This document shows, piece after piece, positions 1 to 51,000 of a DNA stretch of 51,000 bases. The stretch comes from a virus (lineage: Duplodnaviria > Caudoviricetes). A program made the position numbers and the translations under genes. Where the stretch lies: the IMG/VR virus record IMGVR_UViG_3300020409_000025, positions 1-51,000 of that record; one strand, written 5' to 3'. The notes beneath the pieces were generated by a model. That model had not been told where the DNA came from. It was given only the letters and a program-made list of their open reading frames with translations, and ran no database searches. Position 1 is the stretch's first letter, and the number at the start of each line of letters is the position of its first letter.

Positions 1-270
1 TACAACTGCCGAACTTAACATTTTAGATGGAGTTACATCTACAGCAGCCGAACTAAATATACTTGATGGTGTTACTGCAACTGCAACAGAATTAAATATA
101 CTAGACGGAGTTACAAGTACTACTGCTGAATTAAATATATTAGACGGAGTTACTGCAACCGCAGCAGAATTAAATGCTCTTGATGGTATTACAGCAACAG
201 TTTCAGAGTTAAATATTTTAGATGGTGTTACTGCAAGTGCTGCAGACATTAATCTGATAGATGGAATTAC
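1..270 (+). repeat. Coding 39-bp (13-aa) tandem repeats in tail fibre
   Basis: About 7 units of (T/A)AELNILDGVT(S/A)T; the same repeat fills 50800-51000. Confidence 0.9.
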
Positions 271-2233
271 AAATGGAACTGTTATAGCTAGTAAAGCTAT
301 TATAACAGATGCAAACAAAGACATAACTGGTGGTAGAAATATTACTATTACAGGTGAACTCGATGCAGCTACATTAGATATTAGTGGTGATGCAGATATA
401 GATGGAACACTTGAAGCTGATGCTATAACAATTAATGGAGTTACTTTAGCAGAAACTATTTCTGATACTGTAGGAGCTATGGTAACAAGTAATACTGAAA
501 CTGGTATTGCTGTTACTTATGACGACAGTGACAATACTTTAGACTTTGTAATTGGCACACTTAACCAAGATACTACAGGTAATGCAGCTACAGCTACAGC
601 ATTAGAAACAGCTAGAACAATACACGGAGTTTCTTTTGATGGTACAGCTAACATAGACCTTTCTGAAGTAATTCAAGATACTGTAGGAGCTATGGTATCT
701 TCTAACACTGAGTCAGGTATTACAGTAGCTTATGAAGATTCAGACGGTACTTTAGACTTTACAGTTGGTACATTAAATCAAGATACTACTGGCAATGCTG
801 CTACTGCTACAGCTCTTGAAACTGCTAGAACTATTCATGGTGTATCTTTTGATGGTACAGCTAATATAGATTTAACAGAAGTTGTACAAGATACTGTTGG
901 AGCAATGTTTAGTTCAAATACTGAAACAGGTATTACTGCAACATATCAAGATAGTGATGGTACTATTGATTTAACAGTATCAGGTGCAGCAGTTACGAGT
1001 ATTGCTGATGCTGATGGCGATACTAAAATTCAAGTAGAAGAAAGTTCTGACGAAGATATTATACGTTTTGATGTAGGCGGTTCAGAAAAAGCTACCTTAA
1101 ATGGTTCAGGAGTATTAGATGTTGATGGTGGTATTACGATTGATAATATTACTATAGATGGTACAGAAATAGATTTAAGTTCTGGAGATTTAACTATAGA
1201 TTGTGCAGCAGATATTGTTCTTGATGCAGATGGTGGAAATATAGAAATGAAAGATGATGGACTTCATTTTTATTCTATAAGCAGAAGCGGAGATAACGCA
1301 ATTATTCAAAGTGTTATATCAGATGGAGATGTAATAATACAAGGTAATGATGGTGGCTCAACAATTACTGCTTTAACTCTTGATATGTCAGAGGCAGGAG
1401 AAGCAACATTTAACTCTCACATAAACTTACCAGACAGTGCAAAAATAAAACTTGGAGCAGGAGATGACCTACAAATTTATCATGATGGAAATAATAGTAT
1501 TATTGCAGATGAAGGAACAGGTGGATTATTTTTAAGAGGAACAAATACTGTAGATATACAAAGTGCGTTAGGACATAACTACTTAAAATCAACCATAAGT
1601 GCAGGAACTCAAATTTATTACGATAACTCAGAAAAGTTTGCAACTGTATCAGGTGGAGTAAAAGTCACAGGAAACATTGAAAATGCTTCTGGAGATATGA
1701 CTATTGATGTTGCAGGAGATATTATCCTTGATGCCGATGGTGGTGTTATATCTTTACAGGACAATGGTACAGAAACAGGTCAACTAAAACCAGATAGTGC
1801 AGGTTTAGTCCTTCAAGCTGTAGGTTCTGATTTAGACATTTTCCTTTCAGGAAATGATGGGGGTTCAGCGATTACAGCAGTTAGAATAGATATGTCAGAT
1901 GCCGGTGCATTAATTTGTAATGGTAATATTACAGCTTTTGGAAGCACATCAGATATAAGACTAAAAGAAAATATTGAAGTTATTCCTGATGCTCTTGATA
2001 AAGTAAAAGAATTAAAAGGAGTTACTTTTAATTACAAAAAAGATGGCAAAATTAGTACAGGACTTATAGCACAAGATTTAGAAAAAGTTTTACCAGAAGC
2101 AGTTTATGAATCTTCTGATGTAGATAATGACGAGGACAAACACTTAGCTATTCGTTATGGCAACACAGTAGGTTTATTAGTTGAGGCTATTAAAGAATTA
2201 GAAGCTAGAGTAAAAGAACTAGAGGGTAAATAA
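2..2233 (+). CDS. Tail fibre protein, C-terminal part (continues the gene starting at 50179), with C-terminal intramolecular chaperone (peptidase S74-like) domain
   Basis: The frame is open from base 2, upstream of the 479 start in the ORF track. It has 13-aa TAAELNILDGVTS repeats, ~71-aa repeats containing ATATALETARTIHGVSFDGTANI, and C-terminal SDIRLKENI...GLIAQDLEKVLPEAV...GLLVEAIKEL chaperone motifs. Confidence 0.9.
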   Translation, partial: TTAELNILDGVTSTAAELNILDGVTATATELNILDGVTSTTAELNILDGVTATAAELNALDGITATVSELNILDGVTASAADINLIDGITNGTVIASKAIITDANKDITGGRNITITGELDAATLDISGDADIDGTLEADAITINGVTLAETISDTVGAMVTSNTETGIAVTYDDSDNTLDFVIGTLNQDTTGNAATATALETARTIHGVSFDGTANIDLSEVIQDTVGAMVSSNTESGITVAYEDSDGTLDFTVGTLNQDTTGNAATATALETARTIHGVSFDGTANIDLTEVVQDTVGAMFSSNTETGITATYQDSDGTIDLTVSGAAVTSIADADGDTKIQVEESSDEDIIRFDVGGSEKATLNGSGVLDVDGGITIDNITIDGTEIDLSSGDLTIDCAADIVLDADGGNIEMKDDGLHFYSISRSGDNAIIQSVISDGDVIIQGNDGGSTITALTLDMSEAGEATFNSHINLPDSAKIKLGAGDDLQIYHDGNNSIIADEGTGGLFLRGTNTVDIQSALGHNYLKSTISAGTQIYYDNSEKFATVSGGVKVTGNIENASGDMTIDVAGDIILDADGGVISLQDNGTETGQLKPDSAGLVLQAVGSDLDIFLSGNDGGSAITAVRIDMSDAGALICNGNITAFGSTSDIRLKENIEVIPDALDKVKELKGVTFNYKKDGKISTGLIAQDLEKVLPEAVYESSDVDNDEDKHLAIRYGNTVGLLVEAIKELEARVKELEGK

Positions 2234-2916
2234 TGGCTTTAGCAACTTCAGGTGCTTTATCTTTAAATGAAATTCACATTGAAGTTGGTGGTACTTCTGG
2301 TACTACATGTTCTTTAAATGATTCTGATATTAGAAACATAACTGAAGCTTCTGGCAAAACTATTAATAATACATTAGGAACTACTATAGATTTTAATAAC
2401 TTTTATGGTGCTACTAATATTCCAACTTGGACTATTTCAATGACTCAGGGAAGTCATACTGTTACTGGTACAGGACCTAACTATGGTACTAATAGCAGTA
2501 TTTATAGGGGTTTTGCTACTACTAATTTTAGTTATAGCTTTTCTTTTGGAAGTCTAGATGATGACCAAGACACATATTATTTTGATAATAACCCAATTAA
2601 AGCCATAAATACAAATCACACTACAGGAGATACAATAGGAACTCCCGGTTTTCAAGGTTTATATTTAAGAGTGCAAAAAGCTAATGCTACTATAGCTAAC
2701 ACAGATGCAGGTGCATTTAAGACAATGGCAGCAACTGTTTCTGGTAGTGGTAGTACTACTACATTAAACAGGTCAGATGCAACTTTTAGTTCTGCTAGTG
2801 GTGGTACTGATACTTCTTTACATTATAATACGTGGACATGGAGTAGTTCTTATGCAAATTCAAGTACTTTAGGTAGTGGTAGTGGTACTACATCAATAGT
2901 TTTTAGTCGTTTTTAA
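2233..2916 (+). CDS. Putative tail fibre-associated/adhesin protein
   Basis: TAATG-coupled to the fibre gene. The N-terminus (MALATSGALSLNEIHIEVGG...FNNFYGA) is typical of fibre-tip proteins in marine phages, followed by a Ser/Thr/Gly-rich region. Confidence 0.55.
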   Translation: MALATSGALSLNEIHIEVGGTSGTTCSLNDSDIRNITEASGKTINNTLGTTIDFNNFYGATNIPTWTISMTQGSHTVTGTGPNYGTNSSIYRGFATTNFSYSFSFGSLDDDQDTYYFDNNPIKAINTNHTTGDTIGTPGFQGLYLRVQKANATIANTDAGAFKTMAATVSGSGSTTTLNRSDATFSSASGGTDTSLHYNTWTWSSSYANSSTLGSGSGTTSIVFSRF

Positions 2917-2924
2917 AATTAGAT

Positions 2925-4001
2925 ATGAGTGAAATAAAATTAAAAGAAGAATCTATGGAAGATACCTTACAAAATAAAGTATCTGGAGCTAGATTAGATT
3001 TTGATGAAAACAATAATCCTTTTTATAGATTAACTATGTATTTAAAAGAACCACATACTAATGTTGAATATTATATGGAGTTAAATAAAAACGACAGTAA
3101 AGAACTTATAATACAAAAAGAAGATGGAAATTATGTAGCAGAAGAAGATGTTGAATACTTACGTCAAATGTGGAAAGTTAAAGAAAATTCAACAAGATTA
3201 CTTAGAGTATGGAAAGACGGAGAAAAAGGAAAAGATATTCCTGAAGAATGGTGGAATGACGGTGTAACAACAGTGCCTTTTGATACTGCTATGTGGGATG
3301 AAGTTTTTGTTGATAAAGAAAAAGTAAAGATAGATTATAATATAACTGTTGTCGGAGATGAAGCTGATAAAGTAACTGAATTAGTAACAAAGATTGAAGA
3401 AAAATTTCCAAATGAAAAAGATTTTTATGTAAATGACCATACTATTATTGGTGAATATTTAGATAATCATACAATAAGACCACCATATAAATCACATAAT
3501 ACAGTTACTCTTTACTATATGTATTATGATAAAACTGAGTATAAAAAATTATTAGAAGAATATAAAGTTCCACATCGAGATTTGTATTCCTATAAATTTT
3601 GGTACGGTCACAAATATGATATTGATTCAGGTGAAAGATTATTAAAAGTAGTAATAGAAGATTCAGATGCAGTAAGTAATTATCAAAAACATCCAGATTC
3701 TTTTATTCTCAGACCACAGCTACCACCTTGTATAGATGCATATTTTGCAAAAATATATTCGGAAGATGGCACAGAAGCAGATGAATATGATGTCTTTTTT
3801 TCAACAACATACGATATAATGCAAGACTATTGTGAAAAAAATAATCTTAAATTTCCTTTGCCTGATAATAGAATACATGACCATGTTTGGGTTTTTGGTC
3901 TTGTTTATGATAAAAATACTTTAGAAATAAAACAAACTAAAGCATACGTTAAAGTAGTTCAAAATCCTGAAAACTGGTTTGCTTTTGCTTCAAGTAGATA
4001 A
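2925..4001 (+). CDS. Hypothetical acidic, Tyr-rich protein (358 aa)
   Basis: Long ORF in the tail module; no motif recognised. Confidence 0.75.
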   Translation: MSEIKLKEESMEDTLQNKVSGARLDFDENNNPFYRLTMYLKEPHTNVEYYMELNKNDSKELIIQKEDGNYVAEEDVEYLRQMWKVKENSTRLLRVWKDGEKGKDIPEEWWNDGVTTVPFDTAMWDEVFVDKEKVKIDYNITVVGDEADKVTELVTKIEEKFPNEKDFYVNDHTIIGEYLDNHTIRPPYKSHNTVTLYYMYYDKTEYKKLLEEYKVPHRDLYSYKFWYGHKYDIDSGERLLKVVIEDSDAVSNYQKHPDSFILRPQLPPCIDAYFAKIYSEDGTEADEYDVFFSTTYDIMQDYCEKNNLKFPLPDNRIHDHVWVFGLVYDKNTLEIKQTKAYVKVVQNPENWFAFASSR

Positions 4002-4105
4002 TGAATTTAGAAAAAGAAATAAAAAAAATTAATAAAAAATTCTATAAAAAAATAGAAAAAGAAAAAAAATTTAGAAAAAACTTTAACATAAAATTTTATA
4101 ATTAA
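4001..4105 (+). CDS. Small Lys-rich peptide (34 aa, MNLEKEIKKINKKFYKKIEKEKKFRKNFNIKFYN)
   Basis: Its ATG overlaps the upstream TAA (TAATG) and its stop lies just before the next ATG at 4107; it accounts for the A-rich tract. Confidence 0.5.
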   Translation: MNLEKEIKKINKKFYKKIEKEKKFRKNFNIKFYN

Positions 4106-4106
4106 T

Positions 4107-4349
4107 ATGGAACTATCATCATACTTAATTTGGAATGCTTTTATAACATTAGTTTTAGCTCCAATACTTTATAACATTCGACAAAATGCTCAAGAAAATA
4201 AACGTATTGATATTTTGTTAAATAAAACTAGAGAAGAGATTGCTAGAGACTATGTTACTAAAAATGAGTCCAGAGCAGTTATGAAAGACTTAGTAGATAG
4301 GTTAGATAAATTAGATGAAAAGCTTGACAAACTCTTTGAATTAAGGTAA
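4107..4349 (+). CDS. Small membrane-anchored coiled-coil protein
   Basis: N-terminal hydrophobic helix and C-terminal LDKLDEKLDKL heptads. Confidence 0.7.
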   Translation: MELSSYLIWNAFITLVLAPILYNIRQNAQENKRIDILLNKTREEIARDYVTKNESRAVMKDLVDRLDKLDEKLDKLFELR

Positions 4350-4357
4350 AATAGTAA

Positions 4358-6592
4358 ATGAAAAAGAAATATAAACGAGCAGGAACTACTTCAGAACGTC
4401 AAGACTATCGCAAAGGTGGTCTTGTTGGTAATAGTAAAAGAGTAAAAGTTTTTGGTGGTGGCTATGGTGGTCCTTCTTTTAGTCAACAATATTCCGCAGC
4501 TTTAGCAGGAGGTGTGCCAAACTTATCTGGGGTCGATTTTAGTGGACTATCAATACCTACAAATGCACCTGCACCTAAACCTGAAGCACCACCTGACCCT
4601 TCAATATTTGAACCAGCACAAGCTACACAAGGACAAGAATTAGTAACTCCTCAAACACAAAGTAATAATACAACAATCGTACAAGGACAAAGTAGTATAG
4701 GTGTTGGAGATGTTGGAACAACTGCAGGAGAACCTAAAACAAATATACTTGGACAACCAATAGGAGGAACTACCATGTCAGAAGGAACTTTAAAACCAGA
4801 AGATGTAGATAGAAAAAGAAAAGATTTAGAATTACAGGCAGCAGGTCGTGGTATTCAAACTACTCCTATGCAAGTTAAAACTTTAACAGGTCAAGTAACA
4901 GGAGGAGAGTTAGAGCCGGGAACTGGAGATTTAGGTGGAGTACAAACTATAACTGGTACAACTGGACAAGTACAAGCCCCAGAACAAGTTACTACTGCTG
5001 CACCTACTCAAGCTGCTCAACCACAACAAGTAGCTCCTGCACAAATAGGTGCGGTTGAAACTGTAACTACTCAACCTACTCAAGCTGCGGTAGGAACTGT
5101 TAGTGATAAATCAGTAGCAGAAAAAGTAGATGTTAGTACTGTACCTACTATTACTGGTGTTAATGTAGATATTAAAGAAGGAGCATTAACTGATAGAGTA
5201 GTTGCTCAAATGTCTCCTGAAGCAGTTGCTCAAGCTGCTCAAGTAAATGGTTTAGATGTTAGAAGAGTCACTAGAGCAAAAGAAGAATTAAGAAATGCTG
5301 GTATAGATGAAATAACTATTGCAGAACTTGGTAATGACCCTGCAGCTTTAGAAAACAGATTAATGAATCTGACAGATAAAGATAGAGGTTTAGTTGCTGG
5401 ACTACCTGAAGAAGCTTTAGTTAGTACACAAATGAATACTCTTTTAGCAGGTATTGAACAAGGAACTGTACCAACATGGGCAAGACCTGCAATGGCACAA
5501 GTAGATGCTATTCTTGCTCAAAGAGGTTTAGAAGCTTCTACAGTTGGTAGAGATGCATTATTAAATACAATTATTCAAAGTGCTTTACCAATAGCACAAA
5601 GTAATGCTCAAGCTATACAAACATCATTAGCTCAAGAAAGAGCTACAGAAGCTCAAGTAGCAATTAAAGATGCTGAGTTTAGACAGCAAACTGCTCTTAC
5701 AAATGCAAACAATGTATTTAAATTAGACTTAGCACAGTTTAGTGCTGACCAACAAACTGCTTTAGCTAATAGTAAATTTTTACAAACTGTAAGTTTAGTT
5801 GAATCTAATAATGACCAACAAGCTGTTATTCAAAATGCTGCATTATTATCTCAAGCTAATTTAGCTCAAGCTACTGTTGACCAACAAAGACAGATAAATA
5901 ATGCTAAAGCATTTTTACAAATGGATATGGCTAATTTAAATGCTGAACAACAAACTAACATACTTAATGCTCAACAAACACAACAAGCTGCATTAAGTAA
6001 TGCTGCTGCTCAAAATGCTGCTAAACAATTTAATGCTACAAGTGAAAATCAAGTTAATCAGTTTATGGCTACTCTTGCAGCAGATACTGAAAAATTTAAT
6101 ACTACACAGATGAATGCTATTCAACAGTTTAATGCTTCACAAGCAAATGCTGCTGCAGCTAGAGATTCACAAAGAAGTTTTGATTTAGAAAAATTTAATA
6201 CTGGAATAAAAAATCAAATAGAACAATTTAATACTGCATTAGAAAATAATAGAAGAGAGTTTAATGCTAAAAACAGTTTAGCTATTGCTCAGTCTAATGC
6301 TCAATGGCGAAGACAAATAGCAACTGCAGATACTGCTGCTATTAATGCTGCTGCTGAACAAGCAGTTAAACAAAACTTTTCATTAACTTCACAAGCTCAA
6401 CAAGCTTTGTGGCAAGACTTGAGAGACCAAGCACATAATATATTTACAGGTGCTAGAAAAGATAAAGACATAGTAGCTCAAATAGTTGCAGATTTTGCAG
6501 CTAATCAATTTGCAAATGATGCAGCTATGAATGGTATGCTAAAAGTAGTTAAAAGTACAATAACAAGTCTAACAGACTATTCAATATCATAG
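4358..6592 (+). CDS. Putative internal virion (ejection) protein
   Basis: Gln/Ala/Asn-rich helical repeats (NAAKQFNA, QFNASQANA); lies after the tail genes in a podovirus layout. Confidence 0.65.
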   Translation: MKKKYKRAGTTSERQDYRKGGLVGNSKRVKVFGGGYGGPSFSQQYSAALAGGVPNLSGVDFSGLSIPTNAPAPKPEAPPDPSIFEPAQATQGQELVTPQTQSNNTTIVQGQSSIGVGDVGTTAGEPKTNILGQPIGGTTMSEGTLKPEDVDRKRKDLELQAAGRGIQTTPMQVKTLTGQVTGGELEPGTGDLGGVQTITGTTGQVQAPEQVTTAAPTQAAQPQQVAPAQIGAVETVTTQPTQAAVGTVSDKSVAEKVDVSTVPTITGVNVDIKEGALTDRVVAQMSPEAVAQAAQVNGLDVRRVTRAKEELRNAGIDEITIAELGNDPAALENRLMNLTDKDRGLVAGLPEEALVSTQMNTLLAGIEQGTVPTWARPAMAQVDAILAQRGLEASTVGRDALLNTIIQSALPIAQSNAQAIQTSLAQERATEAQVAIKDAEFRQQTALTNANNVFKLDLAQFSADQQTALANSKFLQTVSLVESNNDQQAVIQNAALLSQANLAQATVDQQRQINNAKAFLQMDMANLNAEQQTNILNAQQTQQAALSNAAAQNAAKQFNATSENQVNQFMATLAADTEKFNTTQMNAIQQFNASQANAAAARDSQRSFDLEKFNTGIKNQIEQFNTALENNRREFNAKNSLAIAQSNAQWRRQIATADTAAINAAAEQAVKQNFSLTSQAQQALWQDLRDQAHNIFTGARKDKDIVAQIVADFAANQFANDAAMNGMLKVVKSTITSLTDYSIS

Positions 6593-6599
6593 GAGGTGC

Positions 6600-7799
6600 G
6601 ACTTCTTAAAGAAACTAGGTAAAGCAATCGGAAAAGGAATTAAGGGTGTTGTCAAAGGTGTTGGCAAGGTCGTTAAAGGTGTCGTAAAAATACAAAAAAA
6701 AGTATTTAAGGGTGTCGTTAAACTTGCTAAAAAAGCATGGAAGAATAAATATATTCGGGCAGGACTATTAATTGCTGCAATCGCTACGGGAGTGGGGGCT
6801 ATTGCTGTAGCTGGAGCTACTGGAGCAGGGGCTGGTGGTATATTAGCTGCTACAGGTCTTAAAGGTGCATCGGCATTTGGAGCTTTAATGAAAGCTGGAT
6901 TTGTAGGTTTTACTGGAGCTGCCGGAGCTACTGCTGGATTAATAGGAAGCGGAGGAAGTCTTGGTTTAAGTGGTAGTATTTTAGCTGGAGGCTCTGCTAT
7001 TACTCCAGTTGCCCCAACAGCCGTATCATCTGCAGCTTTATCTACAGCACCAATGACAATTTCAAGCTTACCTGCTGCTGCCCCAACTACTTTTAGTTCA
7101 ACTTTAGGAGCAGGAGCAACAACTGGTGGAGGAACATTTATTGGAGGATTAGGAGGAGCTACTTCTACAGGAGGAATGAGTTTAGCATCTACAGCTAGTA
7201 CAGCAGCAGGAACTTTTACTACTACTACACCTGTTCTAATGAGTGCTCCTGCGACTGGAACTTTTACTGCTACTACACCTCTTTCTGCTACTGTAAGTTC
7301 TTTTACTCCTGCAACAGGAACTTTTACTGTTCCTACAACATCAACATCAACAGCAGCTAGTGCAAGTTTTTCAACTACTCCGGGAACAAGTATAACATCT
7401 AGTCCTGTTAGAATTGCAAAAAGTCGTGCTACGAGTAAAAAATATGGGTTTCTAAATGATTTAAAAGAAGGCTTAAAGGGTGGTGTTATAGATGGTGCAA
7501 GAAGTCTTGTTGGAAATAGTCTTTATAATTTAGTCATGCATGGTGATATTAAAGGAGAAAAGTTTGAACAAGACCTTACAGCTACTGGTGGAGGACAAGC
7601 TAGTAGTTACATGGGTAGTTATGCTTTACCAAGTGCTATAGACTATGAAGCTTCTGGTATAGGTGGTGATACTATTGGCAATACTTATGTCAGTATGTTA
7701 CAAAATTTAAATTATGGTACAGGTTCTCTTGATTATGCAAGACATACCAATATGGCTCTTATGAGAGGAATCCAAATACCTCAAATACAATATGCTTAG
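6600..7799 (+). CDS. Putative ejection/pilot protein with amphipathic Lys/Gly/Val N-terminus and Gly/Ala/Thr-rich region; start codon unresolved
   Basis: The frame is open ~200 nt upstream of the track start at 6792 (DFLKKLGKAIGKGIKGVVKG...). SD AGGAGG lies at 6591-6596, but no in-frame ATG/GTG/TTG follows it. Confidence 0.65.
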   Translation, partial: DFLKKLGKAIGKGIKGVVKGVGKVVKGVVKIQKKVFKGVVKLAKKAWKNKYIRAGLLIAAIATGVGAIAVAGATGAGAGGILAATGLKGASAFGALMKAGFVGFTGAAGATAGLIGSGGSLGLSGSILAGGSAITPVAPTAVSSAALSTAPMTISSLPAAAPTTFSSTLGAGATTGGGTFIGGLGGATSTGGMSLASTASTAAGTFTTTTPVLMSAPATGTFTATTPLSATVSSFTPATGTFTVPTTSTSTAASASFSTTPGTSITSSPVRIAKSRATSKKYGFLNDLKEGLKGGVIDGARSLVGNSLYNLVMHGDIKGEKFEQDLTATGGGQASSYMGSYALPSAIDYEASGIGGDTIGNTYVSMLQNLNYGTGSLDYARHTNMALMRGIQIPQIQYA

Positions 7800-7801
7800 T
7801 T

Positions 7802-8572
7802 ATGTTAAAAAAAGATAAAAAGTTAAGAAAAGTTGTTAATCCTACAGTAAGTGGTGCAGCTTTAGAAATAATAAATGAGTTAGATAAAAATGATGTAGCT
7901 CTTGAAGAATTTACTGGCGGTGATTTTTTTGAAAGACCAGATAATCGTGGTGAAGAAAAATTACCTTTAGCAGATGTAAAAAACTCAGAAAACATGGCAG
8001 AAAATTTAGAGTTTATAACATCTCACTTATCTGAAAGACAAGATGTTCCCGGAGCTTCTTTAACAAATGACCCAGAAAAACCTTATCCTTGGGAGCAACC
8101 ACCACAGTTTGCAAATCCTAGAGAAGCACAAGACTATATGTACACTTTACTTTCTACTCCAGAAGTAGCAGGAGATGTAGTTACAGCATTAGGTCAAGGT
8201 ATATCTGTAATGGACTTGACAAGTTTATTTATATTTACTGGTTTTATTAGTGGTAAATTTACTCCAGATGTAGGTTTATTAATTGGTGAATCAACAGCAT
8301 ATTTTATTATGACTCTTGGAGAAATGGCTAATATTGAATATAAAATCGAAGACGATGATACAGATATAGATGAGTTTATCGAAAAAGATGTAAATGATAA
8401 AATCATGGAATTAAATAATATGGAAAGAATAAGACAGTTATCAAATCAAAATAAAGTTCAAAAAAGTGATATACCAAAAGAAATTTTGGCAGAAGCAGAA
8501 CAAAGAGTTGATACAAGTTTATTAGCTCCAACAGAAACAGAAGATAATAATTTATTAGATAGGACAGAGTAA
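7802..8572 (+). CDS. Putative virion protein (acidic)
   Basis: PGASLT...PWEQPPQF motif of the kind seen in podovirus structural clusters. Confidence 0.6.
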   Translation: MLKKDKKLRKVVNPTVSGAALEIINELDKNDVALEEFTGGDFFERPDNRGEEKLPLADVKNSENMAENLEFITSHLSERQDVPGASLTNDPEKPYPWEQPPQFANPREAQDYMYTLLSTPEVAGDVVTALGQGISVMDLTSLFIFTGFISGKFTPDVGLLIGESTAYFIMTLGEMANIEYKIEDDDTDIDEFIEKDVNDKIMELNNMERIRQLSNQNKVQKSDIPKEILAEAEQRVDTSLLAPTETEDNNLLDRTE

Positions 8573-10671
8573 TGGCAAGAGAAATAGATTTAAGTGGAAT
8601 AGCAGCAGGAGTACAACAGGCTAATCAAGCTAGAAGAGATTTTGTTAAAGATGCTTTTGATGACGAAAGAGATGACAGGTTTAAATCAAGCTTTGTAAAA
8701 CCTTTTGTTCAAGAAACTGTTTTTGATGGTCCAGAAAGAAGAAGAAAAGAACGCATTGAACTTCAAATGCGTGGTCCTGAACTTATGAACAGTATTAATA
8801 ATTCTAAAGCTAAATTAATTAACAGTCGTAGTGAAAGTTTAAAAAGTACCTTCGATAGAATTGAAAACTATGCAGATGGTCCTGAAGCAGGAGCAAGAAT
8901 TGTAGCAGAAGAGTTAATGGCTAATTCAGAAATAGGTAAAACATTTTTAGGTAGTGGCATATTTGACCCTAATGACCCTAAATATAGTTTTGTTCCTGCA
9001 ACTCTTAAAAATCAAATGGCACAACTTTATGAAGAAAGAATTAATAAACAAGCTGAATTTATTTTAAAAACTCATAATGAAATAAAAGACTCTGGAATTT
9101 TAAAAAACTATGATGTAAGTAATGCTTATTTAATGTCTCAAGCTAATTTTGACAAAGCAACTGCTGCAATTAATTTAGACGTGGGATTATCTGACCCATT
9201 TAGACGAGGAGTTAATGCTATATTTGGTGATGACGAAGCTGCTGATGTTGCAATGCTTTACAAACAAGCCGGTGCAATTCAAGATAAAATAAATAAATTT
9301 TATGAGGAGTCTGAAAAGTTTGTTAAATTAAATAGCACTATTGTTAAAGTTGATGATAATTTAACTACTTATTTAAGTGCTGTTAATAACCTTAATGAAG
9401 AAGATTATAAAAACTTTACTAAAGACTCTCGTATTGCAATCAATCAACTTGGTACAAATGACCAAAGCGAACTTTATAAAAATATTTTTACTACTCGTGA
9501 AGGTATTTTAGCTCAATGGGAAGATGGTGAATTAGATGAAAACGGAAATTATGTAGCTAATCCAACAAGATTTGACGGCAGTAAGCTACCTGTAAATCCT
9601 TTTGGAATGGTAAGAACTTTTAGAGAAACTTGGTTCGGTAAAAATGATGCAATGGTAGCTGAAGAAAACATTACTTATCGTGAAAGAGCTATTGTTGATG
9701 GTAAATTAGTTGAAAGAGATGTTCCACTAGGAATTTCAGACTTTAGAAGTTTTTTAGGTGGTATGGTAACTAATGTTGCTACCGGTTTAAAATTTGAATC
9801 TGAAAGAGTTGGCAATACTTTTGCTAAATCAGATGCAGATTATTTAAATGCTGCTTATGTTCTTTTAGCTAAAAATGGTTATATAAGAATGAAAGATGCT
9901 AATGATATTGAAAAAGGTTTAATTCTTGTAAGACCTTTAAGTACTTCTCAAGTTATTTCTGGAAGTGGAGCACTTTCTACAGATGAAAGAGAAAGATTAG
10001 GTATTGATAATTTATACAACATGAGTGTAAATAGAACAATAAAAGATGCTGAAAAAACTGGTGGAGGCGATGACGAAACATTTGTTAAGACTATTACAGC
10101 TAATGCAGAAAATGATATAGAAGAAGAATTAGACGAAACTGAAGATGTCGATGATAGAGAAAGACTTTTTATAGCTTTAGATGATGTTAATAATTCAAAG
10201 CTTAGTGATAATGACAAGCGTAGATTAATTGTAAAACAACTAATTGCTCCTACTAAAAGTAATCAAGGAGTATCTTATGTATACGATGCAGCAGCAGGTT
10301 TAACATACACTGCTGGAGAATTGACTAAAGCAGATGCAGAATCTATTTACAAAAGACTTCTTTTAGTTAATGAAGTAGACTCAGACCCTGAAATAAGAGG
10401 TTTAATAGATGCAGTATTTACTGGTGGTAATTTAGCTGATACTATGCAACAAGATTTCGCTTTAAAACGAACTCCTATACCTCCATTTATTAGAGGTTTA
10501 ATAAACTTTAATGATAGACAACAACAAGCTTTTGATTTAAAACAATTAGAAGACTATGCTAATGGTAATAGTTTTATAAGTGCTAGAAGGCTAAAAACAT
10601 TATTTGAAAAATATGATTTGGAAGCAAACGCTAGTCCAGAAAAAGTTCAAGAATTTTTAAGAAATATATAA
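8572..10671 (+). CDS. Putative internal virion protein (699 aa)
   Basis: Size and position within the core-protein cluster. Confidence 0.55.
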   Translation: MAREIDLSGIAAGVQQANQARRDFVKDAFDDERDDRFKSSFVKPFVQETVFDGPERRRKERIELQMRGPELMNSINNSKAKLINSRSESLKSTFDRIENYADGPEAGARIVAEELMANSEIGKTFLGSGIFDPNDPKYSFVPATLKNQMAQLYEERINKQAEFILKTHNEIKDSGILKNYDVSNAYLMSQANFDKATAAINLDVGLSDPFRRGVNAIFGDDEAADVAMLYKQAGAIQDKINKFYEESEKFVKLNSTIVKVDDNLTTYLSAVNNLNEEDYKNFTKDSRIAINQLGTNDQSELYKNIFTTREGILAQWEDGELDENGNYVANPTRFDGSKLPVNPFGMVRTFRETWFGKNDAMVAEENITYRERAIVDGKLVERDVPLGISDFRSFLGGMVTNVATGLKFESERVGNTFAKSDADYLNAAYVLLAKNGYIRMKDANDIEKGLILVRPLSTSQVISGSGALSTDERERLGIDNLYNMSVNRTIKDAEKTGGGDDETFVKTITANAENDIEEELDETEDVDDRERLFIALDDVNNSKLSDNDKRRLIVKQLIAPTKSNQGVSYVYDAAAGLTYTAGELTKADAESIYKRLLLVNEVDSDPEIRGLIDAVFTGGNLADTMQQDFALKRTPIPPFIRGLINFNDRQQQAFDLKQLEDYANGNSFISARRLKTLFEKYDLEANASPEKVQEFLRNI

Positions 10672-10672
10672 T

Positions 10673-13600
10673 ATGTCTTTATTTGATATTAAAACTCCTA
10701 ATTTAAAGGAGAATAAACCTGTTGAAAAACAGCCGATAATTTTACAAGATGAACCAATTAATCATCGTGGTGAGGGTAATTTTTTATTAAAAGATTATCA
10801 AAGTAAAAATTTATTTACTATTGATGATTCTAAAATTAAAACTACATCTTTTAATCAACAACCTTTTCAATTAGATTATAGAACTCTAAAACCTAATTAT
10901 GGTGTTACAGACTTTGAAAATAATAAAGAAGTTATTAGAGATGCCGAAAAAGTTTTAGGATATTTTGGCAGTAATGATGAGATTGTTGAGTGGTTAAGAG
11001 ATGCTGAAATAAGCACTACGAGTTTAGTTGCTAGAGCATTTAAAGCAAAGAATGCACCAGATGATGTAAAACTAGCTTATGCTAGACTACAAAATAATTT
11101 TCGCAAAGCTAATTTAAAAAATCCTACTGAGTGGATTGGCTTACTAAAAAATGGTTTTGTTGATGTAATGGCAGACCCATTAACTATTCTTTCTTTAATA
11201 GCTGCTCCTTTTACAGCAGGAGCTTCTTTTGCTGCTAAAACTGCAATAAATCAAGCTATTAAACAAGGTCTTAAAAGATACAGTCTTTCAGAAGCTACGA
11301 AGTTAGGTACAAGACCAGCAATATTAACTGGAATAGAAGGTGCTGCTTGGTCAGGCTTACATAACTATTACAATCAAGACTTAGATATTAATTTAGGACT
11401 AAGAAATAATCTTGATTTAAATGAGTTATTAACAGTTACTACTACAGGGGGAGTGCTTGGTGGTGCATTAGGTTTTACATCTGGAGCATTAGATGGTCGT
11501 AAATATTTTAAAAAATCATACATCTTACATAATGCTGATGAGCAAATTAAAGTTGCCGACTCTAAAACTAGAAAGCAAGTAGTAGAAACAGAACAAGCTT
11601 ACGATGCAGTTTTGCCTACCTTTAACAGTCCTAAAGTATTAATGGAAAGAGCTATCGGAGGATTTTTTGGTAAAGCTACTACTCCGTTATTAACTATTGC
11701 TAAGTCTTCTAAAACTTTAGATTACTTTTTAAGACAGCTCCGTTATGATTATGGTCGTACAACTTTTGGTTCTGGTTTTAAAGAAAAAACAAACGAAGAA
11801 GCTTTATCTTTATATGAAGGTATAGCTTTAGGTTTTGGTAAAAGACATTATCCATTAGAACAAATATTTAATAAATTAGGCAGGACTTCTAGATACGAAA
11901 ACTTTTTTCAAGCAAGAATTACTAGAGAAGACAATGCAGCTCTACTTAAATTATTACAAACTAGAGGAACAGCTAAACAATTTGAATACAATAAAGAAGT
12001 TTTAGATATTTCTGATGAAGTAAGAGAAGCTTACAAAGGTATAAAAAAATTATTAGATGATACTTTTGATGAAGGTGTTGATGTAGGTATTTTTAGAAAA
12101 CAAAACAGAGTTCAAAATTATTTTCCAAGAATATTTTCTTTTGGTTTATTACAAGCAAATAAATCACAATTTAAAGATTTATTAAAAAAACATGGTTATG
12201 CTACACCTATAAATACAAAAACAAAAAAATATCAAAAATATTATAATAAATTAGAATTAGATAAACCAGAAGGTGAAAGAACTATTGAGTTAGGTATTCC
12301 TGCTGATGCCAGAACTATTGACCAAGAAGCTTTTGGATTACAACAAAAATATGGTGTTGATAGTTTTGAAGACTTGGCTATACAAAGAGGAGCTAAAGAA
12401 TCTGAAGTAGCTGAAAAAGCTATTGATTTAAAAGCAAATGAAATAGTTGAGAATATGTTAGCAATGCGACATACTCCATTTGAATTTAGACCTACTGGAA
12501 GTGTTGGTGCTGGAAAAGGCTATATGCAACATCGAGTGTTTACCAAAATACCTGATGACGAATTAGTAAACTTTTTAGAAACAGATGTTACTGATGTTTT
12601 AACAGATTACTTTACTAGCACAACTCAGACCATAGAAAGAACTAAAAGATTTGGTTTAACTCTTGGTGACTTTGATGAAAAAATTATTCAAAAAATAGAA
12701 CAAGAATTAAATGATAATTTACCTGCAAATTTAAGTACAGAACAAAGAATAAAATATGGTGAAGATATTCAAACTATTTTACAGAAAGTTAGAGATTTGC
12801 ATGGTAAGAGTACAGGATTAGATGTTGATAGACCTACTACTTTAGGTGGAGGTAAACTACAAACTATTTCTGAATGGGGTAGATTAACTCAACAAGTAGC
12901 TCACTTACCTTTAGCAGTTATTTCAAGTATAACAGAACCTATCATTATGTTATCGAGAGTAGGGGTTACAGATGCTCCTGCAGCCGTAGCAGAAATAGGA
13001 AAGTCTATTGTTAAAGGTATACAAAAAACTGTAGACAGAACTATACAAGGAGCAAAATCGGTTGCCACTGGTAAAAAAGTTACTTTTAAAGACTTGGATG
13101 ACGATTATTGGAAAGAGCTTTATGATGTTGGTTTAGCTTTAGAATCTGCAACACTTGATGGTTTTGATAGACTTGCAAGTGGTGATGCTTTAACTGGTAG
13201 AAGAGCTAAGGGTTTACAGAATATGTTCTTTAAAATGAACTTTCTTACACAATGGACACAATCAGTTCAAGCAGCTTCTTTTGTAACAGGGCAAAAAATT
13301 ATTAGACGAAATGCTCAAAAGCTTTATGAAGATTCTATTGGAGCAACAACTTTATCTACTGGTAATTTTAGAAACGCTGGAGTAAATCAAAAAGATTATT
13401 TAACAGGACAATTAAATGAATTAGGTATTGACGAACAAGATGCAATTAATTGGTATCGTCAATCTTTAAATGAAAATAAAGAATTTGATGTAAATTTATC
13501 TCAACAATTAGATTTTTATTCTGAGAAATATTTACCCGGAGCAGGAAGATTTGTTAACGAGGTTATTCTTAACCCTTCTGTTGCAGCAGCAAATAAACCA

Positions 13601-15244
13601 TTAATGTTTAGTAGCCCCGCAGGGAAACTACTATTTCAATTTGCTGGTTATCCGACTGCATTTAATAACATTGTAATGAAAAGGTTTGTAAATGAAAGTT
13701 TTAAATACCCGATGTCTGCTTCTCCTAAAGTTCTAGGGGCTACTTTAGCTATGACTTCAGTAGCCGTATTAGGTAATTATTTAAGAAGTGAAGGTACTTC
13801 TTTTGTGGACTATCAAACTGGTAGACCAAAAACAGAAGGTGAAATAATAGCAGATGCTTGGGCAAGATGGGGAGGCTTTGCTTTCTTTGATTATGCTAGA
13901 AGAATAAATCAAAATTATAAATATGGTTCAGGAACTATTGGTTCACTAGCTAAAGGAGTAACTGGTCCTTTACCTGCAGATGCAGTTGACATGATTTTAT
14001 ATAGAAAAGGTATTTTTTCTATAGGAGCTTCTAACACACCTTTTTATGGAGCTATGGGTTTATTTGATAAAGATGCTCAAAAAGCTTGGCGAACAGCAGG
14101 AAGAGAACTAGATAAAAAAGTAGAAGGATTTATTTTTGGAGAAAAAAAATCTTCATCTAATAGAAGAATGAGATATAGAACTGGAGGACCTTCAGTTAAT
14201 GTTCCTAATGCTCCTGATAGACCAGAAGAAAGAGTAAATAAAAATACTGGTGTACCTTATGACTTAGAAGCTGGACCAACTGCACAGCCTGAAAAGAACA
14301 GAAGTGGCTTGAGTGAAGAAGGTAAGTTATTAGCAACACTTCAAAGAAGACAGAAAAAATTTACAGGTGGTGCAGAAAATTTAGTAGAAGATACAGTTTT
14401 AGATATGGTTAAAGATAAGTCTTGGTTTAAAAGAGCTACTGAACCAGAAGGAGAATTATATAAAGGCAAACATACTTTACTAACAACTTCTATGGAAGTA
14501 GACGGTAAAGAATATTTATTTCCTACAATTAGAGAAGTAAATGGAAAACTTAAAAAACTATCAAATCAAGCTGCTCTTAAAGAAGCAATGAGAAAAAAAG
14601 ATTTTTTAGTCTTTGAAGGTAAAGATAAAGAAGAAAGAATTGCGAAGGCTAACGAAGTATCTGAAATAATCAGCAATCTTGTTATGCCTACAAGAGAAAA
14701 TAGAATGAAAAAAGTTACTGGTGGTGTTGGAGCAACTGTTGAGTCTTTGATTAATAAAAAAAACAATGAACCTGTTAGATATAACAATCCCGGAAATATA
14801 GAAGAAGGTCAAGGATATGCAGGAGAAACTGGTAATGTTTATAACGAAAAAAGAAGAAAAGAAGGAATGAAAGCTTTTGTGGTATTTGATACTCCAGAAG
14901 CCGGTATTCGTGCAATCATGAGAGATACTAGAAGTAAAATTAAAAATAGTAAAGGAGATTTAAAAGCTATGATATATAGATATGCTCCTCCAAGTGATAA
15001 AAACCCTACAGAAAAATATTATAATTTTGTTTTAGGAATGGTAAATAATAAAAAAATTGTAACTGAAGAAGACATACCTAATATTGTGAGAGGTATTATT
15101 AAATTTGAAAATACAAAAGAACTTGCAGATTTTTATTTACAGCCAGAAATTTTTAACAAAGCGATTGCAATAAGTAAACAAGATTTTAAAACTGGAACTA
15201 CTACTCAACAAATGTTAGAAGCAGTTAATTATTATAATAAATGA
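10673..15244 (+). CDS. Large internal virion protein (T7 gp16-like role) with C-terminal lysozyme-like/muralytic domain
   Basis: 1523 aa; the C-terminal RYNNPGNI...FDTPEAGIRA...RYAPPSDKNPT motifs are typical of phage lysozyme-like domains. Confidence 0.7.
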   Translation: MSLFDIKTPNLKENKPVEKQPIILQDEPINHRGEGNFLLKDYQSKNLFTIDDSKIKTTSFNQQPFQLDYRTLKPNYGVTDFENNKEVIRDAEKVLGYFGSNDEIVEWLRDAEISTTSLVARAFKAKNAPDDVKLAYARLQNNFRKANLKNPTEWIGLLKNGFVDVMADPLTILSLIAAPFTAGASFAAKTAINQAIKQGLKRYSLSEATKLGTRPAILTGIEGAAWSGLHNYYNQDLDINLGLRNNLDLNELLTVTTTGGVLGGALGFTSGALDGRKYFKKSYILHNADEQIKVADSKTRKQVVETEQAYDAVLPTFNSPKVLMERAIGGFFGKATTPLLTIAKSSKTLDYFLRQLRYDYGRTTFGSGFKEKTNEEALSLYEGIALGFGKRHYPLEQIFNKLGRTSRYENFFQARITREDNAALLKLLQTRGTAKQFEYNKEVLDISDEVREAYKGIKKLLDDTFDEGVDVGIFRKQNRVQNYFPRIFSFGLLQANKSQFKDLLKKHGYATPINTKTKKYQKYYNKLELDKPEGERTIELGIPADARTIDQEAFGLQQKYGVDSFEDLAIQRGAKESEVAEKAIDLKANEIVENMLAMRHTPFEFRPTGSVGAGKGYMQHRVFTKIPDDELVNFLETDVTDVLTDYFTSTTQTIERTKRFGLTLGDFDEKIIQKIEQELNDNLPANLSTEQRIKYGEDIQTILQKVRDLHGKSTGLDVDRPTTLGGGKLQTISEWGRLTQQVAHLPLAVISSITEPIIMLSRVGVTDAPAAVAEIGKSIVKGIQKTVDRTIQGAKSVATGKKVTFKDLDDDYWKELYDVGLALESATLDGFDRLASGDALTGRRAKGLQNMFFKMNFLTQWTQSVQAASFVTGQKIIRRNAQKLYEDSIGATTLSTGNFRNAGVNQKDYLTGQLNELGIDEQDAINWYRQSLNENKEFDVNLSQQLDFYSEKYLPGAGRFVNEVILNPSVAAANKPLMFSSPAGKLLFQFAGYPTAFNNIVMKRFVNESFKYPMSASPKVLGATLAMTSVAVLGNYLRSEGTSFVDYQTGRPKTEGEIIADAWARWGGFAFFDYARRINQNYKYGSGTIGSLAKGVTGPLPADAVDMILYRKGIFSIGASNTPFYGAMGLFDKDAQKAWRTAGRELDKKVEGFIFGEKKSSSNRRMRYRTGGPSVNVPNAPDRPEERVNKNTGVPYDLEAGPTAQPEKNRSGLSEEGKLLATLQRRQKKFTGGAENLVEDTVLDMVKDKSWFKRATEPEGELYKGKHTLLTTSMEVDGKEYLFPTIREVNGKLKKLSNQAALKEAMRKKDFLVFEGKDKEERIAKANEVSEIISNLVMPTRENRMKKVTGGVGATVESLINKKNNEPVRYNNPGNIEEGQGYAGETGNVYNEKRRKEGMKAFVVFDTPEAGIRAIMRDTRSKIKNSKGDLKAMIYRYAPPSDKNPTEKYYNFVLGMVNNKKIVTEEDIPNIVRGIIKFENTKELADFYLQPEIFNKAIAISKQDFKTGTTTQQMLEAVNYYNK

Positions 15245-15489
15245 TACTATATAGAGAAAAAGATTTAGATGAAGCTTACAAGGTAGATTGTAAAGCTCGT
15301 ACTCGTAATGACATGCCTTGGATAAAGCGAGAAGATTTTAGAAAAATATACGAAGACTTAATGGATTTATATATGATACAACTAAGCCCTAAACAGCTTT
15401 TAGAAGTCGAAGAGATTCCTGAAGTATTACTAGACTCATTAAAAGGAATACTAAATAAAAGCTTACACTTTGAACCAGAGGAAAAATAA
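15241..15489 (+). CDS. Hypothetical protein
   Basis: Overlaps both neighbouring genes in a translationally coupled arrangement. Confidence 0.65.
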   Translation: MILYREKDLDEAYKVDCKARTRNDMPWIKREDFRKIYEDLMDLYMIQLSPKQLLEVEEIPEVLLDSLKGILNKSLHFEPEEK

Positions 15490-15923
15490 TGGGCTTTCCT
15501 TTTGAAATAATTACCATGCTTGGTTCTACTGTACTTAGTGGAGTTATGAGTATCTGGGCAGAAAGTAGAAAGGCAAAAGCAGAAGAACAAAAGCTACTTA
15601 TCTCTAGAGGTGAGTTTGAAATGAAAGCTGTAGCTGCTGCTCGTAATGTAGAGAATGTAGGCTTTCAATGGACTAGAAGAATTATCGCACTAACTGCTAT
15701 CTTTGCAATCGTAGTACTGCCAAAATTAGTTGCAGTCTTTGCTCCAGATATTTCAGTGACAGTTGGTTATACGCAATTTAAACCCGGATTTTTATTCTTT
15801 ACACAAGATGTAGAGATATTTAAATGGATAACATTTGAGGGCTTAGTAATAACTCAATTAGATACAAACTTAGTATCGGCTATCATTGGTATGTATTTTG
15901 GTGGTAGCTTAGTAAAGCGATGA
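15489..15923 (+). CDS. Putative holin (3-TM, GTA-holin-like)
   Basis: Three hydrophobic segments with WTRRIIAL and IIGMYFG motifs. Confidence 0.6.
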   Translation: MGFPFEIITMLGSTVLSGVMSIWAESRKAKAEEQKLLISRGEFEMKAVAAARNVENVGFQWTRRIIALTAIFAIVVLPKLVAVFAPDISVTVGYTQFKPGFLFFTQDVEIFKWITFEGLVITQLDTNLVSAIIGMYFGGSLVKR

Positions 15924-16207
15924 AAGGATTAGACTATATAGGCATAATAGAAACAATAGGAATACCTATGGTAGCTGCTATTGGTATGGGGTATTTAGTA
16001 TGGCTAGTAGTAAAGTTTTTGATGGCTGACATTCATAAAAAATTAGATACTCAGCATCAAATGATTGTTGCCTTGATAGATAGAATCAGGCAAATGGATA
16101 ATGATATGATTCGGATTGATGCCATGTGTAGAGCTGCAATGGGTCTAGACCCTGACGTTAGCCGAATAGCCAGAGCAGACGGTCAAAAAGACCAACGCAA
16201 AGACTAA
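15920..16207 (+). CDS. Membrane protein, possible lysis accessory
   Basis: N-terminal transmembrane helix (IGIPMVAAIGMGYLVWLVV) followed by a coiled coil. Confidence 0.6.
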   Translation: MKGLDYIGIIETIGIPMVAAIGMGYLVWLVVKFLMADIHKKLDTQHQMIVALIDRIRQMDNDMIRIDAMCRAAMGLDPDVSRIARADGQKDQRKD

Positions 16208-16228
16208 CTCATAAAAACTTTATCAGGT

Positions 16229-16251
16229 GCTGAATAGCTTGTCTATTCGGT
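16229..16251. terminator. Hairpin near the convergence point of the two genome arms
   Basis: GCTGAATAG-cttgt-CTATTCGGT stem-loop; no strong U-tract. Confidence 0.3.
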
Positions 16252-16283
16252 AGAATTAACTATTTTTCACAGGAGGTAAAAGA

Positions 16284-16367
16284 GTGAGGACAGACGAAAC
16301 TGTATGCGTACTATGCATAATGTTTTGGGTTGCTTGTGGTATGTTTTATGCTACTGTAACTTTTTAA
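16284..16367 (+). CDS. Small hydrophobic Cys-containing peptide (27 aa)
   Basis: Strong SD AGGAGGT at 16271 and a GTG start; translates as MRTDETVCVLCIMFWVACGMFYATVTF. Confidence 0.5.
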   Translation: MRTDETVCVLCIMFWVACGMFYATVTF

Positions 16368-16612
16368 TCCGTATTTTGAACACGGGCATTTAAACAAGAT
16401 TCAATATAACTATGTATTTCATCAAGTTTAACTGTAGCTTCTCTTATGATAACCCGAAGATTTTCATAGTCTTGTCGGGATAGATATTTTTTAAGTTTCG
16501 CTATATCAACTTTAGTTCTTTCAGTGACAAGGTTTCCACTTTTGTCATACAGCAATCTATAAGCTAAAAGTTGTGCTTCATTTCGTTTCGTTTTCATTGT
16601 TAAATCCTGCAA
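16364..16612 (-). CDS. Hypothetical protein (start probably the internal Met, MKTKRNE)
   Basis: Last ORF of the minus-strand arm; overlaps the nrdB end. Confidence 0.6.
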   Translation of the reverse strand: MQDLTMKTKRNEAQLLAYRLLYDKSGNLVTERTKVDIAKLKKYLSRQDYENLRVIIREATVKLDEIHSYIESCLNARVQNTD

Positions 16613-17570
16613 AGGTTAATTGTCCGTAATCACCTCTGAGTCCAGCTTTCTGATATGAAGTAGCTCTACCTTCAAAAAAGTTTTGATGTTCAACTCCCAA
16701 CACATCGTCTAACCATGTCAGAGGATTATCTTTTTGATTAAAGTTAGGTTTAAGTCCTAACTGTAATAATCTCCTATCGGCAATGTATTTGTTATACGCA
16801 TACATTTCCTCTTTGGTTAGCCCTTCTATATCTCCCATCTCAAATACTAAGTCAAGAAACTTTTCTTCAAGTTTTACCATCTCTCTACATATCTGATAGA
16901 TTTCTTTTTTAAAGTCGTCTGTCCAGATTTCTAGATTTTCTTTGATAAATTCTCTAAATAATTTAGTCATAGCTTCTACATGTAAGCTTTCATCTTTAAT
17001 AGAGTATGCCACAATCTGACACATACCTTTCATCTTACCAAATCTTTGAAAGTTCATTAGTATAGCGAAGCTACTGAATAGCTGTAAGCCTTCCGTAAAG
17101 GCTGAATAAACGGCTAAAGCTTTAGCAATAGTCTTCTTATCAGATTTAATAGTTTTAAGGTCTGTAATGTACGCATGTTTGTCAGACATTTCTTCGTATT
17201 CAGCAAAAGCTTTGTACTCTATCTCAGGCATTCCAACAGTATCTAATAGTAAACTGTAGGCATGTTGATGAATTGCTTCCATATTGCCAAAGGACAGCAT
17301 CATCATTCTAGCTTCTGGAAGTTTGAAAAGTTGCATATACTTTTCTACATAACCCGAAGCAACATCTACATCTGACTGAGTAAACAATCTGAATATCTGA
17401 ACTAAAAGATTCTTTTCTGAATCAGTTAATCTTTCATTCCAATCTTTTACATCAGTATGTAGTGGCACTGACATAGGATGCCAATGCATTCTGTTTTGTA
17501 AATCGTAATACTCAAACATCCAACTGTAGTCGAATGGTTTGTAGTAATCTCTAGTTTTTAATAAGCTCAT
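16578..17570 (-). CDS. nrdB: Ribonucleotide reductase class Ia beta subunit
   Basis: FTQSDVDV, EAIHQHAYS, EGLQLFSSF, DESLH and NFFE motifs. Confidence 0.95.
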   Translation of the reverse strand: MSLLKTRDYYKPFDYSWMFEYYDLQNRMHWHPMSVPLHTDVKDWNERLTDSEKNLLVQIFRLFTQSDVDVASGYVEKYMQLFKLPEARMMMLSFGNMEAIHQHAYSLLLDTVGMPEIEYKAFAEYEEMSDKHAYITDLKTIKSDKKTIAKALAVYSAFTEGLQLFSSFAILMNFQRFGKMKGMCQIVAYSIKDESLHVEAMTKLFREFIKENLEIWTDDFKKEIYQICREMVKLEEKFLDLVFEMGDIEGLTKEEMYAYNKYIADRRLLQLGLKPNFNQKDNPLTWLDDVLGVEHQNFFEGRATSYQKAGLRGDYGQLTFAGFNNENETK

Positions 17571-19460
17571 TTATCCCTCACAAGCAATACATTCCACATC
17601 ATCTAACTTTATTCGTGGAACTTTTATATTAACATTCTCTGCAGCTTTAGCAGCATCAGACCTAAAATAATAAAGTGATTTTAATTTATTCGCACCATAC
17701 CAATGAACATCACTAACGTATTGTAAGTATTCATTATGTTGTTCTTGGTCCTGAGTTGAGTCAGGTAAGATAAAAAATAAATTAACACTTTGACTTTGAC
17801 ATATAAACTCTTGTCGCTTATATGCATGTTCGACAACCCAGATTTGATTTATCTCATCTGCAGTTTTAAATACTTCTTTTTCTTCTTTTGTAAATAACTT
17901 TAACTCTTGTATTGACCCACGATTATCACTAATATCTTGCCAAACTTTCTTACGCTTTTTATGGTCAGTTACTTTTTTGTTAATGAGTTTTTCGAGGTTT
18001 TTGTTTTTGACTTTATAGCTTCCAGATAGCGTTTTGTGAGTGAATACGTTAGCCCTGACGGGTTCGATGGATGGAGAAGTTCCCCCACAAATAATACTGG
18101 AACTAGCATTAGGTGCAACAGCAAGGAGATGACAATTCCTAAGACCAGAATTAGAAATATCAGGAGCTTCCCCCCGTAGTACAGCAAGTCTTCGAGATGC
18201 ATTGACAGCAGCTCCCTTGATGAACTTAAATAATTTATAGTTGATTCCAGTCGAGAAGATTCCCTCAAAGGGAATGTTTTGATTCTGTAAATAAGAATGA
18301 AAACCCATTGCTCCAAGACCAATAGACCTTTCACGATAGGCTGAATAAGCAGCTTTTGTAAAACCTTCTTTGCCTTCTTTAATGTGCTTTTTAAATCTTT
18401 CATAGTTTGCATTGTAACCTCCAAGTGAATTTAAATCGACTGCGTTTTCAATAAAGTGTTCTAGTACATTGTCAAGCATAGTGACTAAATCATCAATAAA
18501 TTTTTCTTCCTTAGACCATTCATCAAAGTGTTCAAGGTTAACACTTGACAAACAACATACTGCAGTTCTTTCGTCATTAGTAGGTAAGGTTATTTCTGAA
18601 CATAAGTTACTTTGTTTTACCTCTAAACCTAAATCTTTTTGTCCTTGTGGTAAAGCATCATTACAATTATCTATATTGACAATGTAAGGCTCTCCAGTTT
18701 CTGCTCTAGCATCTAATAGTTTAGACCAGAGTTCTCTAGCTTTTATAATCTTAACAGCTTCATTTGTTTTCGGGTCAATCAATCGCCAATCGTCATCTTC
18801 TTCTACAGCTTTTAAGAACGCATTAGTTATATTAACTCCATTATGTAAGTTCAAACATTTTCTATTTACATCACCACCAGATTCTTTTCTCATTACCATG
18901 AACTCTTCAATCTCCGGATGTGATATATCCATGTAAGCAGCATAACTACCTCGTCTAGTTACCCCTTGATTAAAAGCTAACATTTGCGAGTCTACTACTT
19001 TCATAAATGGTATTGAGCCAGTAGATTTACTACCATTACTTGTAGGTATACCATCACTTCTAACATCGCCCCAATAACCACCAATACCACCACCAGAACT
19101 TGCTAACCAAATGTTTTCATCATAGTGGCTAGATAAACCTTCACGATTATCAGGAACATAATTAAGAAAACAACTGATAGGTAATCCTCTAGTTGTACCA
19201 CCATTAGAAAGAATAGGGGTAGAAAACATAAACCAAAGATTAGAAACATAGTTATAAATTCTTTGAGCCATGTCAAAGTCGGTTTCTTCTTTAAATGTAG
19301 AAACAAATACTGAAGCTCTAGCAAAAGCTTCTTGTGGCGAGGTTTCACTTTGCCATAAGTATCTATCTTGAAGAGTATCTAAACTAAACTTGTCTAGTTT
19401 TTTATCTCTGTCATAGTTTATAATTATTCCTAAATAAGGATGTTCACCCTTTTTTTCCAT
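17571..19460 (-). CDS. nrdA: Ribonucleotide reductase class Ia alpha subunit (no ATP cone)
   Basis: STPILSNGG, PISCF, SNLCSEI, VCCLSSVN, APNASSS, SLYY and C-terminal CIAC motifs. Confidence 0.95.
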   Translation of the reverse strand: MEKKGEHPYLGIIINYDRDKKLDKFSLDTLQDRYLWQSETSPQEAFARASVFVSTFKEETDFDMAQRIYNYVSNLWFMFSTPILSNGGTTRGLPISCFLNYVPDNREGLSSHYDENIWLASSGGGIGGYWGDVRSDGIPTSNGSKSTGSIPFMKVVDSQMLAFNQGVTRRGSYAAYMDISHPEIEEFMVMRKESGGDVNRKCLNLHNGVNITNAFLKAVEEDDDWRLIDPKTNEAVKIIKARELWSKLLDARAETGEPYIVNIDNCNDALPQGQKDLGLEVKQSNLCSEITLPTNDERTAVCCLSSVNLEHFDEWSKEEKFIDDLVTMLDNVLEHFIENAVDLNSLGGYNANYERFKKHIKEGKEGFTKAAYSAYRERSIGLGAMGFHSYLQNQNIPFEGIFSTGINYKLFKFIKGAAVNASRRLAVLRGEAPDISNSGLRNCHLLAVAPNASSSIICGGTSPSIEPVRANVFTHKTLSGSYKVKNKNLEKLINKKVTDHKKRKKVWQDISDNRGSIQELKLFTKEEKEVFKTADEINQIWVVEHAYKRQEFICQSQSVNLFFILPDSTQDQEQHNEYLQYVSDVHWYGANKLKSLYYFRSDAAKAAENVNIKVPRIKLDDVECIACEG

Positions 19461-19725
19461 TCTTTTCCTCCAATCTTAAAATGTAAATTGCTATCATTGT
19501 ATAGTGTATAATCTTTAGTAAGTCATCAATATTCTTACCATCTTTTTTACCAAACCTCATGGCATACTTCATAATGTTGCCCATAGCAAACCCTTCGCCA
19601 TAACCAGCATCAAGTATCATGTCAGTAGCTTGATATTTTCCATGTGAATAGTGCTTATCATAAGTACCATCAACATAATGTTCTATCATTTTTAAAATAA
19701 CTTTTTCATCAAATTTATAATTCAT
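19444..19725 (-). CDS. DUF3310-like protein (T7 gp1.7-like)
   Basis: KHY...FAMGNIMKYAMRFGKKDG...DLLKIIHY. The likely start is MNYKFDE at 19725, not 19956. Confidence 0.65.
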   Translation of the reverse strand: MNYKFDEKVILKMIEHYVDGTYDKHYSHGKYQATDMILDAGYGEGFAMGNIMKYAMRFGKKDGKNIDDLLKIIHYTMIAIYILRLEEKNGKKG

Positions 19726-20158
19726 TGTCTTTCCATTCATCAGGTAAATTGCCTTCATAAAACCAACGGAAGTCATTAGCCTCTGCCCATTCAGCATGAG
19801 TTCTTTTAGTTCCGTCTCTTCTTTTTTTAGCTTGAGGCATGGGAGCATAAGGTTTTTGAAAAAAGAAAACCAATTCAACATTGTCAGGTAAAGCATCACG
19901 AATGTGAATGTATTTACTGTACTCTGCATAATCCCAAAATCTGCCCTTAGCTTCAATTAAGATAATCTTTTCGTCATCAAACACTCTGACAAAATCAGGT
20001 TCGTATTTTTTAGGAATATTATAACTAACTGTATCGTAATGATGCAGCCATTTATTAAATAATCTTTGATGTATTTCGTATTCCCAATGGCTGTCATAGC
20101 CTCTAGGAATACCTGCCTCTTTCTTAGGTCTTGGTTTTCTTGGTTTTCTTCTTGCCAT
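19715..20158 (-). CDS. Endonuclease I / Holliday junction resolvase (T7 gp3-like)
   Basis: YDSHWE, YEPDF, IEAKGRF and HAEWAE motifs. Confidence 0.8.
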   Translation of the reverse strand: MARRKPRKPRPKKEAGIPRGYDSHWEYEIHQRLFNKWLHHYDTVSYNIPKKYEPDFVRVFDDEKIILIEAKGRFWDYAEYSKYIHIRDALPDNVELVFFFQKPYAPMPQAKKRRDGTKRTHAEWAEANDFRWFYEGNLPDEWKDNEL

Positions 20159-20978
20159 TTTTCTTTACGGTAGAGTCGTAGTTCTTAGCAAGTTTCCAAT
20201 ACTCTAAAATATTATTAAACATTCCTAAGTGTTTAGTGTGTGATTCTTTATCCCAAACATGATATAAAATAATTTCAGTATCTTTTCGGTCTACAAAAAT
20301 AGATATTCGTTCTGCTTTCTTAAAACCACAACCCTGAGCATAAGCTGAAAGTTGCATACCATGTTCATCATAAACTAATTTAGCAGGGTCTTTGCCTTCT
20401 AAATTATCTTTAGTTTTAAAGTCAATAAATATTCCTGATTTAGAATACAAATCAACTTTACCACCATAGCCTTGTGTAGCACAAAAAGAATCTTCTGCTA
20501 TCCAATCTTCTTTAGGAAAAGTTTCATCTAACCAATCTTTAATAATTTCGTATGGTTTAGTTTTTTCTTTACCTAAGAAACCTCTTTCAATCATGCCATG
20601 TATTTTAGTACCTCGTTCTGCAGCTTCAATACTAATCTTTTTAGAGTCGTGTTTACACCTAGCAGAAAACTCATCAAGCGATTCATTCTCGTATCTTTCT
20701 AAAGATAGTGCTGAGTTTAGAGCCTGATTTATTTTCCAGTTTTCTAAAGAGGGTTTAGCTATCATACCAATAATCGTTGTGACAGAAGGTACTAAGCCTA
20801 ATGTTTTTGCATCTCTTAATGTGGTATTTCTTTCCCTACCATTAGCACCAATGATAGTGTACATCGGCTCTCCTTCTTGAGTGTACCAATGACCTGATTC
20901 AGACGTGAACTTATTATAGTTGTCTGGTTTGATTAAGTCAAACTCTTCTTCGTTTTTATTACTTTTTGGTATCATCAT
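20124..20978 (-). CDS. PD-(D/E)XK exonuclease (RecB/Cas4-like fold, no Fe-S cysteines)
   Basis: PSVTTII, RGTKIH, GGKVDL, IDFKTK and QLSAY motifs. Confidence 0.75.
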   Translation of the reverse strand: MMIPKSNKNEEEFDLIKPDNYNKFTSESGHWYTQEGEPMYTIIGANGRERNTTLRDAKTLGLVPSVTTIIGMIAKPSLENWKINQALNSALSLERYENESLDEFSARCKHDSKKISIEAAERGTKIHGMIERGFLGKEKTKPYEIIKDWLDETFPKEDWIAEDSFCATQGYGGKVDLYSKSGIFIDFKTKDNLEGKDPAKLVYDEHGMQLSAYAQGCGFKKAERISIFVDRKDTEIILYHVWDKESHTKHLGMFNNILEYWKLAKNYDSTVKKNGKKKTKKTKT

Positions 20979-21381
20979 CTAACTCCTTAAATGCTTTTAT
21001 TACATCTGTTGAAAATAATTTAGGTAAATTAACTAAGAACATTCTACTAGCATTATGGTCTCCACCACTTACAGTCTTGAAAGTATCTAATTTATCTACA
21101 ATCTTTTTAAGTACCTCAGTCTTAAAAACTAAAGTACAGTATTCTTCATCTCCGATACAGAGGTTGTGAAACCAATAATCTGATTCAGTAGCACGAATAC
21201 CAGAGGGTTTACCCCATGATTCATACTCAATACAAATGTTATTAGTTCCTGCCCATATATCTCTTTCTGATTTAACCTCAATCTTTTTGTTGGTTAACAT
21301 CTCTGCGATTCTATCTTCTCTGATAGAACCGTATTGTAAATCAAGGTCAAACTTCTTTCTATCTTTCTTAGTGGGTTTCAC
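20959..21381 (-). CDS. Conserved phage protein, putative PD-(D/E)XK-type nuclease
   Basis: IEVKSERD...NICIEYES...KPSGI...SDYW. Confidence 0.5.
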   Translation of the reverse strand: MKPTKKDRKKFDLDLQYGSIREDRIAEMLTNKKIEVKSERDIWAGTNNICIEYESWGKPSGIRATESDYWFHNLCIGDEEYCTLVFKTEVLKKIVDKLDTFKTVSGGDHNASRMFLVNLPKLFSTDVIKAFKELDDDTKK

Positions 21382-23098
21382 TCCAGTTCCCTCCTAGCTT
21401 GTACTCGCCAGTCAAAGCACATCTCATGCCTAACTGCTTTCCTGCTTCTTCAATACATTCAACACCCATAAGACCAGTAAATTCTGCTATGTCTTCTTTA
21501 ACTTGCATCTGCCATTCATCGTGAATGTTAGCAACAAACTTAGCATCAAGTGTATTTAATTTTATTTTATTATCAAAGATACACATAGCTTTTTTCATAG
21601 CTATCGCACCTCCACCTTGTAGTAAAGTATTTAAAGCAGCATGTTCATGCCTTACATAAATCTTTCTACCATCTAAACCTTTTAAGAATCCTCTTCTCGA
21701 AGCTTCTCGAACTCTGTTCGTAAGAGTTTCAAGTGATGGCAAGTTGGTAAGAAAACGCTTTCTAAGTCGCTTACCATCTTCTCTTTTTCCTCCAACCACT
21801 GTTCCAAGCTTTTCATCTCCAGCTCCGTAGATAAGTGCATAGATGAAAGTTTTTGCTTTATCTCTAGATTCAAGTCCTGCAAGTTCTTGATTTGTTTTGT
21901 GTATATCGCCATTAATAACCTCGTCAATATATTCTTCGTCATTCATGTAGTGGGCTAACATTCTAAGTTCTAATCCACTAGCATCAATACCTAATAATTT
22001 ATAACCTTCTGGCACAATCCAACAAGCACGACAGTCTTCTCCATACGGACTGTAAACTCCCGGGATTTGAGCCATGTTAGGATTTCTATGAGTCATCCTG
22101 CCAGTAATTGTACCGTTAGGTATTACTTTACCATGCACTCTTTCGCCTTGTAGTTCATCTATCCATGAGGAGATTTGAGCTATACGCTTTTGTAATAATA
22201 AAAACTCGGCAATGAGCCGAGCTTCTTGGATGTGTTCTATCTTTTTAAGTGTACCTTCATCAACTATAGGTTGACCCGTAGGTGTAAATCTTTCGGGTTT
22301 CCACCCAAAGTCTACTAAGTATTCACCAATTTGTTTGCGACTACCAAGATTAAACTCTTGTAATTTTCTACGCATAAATGGGTCATAGTTTTTAGTAGTT
22401 AAACACTTTTCATATTCTTCATCGGTCATGCCACGTTTAGATAACGTGCCGTCTTTCTTTATGTAGGGTGTGACAAGTTTATCATCGACCCACTTAGGTT
22501 TAAATGTTCGTTGTACTTCATCTTCTACTTCTACCATTCTAGATTTTAACTGTGCTAAAAGCATGGTAGCTTTTTCTAAATCAAATAGAAACCCAGTCTT
22601 TTCTTGTTGATTCATTATATTAGCTACTTGAGTTTCTAACTCAATACTTTCCTGACTAAAGCCTACTCCTTCTTTAAGTAAAGTGTAATAAACTTTTTCG
22701 TTAAGTAATACATCTTGTTCACAATACTCAAGCATCTGTGGTGTATAACTATCGAAGTCATCAGGTTGTTCTTGTTTATGAAAGTTAATTCTGTACCCCC
22801 AAGTTTTTAAACTGTGTCCGTTTTCTCTAACGGGTTGAAATAATCTAGACATAACTAAAGTATCAACGACTTTAGCATTTAACTTAACATCCATTATTTT
22901 TTCTATAGCAGGAATATCATAGCCAATAATATTATGTCCAATTAAAACATCAGCACTTTGTAAATACTCTACCCCATCAAGTAATTGATTAGGATTAAAA
23001 GTACGGCAAGTACCTTCATCTAAATCTTTGGCAACAATGCACCAAATCTTAGTAGGATTTAATCCATCTGCTTCAATATCAAAAACCAATTTCTTCAT
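21368..23098 (-). CDS. polA: DNA polymerase family A (T7 gp5-like) with 3'-5' exonuclease
   Basis: ExoI FDIEADG, HNIIGYD, TGRMTH, DASGLELR, AKTFIYALIYG and IHDE motifs; likely start is MKKLVFDIE at 23098. Confidence 0.95.
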   Translation of the reverse strand: MKKLVFDIEADGLNPTKIWCIVAKDLDEGTCRTFNPNQLLDGVEYLQSADVLIGHNIIGYDIPAIEKIMDVKLNAKVVDTLVMSRLFQPVRENGHSLKTWGYRINFHKQEQPDDFDSYTPQMLEYCEQDVLLNEKVYYTLLKEGVGFSQESIELETQVANIMNQQEKTGFLFDLEKATMLLAQLKSRMVEVEDEVQRTFKPKWVDDKLVTPYIKKDGTLSKRGMTDEEYEKCLTTKNYDPFMRRKLQEFNLGSRKQIGEYLVDFGWKPERFTPTGQPIVDEGTLKKIEHIQEARLIAEFLLLQKRIAQISSWIDELQGERVHGKVIPNGTITGRMTHRNPNMAQIPGVYSPYGEDCRACWIVPEGYKLLGIDASGLELRMLAHYMNDEEYIDEVINGDIHKTNQELAGLESRDKAKTFIYALIYGAGDEKLGTVVGGKREDGKRLRKRFLTNLPSLETLTNRVREASRRGFLKGLDGRKIYVRHEHAALNTLLQGGGAIAMKKAMCIFDNKIKLNTLDAKFVANIHDEWQMQVKEDIAEFTGLMGVECIEEAGKQLGMRCALTGEYKLGGNWSETH

Positions 23099-24755
23099 TG
23101 TCAAATGTGTCCTCCGCATGTACTTCAAATAATCTACCAGTTTCAGTATTATACTGTAAGGCACAAGCCAATCCAGTATCTCCAGTGTATCTAGACTTCA
23201 ATACTCTAACCTTAGTAGTATTAGCTTCTTTAGGGTCAGTAGCTTGTTGATTTCTTTCTAAAGCAATAACACAATCAGAAAGCTGTGCTATGCCTTGTGA
23301 ACCTTTAAGGTGACTCAATGATACAGTTACACCTTTTTCGTGTCCTCTGTCGCCTGTAGCTCGTCTTAAATGCGATACTAGAATCAAACCAACATTCGTT
23401 TCTTCAACTAAACTACGCAGTCTATTCATTAGGTTATCAATACCTCTTCGTTCATCGCCTTCGGTTAAGACATTGACAAGCATATGTAAGTGGTCAACCA
23501 CGACCCATTTACACTCGCAACCTACAATCATGTATCGTAGTTTCGCAAATATCTCATCAATGTCTGTCGCACCTAAATGTGAATGAATGAATACTCTATT
23601 CTTCTGTATTACCTTATCGAACAAAGCATTTAAATCTTCTTCGGAATAACTATCTCGTTTCTCATTGAGATATAGTCTATCGTTTGCTTCAATGGATATT
23701 AAACCATCTGCAGTTCTTACCCAATTTTCTTCAAGAGCAATAATACCTACATTATCTTTAGTAGTTTTAATTAGCCAATGCTCAAGCTCTCTAGTGACTG
23801 AAGACTTACCCAGTCCAGTTCCACCAGTAAGAGTCACTAACTCACCTCGTCTTAATCCATATAGTTTCTTATTAAGTCCTTCCCAAGGATAAGCAATACT
23901 TTCCTTTACTTCTCGATTAAGCCAGTCATCTTTTTTACTAGACAATTCCATAATACCTGATGGTGTATAAGTCTTAGCTTCCCACCAAGCTTTAGTAAAG
24001 CCTTGAAATTCTTTTTGTTTGAGCATGTCATTGGCATCTTTGTAGCCATTAGGTAAAGTCATTATCTTTACCTTTCCGGGTTTTAAGATACGAGCAACAT
24101 TTCTCGAAGCTTCTCTACCTGCCTTGTCATTATCAAAACAAAGCACGACATTATCAAAGCTTTCAACAAACTCTATGCTTTCTCTAATATCTTTTACTGC
24201 ACCTGCAGCACCTCGTTTAAGAGATACGACTGCCCACTTACCTTGAAAGAGTTCGTCTACTGCCATAGCATCGCACTCGCCTTCAGTAATAGTTAGGTAT
24301 TTACCTCCAGTATTTCTATATAACTGTTCGCCAAATAATCCAGTACCTTCAAATGTACCTTTAGTCGCAAAGTTTTTATCTGCAACAAATCTTGTTTTAG
24401 TTATGGCTACTTCATTGCCATTAAAGTATGGATATATATGTTGCGTTATATCTCCATTTCTATTTTTAATAACACGAACTCCAAACTTTTTAGCTGTCTC
24501 TTCAGAGATGCCTCTGTCTGTAAGTTCGCCATAGATTCCAGTATAGGATTCTAAAAATGTATTGGTTGGTTTCTGTGTTGTTTCCACTATTCTGCCCTCA
24601 CTTGCAGTTTCATAATCGGTAAAAAATGTTGAACAACTAAAGCAATAAGCCGAGTTGTCAGCATTGATTGATACGGGGTCAGAGCCACCGCACTTAGGAC
24701 AAGGTTGCCTATGCTTTACAAATTTACTCTTATCTTGATTCAATTCTATCTCCAA
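23079..24755 (-). CDS. DNA primase/helicase (T7 gp4-like)
   Basis: Zn finger CPKC...CFSC, TOPRIM EGECDA/FDND, Walker A GGTGLGKS, VVDHL, LKGSQGIAQLSD. The start may be the TTG at 24743. Confidence 0.95.
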   Translation of the reverse strand: MEIELNQDKSKFVKHRQPCPKCGGSDPVSINADNSAYCFSCSTFFTDYETASEGRIVETTQKPTNTFLESYTGIYGELTDRGISEETAKKFGVRVIKNRNGDITQHIYPYFNGNEVAITKTRFVADKNFATKGTFEGTGLFGEQLYRNTGGKYLTITEGECDAMAVDELFQGKWAVVSLKRGAAGAVKDIRESIEFVESFDNVVLCFDNDKAGREASRNVARILKPGKVKIMTLPNGYKDANDMLKQKEFQGFTKAWWEAKTYTPSGIMELSSKKDDWLNREVKESIAYPWEGLNKKLYGLRRGELVTLTGGTGLGKSSVTRELEHWLIKTTKDNVGIIALEENWVRTADGLISIEANDRLYLNEKRDSYSEEDLNALFDKVIQKNRVFIHSHLGATDIDEIFAKLRYMIVGCECKWVVVDHLHMLVNVLTEGDERRGIDNLMNRLRSLVEETNVGLILVSHLRRATGDRGHEKGVTVSLSHLKGSQGIAQLSDCVIALERNQQATDPKEANTTKVRVLKSRYTGDTGLACALQYNTETGRLFEVHAEDTFDNEEIGF

Positions 24756-24760
24756 AATGA

Positions 24761-24808
24761 TAGCTAGACTAGGAACAAATAGAGGTCCTTAAAAACCTAG
24801 TCTAGCTA
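24761..24808 (-). ncRNA. Perfect 13-bp hairpin with 22-nt anti-SD loop upstream of primase
   Basis: TAGCTAGACTAGG/CCTAGTCTAGCTA stem; transcript loop UUUUUAAGGACCUCUAUUUGUU. Confidence 0.5.
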
Positions 24809-24816
24809 AATTGTTA

Positions 24817-25089
24817 TTAACTGTCTTGTGTTTCAGTATCTGTTGGTACTTCTTCTGTTTCAGATTCCTCTACTTTAACACCAGACTTATCAGCATTAAT
24901 TACTTCTACAATTCTAGTAGAAAAATAATTAATAGCCCCTTGAGTTTCTTCAAGGTCTAAAGTCTGTGCAGCTTTCTTTTGATTTAGTCTTTGTAGTCTA
25001 CCAAAGAGTTGCTTACCTTCTTCAGGTAAATCTTCAATATAAACATTGACATCATCAATGGTAATGTAAGGTCTTTCTTGTCCTTCCAT
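24817..25089 (-). CDS. Hypothetical protein
   Basis: ORF between SSB and primase, with an acidic tail. Confidence 0.7.
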   Translation of the reverse strand: MEGQERPYITIDDVNVYIEDLPEEGKQLFGRLQRLNQKKAAQTLDLEETQGAINYFSTRIVEVINADKSGVKVEESETEEVPTDTETQDS

Positions 25090-25505
25090 TAGAATTCCTC
25101 GCCATCAGCTAATAGTTCAGCACCATCAGCGTTCTTATATTCAACAAGGTCTACAACTTGTACAGCTTGTAAGTCAAGTCCTATATAAGGACCAAATTTA
25201 CCCTCACCACTATACTCATTGTATTGAACTCTAACCTTAGAGCCATTACCAACAGCAACATTTATTTCTTGCTTGTCTTTATCTAAAAGTCTAGGTGCAG
25301 GTCTGGTTATTCCATTAGGACCATGAACCTTTCTTTTGATAACTAAAGCAGGACCTTCATCATGCTGTTTTACTTTATGACCCCTTGAAGCAAAGTCATT
25401 CGCAATCTTTTCATCAACAATTAAGTCGATAGTATAGACTGGCTCAAACTTTGTGTTTGGAGTCGTTATACTTGCCCATTTTACTGAGCCTTCTAATATA
25501 GCCAT
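25089..25505 (-). CDS. Single-stranded DNA-binding protein (T7 gp2.5-like)
   Basis: VGNGSKVRV and LQAVQVVDLVEY motifs, acidic C-terminus ending in Phe, strong GGAGGT SD. Confidence 0.8.
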   Translation of the reverse strand: MAILEGSVKWASITTPNTKFEPVYTIDLIVDEKIANDFASRGHKVKQHDEGPALVIKRKVHGPNGITRPAPRLLDKDKQEINVAVGNGSKVRVQYNEYSGEGKFGPYIGLDLQAVQVVDLVEYKNADGAELLADGEEF

Positions 25506-25667
25506 AGTGTATTACCTCCGTTTAGCTTATTAAAATTCTGTGAGAGTTTTGAGCCAACCACTCTCTGAGTTGTGGATAGTACCAAATCAAGCAACTTAAA
25601 TGGAGATAGAGAGGGCTTCTTGATTACTCGTTCCTTTAATCTATCCATTGTTAATTCGTTAGTTGTA

Positions 25668-25696
25668 ATTCTAGAGGAAAACATTTTTGCTGTCAA
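25668..25696 (-). promoter_or_regulatory. Sigma70 promoter for the replication operon
   Basis: TTGACA-17 bp-TAGAAT on the minus strand, leaving a ~155-nt leader before the SSB gene. Confidence 0.8.
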
Positions 25697-25699
25697 GCA

Positions 25700-25858
25700 T
25701 TATCTTCCTTGTCCTCGATATTTAGTTTTTTGTTGCAGTCTTTTATGTTTGTTCATGTGCTTGGTAGATTTTTTAATCTTCCTGCCACGACCTGCCATGC
25801 CTTGAGAAGTTGCCTTCTTGACATGTTTAATTAAGACTGTTTCTTTTCTCTGTGCCAT
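25700..25858 (-). CDS. Small basic protein ending YRGQGR (52 aa)
   Basis: MAQRKETVLIKHVKKATSQG...MNKHKR...KYRGQGR; a C-terminal motif recurrent in marine phage small proteins. Not in the ORF track. Confidence 0.7.
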   Translation of the reverse strand: MAQRKETVLIKHVKKATSQGMAGRGRKIKKSTKHMNKHKRLQQKTKYRGQGR

Positions 25859-26102
25859 CTAATCTGTATAGTTCCTCAATGATTAAGTGTTCGTCTTTGA
25901 TATTACCTCTAGCTTCTTTGAGAGCCATCAAGTCTCCATCAAAAGTAAATGATTCGTCTGTCTCTTTATTGACGACAGAAATAATGTCTGTCACTCCTGC
26001 CATAGAAACAAGATTATCAAACGCTTCTAGCGTAGAGTAAGCAAAAGTTTTTATTTCATCTTCTTGATTGTCTATGACAACCTTACATATATATTCATAC
26101 AT
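25827..26102 (-). CDS. Hypothetical protein
   Basis: ORF with SD in the co-oriented cluster. Confidence 0.65.
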   Translation of the reverse strand: MYEYICKVVIDNQEDEIKTFAYSTLEAFDNLVSMAGVTDIISVVNKETDESFTFDGDLMALKEARGNIKDEHLIIEELYRLDGTEKRNSLN

Positions 26103-26355
26103 TTAGTACCTCTTTTAGTTTGTTATAAGTTTTAATTTCGGGATATTTTTTTAACTGTTTCAATAGCCATCTATCTGACATAAAAACTAAGGTAATCCCT
26201 TTAATACCTTTCATATAATTATCTTCGGGTAATAATCCCTCAACATTATCAACAGTAATTTTGTCTGCTTCCTCTTGGGGTAGCAAACTCTTTAGCCATT
26301 CAACTTGAATGGGTCTAATTCTTTTCTTTAATTCTTTAAGTTTTTTCTTGTTCAA
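26095..26355 (-). CDS. Hypothetical protein
   Basis: ORF with TTG start and GGAG SD. Confidence 0.65.
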   Translation of the reverse strand: MNKKKLKELKKRIRPIQVEWLKSLLPQEEADKITVDNVEGLLPEDNYMKGIKGITLVFMSDRWLLKQLKKYPEIKTYNKLKEVLNV

Positions 26356-26648
26356 TTTCTATCACTCCATCATCAAACATATCTTGAAGAAATGTTTTAG
26401 CATTGTCTAAGATAACTGCTTTGACATAATCTTTATCCTCTGCCTCAACAGTCACGGTTTTTAATTTACCAATATAAATTACGAACTTCATATTCGTTCC
26501 TCTGGATAATAGACTTCCATGTAGATTTTTTCTACTGCATCTTTATATTCTAAATCAGATAGACTAGAAATATTTAATTGTTTTAATCTATTTTTAAATT
26601 GATAAAGTTTTGCTTTATGTTCTCTATCTACTTGCCAACTGGCAGGAC

Positions 26649-26966
26649 TCATTTATTTTCTCCTTTATTGTCTGCAATGCTTTCATAACTTTTTAAATTA
26701 TTAGGAAAGTTTAATTCCTGTTTAAGTTTTTCTAATTCTGTTTCAGTAATAAATAATTGAAAAGCAAAATTGTCTAACAACTCAGTTAAGTCTAATAAAG
26801 AATCAGTAATGTGCTTTTGATTTTGAATTAAGCCAATTATCTCAGCTTTATTTGAATTTATATTTTCATTAACTTTATTAAATGATTTTTGTAATGCAAA
26901 CATAGTTATAGTTATAAACCCTACTATAACTGCTATAGCTATCCAAGTTAAAATTTTATTATACAT
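26649..26966 (-). CDS. Membrane-anchored coiled-coil protein
   Basis: N-terminal transmembrane helix; GGAGGT SD. Confidence 0.65.
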   Translation of the reverse strand: MYNKILTWIAIAVIVGFITITMFALQKSFNKVNENINSNKAEIIGLIQNQKHITDSLLDLTELLDNFAFQLFITETELEKLKQELNFPNNLKSYESIADNKGENK

Positions 26967-27205
26967 TATTTACCTCCTTTAGTATTTTCTGTAAAGTATT
27001 TATTATATTCTAAACAAACAAAAGTTTCAGCTTTTATTCCTTCCTCTTGTTTAATATATTTTTCTAGTTTGACAATATTAGATTTTAAAAAACTAGAACA
27101 ATCTTTTAAAGTGTTAAACTTAAAATCAAATATGTAAGCATCAATAGTAAAGCCATTAAAATTACTTAGTTCTAGTATAGCTACTATTACCCATGAAGCA
27201 ATCAT
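26966..27205 (-). CDS. Small putative exported protein with two Cys
   Basis: Hydrophobic N-terminus and F..LKDC...C pattern. Confidence 0.6.
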   Translation of the reverse strand: MIASWVIVAILELSNFNGFTIDAYIFDFKFNTLKDCSSFLKSNIVKLEKYIKQEEGIKAETFVCLEYNKYFTENTKGGK

Positions 27206-27528
27206 ACTACCTCCAGTTCTTCTTGTAGTTCCTCAATAGTCTTAGGAATATTTTTATTATACCTTTTTTTGTAGAAAGATAAACCCTTATCAAGAGCTTT
27301 TCTTTTTATTTTATGTTCTGCTACATGTGTTTCCCATGTTTTAAAATCTTTTTGTCGGCAAATATCTTGCCACTTTTTGATTGAAAGTTTTCTAAAGTTT
27401 CCTTCCTTAGAAAATCTAATATAAACCCACTTGCGACCAACAGAACGAACAGTAGCTTTGCGATAGCCACAACCTTCGCCCCTCAGTCCAGTCTTTATAT
27501 CATCGTGATAAAAATAATAGTGTTCCAT
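27202..27528 (-). CDS. Hypothetical protein
   Basis: ORF in the early cluster. Confidence 0.65.
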   Translation of the reverse strand: MEHYYFYHDDIKTGLRGEGCGYRKATVRSVGRKWVYIRFSKEGNFRKLSIKKWQDICRQKDFKTWETHVAEHKIKRKALDKGLSFYKKRYNKNIPKTIEELQEELEVV

Positions 27529-27530
27529 AA

Positions 27531-27788
27531 TTACATTTTATAAAAATATACATCCCATTTTACTGCGTACTTTAGTGGGCAAAATGGAATTGTCCTGCGA
27601 TTGTAGTTAGGATTTTTTCTACCCCACCTACCTTGACACTTAACATAATGGTTAGTAATTCCTAACTTGTTAGTGTAAGCTATTGTTTTTCTTAACTTTT
27701 TTAATTCATTTAACCCTTCTGATTTATCTTTATCATTAGGATTAAATACAGTAAAAGCATAACTGTCTGTGCGATTTTTATGTTTCAT
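27531..27788 (-). CDS. Hypothetical basic protein
   Basis: ORF in the early cluster. Confidence 0.6.
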   Translation of the reverse strand: MKHKNRTDSYAFTVFNPNDKDKSEGLNELKKLRKTIAYTNKLGITNHYVKCQGRWGRKNPNYNRRTIPFCPLKYAVKWDVYFYKM

Positions 27789-28026
27789 TTATAAATACTC
27801 CATCAATTATTAAATCTGCCCAAGTTTCTATTACAACTCTTGCTCCACAAGACAAAGCAGTTTTTTCATTACCACTATAACTTACTTTGCTCTTGCCAAG
27901 TATCTCAACTTCATGACAGTAAATATTATTTTTACCTTCCTTAATAGTTATTACAGGATTGTTTTCATTATTTTTTTTGTTAGCTCTTATCACATGTTGA
28001 TTAACATGAATATATTTTTTACCCAT
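27778..28026 (-). CDS. Conserved marine phage protein (IHVNQH...LSCGARV type)
   Basis: MGKKYIHVNQHVIRAN...YCHEVEI...LSCGARVVIET; AGGAGG SD before the ATG at 28026. Confidence 0.7.
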   Translation of the reverse strand: MGKKYIHVNQHVIRANKKNNENNPVITIKEGKNNIYCHEVEILGKSKVSYSGNEKTALSCGARVVIETWADLIIDGVFINET

Positions 28027-28304
28027 CTTTTTCCTCCTTAATTTGATTATATAAATGAATACCAAATTGATAGCCACGCTTATAATAATAAAGATTATCA
28101 TGCCAGTCGCATCTATAACCTTCTAATAAAGCATCAGTAATTCCATCTTTATATGCATTTAGTTCTGCAAGTGTCATGCTTCCTCCTCATCTGGTGTTTC
28201 AAACGAATAATGAACACTATCATTACCAACTTTAATCCTGTACCAAATTACAGGACATGTATCTAGCCACTCATAAAATGAGTCTGGCATTTTTTCATCT
28301 GCTC

Positions 28305-28577
28305 TCATGCTTCCTTCTTCAAATGTTTTTTAATTAAATTTTCCATAGCCTTTCCAACTTTCATAGGTTTTTGTTTATCAATCCACTTGTGTCTATCTTT
28401 AATCTCATAGATTTCAACACCTTCAAAGCTGCTATCATCAGCTCTTCGCCACCAATCTATAACTCTCTTTTTAAAAGGGAATAACTTTACATCAGTATTA
28501 TCATACTCCACATGAACTGTACCTGCGACATAATCTTCGGCTACAGTTATTCCTTTATCTATTAGTTTAACTTCCAC
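28305..28577 (-). CDS. Hypothetical protein
   Basis: GTG start with AGGAGGT SD. Confidence 0.65.
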   Translation of the reverse strand: MEVKLIDKGITVAEDYVAGTVHVEYDNTDVKLFPFKKRVIDWWRRADDSSFEGVEIYEIKDRHKWIDKQKPMKVGKAMENLIKKHLKKEA

Positions 28578-28682
28578 TCTTTACCTCCTTTAGTTGTGAA
28601 AAATTCTTCGAGTTTTTTTTGTTCTTCCTCAGTTGGTTTGAAGTGAGGATTTAAAAAATACTCTTGCAACAATGTACCTTTT

Positions 28683-28958
28683 TTATACTCCATTTACTTC
28701 CTCCTCGTCTATTGAAAGCCAATCTTTATCATAAAAGCTTTGATGTTCTGACCACTTCCAATCAGTGCTATCTCCAGTACCACCATCTTCTTGAAAGATT
28801 GTGCCGTCTTTTAAAGTAATAAATATCCTTACCCATTTACCTACTTCTATCTTATCAATCTCTTCGATTTTAAAATTGTTTCGTTCAGCAATCTCTTCAA
28901 TATCCCATGAGATAGTGGTGTCATACTTTGCTTCTACATATCTAACTTTAGTTGTCAT
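28683..28958 (-). CDS. Hypothetical acidic protein
   Basis: GAGGAGGT SD. Confidence 0.65.
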   Translation of the reverse strand: MTTKVRYVEAKYDTTISWDIEEIAERNNFKIEEIDKIEVGKWVRIFITLKDGTIFQEDGGTGDSTDWKWSEHQSFYDKDWLSIDEEEVNGV

Positions 28959-29256
28959 GTTGTGACCTCCTCTATAATTTTATTCCATGCTTCTTGTAGT
29001 TCGTCTTTCATTTTCTTATCATCAGAGCTTTGCATTTTATCAAATACAAACTCATCTACAATATCTAATGCTTCTTCAATTCTCATGCGACCTCCTCATC
29101 TTCGTCAATAATTTTATATTCCCACCAACCATTAGACTCATAAACTCCATCTTGAAATGCTTCCATTTCTTCAATGGTTTTAAAAGTATAAGTTTTGGTT
29201 TCTTCTTCATTTGTTCCCCACACAATAGTTAGGGAATAACCTTTTGTTGCCATGTT

Positions 29257-29439
29257 TTACCTCAAATTGTTTTTAACTATATGCCAACACTTAGCTACAT
29301 ATTCTGCATCTTCTGTGTCAGCTTCACCTTCATACTGAGCAATAAAATCACTGATGACTTCATCAACAACTCCTAATGCTTCTGATACTGAACGAGGGTT
29401 TTCATACCTTTGATATTCACAGTGTATTATTTCTGCCAT
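29257..29439 (-). CDS. Hypothetical protein
   Basis: GAGGT SD. Confidence 0.6.
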   Translation of the reverse strand: MAEIIHCEYQRYENPRSVSEALGVVDEVISDFIAQYEGEADTEDAEYVAKCWHIVKNNLR

Positions 29440-29532
29440 ATTTATTTACCTCTATTTTATTTCTTTTAATTAAACTAGCTCTGATATTATCAAGAGTCTT
29501 TTCAGTCACTTTACCATTGTGTTTGACTTTCA

Positions 29533-29727
29533 TTACTCTACTTCTGGAGACTCTTCAAATCTTTTTTGAACTACCAGATGAATTAAATCATCATGTGATA
29601 ACTTATCTTCGTAAGCATCTTTATAAGTCATACCAAGTTCTTCTAACAAATCTTGTGCGGAAAAGTTAGAAGAGATTACTTGCATTTCTAAATGCTCTTT
29701 GATTGTTTCATTGTGTGCGTTAGACAT
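29533..29727 (-). CDS. Hypothetical protein
   Basis: Coupled ORF in the early cluster. Confidence 0.6.
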   Translation of the reverse strand: MSNAHNETIKEHLEMQVISSNFSAQDLLEELGMTYKDAYEDKLSHDDLIHLVVQKRFEESPEVE

Positions 29728-29997
29728 TTATTTTTTCTCCAATTTTTCTAAGCGTTCTACTATATCTTGTAAACGGTCATTAACCCAATCACTAACCAGT
29801 TCTTCTACTTGACATTCTATATCGTAAAAGGTCGGTCTTTCATTTAACTCGGACTCATTTGAGTTAGCTAAATCATTAACAACTTCTATCTCTGCTTCAA
29901 GTCTTTCGACTTCAGTAAAGACTCTATCGTTTATATAGTCATCAAGTTTAATTAGCTTTCTTAAAAAGTCAGCTACCATTTGTCTTAAATATTTCAT
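29728..29997 (-). CDS. Hypothetical coiled-coil protein
   Basis: GAGGT SD. Confidence 0.6.
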   Translation of the reverse strand: MKYLRQMVADFLRKLIKLDDYINDRVFTEVERLEAEIEVVNDLANSNESELNERPTFYDIECQVEELVSDWVNDRLQDIVERLEKLEKK

Positions 29998-30180
29998 ATT
30001 TACCTCTTTATTTATTCTTCAGTATAGCCGTCAAACCAAACACCCTTTAAACGAGTATCTTCTCTCTGACAATGCTCTTGTGCTTCCTCTTCGGTAAGCC
30101 CTGTTTTAATAACCTTCTGATTATCAGGGTGGTTATAATCTCTATAAAATCTAACTATTTTATAAGTCATTTTTACCTCT

Positions 30181-30450
30181 CTAGTTATTTAAGTTAGTTA
30201 AAATATATTCGCCACTATCTATTTTCATTTGAGTCACACCTTTGTTCTCACCTAAAAACATATTTCTGTAGCGACCAGTAGTGACAGAATAATCCCAATA
30301 ATATTCATCAAGATATATTTTACCACCATACACTCTCTTAGCTATGATTGAGTTGTAGCTCTGAAAATAAGTTGCATCATCTGTTCTTATTTCAAACTGA
30401 TTAGCAACTGCATTACCATTACTACTTATCATGTTTCTTACTTTTACCAT
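30181..30450 (-). CDS. Conserved phage early protein (NGNAVANQF...FQSYNSIIA...YSVTTGRYRN)
   Basis: Motif pattern recurrent in phage early regions; GGAGGT SD before the ATG at 30450. Confidence 0.7.
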   Translation of the reverse strand: MVKVRNMISSNGNAVANQFEIRTDDATYFQSYNSIIAKRVYGGKIYLDEYYWDYSVTTGRYRNMFLGENKGVTQMKIDSGEYILTNLNN

Positions 30451-30564
30451 TAATACCTCCATTAATTTTAATAGTTTTAGTTTTACTAGACTCAACATTC
30501 TTTTTTAAAGGTATGCCTTGTCTAATTCTGTCCATCATTTCCATGTGTTCTTTCATTGTCATTG

Positions 30565-30792
30565 TCATTTAGTTTCCTCATAAATTTCATTTACATTACC
30601 ACCTTCCATTAATACATTAACATTTAACCTTTGAGTAGAAATGTTTTCTATCCAATGTTTAGGTATTTCAAAAGTATTCATTACTATATCTTCAGCTTCG
30701 TAATCATTTTTAGCAAGTATAAAAACTTTATGTAAGCCTTCAAATTTATCAGAACGATATAATATTCTGTATTCATTCATAGTTGTTTTCAT
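30565..30792 (-). CDS. Hypothetical protein
   Basis: Coupled ORF. Confidence 0.6.
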   Translation of the reverse strand: MKTTMNEYRILYRSDKFEGLHKVFILAKNDYEAEDIVMNTFEIPKHWIENISTQRLNVNVLMEGGNVNEIYEETK

Positions 30793-31013
30793 TTAGTTTC
30801 CTCCTCATCTTTTACTAATCTAAGTTTTGGTTTAAGTCTTCTAAGTTTCTCCTCTGCTCTTTTACTAACCTCATCTATCTTCCGCATAGTCCTTGAACAA
30901 CTTGCAAGATATTTAATTTCGTCTAAAGCAAAGTCTAACATATCATCTTCTAAGTCTTTAAATACTCGAGCTACAGCTATCGCTTCTTCTTCTGTCAATA
31001 CTCTAAACTTCAT
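30789..31013 (-). CDS. Hypothetical protein
   Basis: Coupled ORF with GGAGG SD. Confidence 0.6.
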   Translation of the reverse strand: MKFRVLTEEEAIAVARVFKDLEDDMLDFALDEIKYLASCSRTMRKIDEVSKRAEEKLRRLKPKLRLVKDEEETK

Positions 31014-31198
31014 GCTTCCTCCTTTATTTCTTCTAAATCTTCAACAGTCATATCTTCACAAAGATGTTCCAAAGGTTTTAATCTCCCTTTAAAATAAAAT
31101 TCTTTTATAGTTCCGTCTTTGTTTAGAATTTCATTACCTTCTTCATCAGATACATAGAATTTTATATCTAGTACATTTACATACATTTCTTTACTCAT
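31010..31198 (-). CDS. Hypothetical protein
   Basis: GAGGT SD. Confidence 0.6.
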   Translation of the reverse strand: MSKEMYVNVLDIKFYVSDEEGNEILNKDGTIKEFYFKGRLKPLEHLCEDMTVEDLEEIKEEA

Positions 31199-31343
31199 GC
31201 TTTACCTCTAAGTTCTTTCATTTCTTGTTTAAACTTTTGTATTGCTTCTCGCTTAGTGTAAAAGTAATAAACTCTTGTTTCCAAGTAGCCATTAACTTCA
31301 TCACATATTCGCCAAGCTCCTTCTCTATTTTTGTCTATGTCCA

Positions 31344-31535
31344 TTATTTGTTCTCCTTGTTATAAAGCCATAAATCTACTGGAAAAATTTCAAAGTCATC
31401 TAACTCCTCTGGCTCATTTCCATCGCCAATCCTTTGTTCATTATTTTCTTTTAACCATTCTTCAGGGTTATCTGTAAGTGCGACAAATTCTGTTTCGCCA
31501 TAAGAATTTATGTAATCAATTTGATATAGTTTCAT
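31344..31535 (-). CDS. Hypothetical acidic protein
   Basis: GAGGAGG SD. Confidence 0.6.
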   Translation of the reverse strand: MKLYQIDYINSYGETEFVALTDNPEEWLKENNEQRIGDGNEPEELDDFEIFPVDLWLYNKENK

Positions 31536-31810
31536 TGTTATTCCTCCTCTACTTCAAATTCAATGTTAGATAGATTTAATCTATCATTAACTTCATCTAT
31601 TGCTTCTTCATAAGTTTCAGCTTCTACTTCAAACTCAAACTCTCCTTTAACTATAAATCTTTTCATGCTACCTCCTTTGTATAAGTTAAACAATCGTTAT
31701 CAATTAACTCTTTTAAATAATTAATAACTTCTGCATCAGTAAGTTCATAATCGTTTTTATGATTATCAAACTCTAGTTCTATAATTACTTTAGTCATGCG
31801 ACCTCCTCGC

Positions 31811-32230
31811 TTAACTGTTATACCATAAGTCAAAAGCCTCTACAGTTTCGACAATATTTTCATCACCATTTGAAAGAGCTTCAAAGATACTCTTCAAAAG
31901 ATTACCATGATAAAGACTATATTTAGTCTGCTCTTCATTACTCCATTCAATGAAAGGTTTCATTACATCATCAATGTAATAACCATTAGTCTGTAAGATA
32001 CCATTCCCCATGTAAGTAATCCCATAACCATTTACATACCTACGAAAATCATAAACATCTTCATCGTCTTTATGTAAGTCGATTATTGTTTTCATGTGGA
32101 TTGCTACCTTAATTAAATCATCAATCAAACTACACATATCTATGTGTCCTTGATTATCAGGATTTTTCTCATTAAACTTTTTTCTTCTATTATAAAGGTC
32201 AGTCTTTTCTACAGTTGCAAGTGTTTCCAA
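31811..32230 (-). CDS. Hypothetical protein
   Basis: TTG start with GGAGGT SD. Confidence 0.65.
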   Translation of the reverse strand: METLATVEKTDLYNRRKKFNEKNPDNQGHIDMCSLIDDLIKVAIHMKTIIDLHKDDEDVYDFRRYVNGYGITYMGNGILQTNGYYIDDVMKPFIEWSNEEQTKYSLYHGNLLKSIFEALSNGDENIVETVEAFDLWYNS

Positions 32231-32231
32231 T

Positions 32232-32462
32232 TTATACCTCCTTCTTTATCATTGGTTCTGCTTTTAACGATACAGCTTTACCACCACATTCTTTTTCCAT
32301 TATATGCCCAAGCGTATTAATGGTTAAAGATATTGCGAGTGAAGCTATAAAGTAATGTTCACTACCTGCATAGTCTTTCATAAAGGTATGTAGTTCCTCT
32401 ATGCTATCAAAAGCAGTGAACATATTAGTCTGTTGTATTTGTAAAGGCTTAGGTTTAGCCAT
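32232..32462 (-). CDS. Hypothetical protein
   Basis: First gene after early promoter P3. Confidence 0.65.
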   Translation of the reverse strand: MAKPKPLQIQQTNMFTAFDSIEELHTFMKDYAGSEHYFIASLAISLTINTLGHIMEKECGGKAVSLKAEPMIKKEV

Positions 32463-32507
32463 AGTTTTATCTCCATTTAGTTTATATTTCTCTTTCGAGG
32501 TGGCACT

Positions 32508-32550
32508 ACTTTAGCCGAACCACCTCCAAAAAGCAATATGTGTAAGACTA
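32508..32550 (-). promoter_or_regulatory. Early promoter P3 with upstream TAGTCTTACAC box
   Basis: TTGCTT-17-TAAAGT; the 11-bp box ends 3 nt upstream of the -35. Confidence 0.7.
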
Positions 32551-32558
32551 CTATAAGC

Positions 32559-32964
32559 GATAGCTAGTAAGGGTAGGAGAGTTATATGAAAAAAATGCCC
32601 TCACTAGCTATCTAAATTTATCGGCTCTAATAATTAACAGTTTAGATTTAAAGCAATCCCGTGAATTAATTGCTACCGATTATATAAATAATTTATGACC
32701 ACTTCCTGTCGGTTAATCCTAAATCGGTGTGGCTGTTTCAAGAACACATTAATAACTGTCACTCTGAAATTATTTATAAATTTTGTCGGTGGTCAGCTAA
32801 TCTAAGTTCAAGATTTACGAGTATATAAATACACTCTACTCCCAGTTTCTATTAGCATTAGCCAACCACCTGTGGTTAGTATCCCCGAATTTAATCTAGG
32901 CTTTATAACTAACCACTTTAAATGTCTGACTTCTGATATAAGTATTAACACCCAGACATTTAAA
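32559..32964 (-). ncRNA. Array of six abutting RNA hairpins (candidate small-RNA cluster)
   Basis: Inverted repeats at 32559-32612, 32620-32680, 32683-32778, 32788-32870, 32872-32916 and 32917-32964. G-U pairs in the 32788-32870 stem favour the minus strand. No ORF. Confidence 0.6.
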
Positions 32965-33385
32965 CATTCAATATTTCTATTTCTTCTTCGAACTCCTTTG
33001 AAACCTTATCTATAATCTTCGATAATGTATTGCATTCTCTATCAAGATAGTCATAAAGTTTTTCAATTCCAGTATTACATTCTGTCCATCTCAAAGCTCC
33101 AATATGAACAAGATATTCTTGCTTTACCCAGTCATCATGTTCTTCGCTGTAATACACATTCCATTGGTCTTCAGTAGAGTCTTTATCTACTTCCAAGATA
33201 TGAATATCAGAGTAGTCAAGATTATTAACTCCGATATATTCATCATCATCTTTTAGATTACAACACTTAGTTAAATCTCTAGTGGGTTTAACCTCGACAT
33301 GCCCTTCAATCTCTATCATGTAGCAATAGTTTTTATTGGACTTCAAGATAGCTTCAAGCAATCTGTATATATATGGTTTTATCAT
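32960..33385 (-). CDS. Hypothetical acidic protein
   Basis: GAGGAGGTG SD. Confidence 0.65.
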   Translation of the reverse strand: MIKPYIYRLLEAILKSNKNYCYMIEIEGHVEVKPTRDLTKCCNLKDDDEYIGVNNLDYSDIHILEVDKDSTEDQWNVYYSEEHDDWVKQEYLVHIGALRWTECNTGIEKLYDYLDRECNTLSKIIDKVSKEFEEEIEILNV

Positions 33386-33829
33386 TTACACCTCCTCATC
33401 ATCTGTAAATTCTTTTTCATCTAATAAGACCTGCAAAGCCATATTAAACTTAGTGGATTTATCTAACTTTTCTCCAATATCTTTTTCCATTTTATGAATA
33501 TCCCATAAAAAGTTTCTTCTAGTTTGTTCATCAAGTCTATTTAAAACTTCATGATATTGCCTATTGTTTTCTTCTGCAACAGGTGTTGTTGGATATAGGT
33601 CTTTGAGATGATAAGTCAATTTAACTAAATCATAACCACTATCTATAAAGCGATGTTTAATTAAATATTCTTCCAACTCTTTAAGAGCAGTGAACTCAGA
33701 TTTCTCATGGTCAACTTCATCACTATTTCGCCAATAGTAATTACACTCCTCACCTACTTTTGATAAAATGCCGTAGATAGCATTTATGTCTGATAGATTA
33801 TCAAATATCAACATATTATTTTCCTCCAT
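33386..33829 (-). CDS. Hypothetical acidic protein
   Basis: ORF in the early cluster. Confidence 0.65.
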   Translation of the reverse strand: MEENNMLIFDNLSDINAIYGILSKVGEECNYYWRNSDEVDHEKSEFTALKELEEYLIKHRFIDSGYDLVKLTYHLKDLYPTTPVAEENNRQYHEVLNRLDEQTRRNFLWDIHKMEKDIGEKLDKSTKFNMALQVLLDEKEFTDDEEV

Positions 33830-34112
33830 TTAAAAATTGTTCAAAGTAAAAACCTTCCTCGCCATAAATATCTATGTAGAGTTTTGCCATTTTAAATAGC
33901 TCAGGCATTAAATCAAACACTAATCTACTGTTATTACTATCCAAAGCAACAACACTATTAAATGCTTGATTAACTGCTTTTGCTATTACTTCTGCTCTTG
34001 TACTAGCAACTCCTCTGTCGATTAAAAACATAGCTACTAAGCTGTAAGTCGTAGTCAAATCGACATGATAATCACTGTGATTAAGACCAGTTTGATACAT
34101 TTTTTTTCTCAT
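33816..34112 (-). CDS. Hypothetical protein
   Basis: Coupled ORF. Confidence 0.6.
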   Translation of the reverse strand: MRKKMYQTGLNHSDYHVDLTTTYSLVAMFLIDRGVASTRAEVIAKAVNQAFNSVVALDSNNSRLVFDLMPELFKMAKLYIDIYGEEGFYFEQFLNGGK

Positions 34113-34489
34113 TTATTTTCCTCTCTAATTTTTCTCATAGTATCTACGAGCATTCTTTTTAAAATTCTTTGAATTTCATTCCAAGTTTTCCAACCTTCAA
34201 CTCCATGACCAGAGCTGCTTATATAAGGATTATCTACCAACCACTCATCAGTATATTTATCTCTGATACCTATTTCAAATAAACCATAATCTCCACCATA
34301 AGAACCACCATGACAGATAACAGTCACCATTAAGTTATCAAAGTAAAACATATACCATATACCACCTTTAACTCTATCATTACATGAGAAATTTTCCTTG
34401 TGATTTATAGGTCTTATTTCATCATTAACGACATCAATATTAGCAACGATACTTTCATATCCTGCTATCTCTATGCTATTTATTTTCAT
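34109..34489 (-). CDS. Hypothetical protein (SYGGDYGLFEI motif)
   Basis: Motif common in phage early proteins; GGAG SD. Confidence 0.65.
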   Translation of the reverse strand: MKINSIEIAGYESIVANIDVVNDEIRPINHKENFSCNDRVKGGIWYMFYFDNLMVTVICHGGSYGGDYGLFEIGIRDKYTDEWLVDNPYISSSGHGVEGWKTWNEIQRILKRMLVDTMRKIREENK

Positions 34490-34515
34490 ATCTTCTCCAT
34501 TTAAGATTTTAAGTA

Positions 34516-34866
34516 AGCAGTTTTAAATCATGCTCAGGATTTGTTATAATCTATTAACTCCCTCCAATATTAACAGCGAGTTTCTCTCTGTGTTTTTTTA
34601 TCTTTAAAGGATGATTATAACTCTCCTCCAACACCTTTAAAGATATCAGAGCAGTTTTAAATCATGCTCAGGATTTATATTCTCTCGAGATAAGAGAAAT
34701 TAAATCTGCACCTATCCAGAGTAATTAAACTCTGAATAGGATTTAGGGGGAGTGCCTTTATTTTTTTAAGTGCTTCTCGGACATATACTTGCACTATGAA
34801 CGATTGATACTTTTAGTTTCCCAGCAATTTGTATCATGCTTTTTTAATTCTTTGTTCCCCGACTGC
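34516..34866 (-). ncRNA. Structured non-coding leader with two identical 27-nt pseudoknot modules and SD-like loops
   Basis: Lies directly downstream of promoter P2. AGCAGTTTTAAATCATGCTCAGGATTT is repeated exactly at 34516-34542 and 34650-34676, with several hairpins around it. Confidence 0.6.
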
Positions 34867-34872
34867 CCCAAT

Positions 34873-34915
34873 ATAGTACCCCAAGTCGCCCAAAAACGCA
34901 ATAGGTGTAAGACTA
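34873..34915 (-). promoter_or_regulatory. Early promoter P2 with upstream TAGTCTTACAC box
   Basis: TTGCGT-17-TACTAT. Confidence 0.7.
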
Positions 34916-34924
34916 ATATGGACT

Positions 34925-35203
34925 CTATAACATGGTGACTTCATATTTATACCCCATATCCATTGAATTAGGGCTATCAAATTTATAAACAGTTTTCAAT
35001 AAAGCAAACTTATTCCTGTTGCCATATATAACATGCTTCTCATAATTAAAATTTTGAGCCGATTTAAAATTAAATCCCAAGCTATCTAAATACTCTTTAG
35101 CCTTTTCAATATTGCTAAAAGTTTTAACAGATAACTCTAAACTTTTTTTATAATCTGCTGCTAGTTTTTTATTAGCCCTTTTTTGTTCTGCCGATAGTTT
35201 CAT
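34925..35203 (-). CDS. Hypothetical early protein
   Basis: AGGAG SD; ATGA-coupled to the upstream ORF. Confidence 0.65.
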   Translation of the reverse strand: MKLSAEQKRANKKLAADYKKSLELSVKTFSNIEKAKEYLDSLGFNFKSAQNFNYEKHVIYGNRNKFALLKTVYKFDSPNSMDMGYKYEVTML

Positions 35204-35337
35204 ATACACTCCTGTTTTTTTACTAACTCTTGAACTTCATAGTAAATACCAAGATGTTGAGCAATAGCCCAAAAATCTGTAATATCACCACTAATATAAG
35301 CTTCTGCAAAAAGCTTTATTAAAGTTTCTTTATCCAT
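35200..35337 (-). CDS. First early ORF (45 aa, MDKETLIKLFAEAYISG...)
   Basis: GGAG SD, downstream of P1. Not in the ORF track. Confidence 0.55.
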   Translation of the reverse strand: MDKETLIKLFAEAYISGDITDFWAIAQHLGIYYEVQELVKKQECI

Positions 35338-35389
35338 AACACTCCATAATTTATATTGTTTTATAAAGATTTACCCGAAAGTCGCCAAC

Positions 35390-35433
35390 ACTTTAGCCCG
35401 ATTTCGCCCAAAAAGTCAAGAGGTGTAAGACTA
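35390..35433 (-). promoter_or_regulatory. Early promoter P1 with upstream TAGTCTTACAC box
   Basis: TTGACT-18-TAAAGT. Confidence 0.7.
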
Positions 35434-35527
35434 TAATAGCCCCCTCAACTTTACGCACACGCGATAAGTCGGCAAGATTTAAGTATTAGACTATAATTTT
35501 TCTAAAAAGTTCTGGGATTTATTAAGA

Positions 35528-35582
35528 TTTCACATAAAGTTCACAAAGATTTCACATAATATTTGCAAAGATTTAACAAAAG
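35528..35582 (+). repeat. Five 11-bp phased repeats (TTTCACA-type)
   Basis: Units start at 35528, 35539, 35550, 35561 and 35572; the last two are degenerate. Confidence 0.7.
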
Positions 35583-35922
35583 GTACAGTAATTTTAGTAT
35601 GTACCTTTATAATTTATGTACCTTTTAAGACTATTATGTGTACCTTCTACACTCTTTGCCCTCAACTTTACGCAGACGGGGGGCGTTCTAGTATAGTAAT
35701 AAGTAGGTTTATATATCATCTTTGTGAGTAGAAAACAGACAAACTAAACAAGACTTTTTAAAAACCCTACGGGTTGTGTGTTTTATGCTTTGCTAGGGGC
35801 AAAGATTAACAAAGCTTTAGAAAAGCTTTACCAAAAGTGAGGGGTGCTAAAGCACTCTTGAAGTTTTGCCTCACACAAGGTTCGGCAGGTTATTAACAGT
35901 GGAGTAGGGTTTTTAAAAAAAA

Positions 35923-35977
35923 TTTCACATGTTTGTCACATAAATGTCACAAAGATGTCACAATATTGACACAAAAT
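35923..35977 (+). repeat. Five 11-bp phased repeats (TGTCACA-type, Pho-box-like)
   Basis: TTTCACATGTT TGTCACATAAA TGTCACAAAGA TGTCACAATAT TGACACAAAAT. Confidence 0.75.
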
Positions 35978-36015
35978 TTATTGAACTTTTTATGAACTAA
36001 TTTTGTCTAATTAAC

Positions 36016-36222
36016 ATGAACGAAATACACATTCATTTTACAGACCAAATTCTAGGCGAGTCTTTTGCCCTAGTAGCCGAGTCAATGAAAGAAGCAAAGG
36101 ACATAATCAAAATTCATTTTGAGGAATTTGACCAAAAGCCATTTTTAGTCAAAGCACCAAAAATTTGGATTGAAAAAGAGATTAGCAATTATGCTATCTC
36201 ACTTTATAGGAGTGTCAAATAA
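36016..36222 (+). CDS. Hypothetical protein (possibly leaderless)
   Basis: No SD; TAATG-coupled to the next ORF. Confidence 0.6.
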   Translation: MNEIHIHFTDQILGESFALVAESMKEAKDIIKIHFEEFDQKPFLVKAPKIWIEKEISNYAISLYRSVK

Positions 36223-36548
36223 TGGCTTTTAAACCTACTACTGAATGGCTCGAGGCTGCCAAATTAAAGCCTGTTTCTTACAATACTGTATTATTCATCT
36301 GTGGTTTGATGAGTGAAGAACTTCCCAAGTCTTCAAAATACAAGTATTTTAATCAACTTAGAGCAACTATCCTTAGTGTTTCAAAAGGTACTACCTGCAA
36401 ACACACTGGGAAAAAAGGTACTTTCTCGCAACGTATGGCTCATGATTGGATTGAAAAAAATAAAAATCTTCCTTTCAAAAAACGCAAGTTGCCTAAGTTG
36501 ATTTCCGATAAATACACAAGGTTTCAGGAGAACCACACAGAAGAATAA
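36222..36548 (+). CDS. Hypothetical basic protein
   Basis: AGGAG SD; followed by a terminator. Confidence 0.7.
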   Translation: MAFKPTTEWLEAAKLKPVSYNTVLFICGLMSEELPKSSKYKYFNQLRATILSVSKGTTCKHTGKKGTFSQRMAHDWIEKNKNLPFKKRKLPKLISDKYTRFQENHTEE

Positions 36549-36561
36549 TCTTAAATCTTCT

Positions 36562-36591
36562 AAACCCCTCTAGTTTCTAGGGGGGTTTTTT
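36562..36591 (+). terminator. Rho-independent terminator
   Basis: CCCCTCTAG-ttt-CTAGGGGGG followed by T6. Confidence 0.8.
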
Positions 36592-37092
36592 GTCAGCCCC
36601 ACTAACTGCTAAAATGGGTTGCTACGCAACTCTTTTCACTGGGTCACACTTCGAGAAGTTGATAGACTTCCAAAGTTCTAAAACATAAAACCTCATGCTA
36701 CTTCAAATTAGCAAGTATCAAGTTCTCGAAGCAAAGAATGCTAAAGCATTGTTCCCTGTAGCAGTAAGTGCCCCTGAACCCCACCCAAAAGGCAAGTGAG
36801 GAACTGCTAACGCAGACTTTAATTATCTGATAAAGATACGCTAACGCTAACTTAATTTGGCTGTGACTTCTTGCTGCCAAGAAGCAACCACAACCTTTTT
36901 GAAAAAAGCTTGAGCAAAAACTTTTAAGAAGGGGTGAAGGGGATAGATAAACTTATTCAAGTCCTGATAGCCCTACCGAGTCTGAGGAGTTTATAGGTGT
37001 ACATCAACGCCCATCAAATCTCTTAAACTTTGTAAACTTGATAAGGACTTGTTTAGTTTGTCTGTTTAGGGATGACAAAGAGAAGATTTAAG

Positions 37093-37268
37093 TAGACATG
37101 GGTGGACTCTTTTAGCACTTCAAAGTTAATGAAATGCGAGTAGGAACTTTGAAGTGCTAAAATGGGGTGGTCACATTTTACTAGAACTTGTTAGTTTATA
37201 TAGTGTTGGGAAGGACTCCCAAGTTCTAGGGGGAGGCAGGAGACCACCCCAGTCCACCCATGTATCTA
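37093..37268. other. Y-shaped three-way-junction palindromic element
   Basis: Perfect nested stems of 13, 18, 9 and 10 bp. Confidence 0.7.
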
Positions 37269-37460
37269 TAGCATACTCATACAAAATCTAGCAGTTTCTC
37301 CGTCAACCAGATTTGCCCGTAAGTAGTTTACACTAACTTCAAAGGGGCTAGTTATTTTTAATCGGTATGGGTAGTTTTTGGGTGGGTGTTTTTGAGGTAA
37401 GTAGAACTACTTAGTTGCCCTCAGTAGTGGCTATATGCACCCGGGGGGAGCACTAAAGTT

Positions 37461-37489
37461 ATTATAGTGTTGGATTTTGATTTTGTCAA
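37461..37489 (-). promoter_or_regulatory. Perfect consensus sigma70 promoter pointing into the gene-free region
   Basis: TTGACA-17-TATAAT on the minus strand. Confidence 0.85.
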
Positions 37490-37494
37490 GAGGG

Positions 37495-37523
37495 TTGACA
37501 AATTTATTTCCGAAGTATATACT
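37495..37523 (+). promoter_or_regulatory. Sigma70 promoter of the packaging/structural arm
   Basis: TTGACA-17-TATACT; the predicted +1 coincides with the ATG at 37530. Confidence 0.85.
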
Positions 37524-37529
37524 AAGCCT

Positions 37530-37964
37530 ATGGCAATGTTACCAACTCAGTCTAATCAGACCCAAAGAAAACTTACAGAAAAACAGCAATCCTTTTTGGA
37601 ACACCTTGTTGAAACGCAAGGAGATGCTAAAAAGGCTGCTGAGTTAGCAGGTTATACAAGTCACTATCATCATGTGGTTAAGACCCTCAAGAATGAAATA
37701 CTTGAACTAACTCAGGAAATCTTGGCAAACTCTGCACCTAAAGCAGCATTTAAGCTTGTCGAGATTATGGAGTCTAATCGACCTATAGTACAGGCTAATA
37801 ATAAATTATCAGCAGCTCAAACACTGTTGGATAGGGTTGGAGTTAGTAAAATAGATAAGTTAGACGTTAATCACAACTTAAACAGTGGTATCTTTGTCAT
37901 GCCTGATAAAGCCCCACTGGATTTACCAGAGGAAGATTATGAAGATATTTCTGACAGAGATTGA
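37530..37964 (+). CDS. terS: Terminase small subunit (putative)
   Basis: LTEKQQSFL...AAELAGY helix-turn-helix and AAQTLLDRVG motifs; head of the packaging operon. Confidence 0.75.
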   Translation: MAMLPTQSNQTQRKLTEKQQSFLEHLVETQGDAKKAAELAGYTSHYHHVVKTLKNEILELTQEILANSAPKAAFKLVEIMESNRPIVQANNKLSAAQTLLDRVGVSKIDKLDVNHNLNSGIFVMPDKAPLDLPEEDYEDISDRD

Positions 37965-38145
37965 AGAAAAAGGCAAAAAGTATGCAGGACCTAATATAGT
38001 TGCCGAAAACTTAGCAGAAGCTGAGGAAGCAGCTAAAGCAAATAACTTAGTAGTAGTAGGAGAGTTTGTTGAGTTGGTTGTTGGTAGTGGGTTAATGCAT
38101 TATTTAGAAGAAGAAATACACAACAAAGATAGGGTGTTACACTAA
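37939..38145 (+). CDS. Hypothetical protein
   Basis: GAGG SD before MKIFLTE. Confidence 0.65.
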   Translation: MKIFLTEIEEKGKKYAGPNIVAENLAEAEEAAKANNLVVVGEFVELVVGSGLMHYLEEEIHNKDRVLH

Positions 38146-38333
38146 TGGCAGCAAAAAAGAAAAAGAAAAGTACAGTAAACAAAGCAGGTAACTACACAAA
38201 ACCTACTATGCGTAAAAGATTATTTAATAAAATTAAAGCTGGTAGTAAAGGTGGTAAGCCCGGTCAATGGTCTGCTCGTAAAGCTCAGATGTTAGCTAAA
38301 CAATACAAAGCTGCTGGTGGTGGTTATAAATAA
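38145..38333 (+). CDS. Small basic protein (DUF5872-like, N-terminal half)
   Basis: NYTKPTMRKRLF...GGKPGQWSARKAQMLAKQYKAAGGGY. Confidence 0.7.
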   Translation: MAAKKKKKSTVNKAGNYTKPTMRKRLFNKIKAGSKGGKPGQWSARKAQMLAKQYKAAGGGYK

Positions 38334-38423
38334 TGAGTCGCCCTCAACAAACACAAGAAGTAAACTTTGTTGAACTTAAAGAACTAATTAGGCAACAACA
38401 GCTACAAAGTAATAATTAAAACT

Positions 38424-38672
38424 ATGGCACTAAAAAAGTCACAAAGAAGTCTTAGAGCTTGGACAAAACAAAAATGGCGAACTAAGTCAGGTAAAAAGTC
38501 TTCAGAGACTGGAGAACGTTATTTACCTGAAAAAGCTATTAAAAGTCTTACTCCGCAGGAGTACGCTGCAACTTCTCGAAAAAAACGCAAAGATACCAAA
38601 AAAGGTAAACAACATTCTAAACAACCTAAACGAGTTGCTAAGAAAGTACGCAAATATAGGAAAGTATCATGA
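38424..38672 (+). CDS. Small basic protein (DUF5872-like, C-terminal half)
   Basis: QRSLRAWTKQKWRTKSG...GERYLPEKA. Confidence 0.7.
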   Translation: MALKKSQRSLRAWTKQKWRTKSGKKSSETGERYLPEKAIKSLTPQEYAATSRKKRKDTKKGKQHSKQPKRVAKKVRKYRKVS

Positions 38673-38974
38673 GTAAAAAAGACCCAAGACTTGCCAGAGC
38701 TGGAGTTTCAGGTTATAATAAACCTAAAAGAACTCCCGGGCATAAAACTAAATCACATATAGTTGTTGCTAAGGAAGGCGATAAAATAAAAACTATTCGT
38801 TTTGGACAACAAGGTAAAAAGGTTGGTACAGTAAAAGGTACAGCAGGTAAACCTAAAAAAGGAGAATCTGCAAGAATGAAAGCTAAACGTAGAAGTTTTA
38901 AAGCTCGTCATGCTAAAAATATTAAAAAAGGTAAGATGTCAGCAGCATATTGGGCTGACAAAGTAAAATGGTAA
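38669..38974 (+). CDS. Small basic conserved phage protein
   Basis: NKPKRTP...IRFGQQG...RRSFKARH...SAAYWADKVKW. Confidence 0.75.
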   Translation: MSKKDPRLARAGVSGYNKPKRTPGHKTKSHIVVAKEGDKIKTIRFGQQGKKVGTVKGTAGKPKKGESARMKAKRRSFKARHAKNIKKGKMSAAYWADKVKW

Positions 38975-39028
38975 AACTAACAGAAAAAGAAATACAACTT
39001 ATAAACAATATACTAACTGAAGATTAAA

Positions 39029-39181
39029 ATGCCACTTGCAGGAACATTTAAAGTAAAATCAGCAGCTAAACGTAATCGCATGGCTCGTAATAAAGCTCGA
39101 GGTCAAGTGGTTAGTGATGAACAAATTGCTGATAACTGGGATAAAATTTTTAATAAAACTAAAACACAGGAGCAAAAATGA
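39029..39181 (+). CDS. Small hypothetical protein (NWDKIF motif)
   Basis: 50-aa ORF, ATGA-coupled to the next gene. Confidence 0.5.
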   Translation: MPLAGTFKVKSAAKRNRMARNKARGQVVSDEQIADNWDKIFNKTKTQEQK

Positions 39182-39327
39182 TAGATGTAGATTTAGTCAT
39201 TATTGTATTAATAATGTTAGGAGTTGGTATTTTCGCTATTAAAGCTAAATACCCACAAAAATATGAAGAAGTTAAAGAAATTTTACAGGACTACTGGGAA
39301 AATCTTAAAACTTATTTCGATAAATAA
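39178..39327 (+). CDS. Small membrane protein (49 aa)
   Basis: AGGAG SD and an N-terminal transmembrane helix. Confidence 0.55.
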   Translation: MIDVDLVIIVLIMLGVGIFAIKAKYPQKYEEVKEILQDYWENLKTYFDK

Positions 39328-39332
39328 TTGTA

Positions 39333-39602
39333 ATGGATATATTACCTGACGGTTATATTCGTAAAAAATCCTCAACCATACCTTTTGGGTATGAAGAGGA
39401 TGGTATGATTGAAGGCTATTTAAAACCTATCCCTCAACAATTATCAGTACTAAAAGAAGTAGCTGAAGCTGTATTTCATGGTGAAATTAGTTTAGGTATT
39501 GGAGTTGATTGGTTAGAAGCTGAAACAGGTAAGAAACTTTCTCGTATGGGTTTAAAAAAATATGTAGATAGGAAGTATGGAAGATTGGGAAAAAAATCCT
39601 GA
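39333..39602 (+). CDS. Hypothetical DNA-binding protein (IPFGY motif) upstream of TerL
   Basis: STIPFGY...WLEAETGKKLSRMGLKK. Confidence 0.65.
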   Translation: MDILPDGYIRKKSSTIPFGYEEDGMIEGYLKPIPQQLSVLKEVAEAVFHGEISLGIGVDWLEAETGKKLSRMGLKKYVDRKYGRLGKKS

Positions 39603-41223
39603 AAAGTACTTGACAAACCCTGATGGGAGCTATATACTTAACAAAGACGGTACTCCACGTAAAAAAGGTGGTAGACCTAAGAACTCAGAATTATCTGATA
39701 TTCAATTAGCTTTAAAAGCTAAAAAGAAATTAGATAGAAAAAGTACTAAAGTAAAAAAGCTAACTAGAAGTTTAGCAAAAGTAAAAAAAGAAGTAGAAGC
39801 AGAAACTAAAGCTTTAACTTCTAATGTTCTTACTAAAGAAGAAACAAAAGTTCTTCCAAATGAATTACAAGAACATTTAGATACTACTGGGTCTCATGTG
39901 GCATTTATGCCGAATGATGGACCACAGACAGATTTTTTAGCTGCAGCCGAAAAGGATGTACTTTATGGTGGAGCAGCAGGTGGTGGTAAAAGCTTTGCAA
40001 TGCTTATCGACCCACTAAGGTATTGTGATAAGTCAGCTCATCGAGCTTTAATACTTAGAAGGTCAATGCCAGAGCTTAGAGAGCTTATAGATAAATCTAG
40101 GGAATTGTACCCAAAAGCATTTTCCGGAGCTAAGTTTAGAGAAGTAGAAAAGTTATGGAACTTTCCTTCAGGAGCTAAAATAGAATTTGGATTTTTGGAA
40201 CGAGATGCAGATGTGTACCGTTATCAAGGACAAGCTTATAGTTGGATTGGTTTTGATGAAATAACACATTTACCAACAGAGTTTGGTTGGAACTATCTAG
40301 CATCTAGGTTAAGAACAACCGACCCAGCACTGCCAACGTATTTACGTTGCACGGCTAACCCCGGAGGAGTTGGTGCACATTGGGTTAAAAAAAGGTATGT
40401 TGAACCTTCAGACCACAATAAAACATTTGTTGGTAATGATGGTTTAACTAGAAAGTTTATTCCAGCAAGATTACAGGATAATCCTTTTCTTGCAGAAGAC
40501 GGAGAGTATGAAAGAATGTTACTCTCGTTACCAGCAGTACAGCGAAAGCAACTGCTAGAGGGTAACTGGGATATTAGTGAAGGTGCAGCCTTTGCTGAGT
40601 TTGACCCTAACATTCATGTCATACCACCTTTTGATATTCCTACATGGTGGGAAAGAACAAAAGGAATTGACTACGGTTATGCTTCGGAAAGTTGTTGTCT
40701 TTGGGCAGCAGTAGACCCAGAAGATAAAACGATTATAGTTTATCGAGAACTATATCAAAAAGGTCTTACTGGTGAAGTTTTAGGTGATAGAATAACTGAT
40801 TTAGAAATGAATGAAGTTAAATCTATTACTGGAGTTTTAGATACTGCAGCGTGGTCAAGAACAGGATATACAGGTCCTACGATTGGTGAAATACTAATTA
40901 AAAAAGGACATAAACTCAGAAGAGCTGATAAAAATAGAATAGCTGGTAAAATACAAATACACGAACATTTGCGACAAAATAACGAAACAGGTAGACCAAG
41001 ATTGCAAATAACAAGTAGTTGTGTTAATTTAATAAAAGAATTACAAAGTCTACCATTAGCGAGTTCTAATCCAGAGGATGTAGATACTCATTCGGCTGAC
41101 CATGCTTATGATGCTTTGCGTTATATGATTATGGGTAGACCTAAATTAGACCATCCTTATGATAGGATGTTAAGAATAAAAACATCTGGATATGTACCTT
41201 CAGATGATAAATTTGGATATTAA
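39577..41223 (+). CDS. terL: Terminase large subunit
   Basis: Walker A GGAAGGGKS, Walker B IGFDE, TANPGG, nuclease IDYG and DHAYDALRY motifs. Confidence 0.95.
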   Translation: MEDWEKNPEKYLTNPDGSYILNKDGTPRKKGGRPKNSELSDIQLALKAKKKLDRKSTKVKKLTRSLAKVKKEVEAETKALTSNVLTKEETKVLPNELQEHLDTTGSHVAFMPNDGPQTDFLAAAEKDVLYGGAAGGGKSFAMLIDPLRYCDKSAHRALILRRSMPELRELIDKSRELYPKAFSGAKFREVEKLWNFPSGAKIEFGFLERDADVYRYQGQAYSWIGFDEITHLPTEFGWNYLASRLRTTDPALPTYLRCTANPGGVGAHWVKKRYVEPSDHNKTFVGNDGLTRKFIPARLQDNPFLAEDGEYERMLLSLPAVQRKQLLEGNWDISEGAAFAEFDPNIHVIPPFDIPTWWERTKGIDYGYASESCCLWAAVDPEDKTIIVYRELYQKGLTGEVLGDRITDLEMNEVKSITGVLDTAAWSRTGYTGPTIGEILIKKGHKLRRADKNRIAGKIQIHEHLRQNNETGRPRLQITSSCVNLIKELQSLPLASSNPEDVDTHSADHAYDALRYMIMGRPKLDHPYDRMLRIKTSGYVPSDDKFGY

Positions 41224-43451
41224 TGGCAGACAACGAAAATACATTTTTAAACGCAGATAATATCTACGAAGAAGTAGAGGGTGAAGCTGGTAAAAATTTA
41301 AATTTAGAAGAAGACCAACGTATGAATTTAGTTGGTACTATTCTTGATAGATTTTATAAAGCAGAAGATGCTCGAAAGTCTGATGAACGTAGATGGTTAA
41401 GAAGTTATGAAAACTATCGTGGACTTTATGGTAAAACTGTAAAGTTTAGAGAATCTGAAAAATCCAGAATATTTGTTAAGATAACTAAAACAAAAGTACT
41501 TGCTGCTTTTGGACAGTTAGTAGATGTTATCTTTGGTACAGGTAAATTTCCTATAGGTATTGCTGAAACTAAATTACCAGAAGGTGATAAAGAAGATGCC
41601 TTTCTAGATGTTAATAATCCTAATCCTTCAATAGAATCTGGTAATATACCTGATAATATTGGTAATAGAATAGAAGATGAACCAGTTGAAAGTATTTATG
41701 CTTATGGTTATGAAGGAGATGGTAAAGTTTTAAAACCCGGTGCTACTATTGGTACTGGTATGTTTGAAAAAAGTATTGAAGAACTAGCTGATGAAGCTGG
41801 TATTTTAAAAGAAGGTTTAACACCTGACCCATCTATTATGGAAATATCTCCAGCACAAAGAGCTGCGAGAAGAATGGAAAAATTAATCCATGACCAAATA
41901 GAAGAATCTAATGGTTCATCGGAAATAAGAAATGCACTTTTAGAATCTGCATTACTTGGTACAGGTATTGTTAAAGGTCCATTTAATTTTAATAAAACTT
42001 TAAATAGATGGACTTATGATGAAGAAGGGGAAAGAAAATTTAATCCTCTAGAAGTTAGAGTACCGAGAATAGAATTTGTAAGCTGTTGGGATTTTTATCC
42101 AGACCCTGCAGCAACTAACATAGATGAATGTGAATATGTAATACATAGACACAAAATGAATCGTAGTCAACTAAGGCAGTTAAGAAACATGCCTTTCTTT
42201 GATAAAGAAGCTATTAGAGAATGTTTAAGACTAGGAGCTAACTACGAAGAAAAAAGTTTTGAAGCTCAACTAAAAGATGATTCTACTGTTGATGAAGAAT
42301 ACTCTTCAAACTTTGAAGTCCTTGAATACTGGGGTATTATGGATGCAGAGTATGCTAGAGAAGTTGGTATTGATTTACCTGATAGTGTAGATGATTTAGA
42401 TGAGATACAGATAAATGCATGGATATGTGGTAGTAAATTATTACGAGCAGTAATAAATCCATTTACACCTTATCGTATTCCATACAATGCTTTTCCTTAT
42501 GAAAGAAACCCCTATAACTTTTTTGGTATAGGTATCGCTGAGAATATGGATGATTCTCAACAGATTATGAATGGTCATGCTCGGATGGCTATTGATAATT
42601 TAGCATTAGCTGGTTCATTAGTATTTGATGTTGATGAATCAGCTCTTGTTGGTGGACAAAATATGGAAATATATCCGGGTAAGATATTTAGAAGACAAGC
42701 AGGAGTACCGGGTCAATCTATATATGGCTTGAAGTTTCCTAACACTGCACCAGAAAACATGATGATGTTTGATAGGTTTAGACAGTTAGCAGATGAACAA
42801 ACAGGTATTCCTAGTTACTCACATGGACAAACTGGAGTACAAAGCATGACTCGAACTGCTTCTGGTATGTCAATGTTACTAGGAGCTGCTAGTTTAAATA
42901 TTAAAACAGTTATTAAAAATCTTGATGACTTTTTATTAAAACCATTAGGAGAGGCTTACTTTCAGTGGAACATGCAGTTCTTTGAAGGTGAGGTAGATGT
43001 GGTAGGTGATTTAGAAGTTAAGGCAACTGGTACAAATAGTTTAATGCAGAAAGAAGTTAGAAGTCAAAGACTTACAATGTTCTTACAAACTGCACAAAAT
43101 CCAACTATTGCACCATTTGTTAAAATATCTAAATTGGTTAGTGAACTTGCCTATAGCTTAGACTTAGACCCTGATGAAATTTTAAATGACCCAGAAGAAG
43201 CAGCTATGATGGCACAAATTATAGGAATGCAAAATGCTGGACAAAACACAGGCGAGGAAGCTCAACCCGGTAGTGAACAACCCACAGGTATGGGAGGTGC
43301 TGGTGGAGTACCTCAAGGAACGCAAAATGTTGGAGTTACAGGCACTGGCGGTGGCAACATCGGAATCGGAAATGTTCCGGTTGCAGGGGAAGATAGCTTC
43401 TCTGGTACACTTAGAGGCTCTGCCCCAACAGGTCAAGGAAGCTCTGAATAG
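41223..43451 (+). CDS. Portal protein
   Basis: Follows TerL; SCWDFYPDP, FFGIGI and RTASGMSML motifs; Gly/Gln-rich tail. Confidence 0.85.
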   Translation: MADNENTFLNADNIYEEVEGEAGKNLNLEEDQRMNLVGTILDRFYKAEDARKSDERRWLRSYENYRGLYGKTVKFRESEKSRIFVKITKTKVLAAFGQLVDVIFGTGKFPIGIAETKLPEGDKEDAFLDVNNPNPSIESGNIPDNIGNRIEDEPVESIYAYGYEGDGKVLKPGATIGTGMFEKSIEELADEAGILKEGLTPDPSIMEISPAQRAARRMEKLIHDQIEESNGSSEIRNALLESALLGTGIVKGPFNFNKTLNRWTYDEEGERKFNPLEVRVPRIEFVSCWDFYPDPAATNIDECEYVIHRHKMNRSQLRQLRNMPFFDKEAIRECLRLGANYEEKSFEAQLKDDSTVDEEYSSNFEVLEYWGIMDAEYAREVGIDLPDSVDDLDEIQINAWICGSKLLRAVINPFTPYRIPYNAFPYERNPYNFFGIGIAENMDDSQQIMNGHARMAIDNLALAGSLVFDVDESALVGGQNMEIYPGKIFRRQAGVPGQSIYGLKFPNTAPENMMMFDRFRQLADEQTGIPSYSHGQTGVQSMTRTASGMSMLLGAASLNIKTVIKNLDDFLLKPLGEAYFQWNMQFFEGEVDVVGDLEVKATGTNSLMQKEVRSQRLTMFLQTAQNPTIAPFVKISKLVSELAYSLDLDPDEILNDPEEAAMMAQIIGMQNAGQNTGEEAQPGSEQPTGMGGAGGVPQGTQNVGVTGTGGGNIGIGNVPVAGEDSFSGTLRGSAPTGQGSSE

Positions 43452-43466
43452 AATAGAGGAATAAAT

Positions 43467-45380
43467 ATGGCTAAAGGAATATTATCAGACAATAGATTTG
43501 GAGAAAAAGAAATTCCAATCGATTTTAGAGAAGAGTTTAATAAAGGTAATAAAGCCGATAGTGTTGGTTCTAAAATATTAAAAGTTTTATCTTCTCCTGT
43601 AAACTTTATTGCAAAGTTAGGTAAACTTCAATTTGATGCATCAAAAGATGCAAACGATAGACTTAAAGAAAAAATTTCAACCTCATATGATAATAGACTT
43701 GATTTAGTTACAAAATCTTTGCCAGTTATAAAAGGAACTAAATCTATAGATGAATTAAAAAAAGAACTAAAAGAACTTTATGATAGTGATTTTATTAAAG
43801 ATGACAGACAATATAGAGCATTAATTAATAATTATTTTTATCATTTTAAAAATAAACATTTACCTAATTTTCAAAAAGAAATAGCAAAAACAGGTAAAAT
43901 GCCAAAAGATGTTGTAAAGTATTTTGATGACTATGAAGCTTTTAGAAATAGTAATAAATATAAAAATCCTTATGCTGTTAAATATACAAGACCTGATTTA
44001 ACTCTTCCAAGTTCTCGAGATACAAAACAAGAAGGTGGATTACTTTCAGACGACAGAGAAAAGTTTGTATTTGGTGCGAGTGCATTAGCTAAAATGATAA
44101 ATAATTTAATTAAAAAATCTCCTAAAAATAAAGATAAACTTATAGGTATTTCTCCAAAAGATTTAAAAAATCTTTCTTCTGCAGACTTAGATGCAATACG
44201 AAAAGAAACTACTGATATTATTAGAGAATATAAAACTGACCCAAGTCCAAATGCTAGAAGTGACCAGAGATTAGAAGAATTAAATTTTATAGAAGATTTT
44301 TTTGAAGATATAGAAGTAGAACAGTATTTAAGAGAAAATCCTACAGTTAAAAGAGCTGATGCATTAGAACAAATTCGTTTTCGTAATGCTGAACAAGAAG
44401 CTGAAGATTTAGGCATTGAAGCTGCTGAAATAGCAATGGAAAAAGCAGAAAGAGCTAAAAAACAAGATGGTGGTTTATTAAATCCTGAAAAAGCTGATTT
44501 AGATAATGATGGTGAACTATCATCTTATGAAAAAGCTAGAGGCGAAGCTATCGAAGAAAACATGCGTGATAAAAAAGCTATAGGTGGTGGACTTCTTGGT
44601 GGAATGTTTGGAAAGGTAATAAATGCAATAAGAACTAATCCTCAAGCCAGACAAAAACTTGGTATGCCTGAATTAGAAACAGATGAATATGGACAATTAA
44701 AACCCTTACCTCCAGCAAGAATAAGTGCACAAGTAGGTGGCATGATGATGGATGACCAAATGGCAGACATGATGGAAACAGAAGAAACATCTGATATGGA
44801 TAATCAAATGGCAGATATGATGCCAGAAGAAAAAACAGCAGAACAAAAAGCTATTGAAGAAGCACAAGCTCCAGATGAACAAATGGAAGAAAACTATGTA
44901 GACTTTTTAATAGATGAAGCATTAGATGATGAAGAAGAAGAAATGCTAATGAAAGAATTACAAGCAAATCCAAAACTTAGTATGTTGTTTGACAAAGTTA
45001 TGGAAGTTGCAATGGAATTTTCAGGCTCAGGACCTGTTGAAGGTCCGGGGTCAGAAGTCTCCGACAGTATACCCGCAAGGCTATCTGACGGTGAATTTGT
45101 CTTTACTGCAAAGGCTGTAGATGTTTTAGGAGTTGACAATTTAATGTCACTAATGAAACAAGCTGAAGCTCAAGCAGACGAAAGACAAACAGCTCAAGAC
45201 GGTGGGCTAATGGAAGAAGAAGAAACTGTTATGCCGGTTCAACAAGAACCAGTAAGACAGGATATTCGAGTTACCAAAGAAACAGTTGGTTCTCAAGCTA
45301 GTATGCAAGAGGAAGACGATTTAGTTGGTGATGAGATTAAAAAATCTATGCTTTCTAATAGACCATACGTTAGAAGCTAG
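43467..45380 (+). CDS. Putative head-associated protein with repeated xxxGG motifs, a DxDxDG loop and an SDSIPARLSDGEFV domain
   Basis: Lies between portal and scaffold; motifs are visible in the translation. Confidence 0.6.
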   Translation: MAKGILSDNRFGEKEIPIDFREEFNKGNKADSVGSKILKVLSSPVNFIAKLGKLQFDASKDANDRLKEKISTSYDNRLDLVTKSLPVIKGTKSIDELKKELKELYDSDFIKDDRQYRALINNYFYHFKNKHLPNFQKEIAKTGKMPKDVVKYFDDYEAFRNSNKYKNPYAVKYTRPDLTLPSSRDTKQEGGLLSDDREKFVFGASALAKMINNLIKKSPKNKDKLIGISPKDLKNLSSADLDAIRKETTDIIREYKTDPSPNARSDQRLEELNFIEDFFEDIEVEQYLRENPTVKRADALEQIRFRNAEQEAEDLGIEAAEIAMEKAERAKKQDGGLLNPEKADLDNDGELSSYEKARGEAIEENMRDKKAIGGGLLGGMFGKVINAIRTNPQARQKLGMPELETDEYGQLKPLPPARISAQVGGMMMDDQMADMMETEETSDMDNQMADMMPEEKTAEQKAIEEAQAPDEQMEENYVDFLIDEALDDEEEEMLMKELQANPKLSMLFDKVMEVAMEFSGSGPVEGPGSEVSDSIPARLSDGEFVFTAKAVDVLGVDNLMSLMKQAEAQADERQTAQDGGLMEEEETVMPVQQEPVRQDIRVTKETVGSQASMQEEDDLVGDEIKKSMLSNRPYVRS

Positions 45381-45382
45381 GC

Positions 45383-45492
45383 GATAAAGCTACCCTGTTT
45401 ACAGGCACTTTATCTTATTTAAACTGAAAGGCGACCTTTACAAGACAAGCCCTGCAAGTGCACACGCAGCTACCTTGTTAAACGAAGCCCTG
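45383..45492 (+). promoter_or_regulatory. Structured leader of the scaffold gene with three GC(T/G)ACC...GC(A/C)C modules
   Basis: Three similar internal-loop hairpins ending just before the AGGAG SD. Confidence 0.5.
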
Positions 45493-45506
45493 AGTAGGAG
45501 TACAAA

Positions 45507-46388
45507 ATGACAGAAGAAGTCAAAAATGAGGAACAGCCAAATCCTTATAATTTAAAAAAATCTTGGCACGAAGGAAATGATAAACCTTTTCAATCAGCAG
45601 ACCAGCTTTACTTTGAAGAGCCATCTGAAAAAAATAAATTATTTAAATCAGGTGATATTAATGAAGCAGAGCAGGTTGATAATGTTGAAGTAGATAATCT
45701 GGAAGCTAAGGATAGTCCTTATAAAAAACCAGACTACAAAAAACGTTACGATGATTTAAAAAAACATTATGATAGTAAACTTAATGAGTTTAAAGTCAGA
45801 GAGCAAGAGCTTTTAAATGAAGCAGCTAGTAATAGACCAGCTTATCAAGCTCCTAAAACTGAAGAAGAACTTGAAGAGTTTAAAACAAAATATCCTGATG
45901 TTTTTGAGGTTGTAGAAACAGTAGCTCATATGCAAAGCGAATCTAAGGCAAAAGTTCTAGAAGAACGTCTTAGTCAACTCCAAGAACGTGAAGCTCAAAT
46001 GTTAAAACAATCTGCAGAAGAAAGGTTAATGGAAAAACATCCTGATTTTGATGAAATTAGAAACAGTGATGACTTTCATTCATGGGCAAAAGAGCAACCC
46101 CAGTCTATACAAGATTGGATTTATAATAACTCTAATAACCCTGATTTAGCTAGTCGTGCATTGGATTTATTTAAAAAAGACTTAGGAATAGAAGCTGCTC
46201 CAAAAAAGACAACTTCTAAAAAGACTAAATCTGCTGCTGATATGGTATCTACTAAAACAACAAGTGTAGAACCTAAACAGGAAAAGATATGGTCGGAAAG
46301 GGAGATTGCTGCAATGAGTATGGCTGAGTTTGATAAACACGAAAGTGAAATCAGCGAAGCAATGCAACAAGGCAGAATCACAAAATAA
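45507..46388 (+). CDS. Capsid scaffolding protein (putative)
   Basis: Acidic coiled coil immediately before the capsid gene; YKKRYDDLKKHY and C-terminal EAMQQGRI motifs. Confidence 0.75.
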   Translation: MTEEVKNEEQPNPYNLKKSWHEGNDKPFQSADQLYFEEPSEKNKLFKSGDINEAEQVDNVEVDNLEAKDSPYKKPDYKKRYDDLKKHYDSKLNEFKVREQELLNEAASNRPAYQAPKTEEELEEFKTKYPDVFEVVETVAHMQSESKAKVLEERLSQLQEREAQMLKQSAEERLMEKHPDFDEIRNSDDFHSWAKEQPQSIQDWIYNNSNNPDLASRALDLFKKDLGIEAAPKKTTSKKTKSAADMVSTKTTSVEPKQEKIWSEREIAAMSMAEFDKHESEISEAMQQGRITK

Positions 46389-46413
46389 ACTATAAATACA
46401 CAGGAGTATTATC

Positions 46414-47397
46414 ATGGCTCAATATTTTGAACCGTCAACTGATACTGATGCAAACTTTGCGAACTCCGTAAGTGGACAAACTAATAGTTTCTTTTTACCT
46501 TCGATTTACTCTAAAAAGGTTTTAAACTTTTTCAGAAAAGCATCGGTGGTTGAAGCTATTACTAACACCGACTATGCCGGTGAAATATCTGCTTATGGAG
46601 ACTCCGTAAAGATTATTAAAGAACCTGTAATTTCTGTATCGGATTACACTAGGGGTTCTGATACTACTGCTACTAAATTAACTGACCAAGAGTTAACTTT
46701 AGTTGTAGATAGTGCAAAGGCTTTCAAATTCATCGTAGATGATATTGAAACTAATATGTCACACGTCAACTTCAAAGAAGTAGCAACTTCTTCTGCAGCT
46801 TACGCATTAAGAGATTCTTATGATGCTGCAGTAATTGCTGCTATGTTCTCTGGATTGTCTACATCTTCACCTGACCACACAATAGGTGCGGATGCTGCTG
46901 CTGCCACTCAAACTATGGGTCAGCATCAAGGTGGTTCTAACTCTATCGACCTTACAGGTTCTGATGGTACTGGAACTGACCCACTTGACATGATGGCATT
47001 TATGGCTAAATTGCTAGATGAGCAAAACGTTCCTGAAGAAGGAAGATGGTTCGTTGCACCACCTTCGTTCTACAATGAACTTTCTCAATCTGGTTCTAAG
47101 TTAATGTCTGTAGACTTTAACGCAGGTCAAGGCTCTATAAGAAATGGTCTTGTATCTAGTGGTAAATTAAGAGGATTTGACATGTACAAATCTAATAATG
47201 TTGCTGCTACTAGTACATGTACTGGCAAGGTTCTTGCTGGACACATTTCTTCTACTGCAACTGCTCAAACTATCATCTCAACTGAGGTCCTTAGAGACCC
47301 TAGTTCTTTTGGTGATATTGTAAGAGGATTGCACGTATATGGAGCTAAGGTCCTTAGACCAGAAGCTTTAGTCGGTGCTTTCTACACAGTAGACTAA
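46414..47397 (+). CDS. Major capsid protein
   Basis: PSIYSKKVLNFFRKASVVEAITNTDYAGEI...DIVRGLHVYGAKVLRPEAL; strong SD; followed by a terminator. Confidence 0.9.
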   Translation: MAQYFEPSTDTDANFANSVSGQTNSFFLPSIYSKKVLNFFRKASVVEAITNTDYAGEISAYGDSVKIIKEPVISVSDYTRGSDTTATKLTDQELTLVVDSAKAFKFIVDDIETNMSHVNFKEVATSSAAYALRDSYDAAVIAAMFSGLSTSSPDHTIGADAAAATQTMGQHQGGSNSIDLTGSDGTGTDPLDMMAFMAKLLDEQNVPEEGRWFVAPPSFYNELSQSGSKLMSVDFNAGQGSIRNGLVSSGKLRGFDMYKSNNVAATSTCTGKVLAGHISSTATAQTIISTEVLRDPSSFGDIVRGLHVYGAKVLRPEALVGAFYTVD

Positions 47398-47405
47398 ATA
47401 TAATT

Positions 47406-47431
47406 GGGGGAGTCTTCGGACTCCTCCTTTT
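47406..47431 (+). terminator. Rho-independent terminator after the capsid gene
   Basis: GGAGTC-TTCG-GACTCC stem with UUCG loop and T-tract. Confidence 0.85.
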
Positions 47432-47451
47432 AATATATAAAAGAGGTAAAT

Positions 47452-47652
47452 ATGTACGGAAATAAAAAAAAGAAAAAAATGATGGGTGGCGGTTACATGG
47501 ATAGAAAAGAAATGATGTACGGTGGCTCATCTAAAAGAATGAAAAAAGCTCATGGTGGTGGAATTCATTACTATGACTCAATAGAAGATAAAGAAAGAAA
47601 GTGTAATGCTGCAGTAGGTATGAACACTATGAAAAGTTCTACAGATAAATAA
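47452..47652 (+). CDS. Small basic Met/Gly-rich protein with xxxGG repeats
   Basis: GAGGT SD; KMMGG, MMYGG and KAHGG motifs. Confidence 0.65.
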   Translation: MYGNKKKKKMMGGGYMDRKEMMYGGSSKRMKKAHGGGIHYYDSIEDKERKCNAAVGMNTMKSSTDK

Positions 47653-47798
47653 TGCAAGTAGAAGCACCAAAAGGTTATCACTGGATGAAGTCTGGAAAAG
47701 GCTATAAACTTATGAAAGACCCTAAAGGTGGTTATAAACCTCACAAAGGAGCTAGTAAAAAAGCTAGTTTTAAAATACAAAAAGTTCATAAAAAATAA
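47652..47798 (+). CDS. Small basic protein (48 aa, APKGYHWMK...YKPHKGAS)
   Basis: TAATG-coupled on both sides. Not in the ORF track. Confidence 0.65.
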   Translation: MQVEAPKGYHWMKSGKGYKLMKDPKGGYKPHKGASKKASFKIQKVHKK

Positions 47799-48565
47799 TG
47801 GCAACTACATATTTAGATTTAACCAATGAAATACTTAGGGAACTAAACGAAGTTCCTTTAACTTCTACAAACTTTGCAAGTGCTGTAGGTTTTCAACAGT
47901 TTGTTAAAGATTCTATAAACAAAGCTATTTTTGATATAGCAAATGAAGAACCGCAGCTACCTTTCTTTTCCGCAGGAGTAAGTGGAGCAACAGACCCATT
48001 TTATGGTAATACAACTGTTGCGACAGTAGCTGGACAAAGATGGTATACATTAAAAGCTGATAGTTCTAGCATAACTACAGACTTTGCATCTATTGATTGG
48101 GATGATTTTTATATTACGACAATCAATGTTTCTGGTGAGTCAGCTCCTTTTGTTTCTAATGGATTAAAACATATTAACCTTGAAGAGTGGCGAAGATTTT
48201 TAAGAGACCCAGAAAATTCAGATGATGCAAATACACAAGCTTATGGTGAGCCTAAATATGTATTTAAATCGCCAGATAGTAGAAAGCTTGGGTTAAGTCC
48301 AATACCAGACAAAGTTTATAATGTACACTTTTATGCATTTAATAGACCAACAGCATTAAGTGCTTTTGGTGATGAAATAGTTTTTCCAGAACAATACAGT
48401 AATGTAATTACAGCTAGAGTTAGATACTATGTGTGGCAATTTAAAGAAAGTCCACAACAAGCTGCATTTGCATTAGAAGATTATAAAAAATCATTAAAAC
48501 ATATGAAGTCAAGTTTAATTAATCCTACCCCAAGAGCTATGGTAGATGACAGACTTTATTATTAA
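47798..48565 (+). CDS. Head-tail adaptor / tail tubular protein A-like
   Basis: MATTYLDLTNEILRELNEV and LSPIPDKVY motifs; position after the capsid gene. Confidence 0.7.
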   Translation: MATTYLDLTNEILRELNEVPLTSTNFASAVGFQQFVKDSINKAIFDIANEEPQLPFFSAGVSGATDPFYGNTTVATVAGQRWYTLKADSSSITTDFASIDWDDFYITTINVSGESAPFVSNGLKHINLEEWRRFLRDPENSDDANTQAYGEPKYVFKSPDSRKLGLSPIPDKVYNVHFYAFNRPTALSAFGDEIVFPEQYSNVITARVRYYVWQFKESPQQAAFALEDYKKSLKHMKSSLINPTPRAMVDDRLYY

Positions 48566-48568
48566 TTT

Positions 48569-50176
48569 ATGGCACGTTCACAACCATATACAGTAGCATG
48601 TTCAGGAGGTTTAGTTACCGCATCAAATGCTATTGATTTACTTAAAACTCCCGGTGTAGCAACTGAATTAAAAAACTTTGAAGTTTCTACTAAAGGTGGT
48701 TATAGACGTATTAATGGTTTTACAAAATTTGGTGGTGGTAGTGCAGTACAACCTACTGGAAGTACAGCAACTATTTTAGGTGCAATACCCTATGCAGATG
48801 GTGTAGTTGTTTGTGCAGGTACAAGTATTTATTTTAGTCAAACTGGTACAAGTTGGATGGAAATAAATAGAAGTAGTGTTTCTGCTAGTGGTGTAACTAA
48901 AACAGCATTTGAACTTCTTTCAGTTTTAACTAGAACTAATCAAGCACAATGTCAGTTTGCTTTATTTGAAAGTGCTACATCAGATTATGGAACATTAGTT
49001 ATTGCTGATGGAGTTAATAAACCTTATGCATTTAGAATGGAAGGTACAGGTGCATTAAATACTAGAACATTTTTTGGTGAAGAAATTACTGTTACAGGTA
49101 CAAAAGGAGTTGAGTATATAACAGTACATGATAAACATTTAATAGCTGCTGGAGTAGAAGATAATTTAAATACTATATTTTATAGTGGTACTTTAGACCC
49201 AACAGATTTTACTAGTACTGGTTCTGGTTCGATTGCTTTAGAAGACCAAGTAAAAGGTATTAAAAGTTTCCGTAATGAATTATTTATATTTTGTGAAAAC
49301 TCAATATTTAAATTACAGAATATAAATAATTCTAGTACGATAGCTGTAGTTCCAGTAACTAAAAACGTAGGTTGTTTAAGTGGTCATAGTATTCAAGAAA
49401 TTGGTGGTGACTTAATATTTTTAGCACCAGATGGATTAAGAACAGTAGCTGGTACAGCAAGAATTGGAGATGTAGAGTTAGGAACAGTTAGTAGTAATAT
49501 ACAAAATATTCTTAGTGATTTAGCAGAAAGCATAAATATATTTACAATTAATAGCGTAGTGTTAAGAGAAAAATCACAATACAGATTATTTTATACAAAT
49601 ACTGGAGCTTCGGATGCTACACAAAGAGGAATTATAGGAACACTAAGACCTAATGGTTTTGAGTGGTCTGAAACTAGAGGATTAGAAGTTACTGCTATTG
49701 GTTCTGGTTTTGATAATAATGGAGTTGAGCAATATTATCATGGCGATACTAATGGCAATGTTTACTTACATGACAACGGTAATGATTTTAACGGCACTGC
49801 TATTTTAGCAAGATATACTACACCAGACTATGATTATGGTGATTTAGGAACTTTAAAAACTTTACACTTTCTTAGAGTTTCTATGGCAACAGAAGGTATT
49901 GCAGAACCTGATGTACAAATTAAATTTGACTTTAATAGTTCAAATATTCAACAGCCTTCGGATTTATTTGATTTAGGAGTTATAAATCCACCCTCATTAT
50001 TTGGTGATGCAGTATTTAATACAAATAAATTTGCTGGACAAAATAATCCAATGATAAGAGTACCTCTACAGGGTAGTGGTACAAGTAATAATTTTACAAT
50101 AATAAGTAATGATACAAAACCAAGTTACACAGTTAACGGACTTTACGTAGACTTTATACCTTCAGGTAGGAGATAA
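48569..50176 (+). CDS. Tail nozzle / stabilisation protein (tubular protein B-like)
   Basis: GGYRRINGF and VGC...SIQEIGGDLIFLAPDGLR beta-propeller-type motifs. Confidence 0.7.
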   Translation: MARSQPYTVACSGGLVTASNAIDLLKTPGVATELKNFEVSTKGGYRRINGFTKFGGGSAVQPTGSTATILGAIPYADGVVVCAGTSIYFSQTGTSWMEINRSSVSASGVTKTAFELLSVLTRTNQAQCQFALFESATSDYGTLVIADGVNKPYAFRMEGTGALNTRTFFGEEITVTGTKGVEYITVHDKHLIAAGVEDNLNTIFYSGTLDPTDFTSTGSGSIALEDQVKGIKSFRNELFIFCENSIFKLQNINNSSTIAVVPVTKNVGCLSGHSIQEIGGDLIFLAPDGLRTVAGTARIGDVELGTVSSNIQNILSDLAESINIFTINSVVLREKSQYRLFYTNTGASDATQRGIIGTLRPNGFEWSETRGLEVTAIGSGFDNNGVEQYYHGDTNGNVYLHDNGNDFNGTAILARYTTPDYDYGDLGTLKTLHFLRVSMATEGIAEPDVQIKFDFNSSNIQQPSDLFDLGVINPPSLFGDAVFNTNKFAGQNNPMIRVPLQGSGTSNNFTIISNDTKPSYTVNGLYVDFIPSGRR

Positions 50177-50178
50177 TT

Positions 50179-51000
50179 ATGGCACAAACATATACAAGAC
50201 AGAGCTCATTTGCAGATGGAGATACTATAACTGCTGCTTTGTTTAATGATGAATATAACCAGTTAGTAAATGCTTTTGCATACTCTTCAAGTAGTGCAAG
50301 TTCTACTGGACACCGACACGATGGTACTGCTGCTCAAGGTGGTAATATATTTAAAATTGGTGATTTAGACTTTTTAAATAAAATAGAAGTTGATAGTTCT
50401 AATAATAGATGGGGATTTTATGTAGAAGTATCTGCTGCTGCTGTAGAACAAATTAGAATACAAGATGGTGCTATTGTTCCTGTTACTGACAGTGATATAG
50501 ATTTAGGAACAACTTCATTACGTTTTAAAGATACTTTTACTGACTCAATAACTACTACAGGTAATGTCGATGTTGGAGGTAATTTAACAGTCACAGGTAC
50601 TACAACTTTTAACGGTGGCACAATTACTATGGGTGATGCAGCAGACGATAATGTAGTATTTGGTGCAGATGTTAATTCAAATATTATTCCTAATACAGAC
50701 AACACATACGACTTAGGAAGTTCTTCTCAAGAGTGGAAAGACTTATATGTTGATGGTGTAGCTTATTTAGATGGTATTAATTTTAATGGTACAGCAATTA
50801 CTTCAACTGCTGCTGAACTTAACATTCTTGATGGGGTAACAAGTACTGCTGCAGAACTTAATATTTTAGATGGAGTTACAAGTACAACTGCTGAACTTAA
50901 CATTTTAGATGGAGTTACATCTACAGCAGCCGAACTAAATATACTTGATGGTGTTACTGCAACTGCAGCAGAATTAAATATACTAGACGGAGTTACAAGT
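50179..51000 (+). CDS. Tail fibre protein, N-terminal part (runs off the window and continues at base 2)
   Basis: AGGAG SD; MAQTYTRQSSFADGDTITAALFNDEYNQL...GHRHDG; ends in AELNILDGVT repeats. Confidence 0.9.
   Translation, partial: MAQTYTRQSSFADGDTITAALFNDEYNQLVNAFAYSSSSASSTGHRHDGTAAQGGNIFKIGDLDFLNKIEVDSSNNRWGFYVEVSAAAVEQIRIQDGAIVPVTDSDIDLGTTSLRFKDTFTDSITTTGNVDVGGNLTVTGTTTFNGGTITMGDAADDNVVFGADVNSNIIPNTDNTYDLGSSSQEWKDLYVDGVAYLDGINFNGTAITSTAAELNILDGVTSTAAELNILDGVTSTTAELNILDGVTSTAAELNILDGVTATAAELNILDGVTS

What the first reader, a model, noticed from the sequence alone, without database searches (positions are those of the whole stretch)
32559..32964. Tandem array of six back-to-back hairpins with unrelated loops: candidate phage small-RNA (antisense guide) cluster
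Seen: a gene-free 400-bp stretch of the early operon is tiled almost without gaps by stem-loops. H1 is 32559-32612 (GATAGCTAGT..ACTAGCTATC). H2 is 32620-32680 (imperfect). H3 is 32683-32778 (TATAAATAATTT/AAATTATTTATA). H4 is 32788-32870. H5 is 32872-32916 (GTGGTTAGT/ACTAACCAC). H6 is 32917-32964 (TTTAAATGTCTG/CAGACATTTAAA). Each has a different 20-60 nt loop, far larger than terminator loops, and none has a U-tract. H4 has two adjacent G-U pairs only on the minus (transcribed) strand. Known: RNase III cuts stems in T7 early transcripts. Inference: this is a polycistronic precursor processed into several stable small RNAs whose loops act as guides or decoys, organised like a miRNA cluster.
Basis: partly seen in the sequence, partly recalled or inferred. 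Interest (0 to 1): 0.85.

Follow-up and report, generated by a model that had tools for sequence, protein, structure and literature searches.

The report
Shuffled RNA hairpin cassettes, ocean phage
A gene-free stretch in the early genes of an uncultured ocean phage (a relative of phages of the SAR11 bacterium Pelagibacter) really is a row of RNA hairpins, and related phages carry different mixes of the same hairpin units, but whether they only shape the messenger RNA or are small RNAs in their own right is still open.

Summary
Window 32463-32964 is untranslated and lies between two minus-strand early genes. As minus-strand RNA it folds into the six hairpins described plus a seventh (z -6.16). 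It is the most structured of 202 same-size windows on that strand, and unremarkable on the plus strand.

It matches no Rfam family, tRNA, terminator or TIGR array. In 47 related records (31 distinct arrays) the hairpins behave as discrete cassettes. H1 was found in all 14 relatives located through flanking proteins. The others (about 17 types) come and go, from none to five.

Stems are kept through G-U changes that work only on the transcribed strand, and through two compensatory pairs in one module. Seven module types end in the same short AU-rich linker, which fits the RNase E motif. One module is 97% identical in a phage that is only 69% identical in its replication genes.

The H1 loop is the antisense of a ribosome-binding site. 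Its 8-base complement lies just downstream in 18 of 30 arrays.

Best reading (0.45): cis-acting processing, stability and translation-control hairpins of the early polycistronic mRNA, shuffled by recombination at the linkers.

The parts
32917..32964 (-). H6: 12-13 bp stem with a loop of about 22 nt. Its 5' arm contains the stop codon of the 141-aa gene.
   Evidence: I9; z -3.55. Mapped in 3 of 31 arrays.
32872..32916 (-). H5: 9 bp basal stem plus a small inner stem.
   Evidence: z -3.55. 8 distinct copies, 112/112 cells paired, 2 pairs switch between GC and GU.
32786..32871 (-). H4: stem of about 18 bp with two adjacent G-U pairs and a branched top, followed by the AU-rich linker.
   Evidence: -30.5 kcal/mol on minus, -22.9 on plus. 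100% identical in 3 arrays.
32683..32778 (-). H3: perfect 12-bp A/U outer stem around 72 nt. The inner fold is not supported.
   Evidence: I8; z -1.08. Inner predicted pairs are broken in relatives.
32618..32682 (-). H2: imperfect hairpin followed by the linker.
   Evidence: z -2.2. Three copies at 97% identity.
32557..32614 (-). H1: the conserved core element. A 15-bp stem with one G-U pair and a 24-nt loop that is antisense to a ribosome-binding site plus start codon.
   Evidence: z -6.08. Present in 14 of 14 protein-anchored relatives. 190/190 cells paired. Loop partner.
32485..32556 (-). Third copy of a promoter-like repeat (an 11-mer at 32540-32550, then -35-like and -10-like hexamers 17 nt apart), overlapped by hairpin M0.
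   Evidence: the 11-mer occurs exactly 3 times, all on the minus strand; alignment of the 3 copies; M0 z -5.53.
32960..33385 (-). Upstream early gene, 141 aa, no known family.
32232..32462 (-). Downstream early gene, 76 aa, no known family. Absent from most relatives.
34599..34645 (-). Hairpin in the 435-nt untranslated leader after the second promoter copy. Its loop carries a 12-nt complement of the H1 loop. It lies in a 134-nt unit flanked by perfect 27-nt direct repeats.
   Evidence: I10; D5; -15.1 kcal/mol, 0/500 shuffles.
24761..24808 (-). H1-like hairpin: 13-bp stem sharing the core of the H1 stem, 22-nt loop, directly before the ribosome-binding site of the primase/helicase gene.
   Evidence: (I7).

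Best explanation
The stretch is a transcribed, untranslated spacer inside the early polycistronic mRNA of a phage that uses the host RNA polymerase. It is built from independently folding stem-loop cassettes.

H1 is the fixed element. It sits immediately before the next expression unit, and its loop is an anti-ribosome-binding-site sequence that can pair with an SD-like 8-mer just downstream (inferred: control of translation or of processing of the next cistron).

The other hairpins are accessory. They are joined by a short conserved single-stranded AU-rich linker that fits the RNase E cleavage motif. After cutting at a linker, each hairpin would cap a 3' or 5' end and set the stability of the neighbouring mRNA segment (inferred, by analogy with T7 early mRNA and the Rhodobacter puf operon). 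The long stems of H4, D and H1 could also be cut by RNase III (untested).

The same linkers serve as micro-homologies at which cassettes are gained, lost and exchanged between phages. That makes this site a hyperplastic region whose cassettes are RNA hairpins rather than small genes.
For: Shown:
- The site is flanked by minus-strand genes with no terminator. Elsewhere the operon is tightly packed; only three gaps are both non-coding and structured.
- The structure is specific to the transcribed strand.
- All 5 one-sided stem changes in H1 and H5 are between GC, GU and AU, which pair only on that strand. Module D has 2 compensatory pairs (3/500 shuffles reach this). A G-C pair of H1 is absent on both sides in 5 of 13 variants.
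- Shared modules are 94.9% identical against 88.8% for the adjacent gene, and are more alike than the gene in 45 of 55 genome pairs.
- 31 distinct arrays among 47 records carry 0 to 5 accessory cassettes.
- Seven unrelated module types are followed by the same 9-12 nt linker. It fits the RN|WUU motif of RNase E (passages of PMC5222698).
- In 10 of 30 arrays H1 is followed within about 40 nt by the next gene with no promoter-like motif, so transcripts must read through it.
- The complement of the H1 loop core lies 65-85 nt after the start of H1 in 18 of 30 arrays, in two unrelated downstream units. There are only 8 hits elsewhere in 247 kb. Duplex energies are -15 to -16.8 kcal/mol, with 0-4 of 500 shuffles as good.
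- Module D occurs 12 nt before a ribosome-binding site in another phage.
Against: - No cleavage, transcript end or half-life was measured.
- RN|WUU is a loose motif in a 33% G+C genome. The linker could be conserved only as a recombination joint.
- One hairpin should be enough for a cis function, and 9 records do have H1 alone, so a stack of five more is not explained by need.
- In the window itself, and in the other arrays with the promoter-type or the fourth type of downstream unit, H1 has no significant local partner (-8.2 kcal/mol with 145/500 shuffles as good, and -3.0 with 449/500). The distant partner hairpin is missing from several such relatives.
- An H1 variant with two loop changes (L273) shows no matching change in the 2.1 kb upstream and 2.2 kb downstream that are held.
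- Loops are as conserved as stems, which a purely structural role does not require.
- Both compensatory pairs come from a single sequence (L144).
Confidence: 0.45

Rival explanations
1. A cluster of small stable RNA genes. The early transcript is cut at the linkers into hairpin RNAs of 45-125 nt, which act in trans as decoys, sponges or guides during host takeover. The variable cassette content would be an RNA counterpart of accessory early genes.
For: - Modules are autonomous units with conserved ends, and their loops are conserved as well as their stems.
- Module D is 76/78 identical in a phage whose primase-polymerase region is 69% identical, and it lies at another genome position.
- One module in three relatives is tRNA-like: acceptor stem, T arm and canonical T loop. 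It is called only at a relaxed ARAGORN setting. This recalls tRNA-punctuated processing.
- The site is hypervariable, as accessory loci are.
- Other agents of this scan noted modular structured RNA arrays in early regions of unrelated phages (unchecked leads).
Against: - No small RNA was observed; the contigs of four RNA libraries cannot show ends.
- No promoter or terminator accompanies each unit.
- There is no excess of complementarity to the phage genome.
- The complement of the H1 loop hits only generic gene starts in unrelated taxa, and none of the 80 record titles shown out of 120 or more names a Pelagibacter.
- The loops of H4, H5 and H6 show no local partner.
- Host genomes were not searched with the other loops.
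Confidence: 0.25
2. Selfish or neutral palindromic DNA. The hairpins would be recombination scars or miniature mobile palindromes that pile up in a permissive gap, with no function as RNA.
For: - Presence/absence polymorphism with precise ends, shared junction sequences, and one order change (H2 upstream of T and D in L133).
- A neighbouring 134-nt unit is flanked by perfect 27-nt direct repeats and is absent from relatives that keep one repeat copy.
- Module D is found at a second genomic position in another phage.
Against: - Each module is single-copy in the genome. The own-genome search finds only the 30-nt promoter repeat again.
- Pair-preserving changes are strand-asymmetric and there are compensatory pairs.
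- Modules are more conserved than the adjacent gene.
- They always lie on the transcribed strand.
- G-T pairs would also stabilise single-stranded DNA of that strand, so a DNA-hairpin role is weakened but not excluded.
Confidence: 0.12
3. A stack of transcription attenuators or terminators (like the stem-loops of T4-type PeSL cassettes) that insulates the upstream early unit from the unit driven by the internal promoter copy.
For: - In the window the array ends at a promoter-like repeat, and a hairpin overlaps its -10 region, as in some PeSL classes (section 13 of PMC2839356).
- PeSL stem-loops reduced reporter expression in that paper.
Against: - No hairpin has a U-tract.
- Only 9 of 30 arrays have that promoter after H1. 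In 10 of 30 the next gene follows H1 directly, and the replication genes lie further downstream, so strong termination would be harmful.
- The hairpins are unique sequences, not copies of one motif.
Confidence: 0.08

Closest known systems
RNase III processing hairpins between the early genes of T7-group podoviruses
   Same: Stem-loops inside a polycistronic early mRNA made by the host polymerase. They lie between cistrons and lack a U-tract. They are thought to leave protective hairpins at 3' ends and to free ribosome-binding sites.
   Different: In T7 there is one site per gene junction. Here up to seven hairpins lie back to back with no genes between them, their content differs between close relatives, most stems are shorter than two helical turns, and cleavage is untested.
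PeSL (promoter-early stem-loop) cassettes of T4-type phages (PMC2839356: abstract and section 13; PMC4122927: abstract)
   Same: Short regulatory cassettes in hyperplastic early regions whose shared sequences mediate insertion, deletion and swapping between close relatives. G-T pairs occur in the stems. The window's third promoter copy with its overlapping hairpin looks PeSL-like.
   Different: PeSLs are about 50 copies per genome of one composite promoter-plus-stem-loop motif, each before an ORFan. H1-H6 have no promoter, are single-copy and mutually unrelated, and the shared element is only a 9-12 nt linker.
Intercistronic hairpins and RNase E sites giving segmental stability to the puf mRNA of Rhodobacter (passages of PMC6238624)
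   Same: An alphaproteobacterial host, AU-rich RNase E sites next to intergenic structure, and different stability of operon segments.
   Different: A cellular operon with a fixed structure, with no modular turnover and no array.
Stem-loop-type TIGR arrays with Tas (Nop-domain) proteins, mostly in phages (passages of PMC12045711)
   Same: Tandem hairpins with variable palindromic stems in phage genomes, transcribed and processed at the linkers into one RNA per hairpin.
   Different: No Nop-domain gene in the genome, no box C motif and only one box D tetramer in the array, and no repeated unit or dual short spacers.
Processed antisense RNAs of P1/P7 (c4) and P4 (CI), whose loops pair with sites in the same operon (recalled; not read)
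   Same: A hairpin loop complementary to a ribosome-binding-site-like sequence elsewhere in the same early transcript (H1 loop with the downstream 8-mer, or with the leader hairpin).
   Different: Those belong to immunity systems of temperate phages with defined targets. No processing or target effect is shown here, and the partner is missing in some relatives.

Membership tests
Any Rfam 15 family, including tRNA and tmRNA | Covariance-model score at or above the family's gathering threshold | tested here: not met
   0 matches in the 51-kb window at gathering thresholds. The best sub-threshold hit is fstAT, 19.1 bits against 72. 0 matches at E<=1 in five related loci, 32.5 kb. ARAGORN finds 0 tRNAs in the window and in 12 loci.
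Intrinsic (rho-independent) terminator | G+C-rich stem with a short loop, followed directly by a U-tract | tested here: not met
   No terminator-like site on the minus strand in 30000-36500. Loops are 20-70 nt. The T-run of the linker starts 5-6 nt after the stem.
T7-type RNase III processing site | Lies between cistrons within a polycistronic early transcript | tested here: met
   Minus-strand genes on both sides and no terminator. In 10 of 30 arrays the next gene follows H1 without a promoter-like motif.
T7-type RNase III processing site | About two turns (roughly 20 bp) of double-stranded RNA | tested here: inconclusive
   H4 has about 18 bp with one bulge and H1 has 15 bp. H6 and H3 have 12-13 bp and H5 has 9 bp.
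T7-type RNase III processing site | Cleavage by RNase III | not testable with these tools
   Needs an in vitro or in vivo assay. The RNA-library contigs show no ends.
PeSL cassette (T4-type phages) | Composite of a sigma-70-type promoter and a stem-loop, repeated many times in the genome | tested here: not met
   H1-H6 contain no promoter repeat and are single-copy. Only the element at 32485-32556 combines a promoter-like repeat (3 copies) with a hairpin.
PeSL cassette (T4-type phages) | Indels and swaps between close relatives have their borders at the cassettes | tested here: met
   31 distinct arrays whose breakpoints lie at module ends or linkers.
TIGR-Tas (stem-loop type) | Adjacent gene for a Nop-domain (Tas) protein | tested here: not met
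   PF01798 gives no match at E<=10 in six frames of the complete 51-kb record, while the controls respond. The flanking proteins have no Pfam or PHROG hit. A very divergent Tas protein cannot be excluded by sequence alone.
TIGR-Tas (stem-loop type) | [quoted passage not shown] | tested here: not met
   No box C hexamer on either strand of the array, and 1 in 10.8 kb across all 31 arrays.
Processed small-RNA cluster (miRNA-cluster-like) | Discrete stable RNAs released from the precursor | not testable with these tools
   Only assembled contigs of relatives were found in 4 RNA libraries.
Processed small-RNA cluster (miRNA-cluster-like) | Loops complementary to targets beyond chance | tested here: inconclusive
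   There is no excess overall: 56 11-mer matches against a mean of 63.7. Only the H1 loop has a non-random partner, and that partner is in cis. Host genomes were searched with the H1 loop only, and gave generic hits.
MITE / REP-like mobile palindromes | Many copies dispersed in a genome | tested here: not met
   The array has no second copy in its own genome apart from the 30-nt promoter repeat. Module D was found at one other position, in another phage.

The most novel reading that the evidence does not exclude
Pelagiphages of this lineage carry a combinatorial 'RNA cassette' locus. Independently folding small RNAs, including a tRNA-like member, are punctuated by a conserved RNase E-type linker and released from the early transcript. 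They are exchanged between phages as units, as accessory early genes are, and each acts on a host or phage factor as a decoy, sponge or guide. Host takeover in some of the ocean's most abundant viruses would then be tuned by swapping RNA modules instead of proteins.
Probability: 0.25. Interest if true: 0.8.

Novelty: new variant of a known kind. Interest (0 to 1): 0.58.

Why it matters
Structured hairpins inside phage early mRNAs are textbook for T7 and T4. What is unusual here is a site where the exchangeable cassettes are themselves unrelated RNA hairpins, stacked up to seven deep and joined by one conserved linker.

I found no description of such a site. A full-text search for 'pelagiphage' with 'stem-loop' gave 2 papers, both on another phage. 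The two papers describing the nearest cultured groups contain none of the words hairpin, stem-loop, non-coding or intergenic.

The phage belongs to a group infecting SAR11, the most abundant marine bacteria, in which post-transcriptional control during infection is essentially unstudied.

The finding offers concrete, testable elements:
- a universal hairpin whose loop is an anti-ribosome-binding site with a partner nearby;
- a candidate RNase E punctuation motif;
- a set of natural variants (31 arrays) that amounts to a ready-made deletion series.

Tried and rejected
- Rfam at gathering and at permissive thresholds, and ARAGORN: nothing.
- blastn of the array, and of the array of relative L272, against 50,697 GenBank phage records: no match, and one chance 41-nt hit.
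- Sliding 120-nt windows with my own shuffles: the first script timed out. The second gave a biased, noisy background (mean z -0.85; 38 of 334 windows below -2.5, many of them in genes), so I replaced it with the 502-nt genome-wide comparison.
- The junction heptamer and 11-mer as genome-wide motifs: not enriched in the window (6 against 2.5 expected, with 7/100 shuffles reaching it; 35 against 31.9).
- RNA libraries: four runs hold small shares (0.05-0.14 of the sampled words), all as assembled contigs of relatives. One 610-nt contig joins the end of the 141-aa gene, through letters that do not match the window, to H1. No ends, strand or level can be read, and DNA carry-over cannot be excluded.
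- H1 loop as a guide: an exact 18-mer scan of viral contigs gave 19 non-H1 hits (distinct sequences among them), and a scan of 185,579 prokaryote genomes gave 120 or more hits in unrelated taxa. All are generic gene-start contexts on the opposite strand.
- H1 loop variant L273: no compensating partner within the 4.4 kb held.
- Loop-to-downstream pairing for H1b, H4, H5 and H6: not better than shuffles.
- Largest non-coding gap of the cultured relative HTVC115P: not structured (z -1.25). The array is therefore not a general feature of the wider group.
- TIGR-Tas: excluded.
- tRNA-like module T: no further copies in viral contigs.
- ESM Atlas and protein-family searches of the flanking genes: no lead. 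The homologues of the 139-aa gene are all 78% identical or more, so no distant relatives could be reached through it.
- The tiny plus-strand ORF in the H1 loop: its frame changes with the length of the A-run among variants, so it was rejected as coding.

Full report
THE OBSERVATION

The window is a complete 51-kb phage record with about 33% G+C.
- Structural genes lie on the plus strand: terminase, portal, major head protein, tail fibre.
- Early and replication genes lie on the minus strand from about 36000 down to 16500: primase/helicase, DNA polymerase, exonuclease, ribonucleotide reductase.
- The nearest cultured phages are Pelagibacter phages HTVC115P, HTVC103P and HTVC104P (capsid 60%, DNA polymerase 52% identity). 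A preprint calls these the HTVC103P-type group, with homology to HMO-2011 (passages).
- None of the 20 larger ORFs scanned against PHROGs matched an RNA polymerase family. The early genes are therefore presumably read by the host enzyme.

The finding lies between a 141-aa gene (32960-33385) and a 76-aa gene (32232-32462), both on the minus strand and both without any family.

IS IT MORE THAN CHANCE?

- Minus-strand RNA of 32463-32964 folds at -140.1 kcal/mol, against -105.6 +/- 5.6 for shuffles (z -6.16). The plus strand gives -117.8 (z -4.65).
- Shuffle z-scores were also low in many coding windows in my own sliding scan. I therefore compared the stretch with 202 windows of the same length from this genome, with G+C regressed out. 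On the minus strand none is more stable (residual -40 kcal/mol, z -2.9). On the plus strand 22 are.
- Per hairpin on the minus strand: H1, H4, H5 and H6 are individually significant; H2 is marginal; H3 is not.
- A seventh hairpin at 32485-32540 is significant (z -5.5).
- The minus-strand operon is otherwise tightly packed. Only three gaps are both non-coding and structured: this one, the 435-nt leader at 34490-34924 (z -2.8), and a 61-nt gap with one hairpin before the primase gene.

KNOWN FAMILIES

- No Rfam family and no tRNA.
- No terminator-like site on the minus strand.
- No similar DNA in 50,697 phage records.
- Stem-loop-type TIGR arrays are a recently described kind of processed hairpin array in phages (passages of PMC12045711). 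They were considered and excluded: there is no Nop-domain gene in the genome and no box C motif.

A PROMOTER-LIKE REPEAT

An 11-mer followed by -35-like and -10-like hexamers occurs exactly three times in the window, all on the minus strand, at about 35433, 34915 and 32550. The third copy starts right after H1. In the window the array is therefore the untranslated tail of the unit started by the second copy, and it precedes an internal promoter candidate.

RELATIVES

- Protein searches with the two neighbouring genes found 22 loci from 16 IMG/VR contigs. 14 of these contigs cover the interval, and all 14 contain H1.
- Pattern scans with the H1 arms found 16 H1-bearing stretches among 77 in IMG/VR and 30 in metagenome contigs. 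The other 61 IMG/VR stretches shared only the 15-mer.
- With the window this makes 47 records and 31 distinct arrays. 8 of the 31 are cut by contig ends.
- All are close relatives: the neighbouring proteins are 75-96% identical, and no homologue of the 139-aa protein falls below 78%.

Mapping 18 reference modules onto the arrays shows discrete cassettes.
- 9 records (4 distinct sequences) have H1 alone, 27 nt after the stop of the 141-aa gene.
- Others carry one to five accessory hairpins. The window's combination (H6 H5 H4 H3 H2 H1) is unique.
- At the same place some relatives carry short ORFs instead (L035, L143).
- The order is mostly the same, but L133 has H2 upstream of modules T and D, so simple deletion from one ancestral array does not explain everything.

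ARE THE STRUCTURES SELECTED?

- H1: 13 distinct sequences, 15 pairs, 190 of 190 cells paired. 3 pairs change on one side only (GC to GU twice, GU to AU once). One G-C pair is missing on both sides in 5 sequences. There are no double substitutions, and the shuffle control is uninformative at this low diversity.
- H5: 8 sequences, 112 of 112 cells paired, 2 pairs alternate between GC and GU.
- Module D is absent from the window and common in relatives. It has 12 sequences, 20 pairs and 99.6% of cells paired. 2 pairs show compensatory double changes (GC to AU, UA to CG) and 3 of 500 shuffles reach this. Both double changes, and the one broken cell, are in the single divergent copy L144.
- All five one-sided changes keep pairing only on the transcribed strand.
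- The inner fold predicted for H3 is broken by substitutions in relatives; only its outer stem is kept.
- Over 55 genome pairs, shared modules are 94.9% identical against 88.8% for the adjacent gene, and more alike than the gene in 45 pairs. Most of these comparisons rest on H1 alone.
- Loops within a module are about as conserved as stems.

In short, there is modest but consistent evidence for selection on minus-strand structure. The sample is too shallow for strong covariation statistics.

LINKERS AND MOBILITY

- Seven unrelated module types (D, its variant, H4, H5, H2, G, Hx) are followed by the same 9-12 nt single-stranded linker. The next stem starts after one to three more bases.
- The linker contains the RN|WUU core that a transcriptome-wide map found for RNase E (passages of PMC5222698). 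This motif is loose in an AT-rich genome, so the fit is permissive rather than diagnostic.
- The same sequence is an obvious micro-homology for recombination.
- In the leader at 34490-34924, a 134-nt unit holding a hairpin is flanked by perfect 27-nt direct repeats. It is missing from relatives that keep one repeat copy. This is a second case of unit gain or loss at short repeats.
- Module D also occurs in contig L272. That phage's primase-polymerase region is only 69% identical to the window over 3 kb, yet D is 76/78 identical. There it lies on the transcribed strand at a different genome position, behind other hairpins with the same linker, and 12 nt before the ribosome-binding site of a gene.
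- The units therefore move between phages, or are under unusually strong constraint.

H1 IS SPECIAL

- Its 24-nt loop is the exact antisense of an SD, a spacer, an AUG and an A-run. This explains why the loop 18-mer hits the starts of unrelated genes in viral contigs and in 120 or more prokaryote genomes. That result argues against a specific trans target.
- After H1 come four alternative units:
  - the promoter repeat (9 of 30 arrays);
  - a short element followed at once by the next gene (10 of 30);
  - a small hairpin plus a different sigma-70-like promoter (9 of 30);
  - a fourth type (2 of 30).
- The 8-mer complementary to the loop core lies 65-85 nt after the start of H1 in 18 of 30 arrays, spread over the second and third units, which are otherwise unrelated. 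In 3 further arrays, including the window, it lies 1.6-2.5 kb upstream, in the loop of the leader hairpin at 34599-34645. Only 8 other copies occur in 247 kb of transcribed strand.
- Predicted duplexes are -15 to -16.8 kcal/mol, with 0-4 of 500 shuffles as good. For the promoter-type and fourth-type units there is no local partner.
- In the window the H1 loop and the leader-hairpin loop share 12 complementary bases (-15.1 kcal/mol, 0/500). 3 of 4 variants of that hairpin keep the match, one through a G-U pair. The hairpin is absent from several relatives that have H1.
- The other hairpins tested (H1b, H4, H5, H6) show no such pairing.
- A hairpin sharing the core of the H1 stem sits directly before the ribosome-binding site of the primase/helicase gene.

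INTERPRETATION

- Shown: a transcribed-strand-specific array of stable stem-loops; cassette-like turnover; a conserved linker; a universal hairpin with an anti-ribosome-binding-site loop and a non-random cis partner.
- Inferred: the array acts in cis on the early mRNA. Cutting at the linkers (RNase E) or in long stems (RNase III) would leave hairpin-capped segments, and H1 would gate the translation or processing of the next cistron. The linkers double as recombination joints.
- I put this at 0.45. The location, the need for read-through in a third of the arrays, module D sitting in a 5' leader elsewhere, and the cis partner of H1 all point to mRNA function.
- The small-RNA cluster remains a live rival (0.25). 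A stack of dispensable yet well-conserved and mobile units, one of them tRNA-like (relaxed setting only), is not what a purely cis function needs.
- Selfish or neutral palindromes (0.12) and attenuator stacks (0.08) fit less well, for the reasons given under rivals.

LIMITS

- No RNA ends, no enzyme assays and no cultured host-phage pair were available.
- Relatives are shallow.
- The H1-bearing set from pattern scans was selected on the H1 arms, so it cannot show H1 stem variation beyond the pattern. The variant L273 was found only through module D.
- Host genomes could not be searched with the other loops.
- Supplementary files of the cited papers were not seen.
- Statements about T7 RNase III sites and the P1 and P4 antisense RNAs are recalled, not read.

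Noticed in passing
window 35423-35433, 34905-34915, 32540-32550 (minus strand), with about 45 nt downstream of each: Three copies of a promoter-like repeat: a conserved 11-mer, then a -35-like TTG hexamer, a T-rich spacer and a -10-like hexamer. These are probably the early promoters read by the host polymerase. The conserved upstream 11-mer is unusual for a plain sigma-70 site.
   Followed up: partly
window 35524-35578 and 35919-35962: Iteron-like direct repeats with a period of about 11 nt, in the divergent control region between the minus-strand early genes and the plus-strand genes. The cumulative GC skew also turns there. This is a candidate origin or operator region.
   Followed up: no
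window 34490-34924 (minus strand): A 435-nt untranslated, moderately structured leader (z -2.8) after the second promoter copy. It is mosaic among relatives and holds a 134-nt unit flanked by perfect 27-nt direct repeats at 34516-34542 and 34650-34676.
   Followed up: partly
window 24761-24808 (minus strand): A hairpin with a 13-bp perfect stem and a 22-nt loop directly before the ribosome-binding site of the primase/helicase gene. It shares the core and the 3' end of the H1 stem. Four hairpins in the early region (this one, H1, H6 and the one at 34599-34645) have loops of 22-24 nt.
   Followed up: partly
L079:2040-2260 (minus strand); also L129 and L133: A tRNA-like module within the arrays of three relatives: acceptor stem, T arm with a canonical T loop, and a 26-nt hairpin inserted in the anticodon loop. 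ARAGORN calls it only at a relaxed setting, and Rfam does not call it.
   Followed up: partly
L272:2300-2860: A more distant relative (69% identical in primase-polymerase) has its own row of hairpins with the same linker at a different genome position. The row ends with module D, 12 nt before a gene's ribosome-binding site.
   Followed up: partly
L131 and L145, about 105 nt before H1: In these relatives the 141-aa gene is deleted except for roughly its last 40 nt. That remnant still precedes H1, which shows that the H1 boundary is kept while the gene is lost.
   Followed up: no

What the first reader, a model, noticed from the sequence alone, without database searches (positions are those of the whole stretch)
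32559..32612. Hairpin loop is the antisense of a ribosome-binding site plus start codon (GGAGAGTTAT-ATG-AAA-AAA)
Seen: the plus-strand loop reads AGGAGAGTTATATGAAAAAAAT, an SD, spacer and Met-Lys-Lys start, but no real plus-strand gene follows. The region is transcribed on the minus strand, so the RNA displays UUUUUUUCAUAUAACUCUCC on a ~15-bp stem. I found no phage gene with this exact start; the starts at 35203 and 34489 are only partly similar. Known: MKK starts are typical of signal-peptide proteins. Inference: an antisense RNA that blocks translation of a host exported or outer-membrane protein (for example the receptor, giving superinfection exclusion) or of a defence gene.
Basis: partly seen in the sequence, partly recalled or inferred. 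Interest (0 to 1): 0.8.

Follow-up and report, generated by a model that had tools for sequence, protein, structure and literature searches.

The report
Phage early-operon punctuation hairpin
A conserved RNA stem-loop between early genes of an uncultured marine phage marks a boundary where gene modules are swapped; its loop reads like a backwards ribosome-binding site, but nothing ties it to a host gene.

Summary
The hairpin at 32559-32612 is real: a 15-bp stem and 24-nt loop, z = -4.1 on the minus strand. It is single-copy in the window and conserved in 61 held loci, counting the window. It folds on the sense RNA of the early operon. Every wobble is G.U on that strand, and 52 of 52 contexts place it on the coding strand.

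It is an island of identity between shuffled flanks. It carries stops in all three frames in 72 of 72 instances. A promoter-like module or a ribosome-binding site follows it. Its design matches the hairpin upstream of the primase gene, which in more distant relatives is a canonical intrinsic terminator.

My best reading is a PeSL-like punctuation cassette that acts as attenuator or RNA-end barrier and as recombination linker.

The loop motif is also under constraint. It recurs on an unrelated stem. In many relatives it is complementary to SD-like boxes in the phage itself, so a cis or phage-internal pairing role is plausible.

The host-target idea is unsupported. The 19-mer is a generic start site, found at 104 real gene starts among 120 listed genome hits.

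The parts
32559..32612 (-). The stem-loop itself. On the sense RNA the 5' arm is 32612-32598, the loop 32597-32574 and the 3' arm 32573-32559.
   Evidence: Covariation and G.U-only wobbles on this strand. Covariance model score 94.3 bits on the minus strand against 27.3 on the plus strand.
32553..32618 (-). Conserved island: the hairpin plus about 3-6 nt on each side. Homology with relatives starts and stops here.
   Evidence: Alignments. The flanks beyond it belong to several unrelated modules.
32574..32597 (-). The loop: a U run, a CAU, a variable A/U spacer, then a five-base pyrimidine block complementary to an SD core.
   Evidence: One search lists the invariant and variable columns. Nearly the same loop sits on an unrelated stem in relatives.
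32586..32615 (+). Antisense 9-codon mini-ORF behind the SD-like block. Judged non-functional.
   Evidence: In relatives the frame and length change with indels in the A run, giving 6 to 12 codons. It is always antisense to the flanking genes.
32508..32554 (-). Promoter-like module directly 3' of the hairpin. It has a conserved 15-nt upstream element (32540-32554), a -35-like hexamer (32531-32536), a 17-nt spacer and a -10-like hexamer (32508-32513).
   Evidence: The module recurs at 34873-34919 and 35390-35436. Only the third copy reached the promoter scan's threshold, so this is inference.
32484..32539 (-). Inverted repeat inside the promoter-like module that spans its -10 region.
   Evidence: pair I1: 20 nt, 85% complementary.
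32232..32462 (-). Downstream early ORF of 76 aa, with its SD a few nt upstream. No family match.
32960..33385 (-). Upstream early ORF of 141 aa. No family match. It was used to fetch relatives.
34599..34645 (-). Second hairpin with a 12-bp stem and 23-nt loop. On the same RNA strand its loop is complementary to the first loop over 12 nt. It overlaps a promoter-like site at 34641-34614.
24761..24808 (-). Sister hairpin just upstream of the primase/helicase SD, with a 13-bp stem rich in CTAG and a 22-nt U-rich loop.

Best explanation
This is a cis-acting stem-loop on the sense RNA of the phage's early operon. It works as a 'punctuation' cassette at a boundary between gene modules.

The stem, rich in CTAG, closes all three reading frames and forms a very stable helix. 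Directly behind it comes an early promoter-like module (as in the window) or the next gene's ribosome-binding site.

The most likely function is to insulate neighbouring early modules. It would attenuate or pause read-through transcription, or act as a barrier that defines and protects RNA ends. At the DNA level, its roughly 60 nt of near-identical sequence would be the homology patch at which relatives exchange early-gene modules.

What is shown: the structure, the strand, the conservation, the single copy, the three-frame stops, the shuffled flanks, and the design shared with a hairpin that sits where relatives carry a terminator.

What is inferred: attenuation or barrier activity, promoter activity of the downstream module, and recombination at the hairpin as a mechanism.

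The antisense-RBS look comes from a conserved loop motif (U run plus anti-SD pyrimidine block). Its own role is not settled (see rival 1).
For: Structure and strand:
- z = -4.09 on the minus strand.
- In 18 distinct variants, 97.4% of stem cells pair. Two pairs carry double (compensatory) changes. Wobbles at four positions are all G.U on the sense strand.
- 52 of 52 distinct contexts have the hairpin on the coding strand.

Copy number and conservation:
- One strong copy in the window and in near-complete relatives.
- All 8 of 8 loci fetched through the neighbouring protein carry it.

Mosaic flanks:
- At least five downstream module types were found. The counts are A 18, B 15, C 7, D 10, E 2 and one other, in 53 held segments.
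- The same upstream 16-mer is joined to A, B and D, or to A and B, or to B and C.

Stops: all three sense frames are closed in 72 of 72 instances.

Link to terminators:
- The model built from this hairpin finds the primase-upstream hairpins. There were 25 hits in 80 loci, all on the sense strand.
- At that position, 30 of 61 distinct upstream sequences hold a compact 8-9-bp stem with a 6-nt loop. In 52 of 61, at least 4 of the next 8 bases are T.

Promoter-like sites behind the hairpin:
- Modules C and D, and the sister hairpin, have a -35 hexamer identical to the consensus with a 17-18-nt spacer.
- The window's module is repeated three times in the early region.
Against: - The hairpin is not a canonical intrinsic terminator. 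The loop has 24 nt, only 4 of the 8 bases after the stem are T, and the terminator scan did not call it.
- The window's promoter-like module matches the consensus at only 7 of 12 positions. The promoter scan did not list it.
- An attenuator or linker role does not explain the loop. The CAU-containing block and the pyrimidine block are invariant in 18 variants while the positions between and around them change. It also does not explain why nearly the same loop sits on an unrelated stem.
- No transcript ends, strands or levels could be observed.
Confidence: 0.45

Rival explanations
1. The loop is the working part. It is an anti-SD, anti-start-site sequence held single-stranded on a stable stem. 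It pairs with SD-like sequences of the phage's own early RNAs. The pairing could be in cis (a pseudoknot with a box a few nt downstream), loop-to-loop with the hairpin at 34599-34645, or in trans with early gene starts. The result would be tuning of translation or RNA folding. This can coexist with the punctuation role.
For: - 14 of 28 distinct hairpin-plus-downstream combinations have 9-11 contiguous Watson-Crick pairs between the loop and a box 11-30 nt downstream. Duplex energies are -15 to -21 kcal/mol, with z from -2.4 to -4.2 against shuffled loops. All 14 are in modules B, D and E, and none is in A or C.
- The base next to the pyrimidine block covaries with the box. It is C:G in the window's lineage, G:C in L078 and G.U in L069.
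- Swapping loops and boxes between lineages mostly lowers the pairing.
- The loop of the 34599-34645 hairpin is complementary over 11-13 bp in four lineages, with one compensatory change.
- Loop variants at the spacer positions occur in module-C contexts, where no adjacent box exists.
- The same loop motif sits on an unrelated stem.
Against: - The window itself has no adjacent box. Its best downstream pairing is 5 bp at -8.5 kcal/mol.
- Several module-A contigs with 2.5-4.5 kb of upstream sequence lack the second hairpin: L012, L239 and L092.
- L086 has the L069-type loop but no box.
- The primase-upstream hairpins show no loop-to-SD complementarity beyond composition. The mean z is +0.6 in the 13 with large loops.
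- L078's loop pairs as well with a foreign box as with its own.
- Only 3-4 independent lineages are available.
- Inverted copies of one SD-like motif could also be homogenised by recombination rather than selected for pairing.
Confidence: 0.27
2. The hairpin is an RNA processing or stability signal, for example a double-strand-specific or single-strand-specific endonuclease site, or a 3' exonuclease block. It would cut the early polycistronic RNA into units and set their half-lives, as the processing hairpins between early genes of T7-group phages do.
For: It lies between cistrons of an early operon in a phage with T7-type replication genes: primase/helicase, family-A polymerase and a gp2.5-like protein. 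It has a long perfect stem and an A/U-rich single-stranded loop. The role of such hairpins in T7 is recalled, not checked here.
Against: The stem is a single 15-bp helix without the internal loop of T7-type sites (recalled feature). The host and its nucleases are unknown. No read-level RNA data are available.
Confidence: 0.1
3. One reading: the hairpin is, or is released as, a trans-acting antisense RNA whose loop blocks the ribosome-binding site of a specific host mRNA (an exported protein, a receptor or a defence gene).
For: The sense RNA does display the complement of an SD plus start codon plus A-rich codons. The pyrimidine block is invariant.
Against: - The 19-mer is generic. 19 of 35 viral hits to the 18-mer are unrelated contigs. 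A match therefore cannot single out a target or a host.
- The spacer between the two conserved blocks varies in sequence and length (3-5 nt) among relatives. A fixed host target should not allow that.
- A sister hairpin variant lacks the anti-start codon.
- No conserved promoter lies upstream.
Confidence: 0.05
4. The plus-strand reading is the functional one: a real ribosome-binding site and start codon, presented in a loop, drive a mini-ORF on an antisense transcript.
For: Across 18 variants the SD-like block and the ATG are kept, while the spacer between them varies in sequence and length. That is the pattern expected of a true start site.
Against: - The ORF's frame, length (6-12 codons) and product are not conserved.
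- All stem wobbles would be A.C mismatches on this strand.
- The element is antisense to the flanking genes in 52 of 52 contexts.
- No convincing plus-strand promoter was seen.
- The sister hairpin variant in L079 has no ATG behind its SD-like block.
Confidence: 0.04
5. A DNA-level site: the loop motif, which recurs in both orientations in early control regions, is bound by a phage regulator. Alternatively the palindrome extrudes as a cruciform that serves replication or recombination.
For: The same 10-mer occurs exactly three times in the window, against about 0.1 expected from base composition (my estimate). One of those copies overlaps a promoter-like -10 region at 34614-34641. In module D the box lies in the spacer of a promoter-like site.
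Against: The G.U-only asymmetry of the stem points to RNA, not DNA. With one mismatch allowed the motif is only about twice as frequent as in shuffles, and 4 of 100 shuffles reach the observed count. No candidate binding protein was identified.
Confidence: 0.05

Closest known systems
PeSL cassettes (promoter-early stem-loops) of T4-like myoviruses (Arbiol et al. 2010, PMC2839356; Comeau et al. 2014, PMC4122927)
   Same: Both are composite intergenic motifs between small orphan early genes. Each has a stable stem-loop, which can lie upstream of the -35 box. Each has a sigma-70-like early promoter, and then the SD and start of the next gene. The stem-loop is read as a terminator or attenuator of upstream transcription. 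The conserved motif serves as a linker at which unrelated modules are exchanged. (Section 14 and passages of the 2010 paper were read. Only the abstract of the 2014 paper was read.)
   Different: PeSLs are repeated many times per genome. This hairpin is single-copy, and only the promoter-like module behind it is repeated. The phage is not T4-like; it carries T7-type replication genes. PeSL stems are often G-run/C-run, whereas this stem is CTAG-rich and has a 24-nt loop of conserved sequence. Promoter and terminator activity were measured for PeSLs. That reporter data is in a supplementary figure I could not see. Nothing has been measured here.
Canonical intrinsic (Rho-independent) terminators, as found upstream of the primase gene in more distant relatives
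   Same: The position is the same, directly before an SD in the early or replication operon. The stem core is related. The covariance model of this hairpin recognises the large-loop versions at that site.
   Different: The loop has 24 nt instead of 3-8. There is no T run behind the stem. The terminator scan did not call it.
Processing hairpins between early genes of phage T7, and the reported pairing of a processed 3' end with an upstream ribosome-binding site (recalled from the T7 literature; no paper was opened here)
   Same: An intercistronic hairpin in an early polycistronic RNA, and a precedent for an anti-RBS sequence within the same early RNA.
   Different: T7 sites are two-part helices with an internal loop that are cut by RNase III. 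No such anatomy and no cleavage data exist here.
Regulatory RNAs that present C/U-rich anti-SD loops to target ribosome-binding sites (for example staphylococcal RNAIII and RsaE; recalled, not checked)
   Same: A pyrimidine anti-SD block displayed in a hairpin loop.
   Different: Those are separate transcripts with their own promoters and defined targets. This element is embedded in an operon, and its best partners are phage sequences.

Membership tests
PeSL-type promoter/stem-loop cassette | Stable stem-loop in an intergenic spacer between small early orphan genes | tested here: met
PeSL-type promoter/stem-loop cassette | Sigma-70-like early promoter within the same cassette | tested here: inconclusive
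   The window module matches 7 of 12 consensus positions and was not listed by the scan. Its third copy and modules C and D of relatives reach 9 of 12, with a perfect -35 in C and D. This is a consensus match only.
PeSL-type promoter/stem-loop cassette | SD and start codon of the next gene at the 3' end | tested here: met
PeSL-type promoter/stem-loop cassette | Motif repeated many times in the genome's plastic regions | tested here: not met
   One strong copy per genome. The promoter-like module occurs 3 times. One relative lineage has a second hairpin with a different stem.
PeSL-type promoter/stem-loop cassette | Serves as a junction between otherwise unrelated flanking modules | tested here: met
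PeSL-type promoter/stem-loop cassette | Resides in a T4-like myovirus | tested here: not met
   The replication genes are T7-type. The nearest cultured relatives of the primase are podovirus-type pelagiphages at about 47% identity.
Intrinsic terminator | Short loop (3-8 nt) and a T run within 0-2 nt of the stem | tested here: not met
Trans-acting antisense small RNA | Own promoter and terminator that delimit a small transcript | tested here: inconclusive
   No conserved upstream promoter was found. Upstream contexts differ, and some are ORF ends 7-25 nt away. Transcript ends could not be observed.
Trans-acting antisense small RNA | Complementarity to a specific target beyond what chance or generic sequence gives | tested here: not met
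SD-sequestering pseudoknot or kissing element | Loop complementary to an SD-like sequence on the same RNA, with covariation | tested here: inconclusive
   Met in modules B, D and E of relatives, and with the 34599-34645 loop. Not met next to the window's copy or in several other contigs.
Any curated RNA family (Rfam 15) | Score at or above the family's gathering threshold | tested here: not met
   No match in the whole window. The best sub-threshold match at the site scores 19 bits against a threshold of 72, E = 1.5. No tRNA or tmRNA was found.

The most novel reading that the evidence does not exclude
A group of abundant uncultured marine phages carries a small class of early-operon hairpins whose function resides in the loop. 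The loop is a U run plus an anti-Shine-Dalgarno block, in effect a mimic of the 16S rRNA 3' end held on a stable stem of interchangeable sequence. It would pair with SD-like boxes, a partner loop, or the start sites of the phage's own (and possibly host) mRNAs to time early translation. This would be an RNA-only translational control module that travels with the gene cassettes it punctuates.
Probability: 0.25. Interest if true: 0.7.

Novelty: new variant of a known kind. Interest (0 to 1): 0.4.

Why it matters
If the best reading holds, modular shuffling through conserved regulatory linkers, described for T4-like myoviruses, also operates in an unrelated and environmentally common group of marine podovirus-like phages. 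The hairpin could then be used as a landmark to map module boundaries in metagenomic contigs.

If the loop-pairing reading holds, it would add a compact RNA device for controlling early translation. That device could be tested with simple reporters.

There is also a practical lesson. A loop that is 'antisense to an RBS' cannot be used to find a host, because such a sequence matches strong start sites in bacteria of unrelated phyla.

Tried and rejected
- Rfam at gathering thresholds and in E-value mode over 32200-33100, and ARAGORN: nothing.
- blastn of the region against GenBank phages: no match.
- PHROGs and Pfam on the flanking small ORFs: no informative family.
- Public RNA runs. Six runs hold small shares (0.05-0.14) of the stretch, all as assembled contigs. 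Four were laid. One contig of a relative covers the hairpin and skips 32617-32959. Contigs show neither strand, ends nor level, so this says nothing about transcription.
- Exact-match search of the 19-mer in genomes: uninformative, for the reasons given above.
- Loop-to-SD pairing for the primase-upstream hairpins: no signal.
- A formal pseudoknot pair count on an alignment of module B and E sequences was dropped, because MAFFT did not put the boxes in register. The pairing figures come from my own scripts.
- A plus-strand or sense-strand promoter inside the hairpin was checked by eye against the consensus and rejected as poor. The scan lists none there.
- The weak model hits in a distant relative (G005) are not hairpins of this kind.
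- One related-loci run failed because the machine was busy. It was not needed later.
- The distribution of the second, unrelated-stem hairpin in public collections was not surveyed.

Full report
**Observation.** The arms are 32559-32573 and 32598-32612, 15 nt each with one non-Watson-Crick position, around a 24-nt loop. On the plus strand the loop reads as an SD-like block (32576-32581), a 4-nt spacer, an ATG (32586) and an A run. The frame closes after 9 codons, at 32613-32615. The minus-strand RNA folds at -25 kcal/mol, z = -4.09, with 0 of 200 shuffles as good. The plus strand folds less well, z = -2.47, because the odd position is G.U on the minus strand and A.C on the plus strand. The 19-mer has no second copy in the window at up to 3 mismatches.

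**Setting.** The window is a whole 51-kb virus record with about 32% G+C.
- A minus-strand block runs from about 16.3 to 35.3 kb. It holds ribonucleotide reductase, an exonuclease, a family-A DNA polymerase, a T7-type primase/helicase, a gp2.5-like protein and some forty small orphan ORFs.
- Terminase and portal genes lie on the plus strand.
- The primase's closest cultured relatives are pelagiphages of the HTVC103P/104P/115P kind, at about 47% identity. The host itself is not known.
- No phage RNA polymerase was seen among the ORFs I tested.
- The phage's genes use strong SD sequences.
- The hairpin sits in a 497-nt gene-free gap between two orphan early ORFs of 141 and 76 aa.

**Conservation and strand.**
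- All 8 of 8 loci fetched through the 141-aa neighbour carry the hairpin.
- Pattern scans raised this to 61 held loci, counting the window. They comprise 34 distinct contexts and 18 distinct hairpin sequences. The outer ten stem pairs were fixed by my search patterns, so only the inner five pairs and the loop can be judged for variation.
- In the alignment of the 18 variants, 97.4% of stem cells pair. Two pairs show changes on both sides. In L078 three of the five inner pairs have changed, two of them on both sides, and all five still pair. Wobble pairs occur at four positions, and every one is G.U on the sense strand, hence A.C on the other.
- In 52 of 52 distinct segments, the strand on which the loop carries the pyrimidine block is the coding strand of the surrounding ORFs.
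- A covariance model of the element scores 94.3 bits on the minus strand and 27.3 on the plus strand. It finds one strong copy in the window and in near-complete relatives.

**What surrounds it.** The hairpin is an island of about 60 nt. Homology between relatives starts 3-6 nt before the stem and ends about 5 nt after it. Beyond that point at least five unrelated downstream modules occur, counted in 53 held segments, some of them from the same contig:
- A, the window's type (18 segments): a conserved promoter-like module.
- B (15): a short leader that runs straight into an SD and start codon, used by at least five different genes.
- C (7) and D (10): two other promoter-like modules with a -35 hexamer identical to the consensus and a 17-nt spacer.
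- E (2): the most divergent relatives.
- One other (1).

Upstream contexts are equally varied. In some the hairpin begins 7-25 nt after an ORF stop. The same upstream 16-mer is found joined to A, B and D, to A and B, or to B and C. That is the signature of repeated exchange at the hairpin. The stem is rich in CTAG, and the hairpin closes all three sense reading frames in 72 of 72 instances.

The window's module A (32508-32554) recurs at 34873-34919 and 35390-35436. It has its own inverted repeat across the -10 region. Only the third copy reached the promoter scan's threshold, so promoter function is an inference.

**A sister hairpin gives the best functional clue.** Just upstream of the primase SD lies a hairpin of the same design, at 24761-24808. 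It has a 13-bp CTAG-rich stem and a 22-nt loop that begins with a U run.
- The model built from the first hairpin picks up this site in 25 hits among 80 primase loci, all on the sense strand.
- Across 61 distinct upstream sequences from relatives with 77-99% primase identity, the same position always holds a hairpin.
- In 30 of the 61 it is a compact 8-9-bp stem with a 6-nt loop.
- In 52 of the 61, at least 4 of the 8 bases after the predicted hairpin are T. The other nine are mostly cases where the computed fold absorbed the tail.
- That is the anatomy of an intrinsic terminator or attenuator in front of the replication genes. In the window's subgroup the site has grown a long stem and a large loop.
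- One relative (L266) has, at this site, a loop with the same nine-base block as the first hairpin. A run of about nine T follows its stem.

The hairpin under study lacks such a tail, with only 4 T in 8, and the terminator scan did not call it. At most it is an attenuator, a pause signal or an RNA-end barrier.

**The loop is under constraint of its own.**
- Among the 18 variants, the block that contains the CAU and the five-base pyrimidine block never change.
- The U run changes in length and is interrupted in some variants. The spacer between the two blocks changes in sequence and length (3-5 nt). The 3' end of the loop also changes.
- A second hairpin in one lineage (G003 25330-25374; also L080 and L236) has a 10-bp stem of unrelated sequence but nearly the same loop. 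A promoter-like site with a perfect -35 hexamer follows it about 30 nt later.
- Its variant in L079 keeps the U run and the pyrimidine block but has lost the CAU. The complement of a start codon is therefore dispensable. The U run plus anti-SD block is the core.
- The antisense mini-ORF is not conserved in frame, length (6-12 codons) or product.

**What the loop could pair with.**
- In 14 of 28 distinct hairpin-plus-downstream combinations, the loop has 9-11 contiguous Watson-Crick pairs with an SD-like box 11-30 nt downstream. Energies are -15 to -21 kcal/mol, with z from -2.4 to -4.2 against shuffled loops. All 14 are modules B, D or E, and none is A or C.
- The base beside the pyrimidine block covaries with the box: C:G in the window's lineage, G:C in L078 and G.U in L069. 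Swapping loops and boxes between lineages mostly weakens the pairing.
- The window has lost the adjacent box. Its best partner is the loop of another conserved hairpin at 34599-34645, with 12 bp at -18 kcal/mol.
- That partnership holds in four lineages (11-13 bp) with one compensatory change.

Against a strict pairing requirement:
- Three module-A contigs with 2.5-4.5 kb of upstream sequence lack that partner.
- L086 lacks a box.
- L078's loop is not specific for its own box.
- The primase-upstream hairpins show no loop-to-SD signal, with a mean z of +0.6.
- The loop also pairs at -15 to -22 kcal/mol with many of the phage's own gene starts, because it is the complement of a generic start site.

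Of the 120 hits listed, 104 open an ORF of at least 50 aa, 13 open one under 20 aa, and none has the hairpin context. The hits are spread over unrelated phyla, and many of the products look like signal peptides. In viral contigs, 19 of 35 hits to the 18-mer are unrelated sequences. A match therefore cannot identify a target or a host.

**Reading.** The best-supported explanation is a module-boundary cassette on the sense RNA: three-frame stops, a stable stem-loop and, behind it, a promoter-like module or an SD. It would insulate neighbouring early modules and provide the homology patch for their exchange. I put this at 0.45.

The closest described system is the PeSL cassette of T4-like phages. 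I read section 14 and passages of PMC2839356 and the abstract of PMC4122927. Their reporter data are in a supplement I could not see. This element differs in copy number, in phage type, and in having a conserved large loop. I therefore do not file it as a PeSL.

A loop-based pairing role (0.27) can coexist with this reading and is the more novel part. A host-directed antisense RNA (0.05), a functional plus-strand start (0.04), a DNA-level site (0.05) and an RNA processing site (0.10) are less likely.

I found no description of this element in print. The searches for pelagiphage terms, for anti-SD intercistronic stem-loops in phages, and for conserved stem-loops in marine phages returned nothing relevant in their listings. 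This is a limited search.

**Limits.**
- No read-level RNA data were available.
- Promoter calls are consensus matches only.
- The relatives are close, so the independent lineages are few.
- The public distribution of the second hairpin was not surveyed.

Noticed in passing
window 32508-32554, 34873-34919, 35390-35436 (minus strand); partial copy near 35625-35640: A promoter-like module is repeated three to four times in the early region. It has a conserved 15-nt upstream element, a TTG-type -35, a 17-18-nt spacer and a -10-like hexamer. Each copy has an inverted repeat across the -10 region. In relatives it behaves as an insertable cassette between the hairpin and the next SD.
   Followed up: partly
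window 34599-34645 and 34530-34700: A hairpin whose loop is complementary to the studied loop overlaps a good promoter-like site (34641-34614). On both sides of it lies a direct repeat of about 26 nt, at about 34672 and 34535.
   Followed up: partly
window 24761-24808: A large-loop, CTAG-rich hairpin lies directly upstream of the primase/helicase SD. In relatives with 77-80% primase identity, a compact terminator-like hairpin with a T run occupies the same position.
   Followed up: yes
window about 35921-35972 and 35528-35557: Two clusters of 3-5 short direct repeats of a 7-8-nt unit lie in the divergent control region between the early (minus) and late (plus) blocks. They look like operator or iteron arrays.
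   Followed up: no
window 35441-35456 and about 35655-35670: A 15-nt direct repeat stands just upstream of two copies of the conserved promoter-module element.
   Followed up: no
window 37110-37162 and 37181-37229: Two strong hairpins lie side by side upstream of the small-terminase-like ORF. One has an 18-bp perfect stem with a 17-nt loop. The other has a 15-bp stem with a 19-nt loop. They are possible packaging or termination signals.
   Followed up: no
window 32613-32959: The rest of the gap is mosaic. A block of about 115 nt is shared with several relatives. A short motif recurs at the deletion and insertion boundaries. There is a promoter-like site at 32796-32769, and a window-specific 12-bp hairpin at 32917-32964 right after the upstream stop codon.
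   Followed up: partly
L079, L056, L245 and L236 (relatives): A leader of about 25 nt that ends in an SD and start codon is repeated in front of several early genes in these contigs. In L079 one copy matches that contig's hairpin loop over 14 nt without a mismatch.
   Followed up: partly
window 16578-19460: The phage carries both subunits of a class I ribonucleotide reductase at the end of its replication block.
   Followed up: no

Follow-up and report, generated by a model that had tools for sequence, protein, structure and literature searches.

IMGVR_UViG_3300020409_000025 is a complete 51-kb virus record with a G+C content of approximately 32%, and the window analysed here is the whole 51,000-nucleotide stretch. 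Structural genes, including those for the terminase, portal and tail fibre, are on the plus strand, and a leftward operon runs on the minus strand from 34489 down to approximately 16364, with contents that include primase/helicase, DNA polymerase and ribonucleotide reductase genes (open reading frame list, PHROGs and Pfam). The first open reading frame of this operon (34109–34489, minus strand) codes for a 126-residue protein that has no family match in PHROGs or Pfam, and the non-coding stretch directly 5' of it contains both copies of a 27-nt repeat, at 34516–34542 and 34650–34676. A blastn search of the phage collection with 2.5 kb around the site gave no match.

The exact duplication reported in an earlier sequence-only reading of this DNA is readily recovered. 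A repeat search finds two copies that are 100% identical over 27 nt and spaced by 134 nt, and a pattern search allowing up to three mismatches returns exactly two matches in the 51,000 bases, with 0.00 expected and none of 100 shuffled sequences reaching two. With filters off, a covariance model of the element (R1) scores the gene-side (proximal) copy at 50.3 bits and the promoter-side (distal) copy at 48.7 bits, and gives no third copy in the window, the next-best place scoring 10.9 bits (E 0.15). The minus-strand transcript of each repeat forms a 28-nt H-type pseudoknot (the knot), composed of a 5-bp stem 1 (P1, AAAUC/GAUUU), a loop CU (L1), a 5-bp stem 2 (P2, GAGCA/UGCUY), a single U (L2), and an A-rich loop AAAAC (L3) that crosses stem 1. 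Position 28 is C in the distal knot (34649–34676, with C28 at 34649) and U in the proximal knot (34515–34542, with U28 at 34515), such that the outer pair of P2 is G-C in one and G-U in the other. Both the RNA sequence and this single flanking difference had been given correctly in the sequence-only reading.

The remaining features of the leader are also on the minus strand. A -10-like hexamer, CATAGT, at 34793–34798 is a putative leftward promoter, identified through its conservation in a sequence comparison of relatives; it was not listed by a promoter consensus scan. Downstream of it are an 11-bp leader hairpin (34711–34740; fold and alignment) that is found in the window and in the related locus L050 with a wobble-pair position differing, and is absent from most relatives, and a small hairpin UUCUCU/AGAGAA (34680–34698; predicted fold) that ends 3 nt before the distal knot and is kept in L050. 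The spacer cassette between the copies (34543–34648), delimited by alignment with L050 and comparison of ten relatives, holds a 12-bp hairpin (34599–34645, arms 34599–34610 and 34634–34645) with GGAGGAGAG in its loop, which is seen as an inverted repeat, in the fold and in relatives. One of its pairs is C-G in the window and U-G in L257 and L260, a change that fits an RNA hairpin on the minus strand. Two hairpins displaying Shine-Dalgarno (SD) sequences had been described between the copies; this one is clear, and the second is weak in the predicted fold. The proximal knot is followed by a conserved 25-nt leader (34487–34514) with GGAG at 34495–34498 and the ATG at 34487–34489, and the same leader is present in relatives.

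On the plus strand beyond the leader, a repeated motif occurs at 34879–34919, 35397–35437, 35483–35497 and 35626–35637, ending in TAAGACTATAAT or a close variant, and a 37-nt block that is 84% identical precedes a motif of this type twice. These repeats are candidate rightward promoters in a divergent control region.

Homologues bear out the H-type pseudoknot. The outer pairs of stem 1 covary in a set of 61 distinct cores, with a covariation score reached by none of 500 shuffles; the third pair is G-C in 27, A-U in 22, U-A in seven and C-G in two. One inner pair (C-G) is invariant and the other is either U-A or A-U, and the true register is 88.7% paired compared with 28–46% in slid controls. 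Stem 2 was preset by the search pattern in these cores, so less biased copies were collected with model R1, which was built with stem 1 only and does not encode stem 2 as pairs. From an R1 search of 50 phage records we took 60 diverged matches (55 distinct rows) scoring 23–43 bits, and in this set stem 2 is 98.5% paired. Pair 8–28 is G-C in 44, G-U in five, A-U in four and U-A in one; pair 9–27 is A-U in 52 and G-C in three; and pair 11–25 is C-G in 45 and U-G in five. Two-sided changes are also present at pairs 10–26 and 11–25, G10 changing to A together with C26 to U in L243, and C11 to U together with G25 to A in the window's relatives L259 and L264 and one copy in L257/L260. The whole structure is 94.4% paired, versus 79.6% in shuffled sequences (0 of 500 reach the observed value) and 29–39% in slid registers. 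The pseudoknot thus holds because both stems, including the loop-to-3' pairing, show compensatory changes and slid registers pair poorly.

We found ten relatives of the leader using a 26-nt piece of it. They share a block of approximately 110 nt containing the hexamer CATAGT, as in the window, or TATAGT, as in L050 and L256, followed by about 52 nt of leader, one knot, a conserved leader of 25–28 nt that contains GGAG, and the first gene's ATG. This cassette precedes at least six different first genes, and in L261 it precedes the same first gene as in the window, with a single knot. The layout of these relatives indicates that in the lineage of the window the knot is a 5'-leader element and not a gene-end element. 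L050 aligns as the window minus one knot and a 107-nt spacer; the spacer is likewise absent from single-knot L258, and is present with changes in L257 and L260, in both of which the second knot is decayed and a third is present. The decayed knot lies approximately 135 nt after the first, in the place of the window's intact proximal copy, and lacks the A-rich loop as well as part of stem 1. RNA-library contigs from marine samples (four small-share runs, kept as contigs and showing variant joints) contain two further variants that are broken exactly at knot borders, with one contig (X1) joining 34541 to 34744 and another (X4) departing before 34649. Because most relatives have single knots, and L050 lacks one knot and the spacer, the duplication is best explained by the acquisition of a cassette bounded by knots, the simplest route being recombination at the 27-mer. 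The idea of a duplicated module acting as a designed pair thus gives way to a lineage-specific cassette gain, and the window adds a lineage in which the knot is a leader element within a portable expression cassette that has recently been duplicated.

These breakpoints raise the question of whether the 27-mer is primarily a DNA recombination junction, a portable patch of homology that shuffles cassettes and for which the RNA fold is secondary. Relatives diverge exactly at the knot borders, additional knot-bounded cassettes are present in the window and in L257/L260, and the 27-mer is identical across otherwise unlike contigs. We nonetheless regard this as very improbable, in that the compensatory changes and G-U pairs reflect selection on an RNA fold rather than on DNA identity, and the element is also kept in bacterial chromosomes; a conserved patch would more plausibly give rise to cassette shuffling as a by-product. 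Promoter–stem-loop cassettes that shuffle genes are familiar from T4-type phages, and there too variable genes are flanked by a conserved regulatory patch at which mosaic breakpoints fall, although the T4-type cassettes consist of a promoter and a terminator hairpin, whereas the element described here is a covarying RNA pseudoknot that extends far beyond one phage group.

The exact 27-mer is present in 83 IMG/VR stretches, on contigs of 4 to 115 kb, and its copies are always intergenic, with a stop codon before them and tRNA genes, an SD and ATG, or a hammerhead-like RNA after them. The core pattern, with stem bases free, is found in 73 assembly stretches, bacterial and in a few cases archaeal, including Saccharibacteria, Aminicenantes, Thermodesulfobacteriota, Clostridia, Actinomycetota and Atribacterota. 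Some of these assemblies are probably phage contigs binned into metagenome-assembled genomes (MAGs), and other copies belong to chromosomes, with contigs reaching 3.3 Mb. R1 has 1–6 matches in every one of the 50 phage records searched, all preselected for the exact 27-mer, and the named phages S-RIM4, Javan271, S-SM2 and Latilactobacillus phage TMW 1.2272 P1 score 25.8–40.3 bits. In two temperate phages, Javan271 (a Streptococcus phage, L250) and TMW 1.2272 P1 (L251), the knot is directly before the scaffold and major capsid genes, which are late genes and heavily expressed.

No Rfam family matches the knot, whether riboswitches, ToxI, GP20-b or others. A scan of the window at gathering scores gave no matches, a scan of 34440–34800 at E ≤10 gave only noise, and a scan of 20 motif-bearing pieces at E ≤1 gave nothing on the motif, in agreement with the earlier statement that the element could be assigned to no named family. 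The literature searched holds no description of the knot in phages or bacteria; supplementary files on coremin, an RNA-virus motif discussed below, were outside the search and may list variants. The knot is a widespread family, absent from Rfam, that is placed by phages and bacteria at cistron boundaries.

Position preferences were counted with a relaxed pattern on all fetched loci, with instances made unique by their 25-nt flanks; since the instances were gathered through exact patterns, the model and the relaxed pattern, and many are related, the counts are descriptive and do not represent independent events. In 190 of 207 instances there is more cover by long open reading frames on the motif strand than on the opposite strand, and the knot's G-U pairs can pair on the motif strand alone. 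The sequence-only reading had named two outcomes that would speak against it, homologues without the loop-to-3' pairing and an orientation-independent DNA operator; neither describes this element, because the pairing is kept and the element is orientation-specific. The sharpest constraint across the family is on the upstream side, where an open reading frame of at least 40 codons ends 4–10 nt before stem 1 in 78 of 191 instances, compared with 29 of 955 random places in the same loci. The 40 nt upstream of the knot are also more structured than random (p 3.6e-9). Downstream, 47 of 265 instances have a same-strand tRNA gene that begins 3–14 nt past the knot (43 Asp, three Asn and one Met), mostly from one phage group, and a start codon is present at 20–35 nt in 48 of 215 instances versus 56 of 1075 random places. 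Over its first 40 nt the downstream side is no more folded than random (means of -4.80 and -4.71 kcal/mol, p 0.58, n=260), a partial test, as tRNAs are truncated at 40 nt; the distal copy in the window does have a hairpin after it.

Several local arrangements recur among these loci. A short hairpin ends directly before stem 1 in L196, L204, L208, L210, L211, L212, L213, L216, L220, L234, L240 and L245, in agreement with the upstream-structure signal, and this hairpin and the knot may stack on each other. In L046 (5303–5390), and with the same layout in L077, a type III hammerhead-like ribozyme, identified by eye and not called by an Rfam scan at gathering scores, directly follows the knot, with a predicted cut 6 nt past it. 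A DUF2800 RNA (RF02960) begins 4 nt after the knot in three loci of gut Clostridia type (L109, 912–1071; L146, 1464–1621; and L117, 1–137), and L087 and L140 look similar by eye. MAGs of anaerobic bacteria contain a tiny conserved open reading frame of 16–33 codons, with a pattern like M-K-R-F-x-V-P-R-x-A-H-C-x-E-G-C, in loci including L088, L091, L093, L096, L103, L115, L122, L123, L125, L134, L135, L137, L139, L142, L149, L153, L154 and others; in approximately 22 of the bacterial and archaeal core-pattern loci the knot contains its stop codon or directly follows it, and is in turn followed by a terminator. The tiny frame varies at the codon level in a way that suggests a coding sequence, and no NCBIfam family matches it.

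The closest published relative of the knot appears to be coremin (xrRNA-C and its Watson-Crick variant xrRNA-WCC), a likeness that we treat as resemblance and not as membership. Coremin is carried by beny-, cucumo- and other eukaryotic RNA viruses (Dilweg, Gultyaev and Olsthoorn 2019, extracts of PMC6546385; Dilweg et al. 2023, extracts of PMC10321173 and PMC10520033), and as described in extracts of PMC6546385 it consists of a 3–5-bp hairpin with a YGAD loop, a conserved 10-nt spacer in which A16–A20 are essential, and a second hairpin (hp2). It stalls purified Xrn1 in vitro without cofactors, and hp2 is needed for this resistance (extracts of PMC6546385); it also stalls ribosomes, blocks scanning ribosomes and promotes frameshifting in vitro, and xrRNA-WCC forms a canonical 3-bp stem 2 (extracts of PMC10321173).

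Both elements have a short hairpin, with U-A and C-G as the two pairs nearest the loop, a pyrimidine as the first loop base, and a spacer of about 10 nt composed of two or three variable bases and then AAACU, which is nearly invariant across knot members. In both the loop pairs with the end of the spacer to give an H-type knot, through Watson-Crick pairs in xrRNA-WCC, and both occur in untranslated regions, often a few bases past the last open reading frame. The first hairpin of coremin, with its required pairing over 3–5 bp, has its counterpart in the covarying stem 1, and the Watson-Crick loop–spacer stem in the five pairs of stem 2, with two-sided changes at 8–28, 9–27, 10–26 and 11–25. The coremin spacer ends in CUAC; a CUAC-like end is present in Javan271 and L259/L264, and UGCUC in most knot members. 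The differences are substantial. Coremin has a 4-nt YGAD or 6-nt YGNNAD loop, whereas the 8-nt loop of the knot, CUGAGCAU, fits in its first pyrimidine alone; coremin candidates with loops of up to eight bases exist, for which the extracts of PMC10520033 give no consensus. Stem 2 has five Watson-Crick pairs in the knot and three in the coremin variant, and hp2 directly follows the coremin spacer, whereas no regular hairpin follows the knot (p 0.58 for the 40-nt fold). The hosts also differ, being eukaryotic for coremin, while the knot is found in DNA phages and bacteria, which lack Xrn1; a word search of two coremin papers returned no mention of bacteria or phages.

Given the observed fold, family, strand specificity and preferred positions, the reading that we favour, tentatively and at a little below even confidence, is by analogy with coremin that the knot is a cis-acting roadblock that protects the operon message from 5'-end-dependent decay. 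The knot would be a compact, protein-independent mechanical barrier that enzymes moving along the RNA pass poorly, a role in line with the RNA-stabilising or processing cap offered as one option in the sequence-only reading. In the window's lineage it would act within the conserved promoter–leader–knot–SD cassette, approximately 45 nt from the putative transcript start and 25–28 nt before the ATG, and would shield the replication-operon message from RNase J-type 5'-to-3' digestion or RNase E scanning, with almost no naked RNA left between the knot and an initiating ribosome. The second copy, having presumably arrived with the 107-nt cassette via recombination at the knot sequence, would provide a second barrier. 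We choose a 5' shield for the window because the knot is part of the conserved promoter–leader–SD cassette, and we favour an intrinsic property of the RNA over a specific protein partner because of the wide host range and the cofactor-free action of coremin.

Several observations speak against the 5' shield: the putative promoter is missing from the consensus scan, the hairpin required for Xrn1 resistance of coremin is not general here, and the sharpest constraint in the family is upstream. An alternative interpretation, unlikely in our estimation yet a serious one, is that the knot is a 3'-end cap that blocks 3'-to-5' exonucleases on the upstream RNA once termination, or a cut by RNase P or a ribozyme, has taken place. 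Its role in the window would be to set where one or two small RNAs from the leader have their stable 3' end. The family is consistent with such a role in the open reading frames that end 4–10 nt before stem 1, the structured upstream 40 nt, the terminators after the knot in the bacterial tiny-frame loci, and the ribozymes of L046 and L077; and where a tRNA follows, RNase P cleavage would leave the knot on the upstream fragment, which fits a 3'-end cap better than a 5' shield. The window and its relatives point the other way. There is no credible open reading frame before the knot in the window or the ten relatives, L050 does not preserve the open frame that ends at the distal copy, its insertions and deletions not being multiples of three, and a conserved SD and ATG are at a fixed 25–28 nt after the knot; coremin, moreover, blocks a 5'-to-3' enzyme (extracts of PMC6546385). 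Across the family, the 3'-end cap fits the spacing, after stop codons and before RNase P or ribozyme sites, at least as well as the 5' shield.

The 5' shield and the 3'-end cap may be one 'bookend' function seen from two sides. In its broadest form, which we consider possible while doubting it, the knot would be the prokaryotic counterpart of viral exoribonuclease-resistant RNAs, a 28-nt protein-independent and universal bookend of which coremin is the eukaryotic-virus form, and it would stop RNase J, RNase E scanning and 3' exonucleases, and perhaps Rho or ribosomes, at cistron boundaries, thereby setting which pieces of a polycistronic message survive. If the roadblock reading is correct, bacteria and DNA phages would gain their first described class of exonuclease-resistant RNA. 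The knot would also rank among the smallest structured RNA motifs of comparable range, being carried by phages that infect cyanobacteria, lactic acid bacteria or streptococci and by chromosomes of Saccharibacteria and many anaerobes. The punctuation of long phage transcripts, as in the mRNA–knot–tRNA and leader–knot–gene layouts, would have an explanation, an element of plant-virus pathogenicity would be tied to an RNA device of much greater age, and synthetic messages could be stabilised or insulated with a part of only 28 nt.

Another reading is a translation device, in which the knot stops or positions ribosomes, either as a barrier to those that overrun a stop codon or go on scanning once they have terminated, or as a platform or standby site 5' of an initiating 30S subunit. 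The scanning block and frameshifting by coremin in vitro (extracts of PMC10321173) are in keeping with this, as are the excess of start codons 20–35 nt downstream and the 4–10 nt spacing after stop codons, which equals the spacer of frameshift knots (extracts of PMC10321173). The luteovirus frameshift knots of BWYV and PLRV are, like the element, compact H-type folds in which stem 1 has 5 bp, loop 1 is very short and the loop that crosses stem 1 is rich in A, and they lie 4–10 nt from the ribosomal A-site codon (extracts of PMC10321173). Here, by contrast, a stop codon or no open reading frame precedes the knot, the window copies have neither a slippery heptamer 5–9 nt upstream within an open reading frame nor an overlapping -1 frame, and no conserved open reading frame runs into either of them. 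Many knots, furthermore, precede tRNAs, DUF2800 RNA or terminators and not open reading frames. We thus consider a translation device improbable.

A further reading is a transcription device. The nascent knot might bind RNA polymerase in put-like processive antitermination, or block Rho translocation, and so allow transcription of the long operon to continue. It heads an 18-kb operon, is placed between the tiny open reading frame and an intrinsic terminator in bacterial loci, and is cis-acting and orientation-specific like published RNA antiterminators (extracts of PMC11658703). Known RNA antiterminators are much larger, however. The put element has two stem-loops. The canT antiterminator of Tn916 is a 452-nt region in which the extracts of PMC11658703 describe no knot of this kind. 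Most copies of the knot are at gene ends inside operons, and related knots occur in eukaryotic RNA viruses, which are never exposed to bacterial RNA polymerase. A transcription device is accordingly, in our judgement, distinctly improbable.

The sequence-only reading had pointed to type III toxin–antitoxin systems and had proposed an anti-defence decoy. ToxI is a head-to-tail array of small pseudoknotted RNA repeats beside the ToxN nuclease gene, and the element resembles it as a small pseudoknotted RNA repeat, with invariant loops and two copies in one leader, that can be phage-borne. The resemblance ends there, as the copies are 134 nt apart with an unrelated 107-nt spacer and form no tandem array, most relatives have one copy, and chromosomes carry single copies. 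No ToxN/AbiQ-type endoribonuclease or defence match was found with Pfam on 17 operon open reading frames or with PADLOC on nine neighbours, and ToxI-like membership is largely refuted. More broadly, a ToxI mimic, a protein sponge or a ligand-sensing riboswitch is exceedingly improbable: Rfam gives no riboswitch or ToxI match, the genes downstream are mutually unrelated, and the spread across phyla and the resemblance to RNA-virus elements argue against one protein partner. The absence of an Rfam match and the unrelated downstream genes are also the grounds on which a riboswitch was dropped on its own.

Four other readings were tried and dropped. A promoter specific to the phage, read by a single-subunit polymerase or with a sigma factor of phage origin, was considered for the exact conservation and the position before transcription units, and was rejected since both stems covary, G-U pairs are present, the conserved bases contain no sigma-70-like hexamers, and the element crosses phyla. 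A solitary CRISPR repeat acting as an RNA anti-CRISPR was set aside after a genome scan found no arrays, with 1–2 matches per locus at irregular spacing. Local alignment to three 16S genes, with 500 shuffles per gene, gave scores within the shuffled range (p 0.03–0.93), and an antisense or mimic of the 16S rRNA 5' end was dropped. A selenocysteine insertion or coding role of the loop UGA was likewise rejected: the stop codon of the tiny open reading frame is sometimes the loop UGA and sometimes the codon just before the knot, and Saccharibacteria read another frame.

A group of phages of approximately 100 kb has a further arrangement 20–60 nt after the knot, where TTATCCACA repeats, which we take to be DnaA-box-like, are present together with palindromes of the TGTGA-N6-TCACA type (L012, L014, L015, L040, L051, L189, L198, L203, L233, L243 and others). 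The areas concerned are possible origin or operator regions.

Follow-up and report, generated by a model that had tools for sequence, protein, structure and literature searches.

The gene-free DNA beside the small terminase subunit gene (terS) is perhaps best read as part of a divergent control region, from which a leftward transcript would run through a cis-acting DNA element. We tentatively suggest that this element may be a transcription-activated origin for a T7-like replisome. The window, which is the whole 51-kb stretch of DNA that was analysed, represents an HMO-2011-type pelagiphage, with TerL, portal and replisome genes related to those of cultured members. HMO-2011-type phages rank among the most abundant marine viruses and their host, SAR11, is the most abundant marine bacterium. 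The TerL of the window showed 67.0% identity to that of HTVC115P, 65.2% to those of HTVC103P and HTVC104P, 49.6% to that of HTVC033P and 48.0% to that of HMO-2011. HMO-2011 and CRP-1 were left out of the comparison of loci because their gene order upstream of terS differs, which makes them not comparable.

The replisome of the window was T7-like and included a primase-helicase, PolA, a gp2.5-like SSB, an exonuclease and RNR. No single-subunit RNA polymerase was found in the window, by a search whose positive control was silent. The cumulative GC skew had its minimum at 36–37 kb, where the two arms of genes diverge, although gene orientation confounds this measure. A BLASTN comparison of the region with 50,697 phage records gave no match, and no Pfam hit was obtained for the proteins encoded on either side of it in the window. 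Among the first early proteins of eight relatives, 9/10 had no PHROG family and one belonged to a family of unknown function. No description of the region was found in the literature, including the accessible part of PMC9038755, the supplements of which may hold termini data. The accessible part of a transcriptome paper on HTVC022P and HTVC027P (PMC12753301) mentioned neither promoters nor intergenic RNA.

The promoter pair and terS

A perfect sigma70 promoter (TTGACA-17-TATAAT) on the minus strand, back-to-back with the promoter of terS, had been reported in the first-pass annotation and was confirmed here (Table 1). It was the sole 12/12 consensus match in the window; matches with at most one mismatch numbered seven compared to 1.22 expected, and seven were reached in 0/100 shuffles. 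The two promoters are 5 bp apart and the pair is near-palindromic. The −35 TTGACA of the leftward promoter was kept in 102/102 distinct relatives and its 17-nt spacer in 101/102, with a consensus match of 12/12 in 67 relatives and 11/12 in the other 35. The pair was also found in the cultured phages HTVC115P and HTVC033P. Because the pair was kept in every distinct relative, the leftward promoter can be regarded as a genuine, conserved promoter of the sigma70 type that faces non-coding DNA.

The start codon of terS lies 6 nt past the −10 element of the rightward promoter, a distance that was 6–10 nt in 97/102 distinct relatives. There was no SD-like motif upstream of terS; 21 of the 35 genes of the window have one. 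Given the closeness of the start codon to the −10 element, the terS mRNA is predicted to be leaderless or nearly so.

Table 1. Positions of the sequence features of the terS-proximal region in the window
Feature	Position	Strand	Details
Intrinsic terminator, left border of gene-free stretch	36566–36590	+	Stem CCCTCTAG/CTAGGGGGG followed by TTTTTT
Hypervariable hairpin-module stretch	36604–37231		Lineage-specific; bracketed by degenerate direct repeat
Hairpin CTTCTTG ... CAAGAAG	36860–36894		Double changes in relatives keep two pairs (36890/36864, 36889/36865)
Multi-stem junction	37096–37263		168 nt; three perfect arm pairs (13, 18 and 10 nt) and a 15-nt pair at 87%
Junction outer stem	37096–37108/37251–37263		13/13
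Junction hairpin H1	37110–37127/37145–37162		18/18
Junction stem	37163–37172/37242–37251		10/10
Junction hairpin H2	37181–37195/37215–37229		13/15
Conserved core	37229–37312		Single copy, ~85 nt
Core G-rich box	37235–37246		Conserved; contains GGCAGGAGACCA
Core G/C-rich segment	37247–37260		Variable sequence
Core box TATCTATAGCAT	37263–37274		Conserved
Core box ATACAAAAT	37279–37287		Conserved; 14-nt variable spacer next
Core box GTCAACCAGAT	37302–37312		Conserved
Promoter-proximal leader of the putative leftward transcript	37313–37454	-	Start ~37454, predicted from the −10 position
Leftward sigma70-type promoter	37461–37489	-	TTGACA (37489–37484)-17-TATAAT (37466–37461)
Rightward sigma70-type terS promoter	37495–37523	+	TTGACA-17-TATACT
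Small terminase subunit gene terS	37530–37964	+	phrog_51, 2.7e-06; phrog_2538, 8.2e-06; Terminase_2 below its cut-off

The gene-free stretch

Downstream of the leftward promoter are ~870 bases without genes, which are rich in inverted repeats and have a GC content of 37–39% compared to ~33% for the genome. The terminator at the left border closes two small plus-strand genes (36016–36548) and converges on the putative leftward transcript; its stem has one T-G pair, which is a wobble on the plus sense only. The longest ORFs between this terminator and terS encode 60, 45, 37, 37, 34 and 32 amino acids, and none of these six had a PHROG match at E ≤ 0.1. A six-frame tblastn search with 36550–37240 matched only the near-identical loci L004–L006 (28/28 matches), and a 160-nt deletion cuts the 60-aa ORF in relatives L208, L212, L213 and L217. 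The earlier statement that no credible ORF lies downstream of the promoter was thus upheld. A decayed gene is also unlikely, as there was no protein similarity beyond L004–L006 and the small ORFs had no PHROG hit.

The inverted repeats and the direct repeat named in the first-pass annotation were all present. These included the pair 36649–36664/36716–36731 (15/16 matched), CAAGTCCT/AGGACTTG, TAAGTAG/CTACTTA and the degenerate direct repeat (~36604–36683 and 37152–37231, spacing 548), and the words CTTCAAAG and GGGTGG were enriched in the region. The minimum free energy of folding was −274.1 kcal/mol for the minus sense (z −7.73) and −281.0 kcal/mol for the plus sense (z −7.19), with 0/20 shuffles as low for either. 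Richness in inverted repeats left of the core was a property of the family despite unrelated sequences. Across 63 distinct regions (12 shuffles each) the mean z was −2.68 compared to −1.32 for coding controls, and z was below −2 in 67% compared to 32%.

This part of the stretch varied by whole modules. The segment 36606–36764 was missing from L208, L212, L213 and L217, and ~90 nt around 36860–36894 were missing from L006 and L216. The TerL proteins of L007, L009 and L011 were 99% identical, yet these phages had unrelated DNA left of the core. The best-kept hairpin was H1 of the multi-stem junction, for which there were two alleles that differed at four pairs, 4/4 compensated, and were both strictly Watson-Crick. 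The outer stems of the junction, the 3′ arms of which fall within the conserved core, were invariant across six aligned relatives, and their left partners were absent in L007 and L009 though the core was kept there. Hairpin H2 of L212 carried two one-sided changes that gave wobble pairs on the minus sense only.

Changes at the 272 pairs of the minus-sense fold were counted as distinct events in 15 relatives of the window's lineage. Pairs were disrupted by 68 changes (46 other mismatches and 22 A-C, which are G-U on the other strand) and kept by 39 (24 G-U, nine double and six one-sided Watson-Crick). Since the 24 G-U changes were not in excess of the 22 A-C changes, a strand bias was absent, and the fold was not kept by compensatory, G-U-tolerant changes on one strand; H1, with its four double changes, was the exception. 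It had been proposed earlier that G-U-tolerant covariation would indicate RNA and strict pairing DNA; these counts gave no bias of the RNA type.

The conserved core

Between the hypervariable stretch and the leader there is a conserved core, which was found in 82/84 correctly oriented distinct promoter-pair loci. Its spacing was rigid: the distance from GCAGG to ACA was 44 or 45 nt in 82/84 unique cores and that from ACA to AACCAG was 24 or 25 nt in 83/83. No second copy of the core motifs was found elsewhere in the window. The core stayed linked to terS and the promoter pair despite genes inserted to its left, such as the 36016–36548 cassette of the window and gp84 in HTVC033P. The G/C-rich segment was, on the plus strand, of C type in 51, of G type in 27 and mixed in six of 84 cores. 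RNAalifold predicted 0 pairs on 67 non-redundant cores, and a column-pair scan of 81 cores gave no stacked covarying helix. As its spacing is fixed to within 1 nt while its sequence changes, and there is no covarying helix, the core would fit recognition of DNA by a protein better than an RNA fold, and appears to behave as a protein-DNA platform.

Other features were considered and rejected. A hairpin enclosing GCAGGAGACCA was not universal, being found only in cores with a variable segment that is G-rich on the minus sense; its folding gave z below −2 in 40% of 84 cores (mean z −1.61). The core did not represent a second sigma70 promoter, as the spacings misfit and an AAAA/TTTT switch removes the candidate −10. 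CtrA-type TTAA-N7-TTAA sites were not enriched (0.16 compared to 0.15 per kb).

A possible replication origin

Over the 900 nt to the left of the promoter the density of DnaA boxes (TTATCCACA, at most one mismatch) was 1.11 per kb, compared to 0.33 per kb elsewhere. Three to eight boxes were present in 12 of 85 loci, which were not de-duplicated, and 58/85 had none. The 900 nt of the window contained 0 boxes at this threshold, and so were not oriC-like. In L081, L086 and L087, eight boxes in one orientation were found within ~110 bp, partly 11 bp apart; this array ends 3 nt from the G-rich box of the core, with the AT-rich tract next. A DnaA DNA-binding domain was encoded by 0/5 box-array records, and the binder would therefore be the DnaA of the host.

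We propose that the region is driven outward by a back-to-back pair of host sigma70 promoters, of which the rightward gives a leaderless terS mRNA and the leftward transcribes a non-coding unit. This unit would begin with a short conserved 5′ GC hairpin, continue with a variable leader of 60–340 nt and reach a rigid core of ~85 bp composed of a G-rich box, a G/C-rich clamp, an AT-rich TATA-type tract and an AACCAG box, beyond which lie hypervariable lineage-specific hairpins and repeated boxes. The core and the adjacent variable module would together be the phage replication origin, with the variable module recruiting the initiator. This could be host DnaA where box arrays occur and, in the lineage of the window, a different factor acting on GGGTGG-type boxes and palindromes. 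Leftward transcription through the AT-rich tract would then open or prime the origin for the primase-helicase, PolA and the gp2.5-like SSB; transcription from a host promoter is proposed for this step because no phage RNA polymerase was found.

We infer transcription itself, the origin function and the mode of activation from features that were observed directly, namely the promoter pair conserved in 102/102 relatives, the anatomy of the rigid, single-copy core with its lack of a conserved RNA fold, the DnaA arrays of relatives and the T7-like replisome genes. The skew minimum, the family-wide richness in hairpins and the stand-alone transcription unit are also in favour of an origin. Leftward transcription in the window, as in HTVC033P, would meet a convergent gene and terminator, and not a downstream gene; the unit would therefore stand alone.

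Several observations weigh against an origin. The DnaA arrays might instead regulate the promoter or titrate DnaA, and boxes are missing from the window and from 58/85 loci. The GC skew is inseparable from the direction of transcription. No one R-loop chemistry fits every member, since on the plus strand the variable segment is C-rich in 51 cores but G-rich in another 27. It is unusual for an origin to be hypervariable among phages whose TerL proteins are 99% identical, and in 44/64 relatives the transcript may be merely the leader of an early mRNA. Contigs of four RNA libraries (X1, X2, X3 and X5), mapped to 34500–40500 without strand or transcript ends and with DNA not excluded, covered 36957–37430. 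In all four runs they bridged the 75-bp promoter gap (37391–37670), which suggests DNA carry-over or read-through, and hence they do not show the proposed transcript. They were absent over 35907–36911 in X2, X3 and X5; this part is strain-specific, and the uncovered left half therefore proves nothing.

A wider version of the proposal, in which a self-contained non-coding unit across the pelagiphage branch is an RNA-activated or RNA-primed origin with a rigid 85-bp platform and an initiator module swapped between lineages, seems to us rather doubtful. If it were true, close relatives would differ in how they tap host replication control. Alternatively, the hypervariable, hairpin-rich early RNA could be an anti-defence decoy in an arms race.

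Alternative explanations

It is quite possible, though we would not call it likely, that the leftward promoter is an early promoter and the stretch a long 5′ leader or the source of a short regulatory RNA, which in some lineages would be terminated at ~90 nt. Such an RNA could act by attenuation or antitermination or by stabilisation or processing of the 5′ end, and a protein, for example an antitermination or Rho-type factor, could recognise the core as linear RNA. The leader was of variable length in relatives (median 145 nt, range 60–342 nt, 85 unique leaders) and its GC skew was weak (mean +0.14, positive in 79% of the 85). Its first ~20 transcribed bases are conserved and contain a CCC-N-GGG hairpin, which favours an RNA function. 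In the leader of the window, ACCCGGGGGG (37439–37448, approximately +7 to +16) forms a small GC hairpin or palindrome that is conserved, and a second, local hairpin lies at 37399–37416. In 12/64 distinct relatives a terminator-like hairpin with a U run, of several sequence versions, lies ~50–90 nt downstream of the promoter, ahead of the core. Full pairing of the stems of these hairpins requires G-U pairs on the minus sense, which would fit genuine minus-sense transcripts. HTVC115P has such a terminator at +90. The wobble changes in H2 of L212 and a C-rich conserved minus-sense box, UGGUCUCCUGCC(Y)ACCCC, also point to RNA. Additionally, when the DNA from the core to the first minus-sense ORF of ≥60 aa was scanned, 44/64 distinct relatives lacked a further strong promoter of the sigma70 type, and the leftward transcript there may simply be an early mRNA leader. 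The points against this are the absence of conserved structure in the core and its spacing, rigid to within 1 nt, which is unexpected for single-stranded RNA motifs, together with the unbiased G-U and A-C counts of the window's lineage. For both the window and HTVC033P, such an RNA would run into a convergent terminator and antisense genes, and the window has no minus-strand terminator-like site in 36590–37454. A second early promoter was not associated with presence of the terminator (5/12 compared to 15/52), and this lack of association also counts against a leader.

The proposal that the core is a packaging or genome-end element, that is, a recognition or cleavage region of the small terminase (pac, cos or the boundary of a terminal repeat), is unlikely. 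Transcription across the core would here help to process concatemers, by the analogy with T7 drawn in the first-pass annotation. It agrees with this proposal that insertion of genes to its left has not separated the core from terS and the promoter pair, and that the core is a single-copy element in which a short variable G/C-rich segment is held at rigid spacing between conserved boxes. Contig starts also pile up 127–651 nt upstream of terS (22 contigs listed), and six of these start within ~30 nt of the AT-rich tract. However, these starts do not fall at one base, and they are equally well explained if assemblies break where conserved DNA gives way to hypervariable DNA. The left box was present in 23 pattern-confirmed family contigs, all of which extended through the G/C-rich segment for 1,116 nt or more; two look-alike contigs extended for 382 and 543 nt. 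The region is internal in the window record and in a 52-kb record rated 100% complete. Contig ends thus gave no positive support to a cos end at the core, as the starts are scattered over tens of bases and the left-box contigs all run on. A 216-aa early protein, used to sample contigs from the side of the early genes, retrieved only four loci.

It is improbable that the stretch is a recombination hot spot or a former attP, at which cassettes are exchanged and temperate relatives integrate in the hypervariable part. The hairpins would then be by-products (mobile hairpin modules or terminator remnants) and function would reside in the promoters only. The abrupt divergence that begins at the left edge of the core when phages with 99% identical TerL are compared, the coming and going of whole modules and the degenerate direct repeat that brackets the stretch all agree with this. 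[quoted passage not shown] The end of one bacterial MAG contig, beside pilus genes, also had a core-like element with the 44-nt spacing of the family, and ~230 nt away from it there was the 5′ half of a tRNA-like sequence, truncated. This lead is weak because the pattern gave six hits in the genome collection compared to an estimated ~6 by chance and the MAG has no TerL match. Against an attP, the window had no PF00589 integrase match (the control was positive in 14/14 genomes) and no tRNA, and the region had no tRNA-like Rfam match. The conserved core would be left unexplained, and the family-wide excess foldability argues for selection on the hairpins.

A large structured ncRNA of ~850 nt, of the GOLLD or ROOL kind or of a new class, transcribed from the leftward promoter as the first-pass annotation had suggested, is very improbable and was largely refuted by the covariation counts. 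It could draw on the very low minus-sense fold, the strong conserved promoter, the raised GC content and the RNA-library contigs. Against these, the plus sense folded equally well, and neither sequence nor pairs were conserved even at 85–92% identity, with 68 disrupting compared to 39 pair-keeping changes. Entire hairpins were gained or lost among relatives, some of which had unrelated sequence at this place. A search with 4227 Rfam families, including GOLLD and ROOL, gave 0 matches at the gathering score in the whole window; the region had 13 sub-threshold matches, of which the best (E 0.34) was to a plant miRNA model and none was near the gathering score. Diverged relatives could be aligned only at 37220–37312 and at the promoter region. 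The gene-free stretch is thus not supported as one large folded RNA, and consists of a short core of conserved DNA next to a part that is rich in hairpins and changes quickly.

Significance and comparison with known systems

This analysis defined a family-wide consensus host promoter pair, one member of which is predicted to give a leaderless terS mRNA, a single-copy core that can be mutated in the cultured phages HTVC115P, HTVC103P, HTVC104P and HTVC033P, and a hypervariable module that carries host DnaA-box arrays in some lineages. These elements bear on the start of replication, on gene timing without an own RNA polymerase and on DNA packaging in HMO-2011-type phages. If the region is an origin, phage replication would be linked to the cell-cycle initiator of the host in slow-growing oligotrophs, and the core could serve as an origin marker for metagenomic genomes.

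The primary origin of T7 and the T4 origins ori(uvsY) and ori(34) are promoter-dependent, and a transcript through an AT-rich unwinding tract activates or primes replication. The present region is alike in that a promoter reads into an AT-rich tract, and the window has replisome parts of the T7 type. In T7 and T4, the promoter needs the phage RNA polymerase or MotA, whereas here it matches the host sigma70 consensus and reads into a rigid 85-bp core with G/C-rich boxes, the origin role of which is proposed. The arrays of the L081 type resemble the basal unwinding module of oriC and the origins of iteron plasmids and P1, in having phased boxes of the same orientation, a G/C cluster and an AT-rich tract. 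Unlike these origins, the window and most relatives are without boxes, DnaA-trio repeats were not recognised and no phage protein with a DnaA domain was found. The ColE1 RNA II primer origin likewise has a sigma70 promoter a few hundred nt upstream, a structured transcript and G/C runs at the presumed hybrid site, and the phage polymerase here is likewise of the PolA family; in contrast, the G-rich side would be on the RNA in only 51/84 phage cores, and no RNase H-type processing site is known here.

GOLLD, ROOL and other large phage ncRNAs are comparable in size range and phage context, but the region of the window has no covariance-model match and no conserved secondary structure. The lambda PR′-6S RNA/tR′ and the nut and put leaders also have a strong constitutive promoter, conserved sequence directly after the −10 and a terminator within ~90 nt, as in 12/64 relatives here. 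A Q-, N- or put-like component was not identified, and the window is without such a terminator. Finally, the left-end non-coding region and concatemer junction of T7 are similar in their hundreds of gene-free bases, host promoters and short repeated words, and the T7 left end adjoins the packaging genes on the circular map, as does the present region. The promoters are co-directional in T7 but divergent here.

Identity and genome organisation of the phage

The large terminase subunit (TerL) encoded by the window, a 51-kb virus record of IMG/VR, shared 67.0% identity with that of the Pelagibacter phage HTVC115P, 65.2% with those of HTVC103P and HTVC104P, 49.6% with that of HTVC033P and 48.0% with that of Puniceispirillum phage HMO-2011. 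On these identities to cultured members, the window is assigned to an uncultured HMO-2011-type pelagiphage. A rightward arm of structural and packaging genes ran from terS (small terminase subunit) through the end of the record to approximately 16.2 kb, and a leftward arm of replication genes and small genes of unknown function started at approximately 35.3 kb. The replisome was T7-like (primase-helicase, PolA, gp2.5-like SSB and exonuclease) and was accompanied by a ribonucleotide reductase. No tyrosine integrase was found in the window, nor was a single-subunit RNA polymerase; the control of the polymerase search was silent everywhere, so that negative is weak.

Two small plus-strand genes with their own terminator and no family match formed an insertion that separates the non-coding stretch from the leftward genes. 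They were common only to the window and to L004, L006 and L208-type relatives, and any leftward-promoter read-through would be antisense to them.

Positions of the features described
Feature	Position	Strand	Remark
Leftward promoter, TTGACA-17-TATAAT	37489-37484, 37466-37461	minus	sequence match
terS promoter, TTGACA-17-TATACT	37495-37523	plus	5 bp from leftward promoter
terS ATG	37530	plus	6 nt past its promoter
Leader	37313-37454		between core and leftward promoter
Core	37229-37312		conserved element
Multi-stem junction, 168 nt	37096-37263		perfect arms of 13, 18 and 10 nt
Hairpin H1	37110-37162		inside multi-stem junction
Second retained hairpin	36860-36894		
Degenerate direct repeat, ~80 nt	36604-36683, 37152-37231		spacing 548 nt
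Terminator of the two small genes	36566-36590	plus	left border of gene-free stretch
Two small genes (68 and 108 aa)	36016-36548	plus	
TATAAT site resembling leftward promoter	~31765-31795	plus	2 mismatches in 16
Coverage by RNA-library contigs	36957-37430		four libraries
Highest summed contig depth	38118-38519		27-44, three RNA libraries
Contig starts in relatives	127-651 nt upstream of terS		L005, L009, L034, L046, L047, L051, L052, L054, L063, L074, L099, L101, L104, L108, L110, L113, L115-L117, L121, L123, L124

A conserved divergent promoter pair

The perfect sigma70 promoter that the first-pass annotation placed back-to-back with the terS promoter was confirmed, and it was the sole perfect match in the window. 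Seven matches with at most one mismatch were found against 1.22 expected, and 0 of 100 shuffles reached seven. Searching IMG/VR with TerL identified 598 confirmed relatives, and the best 80 were retained; scans that used a distant terS, a word from the core and a word from the window contributed extra loci. Across 102 distinct terS-upstream regions, the leftward promoter had TTGACA in every case and a 17-nt spacer in 101, scoring 12/12 in 67 regions and 11/12 in the remaining 35; the terS promoter scored 12/12 in 62. The pair was also present in cultured HTVC115P, where 589 non-coding nt separate terS from gp01, and in HTVC033P (671 nt).

As the terS start codon lay 6–10 nt past the −10 element in 97 of the 102 distinct relatives, the terS mRNA appears to be leaderless or near-leaderless across the family; HTVC033P, with a leader of approximately 110 nt, is an exception. 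No SD-like motif preceded the window terS, and 21 of 35 window genes had one. Elsewhere in the window, a plus-strand TATAAT was followed by nearly the same 10 bases as the leftward −10 element and may mark another promoter of this class.

A core element of fixed geometry

Alignment by blastn to diverged relatives covered only window positions 37220–37312 and the promoter region. Downstream of the leftward promoter, the alignments showed three layers. The first approximately 20 transcribed bases were conserved, including a CCC-N(0-4)-GGG palindrome. The leader that followed varied in sequence and length (median 145 nt, range 60–342; 85 unique leaders). The third layer, the core, occurred once in the window and was present in 82 of 84 distinct loci with the correct orientation. 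In plus-strand order it comprised a G-rich box ending in GGCAGGAGACCA, a freely varying G/C-rich segment of 12–18 nt, an AT-rich tract of the TATATCTATAGCAT type, ATACAWWWY, a spacer of free sequence and YTAACCAG. Of 84 unique cores, 82 had a GCAGG-to-ACA distance of 44 or 45 nt; the distance from ACA to AACCAG was 24 or 25 nt in 83 of 83. This spacing was rigid regardless of whether the G/C-rich segment was C-rich (51 cores), G-rich (27) or mixed (6).

RNAalifold predicted 0 pairs in 67 non-redundant cores, and a scan of all column pairs revealed no stacked covarying helix on either sense. A candidate hairpin at the GCAGGAGACCA box was rejected, as it formed only where the variable segment was its complement (z<−2 in 40% of 84). 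Judged by these results, the core is a sequence element of fixed geometry and not an RNA fold.

DnaA boxes and a candidate origin

In relatives, TTATCCACA-type DnaA boxes (at most one mismatch) had a density of 1.11/kb over the 900 nt to the left of the promoter, three times the 0.33/kb found elsewhere. There were 3–8 boxes in 12 of 85 loci (a set that was not de-duplicated) and none in these 900 nt in 58 of the 85. In L081, L086 and L087, eight same-orientation boxes lay within approximately 110 bp, partly 11 bp apart (L081, ~1320–1433); the array stopped 3 nt before the G-rich box of the core, and the AT-rich tract then followed. Other relatives with arrays were L111, L125, L057, L097, L100, L119–L121 and L055. 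No gene for a DnaA DNA-binding domain was found in the window or in five box-array records checked; PMC8477408 reports one for the HTVC010P type, a different group of pelagiphages.

The arrangement fits a divergent control region in which the transcript of the leftward promoter would pass through a cis-acting DNA element. A transcription-activated replication origin in the core region is the reading we place first, tentatively, because the core is single-copy, rigid in geometry and located where the two gene arms diverge, its G/C-rich clamp and subsequent AT-rich tract fit an unwinding site, DnaA-box arrays adjoin it in several lineages, and the T7-like replisome came with no phage RNA polymerase (the weak negative). 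Against an origin, DnaA boxes are absent from these 900 nt in the window itself, the G/C-rich segment changes strand from one lineage to another, and hypervariability is unusual for origins.

Predicted transcription from the leftward promoter

Of 64 distinct relatives, 12 had a terminator-like hairpin with a U run between promoter and core; the hairpin came in several sequence versions and was seen in HTVC115P too. In these sequences the stems depend on G-U pairing in the minus sense, an argument that minus-sense RNA is produced and is of consequence. In distant relatives (L103–L125, L077 and HTVC115P, ~5380–5420), a strong intrinsic terminator approximately 50–90 nt past the promoter would yield an RNA of approximately 90 nt with one hairpin at its 5′ end, another in the middle and the terminator. 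In 44 of the 64 relatives, no further strong sigma70-like promoter lay ahead of the first minus-sense ORF of 60 aa or more, and terminator presence showed no association with absence of a second promoter. In the window and HTVC033P the leftward transcript would run into a convergent gene and its terminator, which suggests that the promoter-core unit can stand alone. A regulatory leader or short RNA, a function that we consider possible though rather unlikely, is favoured by the terminators, by conservation of the 5′ end and by the fact that most relatives lack another early promoter.

Contigs of four RNA libraries covered 36957–37430 and bridged the 75-bp promoter gap as well; they are strandless and could derive from DNA. 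Summed contig depth peaked over small ORFs between terS and terL, where several joints and loose ends suggest strain variants. Contig depth cannot rank genes.

Contig starts and the mosaic border

Many metagenomic contigs of relatives, two of them 33–34 kb long, started at or near the core. These starts probably reflect an assembly break at the border of conserved and hypervariable DNA, and are compatible with a physical end. Their pile-up, and the linkage of the core to terS, would suit the packaging or genome-end signal put forward in the first-pass annotation, but they do not fall at one base and all 23 confirmed contigs continue through the G/C-rich segment, and we regard such a signal as doubtful.

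A recombination or attP hot spot, marginally more doubtful still, would account for the mosaic border and for the integrase position reported in PMC9038755. A weak lead came from L226, at the end of a bacterial MAG contig (~186–650), where GGCAGGAGACCA, a G-rich segment and TATATATATA were followed by ACATTTT with the 44-nt spacing of the family. Approximately 230 nt separated this core-like element from a truncated tRNA-like 5′ half, with three ATGTGAGC-type direct repeats between them. It adjoined type IV pilus genes, coaE and argJ, and may represent the end of a prophage or of a chimeric contig. The underlying pattern search gave 6 matches against approximately 6 expected by chance, and no TerL match was found in this MAG.

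The hypervariable region left of the core

The stretch left of the promoter was, as had been proposed, free of credible ORFs: its six ORFs of 32–60 aa had no PHROG match, a six-frame search matched near-identical loci only, and the longest ORF was broken by an indel in close relatives. All of the repeats listed in the first-pass annotation were present, the 168-nt multi-stem junction among them. The fold lay far below shuffles on both senses (z −7.73 minus, −7.19 plus). GGGTGG/CCACCC occurred six times in the region and five times in the other 50 kb, and CTTYRAAG was enriched (4 against 0.33 expected). The direct repeat brackets the lineage-specific part, which looks as if it were a duplication or insertion.

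DNA left of the core was entirely different even between phages with 99% identical TerL (L007, L009 and L011 against the window). Within the window's lineage (L004–L006, L208 and L212–L217; 82–98% identity), whole hairpins were present or absent as modules. The inverted-repeat excess is nonetheless a family property, with a mean z of −2.68 (coding controls, −1.32), and 67% of regions had z<−2, against 32% of the controls (63 distinct regions; values noisy because only 12 shuffles were used for each).

Following the check suggested in the first-pass annotation, the minus-sense MFE fold of the window, with its 272 pairs, was tracked through 15 relatives. Distinct changes comprised 24 G-U, 22 A-C (equivalent to G-U on the opposite strand), 9 double, 6 one-sided Watson-Crick and 46 other mismatches. 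By these counts, the large fold is not maintained and carries no strand signal; the G-U-tolerant covariation expected for RNA did not appear, and the large structured ncRNA first suggested is largely refuted and very improbable. H1 was kept as two alleles differing at four pairs, all compensated and strictly Watson-Crick, and in the second retained hairpin two pairs were preserved via double changes.

Comparison with known systems

The available text of PMC9038755, on this phage group, had no passage on promoters, intergenic or noncoding DNA, termini, RNA polymerase or origin, and its supplements may hold termini data; none of the papers listed in literature searches was about the region. The region matters for the ecological weight of the phage group, and cultured members permit direct tests. 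The T7 primary origin, T4 ori(uvsY) and ori(34), lambda ori activation and ColE1 RNA II work in a related way, and it is to these that the candidate origin is likened, an analogy that further contributed to its rank.
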